A stretch of 11,583 bases of DNA from positions 64,001-75,583 of IMG/VR virus record IMGVR_UViG_3300044846_001093; one strand, given 5' to 3'. The position numbers and the translations under genes were made by a program. The notes beneath the pieces were generated by a model. The model saw only the letters and a list, made by a program, of their open reading frames with translations. It had not been told where the DNA came from and searched no databases. This DNA comes from a virus. Lineage: Duplodnaviria > Heunggongvirae > Uroviricota > Caudoviricetes. Position 1 is the stretch's first letter. Each line of letters begins with the position of its first letter. Of the stretch, positions 1 to 11,583 are shown piece by piece.

Positions 1-245
1 ATCTTTTTGTCCTTACTTGTTACGGCATTGTGCCAACCTTCTTCAGGTGTTTCCAATGCGTGACCAACTTCATGACCTAGTAACAGGTCATAAAGTTCAC
101 CAGACATATTTGTCCAGATAGGGCAGTATAGTGTACGATTCTTCAAGTCAAAAGCCGCAGTTTGCATCTTGCGGTGTTCAACTCGGATGTTTTCAGTAGC
201 CATCAACTTGGCTAACTGTGACTTGGATTCTTGGGAAAAATTCAT
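1..245 (-). CDS. Partial (5' part) HExxH metallopeptidase-like protein conserved in T4-like phages; runs off the window edge
   Basis: Manual translation from ATG at 245: MNFSQESKSQLAKLMATENIRVEHRKMQTAAFDLKNRTLYCPIWTNMSGELYDLLLGHEVGHALETP. Contains HEVGH zinc motif and lies directly downstream of a consensus promoter. Not in the supplied ORF track. Confidence 0.75.
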   Translation of the reverse strand, partial: MNFSQESKSQLAKLMATENIRVEHRKMQTAAFDLKNRTLYCPIWTNMSGELYDLLLGHEVGHALETPEEGWHNAVTSKDKK

Positions 246-270
246 GACATTCTTTCTATCAACAGGATCA

Positions 271-298
271 ATTATATCAGGTGTAGAAAGAATGTCAA
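271..298 (-). promoter_or_regulatory. Sigma70-type (early) promoter for the peptidase-like gene
   Basis: Minus strand reads TTGACA (298-293), 16-nt spacer, TATAAT (276-271), with TGn extended -10 (TGA-TATAAT). Intergenic, about 25 nt upstream of the ATG at 245. Confidence 0.85.
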
Positions 299-335
299 GT
301 ACTACAAAAGTATTAATTCACTAAAAAACAACAGT

Positions 336-1241
336 TCATGGCTTCCAATTGCGAGTCAGTTTCATTCCATACTCATTATTACCTTCTGGAAGCACCACAC
401 CAGGCTTGAATCTCAGTTCATTCTTTTTGAATGGGTTGTAGTCAACATAATGGTGCCATCTACCATAACGCCAAACAACCCGCGCAACATCAGGATGCAT
501 TTCTTCCAACATCTTTGATTTGTTGATTGTACCGCTACTGTTGTAGCCAGTCTTTTTGAAATTCTCATCCTCATCAGCAAATTCTTTGTGATAGAATTCT
601 TCGGTGTTTCCACCCTTGACTGTTTGTGTAGCGGCTTTGCCTTGCAAAAATGCATTGAATTGAATTGTACAGTCACCATCTTTCAGTACACGCAGACAGA
701 TATCAGTGTCTTCATTGTAACGACCGCGCCAGCGATGCTTGCAGTCATTTGAAATCAGCAGGCACGAATAGATTCGGGTGTTCGTAACATATGGTGGATA
801 TTTAGAGTTGGGTGCAATGAAGAAGCGATATTGGAAGCCAGAGATTGGCACGTTCTCATAGCGATCAACAAAGTCCTCAGCAGCTTTGAAGATTGCTCCA
901 GACTCAACGCGATACCGTTTGTTTTGTTGCAAGCGATAGAAGTCTGTGATGTTGTCATCAAGAACCCAATGCTTTTCAGCACCGATTGAAATCGCATGAT
1001 CCCAGCACCAGTTTCTTGCACGACCTGGACCATCACCGTGATTGCTGAATGGTGCGATCAGCAGTGTCACATATGGGCGAATACCAAATTCATCTAGTGC
1101 TTTTTCATAATTAGCTTCATCTTGTGGCTCAATGGCAATGTAATGAGGAATCTTCATTCTAGCCAAAGACCTAGAGGTCAGCATGGACTCATGGCGACCT
1201 TTAGAGATAATGTAAACAGGATGTTTTGGGTTGATGGTCAT
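336..1241 (-). CDS. GT-A fold glycosyltransferase, TET-associated (TAGT)/GREB1-like family; putative DNA-base glycosyltransferase
   Basis: Motifs YIISKGR, GPGRARNWCWDH, WVLDDNI (DxD-like), RIYSCLLI, WRGRYNEDTDICLR. Start moved to MTINPKH (1241) because it forms an ATGA overlap with the upstream stop at 1238-1240. Confidence 0.7.
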   Translation of the reverse strand: MTINPKHPVYIISKGRHESMLTSRSLARMKIPHYIAIEPQDEANYEKALDEFGIRPYVTLLIAPFSNHGDGPGRARNWCWDHAISIGAEKHWVLDDNITDFYRLQQNKRYRVESGAIFKAAEDFVDRYENVPISGFQYRFFIAPNSKYPPYVTNTRIYSCLLISNDCKHRWRGRYNEDTDICLRVLKDGDCTIQFNAFLQGKAATQTVKGGNTEEFYHKEFADEDENFKKTGYNSSGTINKSKMLEEMHPDVARVVWRYGRWHHYVDYNPFKKNELRFKPGVVLPEGNNEYGMKLTRNWKP

Positions 1242-1600
1242 TCTACAATCCAACGATTCAATGAGTTATCTTCAATTTCTAGTTTAGGATACCAGATGCT
1301 TTTTGTTTTGTCTGTGAGTTTCTGGTCAACAAGTTTTGCAAATTCATTGTAGTCTTCCTCACTACGAAAGCTCAAATAGATTTGTCTCCAAGGAGGGTTA
1401 TCATTCTGGTCATATGTTGGCATGCCTTTCCAATGCTTCTTCCAAACCTGATCACGGGTCAGCAAAGAATCGTCTGGTTCAGCGATCAAATTTTCTTCTA
1501 TGCCACCATCAATGAATTTTGTTACATCGGCATAATCATCAGCTTGAAAGTCTAGGCAACTTTCATATTCAGTTGTTTCTTCAACTTTTATATCTGTCAT
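1238..1600 (-). CDS. Hypothetical protein (120 aa), acidic N-terminus, translationally coupled to the glycosyltransferase
   Basis: Intact ORF with ATGA overlaps at both ends (1597-1600 and 1238-1241). C-terminal WKGMP..QND..WRQIYLSFRSEED..KTKSIWYP looks like a conserved phage family. Confidence 0.75.
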   Translation of the reverse strand: MTDIKVEETTEYESCLDFQADDYADVTKFIDGGIEENLIAEPDDSLLTRDQVWKKHWKGMPTYDQNDNPPWRQIYLSFRSEEDYNEFAKLVDQKLTDKTKSIWYPKLEIEDNSLNRWIVE

Positions 1601-2172
1601 TTGTTTCTCCGAACGTGTTTCTTGATTACCTTAGCTTGGCGCTTTCTGGCTAGCTGCATTGCTACAGGTTTGACATGCTGAGTATACACTACACCGTTCA
1701 TGTGGTCAAGCTCATGCTGGTAAACTTGTGCAGTGAGTCCATCAAAATGTGTACTGACAAGGTTTGCATTTTCATCAAAATATTCAACATCAATGCTTCC
1801 ATATCTAGGAACGTTCAAATACAGACCTGGAAATGATAAGCAGCCCTCAGCTTTACGAATCGGTTCACCATGTGTGGCAACAATTTTTGGATTGAAACAC
1901 ACGATGCCATCACCAATCACAAACATCCTAAAGCCAATGCCAACTTGATTGGCTGACAGTCCAAGACCATTGTATGCAGCCTGTGTCTTTCGCATTTGAC
2001 GAATAAATTTTTGTATCTCAGGCTGCATGATCTGAGTGATGTGGAACTCAGGCATGACTTGAGACAGCTTAGGATGTCCCTCAGCTAAGATGGGCAGTAT
2101 TGAAATAACTTCCTCAACGATCTTTGTCGGTGAGTTTGTATTGATCGTTAGAATATCGTCATCATTCATCAT
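1597..2172 (-). CDS. def: Peptide deformylase
   Basis: All three PDF motifs present: GLGLSANQVG, EGCLS, QHELDH. Confidence 0.95.
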   Translation of the reverse strand: MMNDDDILTINTNSPTKIVEEVISILPILAEGHPKLSQVMPEFHITQIMQPEIQKFIRQMRKTQAAYNGLGLSANQVGIGFRMFVIGDGIVCFNPKIVATHGEPIRKAEGCLSFPGLYLNVPRYGSIDVEYFDENANLVSTHFDGLTAQVYQHELDHMNGVVYTQHVKPVAMQLARKRQAKVIKKHVRRNK

Positions 2173-2362
2173 TTATCCAGTCCTCTGCGAAGTCTTCCGC
2201 TTTCTGTTGTTCCATAAAATATTCAGCGTGATTGTAATCAGCATCAGCATCATAACAAAGCACCATATACTTGTGTCTGCCATTCACTAAAAAAATCTGA
2301 GCAGTCTTTGCTCCGTTAAAAAATTCACTCAATGCTTTCAACACAGTGTAATCTCCATGCAT
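2162..2362 (-). CDS. Small hypothetical protein (66 aa; may start at the internal GTG after GGAG)
   Basis: Fills the gap between gp46 stop (2365) and def start (2172) in the same orientation, overlapping def by 11 nt. Confidence 0.65.
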   Translation of the reverse strand: MHGDYTVLKALSEFFNGAKTAQIFLVNGRHKYMVLCYDADADYNHAEYFMEQQKAEDFAEDWINDE

Positions 2363-2364
2363 AA

Positions 2365-4077
2365 TTATTTCGCAATCCTAGAAAAATTGTTGACCTTTTC
2401 AAATCTGATAAGATTTCTAAACTTGTCCTGTAAAATGTCACCCTTGTGACTGATAACAAACAGATTGACATCCTCCAACATTTGCAAAATGGTCATGAGA
2501 TAGTCTGTACCGTTTGTGTCAAGTGATGAATCAAACACTTCATCCAGAATCAACAGGTTAGTGTTTGTTGAGTTCTTCAACTTAGCAACTGCTCTCCATG
2601 TCAACATGAGTGCCATGTCAATACGTTGTTTCTCACCTTCACTGAATGATGCATAGCTAAATTCATCACGGTGTCTTGACTTGATTGTCTCTTTGAATGA
2701 CTCATCCAAATTGAAGTTGACAAAGAAGTCTAGAGAAGCCAAATACTTATTCACCAATTTGTTGATGATTGGTAGATATTGTTTGATGATCTTAGTTTTG
2801 ATGCCTGTGTCTTTCAATAGAACAGCCGCAGCATCAAGGTATGTTTTCTCTTCAATCAGTGCTTGCTTTTCACCAGTCAATGCAGATAGCTTGTCGCGCA
2901 ACTCATTCAGCTTCAAGTTCTCAGCATCCAAATCATCCTTTGTTGACGAGAGTGATGCAATTTCTTTTTGCAGTCTACCAATGTATTTGTTTGTCTCAAT
3001 GATCGTTGCATTGTTTGAAGCAAGGCTTACTTGACGAACGCGAATTTCATTTGACACACGAATGATTTCATTCAGTTTGTTTTGTTGATCGGTTATCTCA
3101 GTCGCAATTTTTTCCAGACCATCAGACATTTGCTTTGATGCACCAGACAATGTGGCTATCTGTTGCTCTTTGAAATCTTGCTGAATCTCCTGTTTGCAAG
3201 TTGGGCAACTATCACTGTCATGAAAGAACTTCAAGTCTTTCTTGTGCTTACTCAGATTAGTTTCAATCTTTGTTTCAAACTGGTGCAGCTTTTTTATTTT
3301 GCCTTCAATAACATCACGCTCAACGATCCCAGCTTGAAGGTGTTGCACCTCAGCATTCAGAGTTTCAATGACCGATTGGACTGTCTCCATCTGCAAAAGA
3401 ACCACGCTGATTTCACGATTCTTCTCAGCAATCATATCATCATTGTTCTGCTTCAACTTAGTGATATGGCTGTTCTGCATATCATATTTTGATGTTGTCA
3501 GTTCAATGTTGTGCTTGTTTGTTGCGATTGCATCCTTGTTTGTGCTACTCTTATCCTTCAACACAGTGTTCATTGTGGAGAAGATTTGAATGTCCAACAA
3601 GTCTTCAATGATTGCTCGGCGATCAGCAGCCGACAACTGCATGAATGGTACAAAAGATGCTGAACCTAAAATCACAATCTGAGTAAACGACTTGTAGTTC
3701 AGTTTCAGAATTTGTTTTTCAAGTGTTTCCTGGTAATCTCTAGAAGCAGCGTCCTGATTCATGAGTTCACCATTGAGATAAATTTGAAACACTGTGGGCT
3801 TTATTCCGCGAACAATCTTGTATTGCTTTGTGCCAATAGTGAATTCGCATTCAACAATACAGTCTTTTTGGTTGATGGAGTTCACCAACTGTGGCTTATT
3901 GATATTACGAAATGCTTTACCAAACAGCACGTAGCACAGTGCGTCCAGCATAGTTGACTTGCCTGCACCATTAGTTCCCACAACAAGTGTGTTTGCAGAG
4001 TTGTCTAACTTGATTTCTGTCCAGTAATTACCAGTTGACAGGAAGTTTTTAAATCTAATTGTTCTAAAGAAAATCAT
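2365..4077 (-). CDS. 46: gp46 recombination exonuclease ATPase subunit (Rad50/SbcC-like)
   Basis: Walker A GTNGAGKST, coiled coil with CPTC zinc hook, signature FSEGEKQR, Walker B LLILDEVFD. ATGA overlap with gp47. Confidence 0.96.
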   Translation of the reverse strand: MIFFRTIRFKNFLSTGNYWTEIKLDNSANTLVVGTNGAGKSTMLDALCYVLFGKAFRNINKPQLVNSINQKDCIVECEFTIGTKQYKIVRGIKPTVFQIYLNGELMNQDAASRDYQETLEKQILKLNYKSFTQIVILGSASFVPFMQLSAADRRAIIEDLLDIQIFSTMNTVLKDKSSTNKDAIATNKHNIELTTSKYDMQNSHITKLKQNNDDMIAEKNREISVVLLQMETVQSVIETLNAEVQHLQAGIVERDVIEGKIKKLHQFETKIETNLSKHKKDLKFFHDSDSCPTCKQEIQQDFKEQQIATLSGASKQMSDGLEKIATEITDQQNKLNEIIRVSNEIRVRQVSLASNNATIIETNKYIGRLQKEIASLSSTKDDLDAENLKLNELRDKLSALTGEKQALIEEKTYLDAAAVLLKDTGIKTKIIKQYLPIINKLVNKYLASLDFFVNFNLDESFKETIKSRHRDEFSYASFSEGEKQRIDMALMLTWRAVAKLKNSTNTNLLILDEVFDSSLDTNGTDYLMTILQMLEDVNLFVISHKGDILQDKFRNLIRFEKVNNFSRIAK

Positions 4078-5141
4078 TCAATAATTTCAACGTTCAGTGA
4101 CTCAACATAGAGTTCACGCATAAGACCTTTTAGCTTTGTTGAGTCAACGTTTGTTGCTAATCCATCAATGTACTTTGATAGAATTGTCATAGTATCCTCA
4201 GCTTGATCAACCAAGTCACCATCGTCAATGATAGTATCTGTAAAATCTTCAACGACAGCAACGTCTGCGACACCACCTTTATGTAGGTTGTCAATCACAG
4301 TATCAAACATGTATGCATTCTGTTTGTTGACAACGATGACTTTCACAAAAGTGTTTGCGTATTGGTCAAAATCATATGCATTCCAAAAAGCAAAATCTTG
4401 CTGACTGTCATCATATATGATCTTATGAAACATTTTATATGGATTTGCAACAAATGTCAAGTCTCTTGTGTCGGTATCAAAGATGTGGAATCCACGTTGA
4501 TCACCATAGTCAATCCATGTGATTTCATATTGATTTCCAAGGTAGGTGATGGTTCCATCTGTAGATTTATGATGAAAATGACCAGATAGTACCATATCAA
4601 AACGATTGAAAGTCTTACGATCCAAGCCTTCATGTGCAATGTTTCCTTTATCCATTTCAAAGCCAGCAATTTCAAAATGGCCCATTACAATCTCTGCTGT
4701 TGTTTCGCGTAATGCTTCTAGCGATTGGTCATAATTTGATGCATTGATCCAGGGTACCAATTGGACTTTCAGACCATCATACAGATTTTCCTGTGGCTCA
4801 GTATAAACTTTGATGTTATCATAATGGTCAAACAACTCATGCATTGCATTGATTTCATTTGTGTTCTTGTAGGTCACATCATGATTGCCAACAATAACAT
4901 CCATTGTGATGCCTTCACTCAAGAGGACATCAAAGAATCTTTTGCGCCACTGATTCAGAATAACATAGTTGATAAACTTGCGGCGATCAACAACGTCACC
5001 CAAATGAATGATGTGTTTGATGCCATGTTCCTTCAGATAGGGAAAGAACGTATTCTCCCAAAACTTGAAGAAGAATTCGTTGAACAAAAGGCTATCACCT
5101 CTTGCACCCGCATGAGTATCATTTATAAGGGCAATTTTCAT
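4074..5141 (-). CDS. 47: gp47 recombination nuclease subunit (Mre11/SbcD-like)
   Basis: Metallophosphoesterase motifs NDTH, GDVVD, GNHD, GHFH; adjacent to gp46. Confidence 0.96.
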   Translation of the reverse strand: MKIALINDTHAGARGDSLLFNEFFFKFWENTFFPYLKEHGIKHIIHLGDVVDRRKFINYVILNQWRKRFFDVLLSEGITMDVIVGNHDVTYKNTNEINAMHELFDHYDNIKVYTEPQENLYDGLKVQLVPWINASNYDQSLEALRETTAEIVMGHFEIAGFEMDKGNIAHEGLDRKTFNRFDMVLSGHFHHKSTDGTITYLGNQYEITWIDYGDQRGFHIFDTDTRDLTFVANPYKMFHKIIYDDSQQDFAFWNAYDFDQYANTFVKVIVVNKQNAYMFDTVIDNLHKGGVADVAVVEDFTDTIIDDGDLVDQAEDTMTILSKYIDGLATNVDSTKLKGLMRELYVESLNVEIIE

Positions 5142-5587
5142 GAGCGAACTTTACTTGCGACACGATTGCGCAACTCAGTCGTTGAAAAACTGTGCTTACG
5201 TTGATTGTAGTAAATCTTGATGTTGCGCTGTTCACATATGTTCTTGCCTGTGAAATTCTTATCCTCATACTCTTCACCAATAACGCGAATGGTGATAGGC
5301 AAAAACATCAACAAGTCTTCCAAGTCTTTCTCTGTCTGATACACAATAATTTCATCAACGTATTTGACTGCGCTCAGTTGAACATGTCTCTCAACGATAG
5401 ACTGCACAGGAGAATTCTTAGTGTCTGGACGATCAATAGATGGATCTAGTTGTAGACCCACGATCAGATAGTCACACACAGACTTGGCTTCAGCCAACAT
5501 GAGAATGTGACCTGCATGAAGCAGATCAAAAGTGGAACAGGTGAATCCGACTGGCTTTCCAGTCATGTTGTCAGGTAAAGATAGCAT
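5138..5587 (-). CDS. Cytidylyltransferase (TagD/glycerol-3-phosphate cytidylyltransferase-like)
   Basis: GFTCSTFDLLHAGH (HxGH), YLIVGLQ.D, ER..QL.AVKYVDE, C-terminal R.HSFSTT.LR. Start placed at MLSLPDN (5587) because GGAG lies 6 nt upstream. Confidence 0.88.
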   Translation of the reverse strand: MLSLPDNMTGKPVGFTCSTFDLLHAGHILMLAEAKSVCDYLIVGLQLDPSIDRPDTKNSPVQSIVERHVQLSAVKYVDEIIVYQTEKDLEDLLMFLPITIRVIGEEYEDKNFTGKNICEQRNIKIYYNQRKHSFSTTELRNRVASKVRS

Positions 5588-5602
5588 ATTGAACTCCATG
5601 AT

Positions 5603-6166
5603 TTATAATTCGTCAGGCAACGGGTCTTCTAGTATATCAGATTCCATGAATTTTTCAAGACCTTTGACCTTTGGTTTCTTCTTTTCGTTCTTCTTTTCCT
5701 CATAAGTTTGAATGAATTCCGAAATGTTGTCATACAACACAAACTGTTTCATATTACCATCCGAGTCTTCATACATTTCACCAGAATCTAAAATACCAAA
5801 CTGCTGAGTCGCTTTGTACTTCACATACAATTGTTTCTTTTCTTTTTGAATTCTGCGTAAGAATGCAAAGTAAATTACCTGTGTAAAGTATGCGAACGGA
5901 TTGGAAGATTTTGTTGGATCAAAGTTTCTGAAATACATGATGCAGTTTTCAATACCATCACAGATCATCTCCTCACGGAAAGAATATGAAATGAAGTTTG
6001 GCTTTCTGGATAGATGGTTTGCAATCTTCAGGAAGCACTCACCAATGTAGTTTGGTATAATTGGCTCTTCTTTGCCTGCTTCTTTGGCAGCATCACATGC
6101 GGCTCTGTATCCGATCAGTGCGGCCAGAAAGTCCGCGTTGTTTACGTAGTGTTTCGCTTTTGTCAT
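5603..6166 (-). CDS. 55: gp55 late-transcription sigma factor
   Basis: HYVNNADF, NYIGECFLKIA.HLS.KPNF, EMICDGIENC, FDPTKSSNPFAYFTQ..YFAFLRRIQKEKKQ; upstream of 47/46 as in T4-like phages. Confidence 0.96.
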   Translation of the reverse strand: MTKAKHYVNNADFLAALIGYRAACDAAKEAGKEEPIIPNYIGECFLKIANHLSRKPNFISYSFREEMICDGIENCIMYFRNFDPTKSSNPFAYFTQVIYFAFLRRIQKEKKQLYVKYKATQQFGILDSGEMYEDSDGNMKQFVLYDNISEFIQTYEEKKNEKKKPKVKGLEKFMESDILEDPLPDEL

Positions 6167-6187
6167 TATGATTACCTAAAATATTAC

Positions 6188-6217
6188 TTGACAGGCTATG
6201 GAGTACTGTCATATAAT
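6188..6217 (+). promoter_or_regulatory. Sigma70-consensus promoter oriented antisense to all local genes
   Basis: TTGACA (6188-6193), 18-nt spacer, TATAAT (6212-6217) in the 72-nt gap between gp55 and the upstream hypothetical gene. Confidence 0.7.
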
Positions 6218-6238
6218 GGGGGTGTTGGGTGTTTAGAA

Positions 6239-6652
6239 TTAGTGTATTATTTGTTTATTAGTACTTGGTTCTTGAAGTAGTTCTTCTGAATCGTCTTCTA
6301 GGTCAAGTTCTCCATCAGAGTCAAAATCATCAAGTAGTGATTCATCAATCTGATCAGTGAAGTTTGAAATCATTTCATTAGCTTCAACGACTGCGTTGTT
6401 ATAGTATTCAATCAATGCTGTTCTTGGTTCAACGATAGTAAGAACTTCATTCATAGAAATACATGCAGAGTTTGTTTGAACCAGTTCCATAGGTAACCAT
6501 GGAGACATTAGCAACATTGATTTACCGGCAGACAGCCTCTTATAAAAGAGTGTCATCGGGTCATACATCTCTATGATGCCATTGCTATTCAGATGGTAAG
6601 AAGTAATGATATCTTCACCATCTTTGAGCCTAATAATTCTAACATTATCCAT
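6239..6652 (-). CDS. Conserved hypothetical protein between uvsW and gp55 (possibly Sm-like fold), acidic C-terminal tail
   Basis: N-terminal VRIIRLKDGEDII and PWLP motifs; syntenic position; 8-nt overlap with the uvsW C-piece stop. Fold assignment is tentative. Confidence 0.7.
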   Translation of the reverse strand: MDNVRIIRLKDGEDIITSYHLNSNGIIEMYDPMTLFYKRLSAGKSMLLMSPWLPMELVQTNSACISMNEVLTIVEPRTALIEYYNNAVVEANEMISNFTDQIDESLLDDFDSDGELDLEDDSEELLQEPSTNKQIIH

Positions 6653-6975
6653 TTTTTATATCTATCTTGTAAAATTTATAAGAGAATTTCTCCTCTTCAT
6701 ATATTTTAGCACGTTCCACAAAATGTTTCAACGTAAAGTTGGTATGTTTACCTATTCTAAAATCATCAGCAATATCATATAAAGTCGCAGAGTCTTTGTT
6801 GTCACCCTTACGTAAGACACGACCTAAAGATTGCAGATTACGAATCCGAGACTTTGATGGTGATGCAAAGATCGCGTTGTGTAGATTCTTTATATTTATG
6901 CCTGTAGAAAAAGGTGCCGAAAGAAGCAATAATAATGCAACCTTCACCTCCTTTCGTAATTTTATCCGGCTTCAT
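6645..6975 (-). CDS. uvsW: UvsW helicase C-terminal piece (motifs V-VI), interrupted by a +1 frameshift at the T5 run 6908-6912
   Basis: ATG at 6975 with AAGGA 6 nt upstream gives MKPDKITKGGEGCIIIASFGTF. The +1 frame continues STGINIKNLHNAIFASPSKSRIRNLQSLGRVLRKG...YDIADD to the stop at 6645. Joined, this is the canonical IIxASxGTFSTGINI motif V and QSxGRxLR motif VI. Confidence 0.85.
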
Positions 6976-7660
6976 TTTGTTTCCTTTTATTTTTTCTAGA
7001 CTCTAACATATTGTTTCTCCAAACAGGATCATTCCACTTTTCCTTCAGTGCGCTTCCATCTGATCCTCGTGGTTTTCGGGTTTTCATTTTGTCGCGAAAG
7101 TTTGGATCATTTTTCCACTTTTCTTTTATTTTCTCACTAGCAGCTTTTCTCTTGTTTTCATCACCATTTACTTCACTCATTTTTGACTTAAATTTTTGTA
7201 AAAAAGCCTCATCCTCATAGCGTTTTTTGGTTCCAATAACCTGTTTATGTGCACCATGTGTTATGTAGTGGTTTACCATTTGTTCAGATTTACTTCGCTT
7301 TTTGTCTTCTGTCCAATATTCCATCATCGCAGTTTTTCTTTTTTTCACAGATTCATCTGTGTGGGACAACCTATTTTGATTGACATAAGACCAACCTCCT
7401 TTTCCTCCAGAATTTAGATTATATGACATTTCATCATCCGGAGAAATCAAACTATTTTCAACATCATTCATCTGAGACTCATCCTCACATAACTGAATAA
7501 TTTGTTTTTCAAAATTTTCAATTCCATACTTAGCTATGGCTTTTCTTATGAGTGTTCCTGAACCCATGTAATTGTCGTTAGGATTTTCTGTAATATGTTT
7601 ACCTATGTAAAATCTGCCGTTTATTTTGTTTATTATCCTATATATCGTGTAGTATTTCAT
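6962..7660 (-). mobile_element. Seg-like GIY-YIG homing endonuclease inserted inside uvsW
   Basis: YTIYRIINKINGRFYIGKH, YMGSG..I.KAI.KYG..NF, YNL..GG.GG; basic C-terminal region with repeated KW(K)NDP; GGAG RBS 5 nt upstream of the ATG; visibly AT-richer than flanks. Confidence 0.92.
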
Positions 7661-7675
7661 ATTGACTCCAGTAGA

Positions 7676-9001
7676 CTACTTTTTATTATTTAGTATCCAA
7701 CGGGCATCAATATCATCAGTTTCAGTAATATATTTTGCTTTTTTTGTTGTGCCGTCTGTCAGCGGTATCAATTCGTTTTCCGAACATTTGATTTTAGTGT
7801 CACCAAACTCAAAAAGTAGTTCACCTTCTAGTGGATGTGAGTCCGTAAGGTGACGAATCTGTTCACGAGTTTCAACATCTGTGCCACCATGCACAAAGAA
7901 TACCTTACGATCTTTCTTCTCAGCGTCAATCAGTCGCATCAATTCTTTGCCGTGTTTTTCAACCAACTGAAACAAAATCAGTGAGTTGCCTTTCAGCGAC
8001 AGTGCTAGATTCTTGATGAATGCATTTCGCTGTGGACACTTTACCAAGTAATCTATCTCAGCTTGATAGTCCCAACCACGACTCAGTTTACACACTTCAT
8101 CTGAGTATTTCAGAACTAGACATTTAATTTTCAATGATGATACTTGATCATTGTCCATCAATTCTTTTGTTGTAATCACCTTCAGTACAGGACCAAACAG
8201 ACCCTCCAAGACTAGCTTATGTGTCTGTGTGCCATCCAATGTGCCTGTACAACCTATGCGATATTCTGTGTTCTCCAGATTTGACATGATAGTTGACAAG
8301 GACTTTGCTTTGAAGTCGTGTGCTTCATCGCCTAGAACAAAATCAAACTGTTCAAAATATTCTTTAGGTAAATTGTATATTGATTGCCATGTGGTGATGG
8401 TCAAAAACTTATCTGTGCTTTTGTCTTTGCCTGCATACTGTCTGTGACAGTATTGATCAGAGTCATAACCATATGATTTGAAATCAGAAAACATCTGTTC
8501 AGCAAGCGATGTTCTCGGAACAATTAGCAGTCCCTTCTTGCAATTCTGTTGAATGTGGCGTATAATCAGATACAGAATGAAAGACTTGCCACTTGATGTT
8601 GGAGATAGAAGTAAGGCTCTTTTGTTACGTATTGCATGAACGAACGCATCAATCTGGTAGTCGCGCTGTTCTAAATGCTCTGGAATGCCCAGAGTCTCAA
8701 TGAAGTCTTTTGCTTCTTTGATTGAGAAATTTTCTAATGCGTCTATTGACTTGTCGTACACGACGGTGTACTCTCGGTCATCACAAAATTTTTGAATGTA
8801 TGGAATTAGCCCATAGTAAATTGTGTTGTCTTTGATTGAGTAGAGTCTGATAAAACCGTCCCAAAGTTTGTTCTTGAATGCTGGAACAAACTGATATCCC
8901 GGAACTCGGAATGAAAAATGTTGACTCAATTCCTGAGCTAAGTCTCTATCACATTCAACCTTCACAAAAGCGTCATTCAGCTTGTGTATTATCAATTTCA
9001 T
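7676..9001 (-). CDS. uvsW: UvsW helicase N-terminal piece (motifs I-IV) with a 55-aa foreign C-terminal tail
   Basis: RDYQ, SPTSSGKS (I), VPRTSL (Ia), DEAH (II), TGT (III), LILFQLVEKHG (IV), VHGGTDVETREQIR. Helicase similarity stops at about 7844. Confidence 0.93.
   Translation of the reverse strand: MKLIIHKLNDAFVKVECDRDLAQELSQHFSFRVPGYQFVPAFKNKLWDGFIRLYSIKDNTIYYGLIPYIQKFCDDREYTVVYDKSIDALENFSIKEAKDFIETLGIPEHLEQRDYQIDAFVHAIRNKRALLLSPTSSGKSFILYLIIRHIQQNCKKGLLIVPRTSLAEQMFSDFKSYGYDSDQYCHRQYAGKDKSTDKFLTITTWQSIYNLPKEYFEQFDFVLGDEAHDFKAKSLSTIMSNLENTEYRIGCTGTLDGTQTHKLVLEGLFGPVLKVITTKELMDNDQVSSLKIKCLVLKYSDEVCKLSRGWDYQAEIDYLVKCPQRNAFIKNLALSLKGNSLILFQLVEKHGKELMRLIDAEKKDRKVFFVHGGTDVETREQIRHLTDSHPLEGELLFEFGDTKIKCSENELIPLTDGTTKKAKYITETDDIDARWILNNKK
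7679..7843 (-). other. Putative degenerate Hint (intein-like) segment fused to the UvsW N-piece
   Basis: LLFEFGDTKIKCSENELIPLTDGTTKKAKYITETDDI follows the Hint pattern (Y/F)xIxLEDGxxIxCTxxHxFxTxxGxxxAxxLxxGDxI, but the block-B His position is Glu. Recognised by eye only. Confidence 0.45.
7687..7694 (-). promoter_or_regulatory. Possible variant late promoter (ACTAAATA) for the intra-uvsW endonuclease
   Basis: ACTAAATA on the minus strand, about 27 nt upstream of the endonuclease ATG, inside the tail coding sequence; 6/8 match to TATAAATA. Confidence 0.4.
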
Positions 9002-9677
9002 TTTTTACCCATCTATGTATAGTTTTGTGGGATACACCAAAGTGTGTTATTGCATCACCTATGCTAGGGAATTGTATTCCGCGCACAACAATCTTCTTTT
9101 TTCGGGAATTACTAATTTTATTACGAACCTCAAGTCTTTTTGATGAATTTGCTTCACCTCTAACGCCACATTTGCTGTGATCCCTATTATTCATCTTTCC
9201 ATCATCCCATGCTTTTTTGATGGCAGCACCTCTCTTTTTCAAATCGCACTTTTTTCCAAACTCTCGTTGTTTTTCTCTATCATTGAAAATGCAATTTGAT
9301 CTACCCAATTTCCATCCAACAGGAACATCTTCATCTCTATTGATGTATTTGTCTTTTTGGCCATCCGTTATCCATTTTTTATTAGATACTGTATCGCCTC
9401 CATCACCCTCTTCAATTTTCAGATTTGCCCAGGAGTCAGAATTTACAACATCATATTCTAAACTTTTTTCTATGGCAATTTTTTTGAACTGCTCAAAGTT
9501 ATCGGATTCAAAAATCAGTTCTGTTGTTATATCATTTCCATACTTTTTCAAATGCGATTTCCATAATTTGCCTGATCCTTTATATGAATCATATTTTTCG
9601 CCATCAGATTTCGTGTAACAGAGGTATTTCAGTTTTGTGATCTTATGTGTTTTGATCATCAATTTGTGTGTTTGCAT
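8973..9677 (-). mobile_element. Divergent GIY-YIG-type homing endonuclease with C-terminal HTH (NUMOD1-like) between uvsY and uvsW
   Basis: KLMIKTHKITKLKYLCYT...YKGSG..WK.HLKKYG...WANL..E.GDGG; C-terminal F.SI.DA..HFGVSHKTI.RW; AAGGAG RBS; own late promoter. Confidence 0.8.
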
Positions 9678-9693
9678 AGTGATCTCCTTCAGT

Positions 9694-9701
9694 TATTTAT
9701 A
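9694..9701 (-). promoter_or_regulatory. T4-type late promoter TATAAATA
   Basis: Exact TATAAATA, intergenic, just upstream of the AAGGAG RBS and the ATG at 9677. Confidence 0.85.
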
Positions 9702-9722
9702 AAATAACCAAATTCAACCATC

Positions 9723-10157
9723 TTATACACCCTGTATGAATCGCTCCCAGTCAATTAGAGATTTTAGTTGGAACGTTCTACTATGTAGTTCTTTCAAAAC
9801 AGACTCACAGTAACTAATGATCTGCTCATTCATTCGTCTAGCTGCAAGATACTTGTTCATGTCCTCATCAGCATCCATGTAAGTTGCGATATCAGACTTC
9901 AATACAAATGGAAATGGTTCCCATCCATGTCTCTTCAAGTCTTCATTAGTCATCTTACCTGTGTAGTATTCCCACTTGATTTTCTTCATGCGGTTGTACT
10001 TGAACTCCAAGTCCTGAAGCTGATACTTATGGTGTGATAATATGTTTAGGTACTTTGCGTGAAGTTTAGGTATGTCTAACATTGCTTTGCCAGGTTCTGT
10101 CCTGTCAACGTTGGCATCTTTTATCCACTCATTCATAATTTCGTCAAGTTTGCTCAT
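9723..10157 (-). CDS. uvsY: UvsY recombination mediator
   Basis: IPKLHAKYL, KWEYYTGK, PFVLKSDI..YMDADED, R.FQLKS.IDW.RF..G; AGGAG RBS; gp3-uvsY-uvsW synteny. Confidence 0.92.
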   Translation of the reverse strand: MSKLDEIMNEWIKDANVDRTEPGKAMLDIPKLHAKYLNILSHHKYQLQDLEFKYNRMKKIKWEYYTGKMTNEDLKRHGWEPFPFVLKSDIATYMDADEDMNKYLAARRMNEQIISYCESVLKELHSRTFQLKSLIDWERFIQGV

Positions 10158-10186
10158 AATAATCTCCTAACTGGAGTCTACACTAA

Positions 10187-10723
10187 TTAGGTTATTTTTT
10201 CAATGTTATAGTAGGTAAATCTGATGGACACATCAGCCGTCAGTACGTTGTCTGGTGTATCTTGTGAAGACAACACAAAAGATGATAGTGACGTTGGGAA
10301 TGCATCAAAGAATTTGAATCTGACAATAGGCGTATATGATGATGAATACACTGTCAACGTTGCATCGGAGAACTGTGGTTGTGGCTTATCTGCATACTTG
10401 TTTAGTTTAGATAAGTTTTTATAGTCTTCATATTTTTCTGGAAAAGTCATGCCTCTGATCCAGTCGTGTATCTCTAGCCAAGAGGACATCTTTTCATCTA
10501 TGGCAAAAGTCACGTTCATGATATCGTATATTGCTTTTTCACCTGGCGAATACATTTCAACAAATGGTGTAACGATTGGAATCTCGCCCAAAGAAATGCC
10601 AGGAACCGAGACTGCTTGGCAAAAGAATTGCAAATTAGGAACTCTACTGAACGTCAAGTGGAACTTGTTCGGGTGTAGAAAGTTCTGATTGTCCGGTGTG
10701 TTTGATAGTGCTATACTTGTCAT
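10187..10723 (-). CDS. 3: gp3-like tail tube terminator / tail completion protein
   Basis: NQNFLHPNKF, FFCQAVSVPGISLG, FAIDE.M..W.EI.DW, SDATL, F.DAFPTSLS, F.YY; position between gp23 and uvsY. Confidence 0.85.
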   Translation of the reverse strand: MTSIALSNTPDNQNFLHPNKFHLTFSRVPNLQFFCQAVSVPGISLGEIPIVTPFVEMYSPGEKAIYDIMNVTFAIDEKMSSWLEIHDWIRGMTFPEKYEDYKNLSKLNKYADKPQPQFSDATLTVYSSSYTPIVRFKFFDAFPTSLSSFVLSSQDTPDNVLTADVSIRFTYYNIEKIT

Positions 10724-10728
10724 GATAC

Positions 10729-10736
10729 TATTTATA
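10729..10736 (-). promoter_or_regulatory. T4-type late promoter TATAAATA overlapping the HNH stop codon, 5 nt before the gp3 ATG
   Basis: Minus strand reads GTA TAA ATA GTATC ATG. Confidence 0.85.
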
Positions 10737-11283
10737 CAATCTTTTTACATGTCCAGCCTTTGATGTGACTTCTGGACATATTGCCTTGATCAAATCCATT
10801 CTCCCTACAAAACTTAGTCAAGTTAGTTACTTCAAATGATACACCCTCTGGATTGGTCATTTGATATTTCTTCTGTCTGGTCTCAGCAACTCTTTGTTTT
10901 TGATATTCAGTATTCTTTTTACCCCAACGCCTTGTTTTTTGAACATGTTCTGGTGTAAGTTTTTTGCCTTTTTTGGCTAAACTCATTTTTTGTTTAGATT
11001 CTTCTGAGTATTTGAAAGTCTTCCTGAATGCACTGATCTTTTCTCCGAAACCATCCGGCTTCTTGACTCCTTTCTGCGACATAGCGATCTGTCTTAGAAT
11101 TTCGTCTTTTCCTATTTGACCAGTTAGTCCTAGCCAAGCCCAGCGATCCTCATCTCTGCCGTTTGTCTCATACAATATTCTATGAGCTTCCGCATGTTCC
11201 TCTATTGTCAACTCTATCAAATTTGATGGATCATCTGAGCCACCGGCATGCCTTGGTACTATATGGTGTTTATGTTTTATCAT
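10732..11283 (-). mobile_element. Free-standing HNH homing endonuclease (MobE-like N-terminus) with NUMOD3-like repeats
   Basis: HHIVPRHAGGSDDPSNLIELTIEEHAEAH; SEESKQKMSLAKKGKKLTPEH; inserted between gp23 and gp3. Confidence 0.9.
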
Positions 11284-11315
11284 CTTATAATTTGTTTTAG
11301 TTTACGAATTATATG

Positions 11316-11323
11316 TATTTATA
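11316..11323 (-). promoter_or_regulatory. T4-type late promoter TATAAATA upstream of the HNH gene
   Basis: Exact match immediately downstream of the gp23 terminator. Confidence 0.85.
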
Positions 11324-11324
11324 C

Positions 11325-11353
11325 AACAAAAAGAGGGAACCGAAGTTCCCTCT
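11325..11353 (-). terminator. Rho-independent terminator after gp23 with C(UUCG)G tetraloop
   Basis: AGAGGGAAC-TTCG-GTTCCCTCT perfect 9-bp stem followed by a T-rich tract. Confidence 0.93.
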
Positions 11354-11395
11354 AAAATATCTCTCTTTATGGAGATTTATTTCCTTACATAATGC

Positions 11396-11583
11396 TTACA
11401 TTATGTTGACGATTTTAAATGCGCGATAGTAGTTGTTCTTACCTGCGTTCAAGTTGCCTGCGCCTTGCGCTGTACCTTCAGCGAATGGGTTAGCAACTAG
11501 ACCGTAACGAGTCTTGAAGCCAATTTTTGGCTGGAAGGTGTTAGTGTCAACTGCGCGAACCATTTGCAAAGGAACGTATGGGC
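11396..11583 (-). CDS. 23: gp23 major capsid protein, C-terminal 61 aa (partial)
   Basis: Manual translation: PYVPLQMVRAVDTNTFQPKIGFKTRYGLVANPFAEG...NNYYRAFKIVNIM*. Not in the supplied ORF track. Confidence 0.96.
   Translation of the reverse strand, partial: PYVPLQMVRAVDTNTFQPKIGFKTRYGLVANPFAEGTAQGAGNLNAGKNNYYRAFKIVNIM

Follow-up and report, generated by a model that had tools for sequence, protein, structure and literature searches.

The uvsW helicase gene of a tailed phage (IMG/VR record IMGVR_UViG_3300044846_001093) is divided into two pieces by a free-standing GIY-YIG homing endonuclease gene, and the downstream piece is itself put out of frame by one extra base. The window, by which we mean the whole stretch of DNA that was analysed (11,583 nucleotides, positions 64,001 to 75,583 of the record), contains the N piece (7676-9001), the endonuclease gene (6962-7660) and a C piece beginning at the ATG at 6975, all on the minus strand. 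The pieces are best read as a helicase of two chains that is probably assembled without splicing, and whose C chain is made by a programmed +1 frameshift. The features on which this reading depends are collected in Table 1.

Table 1. Features of the split uvsW locus, in window coordinates
Feature	Coordinates	Strand	Basis
Helicase part of the uvsW N piece (UvsW_N, motifs I-IV, first part of RecA2), residues 1-386	7844..9001	-	Pfam, tblastn
C-terminal tail of the N piece, brought in by the cassette, about 54 aa	7676..7843	-	Homology to split-UvsW tails and intein
Free-standing GIY-YIG homing endonuclease gene, 232 aa	6962..7660	-	Pfam GIY-YIG; PHROG 314
C-piece head in frame 0, ATG 6975 to TTT codon 6912-6910, 22 codons MKPDK...ASFGTF	6910..6975	-	Translation
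RNA hairpin; 5' arm Shine-Dalgarno-like AAAGGAGGTGAAGG, 3' arm ASFGT codons plus UUU-U shift site	6909..6955	-	Folding
Shift site ACC-TTT-T-TC, extra base in T run 6908-6912	6907..6915	-	Alignment to uninterrupted alleles
Body of the C piece, 87 codons and a stop read in the +1 frame: motif V STGINIKNL, motif VI QSLGRVLR, C-terminal helices	6645..6908	-	Translation
Stop codon ending the 45-aa frame-0 product when no shift occurs	6838..6840	-	ORF translation
1,210-nt tract, 100% identical to L025 and L009	6904..8113	-	Mismatch map
Second homing endonuclease gene (Seg-like, 234 aa), located between uvsY and uvsW	8973..9677	-	PHROG 314 E 1.2e-6; weak NUMOD1

The split locus

A preliminary description of this DNA had placed the split inside the second RecA domain, and this is borne out by the open reading frames, the Pfam domains and the existence of relatives without the cassette: the split is real. 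The N-piece ORF encodes 441 aa with the domains UvsW_N (PF21241, 61.8 bits), ResIII (PF04851, 72 bits) and DEAD (PF00270, 54 bits), and GKS, DEAH and TGT are visible in its translation, that is, UvsW_N followed by motifs I-III of RecA1. By tblastn, residues 3-387 align to uninterrupted UvsW in more than 2,500 phage records. The likeness ends at residue 387, in ...REQIRHLT at base 7844, which is also where the helicase part had been thought to end. Motifs IV-VI of RecA2 do not occur in one polypeptide; motifs V and VI lie on a second set of ORFs in another frame. A search for relatives with a contiguous gene, which the description had proposed, finds one uninterrupted uvsW of 488 aa in eight contigs (L010-L017) that are 92-94% identical to the window, and the GIY-YIG gene is missing from such close relatives. 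The gene order uvsY - uvsW - DUF6561 - gp55 - gp47 - gp46 is the same in the window and in its relatives.

The nuclease has the 232 residues first ascribed to it. Its GIY-YIG domain (PF01541) scores 24.7 bits against a cut-off of 22.6, it matches PHROG 314 'homing endonuclease' with E 3.6e-35, and a weaker match to SegE_GIY-YIG (21.4 bits) falls below the cut-off of 25. The second, Seg-like gene is outside the split itself and within the same mobile-element hotspot; in L004/L025 the region around it, window 8906-9722, is replaced by 98 nt. No second copy of uvsW was found on the contig. ARAGORN predicts no tRNA gene on the 75.6-kb contig (46% complete), and hence no frameshift-suppressor tRNA was seen there. 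Megablast of the region against phage genomes gave no match. A uvsW annotated as two CDSs in Synechococcus phage ACG-2014d is broken at a different point, has no nuclease gene, and is not relevant here.

The change of frame in the C piece

The ATG at 6975 stands six nucleotides after AAGGA, within the last 14 nt of the endonuclease ORF, exactly as had been described. The same description assigned motifs V-VI to the ORF that starts there, and this part has to be corrected. The ATG-6975 frame encodes 22 helicase-like residues, then runs out of frame and stops at 6838 after 45 codons, and the motifs are found in a +1-frame ORF that spans 6645-6947 as a whole. The C piece is thus not one separately initiable ORF, since a +1 shift is needed 22 codons after its start. 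In the relatives, frame 0 stops 4-33 codons past the site at no fixed position. The C body is 64-67% identical to the C-terminus of cyanophage UvsW, nearly identical to the uninterrupted alleles L010-L017, and matches PHROG 9690 and 17901.

Compared with the uninterrupted alleles, the window has a single extra base at the site (GGCAC-C-TTTTT-C against GGCAC-TTTTT-C). A P-site tRNA-Phe on UUU can re-pair here one base downstream, with UUU in the window and with UUC in its relatives. All of the IMG/VR contigs with the site (24/24) carry TTT followed by C or T, and a scan in which these four bases were left free recovered the same 24. The frameshift is also present in JGI contigs (20 contigs for P0076), and at least eight head lineages have the shift site. 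The extra base is T in five groups and C in the others, and never a purine. Most sites read TTT-C with three T only, which excludes polymerase slippage. The 0-frame A-site codon in the window is UUC, which is not rare. An exact-pattern scan of metagenome contigs for the head gave no match.

The frame under codon-level selection changes at the shift site. Upstream of it, in the head, the third positions of frame 0 vary most (0.53, compared with 0.29 and 0.20, for codons not fixed by the search pattern), and downstream of it, in the body, those of the +1 frame do (0.57, compared with 0.33 and 0.24). This change of selected frame, together with the site, is conserved in at least eight lineages. 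The head begins with MKP(T/D/N)K in Vibrio, Dickeya and all marine split alleles.

The shift site forms part of a predicted RNA hairpin, which in the window has a minimum free energy of -17.8 kcal/mol (z -3.7), with none of 200 shuffled sequences folding as well. All nine cassette lineages fold similarly (z -2.1 to -4.2). Among controls without the extra base, 10 of 13 score between -1.9 and +0.7; three of 10 uninterrupted genes fold well at the same place (z -2.4 to -3.8). RNAalifold found no consensus structure in an ungapped alignment of 13 sequences, in which the 5' arms are out of register, and for this reason the sequences were folded one by one and their pairs entered in a table aligned on the 3' arm. 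Two-sided pair changes appear at -11, -13, -16 and -19 in this table, which is made from each sequence's own minimum-energy fold and is biased towards pairs. The AAGGAG motif of the 5' arm is kept in two different codon phases. A scan for promoters and terminators found nothing above chance and did not score the hairpin as a terminator. The hairpin sits 5' of the site and overlaps it, behind a shifting ribosome, and this position fits no established stimulator.

A mobile cassette and its possible readings

The DNA of the nuclease gene is 100% identical in two other contigs whose flanks differ by 3.5%. The identical tract shared with L025 and L009 holds 270 nt of the N body, the tail, the nuclease gene, the head, the hairpin and the shift site, and outside the tract L025 has an L010-type background when aligned to cassette-free alleles. 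Judged from this map of mismatches, it is a recent gene-conversion (homing) tract. A second case of co-transfer is seen between L094 and L099, where pS is 0.035 in the tail and 0 in the head, compared with 0.72 in the N body and 0.66 in the C body. In these cases the tail, the nuclease gene, the head and the site are always inside the shared tract, which ends 6, 19 or 90 nt past the site. The cassette is thus polymorphic for presence and absence with co-conversion of its flanks, being absent from L010-L017 and identical in diverged backgrounds. Tail, nuclease gene, head, hairpin and shift site travel together between diverged uvsW genes, nuclease and recoding element moving as one unit in the manner of T4 mobA/gene 60.

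Split genes are also found without a nuclease. In the Vibrio phages D506 and K452 the N and C ORFs overlap by ATGA with no nuclease gene between them; synonymous sites are saturated, and pN/pS is 0.13 in the N body and C piece and about 0.25 in the tail. The nuclease-free split UvsW thus persists under purifying selection in Vibrio phages. Simple decay, against which the description had argued, is unlikely. Marine derivatives that have lost the nuclease gene, found on at least 20 contigs, retain the split, the shift site and the open frames, with pN/pS of 0.10-0.25 between L094 and L115.

The most serious alternative, although an unlikely one, is that uvsW has been inactivated. In this case the cassette would be purely selfish, the frameshift a lesion that hitch-hikes with it, and the pieces would look intact through repeated invasion of intact genes. 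The flanks outside the shared tracts are indeed recipient sequence, the frameshift is always inside the converted tract, and in L103 the C body is cut short by a stop after 28 codons of the +1 frame. In T4, uvsW is dispensable, so that a selfish cassette could spread even if it were to cripple the gene. Most of the helicase sequence in the flanks may come from a recipient gene that was still whole not long ago, and its conservation is therefore no proof of function after the invasion. This also limits the use of dN/dS, which had been named as a refuting test: with flanks made of recently invaded recipient DNA it cannot prove function here. What argues against inactivation is the behaviour of the cassette's own parts. 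The head (pN/pS 0.1-0.3) and the tail (pN/pS 0.25-0.5) are selected across lineages at pS up to 0.9, the TTT and its pyrimidine are invariably present, and the hairpin is maintained. The +1 frame remains open for 84-89 codons in 19 of 20 distinct alleles, and the nuclease-less derivatives persist even though they are unable to home.

It is also conceivable, but quite improbable, that the C chain is made without any frameshifting, from a start inside the +1 frame such as the GTG at 6947, which directly follows AAAGGAG; a different hydrophobic segment would then replace the first strand. The window, L092, L094, L097 and L102 have a +1-frame GTG or ATG 0-5 nt past the Shine-Dalgarno-like motif, and gene callers predict the resulting ORFs of 96-100 aa. 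This spacing is shorter than usual, and the arrangement is not general. In the L100 group, where the head begins with TTG, the +1 frame ahead of the site is interrupted by stops and offers no start codon, which excludes independent initiation there, and in L101 and L113 stops block this frame to within a few codons of the site. Furthermore, it is the frame-0 peptide that is conserved ahead of the site, and not what the +1 frame would encode there, and the frame-0 MKPxK start is kept in all split forms. For the window allele taken by itself, internal initiation at GTG 6947, which abuts the Shine-Dalgarno-like motif, is conceivable.

Removal of the interruption by splicing, as a group I intron or a split intein, would give a single UvsW protein. 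We regard this as very improbable, although ORF123 of Dickeya phage LIMEstone1 has been named a putative intron and the N-piece tail shows homology to a segment of an intein. There is also a precedent in the 'fractured genes' that Dassa et al. reportedly found in 2009, phage genes in which a free-standing endonuclease gene lies between the halves of a split intein. As in those genes, uvsW has an N part with an intein-like segment, then a nuclease gene, then a C part; unlike them, it is without block A (Cys1), the block B histidine and blocks F and G. The tail had been called foreign in the preliminary description, and turns out to be a conserved peptide rather than chance read-through, an intein relic common to the split UvsW of Vibrio and Dickeya phages. 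Homologous tails close the N pieces in Vibrio phage D506 (E 5e-5) and in Dickeya phages (E 2e-5). A tail profile matches 97 protein clusters, where the match nearly always forms the C-terminal end of a protein ~440-470 aa long, and also four proteins inside a Pfam intein/HINT envelope. By BLASTP the tail is 44% identical over 48 aa to the intein of P0217 (E 2e-8), and it is homologous to the block B region of true inteins in phage terminase and gyrB genes. It covers intein residues ~46-92 only, and the histidine of the block B TxxH has given way to Glu or Asp. In a word-based protein search the tail matched its own cluster only, Pfam searches with tails alone gave no match at E up to 10, and a PDB profile search gave a chance match only. 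Derivation of the tail from a decayed UvsW C-terminus was set aside because the intein match accounts for it better; hhalign paired only the shared REQIR helix and one strand (probability 60%). On this evidence the tail is a conserved intein-derived relic, carried by the cassette and devoid of splicing residues.

Other results point the same way. Pfam detects no intein domain in either the N piece or its tail. Of the intein blocks only the block B region can be made out, and the relic follows ...IRHLT too closely for a block A to fit. With 12 residues the C-piece head cannot accommodate blocks F and G, and the C part has no His-Asn ahead of it. Without these splicing blocks protein splicing is not possible, and the pieces would have to associate non-covalently. 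At the RNA level, Rfam gave no intron even with lax filters: the group I core (Intron_gpI) was not detected in the window with E allowed as high as 1, nor in 6850-7900 with E as high as 10, and no other Rfam family was found in the region in two runs. The ATGA overlap of the nuclease-less forms leaves no space for an intron, tail and head evolve as peptides, and the frameshift would remain after splicing. Since neither an intron nor a working intein was detected, a two-chain enzyme without splicing, as first proposed, is the best reading.

Finally, the run of five T in the window might suggest an error of sequencing or assembly, in which case the C piece would be one ordinary ORF. This idea has a negligible chance of being right, the same base being present in two other assemblies and in diverged alleles from more than 20 metagenomes, mostly as TTT-C without a homopolymer. 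By its recurrence the extra base is genuine.

The favoured reading, two unspliced chains with a programmed +1 shift, would then run as follows. A mobile cassette invades uvsW, bringing in this order the intein-derived tail, the GIY-YIG gene, the MKPxK head, the RNA hairpin and a one-base UUU-Y site. The N chain of 441 aa would carry motifs I-IV and the tail. Translation of the C chain would begin at ATG 6975 in coupling with the end of the nuclease ORF, and 22 codons in the ribosome would slip +1, the tRNA-Phe moving from UUU to the overlapping UUU, and go on to read motifs V-VI. That ribosomes do shift here, and with what efficiency, is inferred. Both chains would assemble into the helicase; that they bind each other and form a working enzyme is likewise supposed, and the tail, together with the head, may act as the docking element. 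By analogy with T4 mobA/gene 60, the extra base may also shield the cassette allele from its own nuclease. A fuller version, put forward tentatively, is that of a widespread intein-derived cassette in aquatic T4-like phages, in which a two-chain uvsW helicase might depend on a hairpin-guided one-base 'hop', the extra base might be both the price of expression and the source of self-immunity, and the relic and MKPxK head might dock non-covalently.

Known systems and meaning

Judged by its arrangement, the closest analogue of the uvsW cassette is the mobA/gene 39/gene 60 cassette of T4 with its 50-nt translational bypass (Bonocora et al. 2011, as cited in PMC5009743; Manning and Atkins, bioRxiv 10.1101/2022.08.31.505936). 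In what these sources relate, as in uvsW, a free-standing homing endonuclease gene splits the gene of a replication or repair enzyme, the downstream piece has a recoding signal a few dozen codons past its start, and nuclease gene and signal move jointly into the same site of diverged genes. Nuclease-less 'hit and run' derivatives retain the split in both. The T4 host gene is a topoisomerase gene and its nuclease is of the HNH type, compared with uvsW and GIY-YIG here. The 50-nt hop of T4 corresponds to a gap of one base, to be crossed by a +1 slip of tRNA-Phe with no stop codon at take-off; the uvsW hairpin is 5' of the shift site and includes it, and the N piece has an intein-derived tail. 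Protection from the nuclease is for uvsW a matter of analogy.

In a similar example, nrdA of Aeromonas phage Aeh1 is split by mobE, one of the 'genes in pieces' (Friedrich et al. 2007, as cited in PMC2988022). According to the citing text, a homing endonuclease gene again interrupts a conserved gene for an enzyme, and the two resulting polypeptides are expected to come together unspliced. Unlike uvsW, the system as presented there has no recoding step and no intein-like tail, and the Aeh1 activity was shown biochemically, whereas uvsW is known from sequence.

The preliminary description knew of no earlier UvsW case, but one had been published: in Dickeya phage LIMEstone1 uvsW is split into ORF122-124, presented as the putative intron I-LimI (Adriaenssens et al. 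2012, PMC3296691). LIMEstone1 and Vibrio crassostreae phages (e.g. OZ195882, MW824370) share with the window the split point, a homologous N tail (40-52% identity) and an MKPTK start of the C piece. Unlike the window they have no frameshift, AAGGAG motif or hairpin; between the pieces LIMEstone1 has a different ORF of 299 aa and the Vibrio phages have nothing. The 'intron' label of LIMEstone1 is probably wrong. The plain split of uvsW has thus been described before, though an arrangement like that of T4 gene 60 has not been described for this gene.

For annotation, the locus has the direct effect that gene callers report a truncated helicase and an unrelated ORF of 100 aa with the wrong N-terminus. 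For evolution, it shows a route by which a split intein could give rise to an enzyme of two chains that needs no splicing. If ribosomes do shift, this would be a natural and phylogenetically broad +1 recoding site in a core replication/repair gene of phages, for which at least eight sequence variants already map the constraints: the UUU, the pyrimidine that follows it, and a hairpin with a Shine-Dalgarno-like arm. The cassette would then be a second and much shorter counterpart to that of T4 gene 60, and would support the view that homing endonucleases spread together with recoding signals.

Layout of the interrupted uvsW gene

The window makes up the final 11.6 kb of an IMG/VR viral contig of 75.6 kb, estimated to be 46% complete, and its minus strand holds all genes of interest, in the order typical of T4-like phages: uvsY, uvsW, a DUF6561 gene, gp55-like, gp47 and gp46. 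The nearest cultured relatives, Pelagibacter and cyanobacterial myoviruses, are about 50% identical and have a single uninterrupted uvsW. As the preliminary description had stated from the sequence, the helicase part of the N piece ends at ...REQIRHLT and a GIY-YIG ORF follows; the alignment of the N piece to uninterrupted UvsW, which stops at residue 387 (base 7844), the domains of the N piece and the Pfam and PHROG 314 matches of the ORF bear this out. The ATG preceded by AAGGA, embedded in the end of the nuclease ORF, is also where it had been placed. That motifs V and VI resume in the ORF opened by this ATG is correct for the start and the helicase-like beginning, but the motifs lie in the +1 frame, while the ATG's own frame continues after ASFGTF into unrelated sequence and stops at 6838, 45 aa in total. 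The relatives with contiguous uvsW that a BLAST search was proposed to find do exist: eight IMG/VR contigs, with UvsW 92-94% identical to that of the window, carry one 488-aa gene reading ...REQIRHITEKENDAIIIASYGTFSTG.... Alignment to these uninterrupted alleles shows a single extra base in the window, at GGCAC-C-TTTTT-C.

Features of the uvsW region, in window coordinates
Feature	Position	Strand	Evidence or remark
uvsY	9723-10157	-	gene-order neighbour of uvsW
uvsW N piece, 441 aa	7676-9001	-	UvsW_N, ResIII and DEAD domains
GIY-YIG ORF, 232 aa	6962-7660	-	Pfam above cut-off; PHROG 314 'homing endonuclease', E 3.6e-35
C-piece start ATG	6975	-	AAGGA six bases ahead; within final 14 nt of nuclease ORF; reads MKPDK...ASFGTF
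Predicted hairpin	6955-6909	-	MFE -17.8 kcal/mol, z -3.7; 0/200 dinucleotide shuffles as good
+1-frame ORF with motif V (STGINIKNL) and motif VI (QSLGRVLR)	6645-6947	-	translation

A second homing endonuclease gene, Seg-like and 234 aa long (8973-9677, minus strand; PHROG 314, E 1.2e-6), lies between uvsY and uvsW, whose start it overlaps, and resembles T4 segE, which is also upstream of uvsW. Two of the records compared with the window, L004 and L025, have 98 nt in place of 8906-9722, the first 32 uvsW codons of the window are recoded relative to its relatives, and in records L094-L096 the spot is taken by an HNH_3 gene. Elsewhere in the window, a weak Rfam match to STnc290 (11328-11380, minus strand; 28 bits, E 0.15) covers a GC-rich hairpin with a run of U after it and is most simply an intrinsic terminator.

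The extra base and the predicted hairpin

When protein sequences were searched with the +1 ORF, several ~100-aa ORFs on long contigs came up, 68-78% identical, whose N-termini are likewise the +1 reading of the IIVASFGTF strand. Their contexts share the same architecture, with a Seg-like GIY-YIG gene (L092) or only its last codons (L094-L096; 20 contigs). A degenerate DNA pattern (AS(F/Y)GT, TTT, Y, STGI) matched 24 IMG/VR contigs, and since the same 24 were returned when the four bases TTT + Y were freed, the Phe codon is always TTT and the extra base always C or T; in uninterrupted genes the Phe codon is TTC in a third of cases. With such a site, tRNA-Phe on UUU can re-pair one base downstream on UUC or UUU. 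The heads (in the window, the first 22 codons of the C piece) sort into at least eight diverged groups. Outside the bases that the search pattern fixes, variability at the three frame-0 codon positions before the site is 0.29, 0.20 and 0.53, and at the three +1-frame positions after it 0.33, 0.24 and 0.57, in both cases peaking at the third. Frame 0 stops 4-33 codons past the site, at no fixed position. Other short UvsW C-terminal ORFs in the protein database, e.g. MEEEKDAIIVASFGTFSTG, of 104-110 aa and from contigs no longer than 7.8 kb, begin in frame immediately ahead of this strand and may be more kinds of uvsW interruption without frameshift.

In every frameshifting lineage AAGGAG(G) or AAGGGGGG stands 31-37 nt ahead of the TTT codon; as the motif sits in two different codon phases (Lys-Gly-Gly or Lys-Glu-x), it is kept at the RNA level, and the unshifted Vibrio and Dickeya heads are without it. 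This motif forms the 5' arm of the predicted hairpin, with the ASFGT codons and CC-UUU-Y as the 3' arm. Similar folding is seen in 9/9 cassette lineages (z -2.1 to -4.2), while among 13 controls without the extra base ten lie at z -1.9 to +0.7 and three, all uninterrupted genes, at -2.4 to -3.8. In a table of pairs anchored on the 3' arm and drawn from each sequence's own minimum-energy fold, a choice that favours pairing, a U to A change in the F/Y codon is accompanied by A to U in the 5' arm, and the pairs at the third position of the Ser codon are G-U, U-G, U-A or G-C. RNAalifold on an ungapped alignment of the hairpin region saw no structure.

Movement of the cassette and the fate of uvsW

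We use cassette for the tail (the last ~54 aa of the N piece), the nuclease gene, the MKPxK head, the hairpin and the shift site taken together. Two contigs, L025 and L009, have the same split as the window, and a tract of 1,210 nt (8113-6904), comprising 270 nt of the helicase part of the N piece (its body), the tail, the nuclease gene, the head and the extra base, is 100% identical between them and the window. Both sides of the tract differ by about 3.5%, and beyond it the haplotype of L025 is that of the uninterrupted L010 group. To judge from these alignments, the identical tract within diverged flanks is the signature of homing with co-conversion; since this put the cassette into recipient flanks, flank dN/dS says little on function after the invasion. 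Between L094 and L099, two more diverged cassette alleles, pS is 0.035 in the tail and 0 in the head, compared with saturated values of 0.72 and 0.66 in the N and C bodies; L092 and L103 show the same trend, and common tracts stop 6, 19 or 90 nt past the shift site. The nuclease gene is absent in L097/L104-L106, L101/L117 and L094, where its last codons are fused to the tail, and these alleles keep the split, the head, the hairpin and the extra base. In the nuclease-free pair L094/L115, pS is 0.55 in the tail and 0.29 in the head, and pN/pS is 0.10-0.25 in every part. Such patterns indicate that the cassette travels as one unit, from which the nuclease gene can be lost. In L099 (2178-5749) and L115 a further cassette, carrying a 253-aa nuclease gene, interrupts uvsW at about residues 178-200 and so leaves it in three pieces; the first of them, too, has a tail of this type at its end (...ITLLDGTIKKYKEH...NDDIL). 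In the cassette allele of L103 (7920 onward) the +1 frame of the C piece is closed by a stop 28 codons in; either this copy is genuinely broken or the assembly is at fault.

In the window allele, whose flanks were invaded recently, the intact flanks say little against a dead uvsW carried along by a selfish cassette. This reading is unlikely; it leaves unexplained both the constraints on site, head, tail and hairpin and the fact that derivatives without the nuclease gene persist. A start inside the +1 frame, at GTG 6947, would be possible in the window allele. In the L100 group, however, the head begins with TTG and the +1 frame before the site has stops and no start codon, and in L101 and L113 that frame is closed until a few codons ahead of the site, which excludes a general independent start in the +1 frame and makes this reading quite improbable.

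The tail and a possible two-chain helicase

The tail had been called foreign; instead it is homologous to the N-piece ends of split UvsW in Vibrio and Dickeya phages and to the intein block B region. In Vibrio crassostreae phages, which have a pair of ORFs annotated 'DNA helicase', the tail matches the C-terminal end of the first (E 5e-5), and in Dickeya Limestonevirus phages it matches the 'UvsW N-terminal part' (E 2e-5). MKP(T/D/N)K opens all C pieces (window, marine, Vibrio and Dickeya). In LIMEstone1 a 299-aa ORF named I-LimI, termed a putative intron in the 2012 paper (PMC3296691), sits between the pieces, and in the Vibrio phages nothing separates the two ORFs, which share an ATGA overlap. 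Two Vibrio phages compared have saturated synonymous sites and pN/pS of 0.13 in the N body, 0.13 in the C piece and about 0.25 in the tail, so that the split form persists stably under selection. A profile built from seven marine tails matched 97 protein clusters at E up to 0.001, nearly always at the extreme C-terminus of proteins of ~440-470 aa; four more matches fall within Pfam intein/HINT envelopes (gyrase B and other phage proteins). By BLASTP the tail is 44% identical over 48 residues to the intein of one of these four, protein P0217 (E 2e-8; intein residues ~46-92, block B included). Because the block B histidine is replaced in uvsW tails, block A has no room, and blocks F and G were not found in the head, we regard the tail as the relic of a split intein without splicing ability. 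These features, and the ATGA overlap in Vibrio, also make it very improbable that splicing removes the interruption. Three phage gyrase B-like proteins (P0203, 641 aa; P0135; P0193) have genuine inteins with a block B region similar to the uvsW tail, and in P0203 the intein N part continues directly, in the same frame, into a GIY-YIG domain; the uvsW cassette may descend from an element of this kind.

As a source of the extra base, sequencing error is practically negligible: the base is common to diverged alleles, and most of them read TTT-C-TC without a homopolymer, which excludes both such an error and polymerase slippage. The comparisons thus argue that the extra base is a conserved recoding site. 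Given the split, its mobility and conservation and the switch of frame, we infer ribosomal shifting and its efficiency, chain assembly, activity and immunity as follows. Translation of the N chain would begin at 9001 and that of the C chain at ATG 6975, the latter probably coupled to ribosomes terminating on the nuclease ORF. Peptidyl-tRNA-Phe at codon 22 would slip from UUU (6912-6910) to UUU (6911-6909), and decoding would continue as UCU-ACA-GGC (Ser-Thr-Gly). The two chains would complete the second RecA domain non-covalently, with the intein relic, and perhaps the MKPDK head too, as a possible docking element. If the parallel with T4 mobA/gene 60 holds, the extra base may also shield carrier alleles by disrupting the site in the motif V codons at which the nuclease would act.

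Genes split by homing endonucleases are known, PMC2988022 describing Aeh1 nrdA, T4 genes 39/60 and Aeromonas phage gene 43. In T4 gene 60, as PMC5009743 and bioRxiv 10.1101/2022.08.31.505936 report, nuclease gene and recoding signal form one mobile cassette, and in the uvsW cassette the nuclease gene and the putative recoding site likewise travel together. The preliminary description named no described UvsW case and did not exclude one; a split uvsW is already annotated in LIMEstone1 (PMC3296691). The annotation of Synechococcus phage ACG-2014d (KJ019130; L002:2992-4547) gives uvsW two CDS separated by 95 nt; the break is a different one, near residue 290 and with no nuclease gene between, and it was rejected as the same split. 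Full-text literature searches found no report of a uvsW frameshift. What is new here is a probable one-base +1 recoding site with a predicted hairpin in uvsW, conserved in at least eight lineages, an intein-relic tail common to marine, Vibrio and Dickeya phages, and population evidence for the whole set moving as one cassette.

Follow-up and report, generated by a model that had tools for sequence, protein, structure and literature searches.

The uvsW helicase gene of the virus examined here is interrupted by what is best read, with a probability of roughly 0.6, as a mobile cassette descended from a split intein, in which a non-splicing protein clasp would join the two helicase pieces and a miniature translational bypass would restore the reading frame of the second. 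As a homing unit, the cassette would consist of a tail on the first piece, an endonuclease gene, a leader on the second piece, a short copy of helicase sequence and a recoding site, all placed within uvsW at a loop of its second RecA domain. It lies in a window of 11,583 nt (the whole stretch of DNA that was analysed), which is the end of a 75.6-kb virus record (IMGVR_UViG_3300044846_001093; 46% complete) carrying T4-like genes. Neighbouring genes include the end of the major capsid gene, an HNH gene, a tail-completion-like gene, uvsY, a second endonuclease-like gene, a sigma-factor-like gene and gp47/gp46-like nuclease genes; those with no family match we take to be the genes expected from T4 gene order. 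The HNH-NUMOD3 endonuclease gene (10732–11283, minus strand) is directly downstream of the major capsid gene end, and genes for a TET-associated glycosyltransferase, a peptide deformylase and a cytidylyltransferase-like protein are found at 336–2172 and 5138–5599 (minus). The second endonuclease-like gene (8973–9677, minus; PHROG homing endonuclease, NUMOD1) overlaps the start of uvsW, is missing in two related loci (L001 and L002), and bears a likeness to T4 segE, for which uvsW is the listed target; the first codons of uvsW differ between alleles.

All parts of uvsW are on the minus strand: a 441-aa N-piece (7676–9001), a GIY-YIG ORF (6962–7660) and a C-piece beginning at the ATG at 6975. 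Residues 1–387 of the N-piece (7841–9001) cover UvsW_N, the first RecA domain and most of the second (Pfam UvsW_N/ResIII/DEAD; PHROG DNA helicase), and are followed by a C-terminal extension (7676–7840; net charge −4) made up of a putative half-Hint domain, a short terminal helix and the stop, the Hint-aligned part being 7697–7831. The endonuclease gene stands free between the pieces, encodes 232 aa (Pfam GIY-YIG, E 2.9e-5; PHROG homing endonuclease, E 3.6e-35) and overlaps the start of the C-piece with its 3′ end. The C-piece opens with a basic leader, MKPDKITK plus a GGEG linker (6940–6975), whose start is conserved in 62 C-pieces, and continues in the same frame into a cassette-borne helicase segment, CIIIASFGTF (6910–6939), where a Cys (6937–6939) takes the place of the usual Ala.

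A preliminary description of this DNA had reported a 55-aa segment at 7679–7843, in frame at the end of the N-piece. The segment is present and correctly placed, but its start needs to be moved, since D387 has a counterpart in intact UvsW, the Glu of ITE, and so belongs to the helicase; the foreign part begins at Ser388 (7840). The closest intact alleles read ITE-KEND-AIIIAS here, four residues being replaced by the cassette. When a five-sequence profile of the tail was run against 1.84 billion proteins, 85 matches were returned, comprising about 70 UvsW tails, ten intein-like segments and a few unrelated repeats. The same tail thus ends a UvsW N-piece in about 70 clusters (50% identity), so that it is not a chance feature, and in none of them does it run on into the helicase C-part. 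A region-level homologue search gave one near-copy only, and a single pattern run on a bacterial and archaeal genome collection found no relatives. Some tail-bearing N-pieces (such as P0030 and P0012) have complete inteins elsewhere, at the DEAH box in the case of P0030. In L028 (2980–3153) the tail directly follows KNLALSLN, about 45 residues short of the usual junction in UvsW, as a result of a second insertion site or of a deletion; the C-piece of this allele is beyond the contig. A T4-type late promoter, CTAAATA (7687–7693, minus), was considered in the last tail codons, upstream of the endonuclease gene, but was rejected, being present in only 12 of 60 tails.

The preliminary description regarded the tail as a catalytically dead half of a Hint domain, and profile and fold searches alike bear this out: the tail is very probably the second lobe of an N-intein. 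Tails of about 70 UvsW clusters and N-halves of true split inteins are found by the same profile. Eight of the ten intein-like matches were scanned and all eight belong to intein or Hint families (Pfam Intein_splicing), the best single-stretch E-values for intein N-halves being 5.5e-5, 2.5e-4 and 8.6e-4. Aligned by hhalign to an intein alignment, tail residues 5–49 fall on intein columns 54–99 (98%, E 5.9e-14), a value that is partly circular because the intein alignment was chosen with the tail profile. The predicted structure of the tail (pLDDT 87.5) was compared with 48,161 solved chains, and the best 24 matches are Hint domains without exception (top Z 5.0); the second is the Npu DnaE N-intein, residues 48–98 (Z 4.8, rmsd 3.5, 49 aligned). 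Low Z values are to be expected for 50 residues, and it is the uniform ranking of Hint domains that constitutes the evidence. Hint-family leads for the tail also came from the ESM Atlas, at <0.9. Pfam, PHROG and PDB sequence searches gave no Hint match, either with a single tail or with an alignment of 74 tails, so that the homology is visible only to the profile search of the whole library and to fold searches. One UvsW that is itself split and tailed (L031) carries in its first RecA domain a contiguous, in-frame insert (protein P0047, residues ~215–270) resembling a second half-Hint with the last strand (hhalign 34%, P 0.0004).

Although Hint-derived, the tail cannot splice, since Cys1, the block-B His and the terminal His-Asn are all missing. 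As had been described, Glu occupies the block-B His site (7772–7774), where His is found in one of 74 tails. The loss of the first half of the N-fragment was also recognized correctly: in all tails the helicase passes straight into the second lobe, block A with Cys1 or Ser1 and the rest of the first lobe are absent, and the alignment spans intein columns 54–99 only. Equally, the C-piece does begin with MKPDKITK at the ATG at 6975 and has no terminal His-Asn, and in the 62 leaders there is neither a block F nor a (His)-Asn or Gly-Asn before a Cys, Ser or Thr +1 nucleophile. The Cys at 6937–6939 is where it was said to be, but it does not have the role of +1 extein nucleophile then given to it, which was rejected: Cys is found in 7 of 62 split alleles, replacing a helicase Ala that is present in 72 of 78 intact genes. 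An atypical split intein that still ligates the halves through this Cys might be suggested by the Hint homology of the tail and by the nearness of the Cys to the junction in the window; against the lack of block A, the single His among 74 tails, the leaders without His-Asn or Gly-Asn and the rarity of the Cys, it is scarcely credible. The cassette probably derives from a split intein but is not one.

The ancestral state of the cassette, as far as sequence comparison tells, is likely to have been the split intein of a fractured gene. Two of the inteins nearest to the tail belong to nrdD genes that are fractured around an intervening ORF, and their complete C-halves start MKIKKITY and MRIIKKTK. 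The MKPDKITK leader resembles these starts and is likely a remnant of the first C-intein strand. Both nrdD loci (L342, 3001–6879, and L344, 3001–6489) have complete split inteins around the intervening ORF; NrdD is outside the hosts listed in the accessible part of Dassa et al. (2009, PMC2677866). Loss of the first lobe and of every catalytic residue would have turned such a split intein into the present cassette.

The C-piece holds a likely more striking feature than the half-Hint tail. It is not a single ORF but occupies two frames, and the predicted +1 shift and the hairpin had been overlooked. Read from the ATG at 6975, the protein matches UvsW as far as Phe22 and then continues with unrelated residues to a stop at 6838. 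The remaining helicase sequence (6645–6908, minus; 87 aa; Pfam/PHROG), which covers motif VI and the end of motif V, lies in the +1 frame, because ACC has five T after it where four are needed; it is a single copy in the 46%-complete record. The predicted shift site is ACC UUU UUC (6907–6915, minus; extra T within 6908–6912), and an RNA hairpin (6909–6955, minus; −17.8 kcal/mol, z −3.1) ends in it. A sequencing error was rejected as the source of the extra T, which recurs in two other assemblies (97.7% identity) and in distant phages.

Among 62 distinct C-pieces, 50 have a lesion of 1–11 bases in the same motif, 16 of them with one extra base and 34 with a gap of 4–11 bases, and 12 are in frame; the sizes are 1, 4, 6, 7, 9 and 11 bases. 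The one-base lesion is at ACN UUU U/C, where tRNA-Phe can re-pair, in 15 of 16 cases, and that of the window is a one-base shift at UUU-U without a stop. In L062 (967–1071), perhaps a recombinant or a broken copy, the extra base precedes a Thr codon (GGA AAC ATT C), where no slip of tRNA-Phe is possible. The gaps of the larger class begin two codons earlier and invariably open with an in-frame stop (34/34), and their last codon tracks the take-off codon: Ser TCG goes with TCG, Leu CTT with CTC, and Tyr with TAT, TAC, TGC, GAC, AAC or TAA, or with TGA or GTC, which fit less well. Over 16 gap types, which are related by descent, pairing between the landing codon and the take-off tRNA is possible at a mean of 2.31 of 3 positions, whereas chance gives 1.26 and none of 20,000 simulations reached as high a value. 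The gap of L130 ends in a poorly matching codon, and matched landing codons could partly stem from short duplications. A hairpin with z < −2 at or just 5′ of the site accompanies 49 of the 50 lesion alleles; among in-frame split alleles it is present in 1 of 12, and among intact genes in 13 of 78. In 45 of 50 the sense strand gives the better fold. An AAGGAG in the leader is at the same time a hairpin arm, and a role as Shine–Dalgarno stimulator is inseparable from its role in the arm. Lesion patterns are confined to split genes (9/9, and 22/22 with upstream DNA), and 79 of 79 distinct genes sampled for the in-frame pattern are unsplit. Motif VI is kept in all 62 downstream parts, with no other stop or frameshift in the DNA covered.

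These patterns make ribosomal recoding in the C-piece quite probable. In the window, ribosomes would shift by +1 at UUU-U/C through re-pairing of tRNA-Phe, while in the relatives they would hop 4–11 bases from the codon before the stop to a matching codon, helped in either case by the hairpin refolding behind them. In a 70S system, an upstream refolding hairpin is reported to stimulate +1 frameshifting (PMC6321510); what drives the gene 60 bypass has been proposed to be a 5′ stem-loop (10.1101/2022.08.31.505936). The efficiency of the shift in the window may be low, since its A-site codon is an ordinary Phe codon and not a stop. Reassignment of stop codons was rejected, as most gaps also shift the frame and some contain two different stops. 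Re-initiation in the downstream frame was likewise rejected as a general solution: several alleles have the stop and no start codon before the motif, and a conserved strand would also be skipped. No published description of a frameshift, bypass or intein in uvsW was found.

The frame could instead be repaired in RNA, by transcriptional slippage on the T run, by excision of a hairpin-looped micro-intron or by splicing of the whole insert. In the folds of L023, L031 and L054 the gap is indeed a bulge between two helices, and in the Dickeya phage LIMEstone1 the uvsW insert is annotated as a 'putative intron I-LimI' (PMC3296691), no splicing test being described in the accessible part of that paper. 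Yet the insert is almost wholly protein-coding and has no Rfam match (E up to 1), the T run is just 3–5 long and is missing in the stop-gap alleles, and excision would leave the last gap codon free, when in fact it tracks the take-off tRNA. Repair at the RNA level is thus improbable. A group I intron was rejected: no core was found by Rfam in window positions 6500–8200 (E up to 1), nearly all of the insert is coding, and there are alleles with no spacer at all between the pieces.

A tree of the helicase parts, made by a quick method, interleaves split and intact alleles, and its strong branches force at least six changes between the two states. In several pairs of alleles the tail and leader are near-identical while the flanks differ at more than half of the synonymous sites, and since the cassette is far less diverged than the flanks, the moving unit runs from the tail through the lesion. 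By these comparisons, the cassette is shown to move between divergent uvsW alleles. Where an in-frame allele has an endonuclease-sized ORF, the same motif mostly carries substitutions instead (ASSGCF, ASSNCF, ANMATM), which fits lesion and motif substitution being two escapes from self-cleavage. By analogy with T4 mobA and gene 60, the lesion somewhat more probably than not owes its existence to its spoiling of the endonuclease's own target.

It might be asked whether the split alleles are simply dead, the cassette having disabled a dispensable helicase and homing outpacing its decay, with the lesion doing no more than guarding the target. T4 tolerates mutation of uvsW, intact genes are found among the close relatives of split alleles, and transfer has been recent in some pairs; as homing is recent, purifying selection on the helicase parts may also predate the insertion. 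However, an extra stop or frameshift is seen in 0 of 62 downstream parts, and a deep, well-supported group of 21 rows consists nearly entirely of split alleles with stop-gaps. The lesion and hairpin, moreover, outlast loss of the endonuclease, and matched landing codons and sense-favoured hairpins (45 of 50) would have no purpose in a dead gene. Dead alleles are accordingly about as improbable as RNA repair, and recoding is the reading retained here.

The other part of the main reading concerns the two ends of the cassette, for which the preliminary description had suggested a zipper between the helicase halves. The 62 distinct C-pieces downstream of a tail or lesion all open with a short foreign leader (MKP in 39, MAK/MAR in 17). 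Tails are acidic in 92% and leaders basic in 87%, and the pN/pS of the tails is 0.25–0.45. Reduction or loss of the endonuclease leaves both tail and leader in place, also in cultured Vibrio phages; the endonuclease is gone in L029, L031, L032, L035, L054, L061, L104, L110 and L142. In the Hint fold, the first of the retained tail strands pairs in antiparallel fashion with the opening strand of the C-intein. What is retained would thus make up a single lobe whose two ends are adjacent, which would suit insertion in a loop. A modelled complex of the homologue L049 scored 0.33, against 0.01 for the best control, with a contact agreement of at least 89% and a partner pLDDT of at least 51 over the runs; of 80 solved pairs 58 reach the mark for this score, as do 2 of 110 mismatched ones, but only 7 of these solved pairs, and both mismatched ones, do so at 0.60 or less, so that a score of 0.33 is weak. 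When the L029 pair was folded through the stop (5-residue spacer) the leader did not dock, a result limited by the short linker and the unpaired alignment. On sequence and modelling together, a tail–leader zipper is favoured, though modestly. The two pieces would be made as separate proteins, the acidic tail would bind the basic MKPxKI leader as in intact inteins, and the two would close a small one-lobe domain that aids assembly of the helicase halves; these steps are, taken jointly, somewhat better than an even chance.

It is also conceivable that the half-Hint is a passenger, the halves associating by their own surfaces and the recoding being real, with tail and leader supplying a stop, a start, a hairpin or a folded cap. 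The pN/pS of the tail is above that of the helicase parts, and part of the leader's conservation could be due to its overlap with the endonuclease end and to the adjoining hairpin. In the NrdA of Aeh1, the tails are dispensable for heterodimer formation and aid higher-order assembly (PMC3045599). Against this stand the near-invariant tail residues in about 70 clusters, kept even after endonuclease loss, the opposite charges of tail and leader, and the complex score, weakly positive where controls are close to zero. A mere passenger is therefore rather unlikely, and the clasp is preferred.

Parallels exist in known systems. The T4 gene 39/mobA/gene 60 arrangement, with its 50-nt translational bypass (10.1101/2022.08.31.505936; structure in PMC11461880), also has, in the same order, a C-terminal extension, an endonuclease, an N-terminal extension, a cassette-borne copy of host sequence and a recoding site close to where the downstream gene begins. 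Its extensions likewise outlast the endonuclease, its endonuclease families are exchanged, and, as in the uvsW relatives, a stop follows the take-off codon, landing is matched and there is a 5′ hairpin. By this analogy the uvsW cassette would work like gene 39/mobA/gene 60, but stands outside that family: its host gene is a helicase and not a topoisomerase (there, at Gly46/Asp45), the gaps are 1–11 bases and not about 50 nt, and take-off is from Phe, Tyr, Ser or Leu rather than Gly or Asp codons. The uvsW tail is demonstrably Hint-derived, whereas the T4 extension had been called unique. The gp39 C-terminal extension (L215, 1782–1940, and L216–L221) keeps the register of the tail when the two are aligned (hhalign 22%, P 0.001), gp60 starts MKFVKI, and PDB 8YO3 is fifth in the Foldseek list of the tail; against the intein alignment the gp39 extension gave an unsupported 1.2%. 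It is possibly another half-Hint.

Dassa et al. (2009, PMC2677866) describe fractured genes in which split inteins are accompanied by a free-standing endonuclease. There, as here, two gene halves lie around a GIY-YIG gene, the first with an N-intein-like end and the second with a C-intein-like start that is oppositely charged. The inteins nearest to the tail are arranged in this way; the accessible part of the paper makes no mention of uvsW. Unlike those split inteins, the uvsW cassette keeps only the second lobe and about eight residues of the C-half, with no catalytic residues. Aeh1 nrdA-a/mobE/nrdA-b is similarly an endonuclease-split replication gene with oppositely charged terminal extensions, but the extensions are without database matches and no recoding site has been described, unlike in the uvsW cassette (PMC3045599). 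Among cultured members of the family, LIMEstone1 and the Vibrio phages D506 and K452 have the same tail and an MKPTK leader at the same site; their C-pieces, unlike that of the window, are in frame and have no hairpin, and D506 and K452 have lost the endonuclease.

The tail had been presented as a new fate for inteins. The idea of a degenerate split intein is not new, as Crona et al. (2011, PMC3045599) speculated that the Aeh1 nrdA tails, for which they found no database matches, are such; what is new is demonstrable Hint homology, which provides evidence for that speculation by indicating that, in phage genes split by endonucleases, the assembly tails can have arisen by erosion of split inteins. 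Manning and Atkins (10.1101/2022.08.31.505936) noted that, until their homologue search, gene 60-like bypassing was unreported in other phages. The uvsW family offers dozens of natural, very short predicted recoding sites, all within one motif, in which take-off and landing codons co-vary and the hairpin vanishes once the frame is restored. With such a series, the minimal requirements of bypass, and its origin in target protection, become directly testable with short reporters, and the non-splicing pair of about 55 and 10 residues could serve as a protein clasp if the binding is true. More tentatively, it could be speculated that a one-lobe, non-splicing clasp taken from a split intein lets endonucleases split genes safely, that the cassette also bears a graded set of ribosome jumps driven by the hairpin, from a 1-base shift up to stop-hops of 11 bases, as an independent, miniature counterpart of the gene 60 bypass, and that the 'TOPRIM insertion' of T4 gp39/gp60 is possibly a diverged half-Hint clasp as well.
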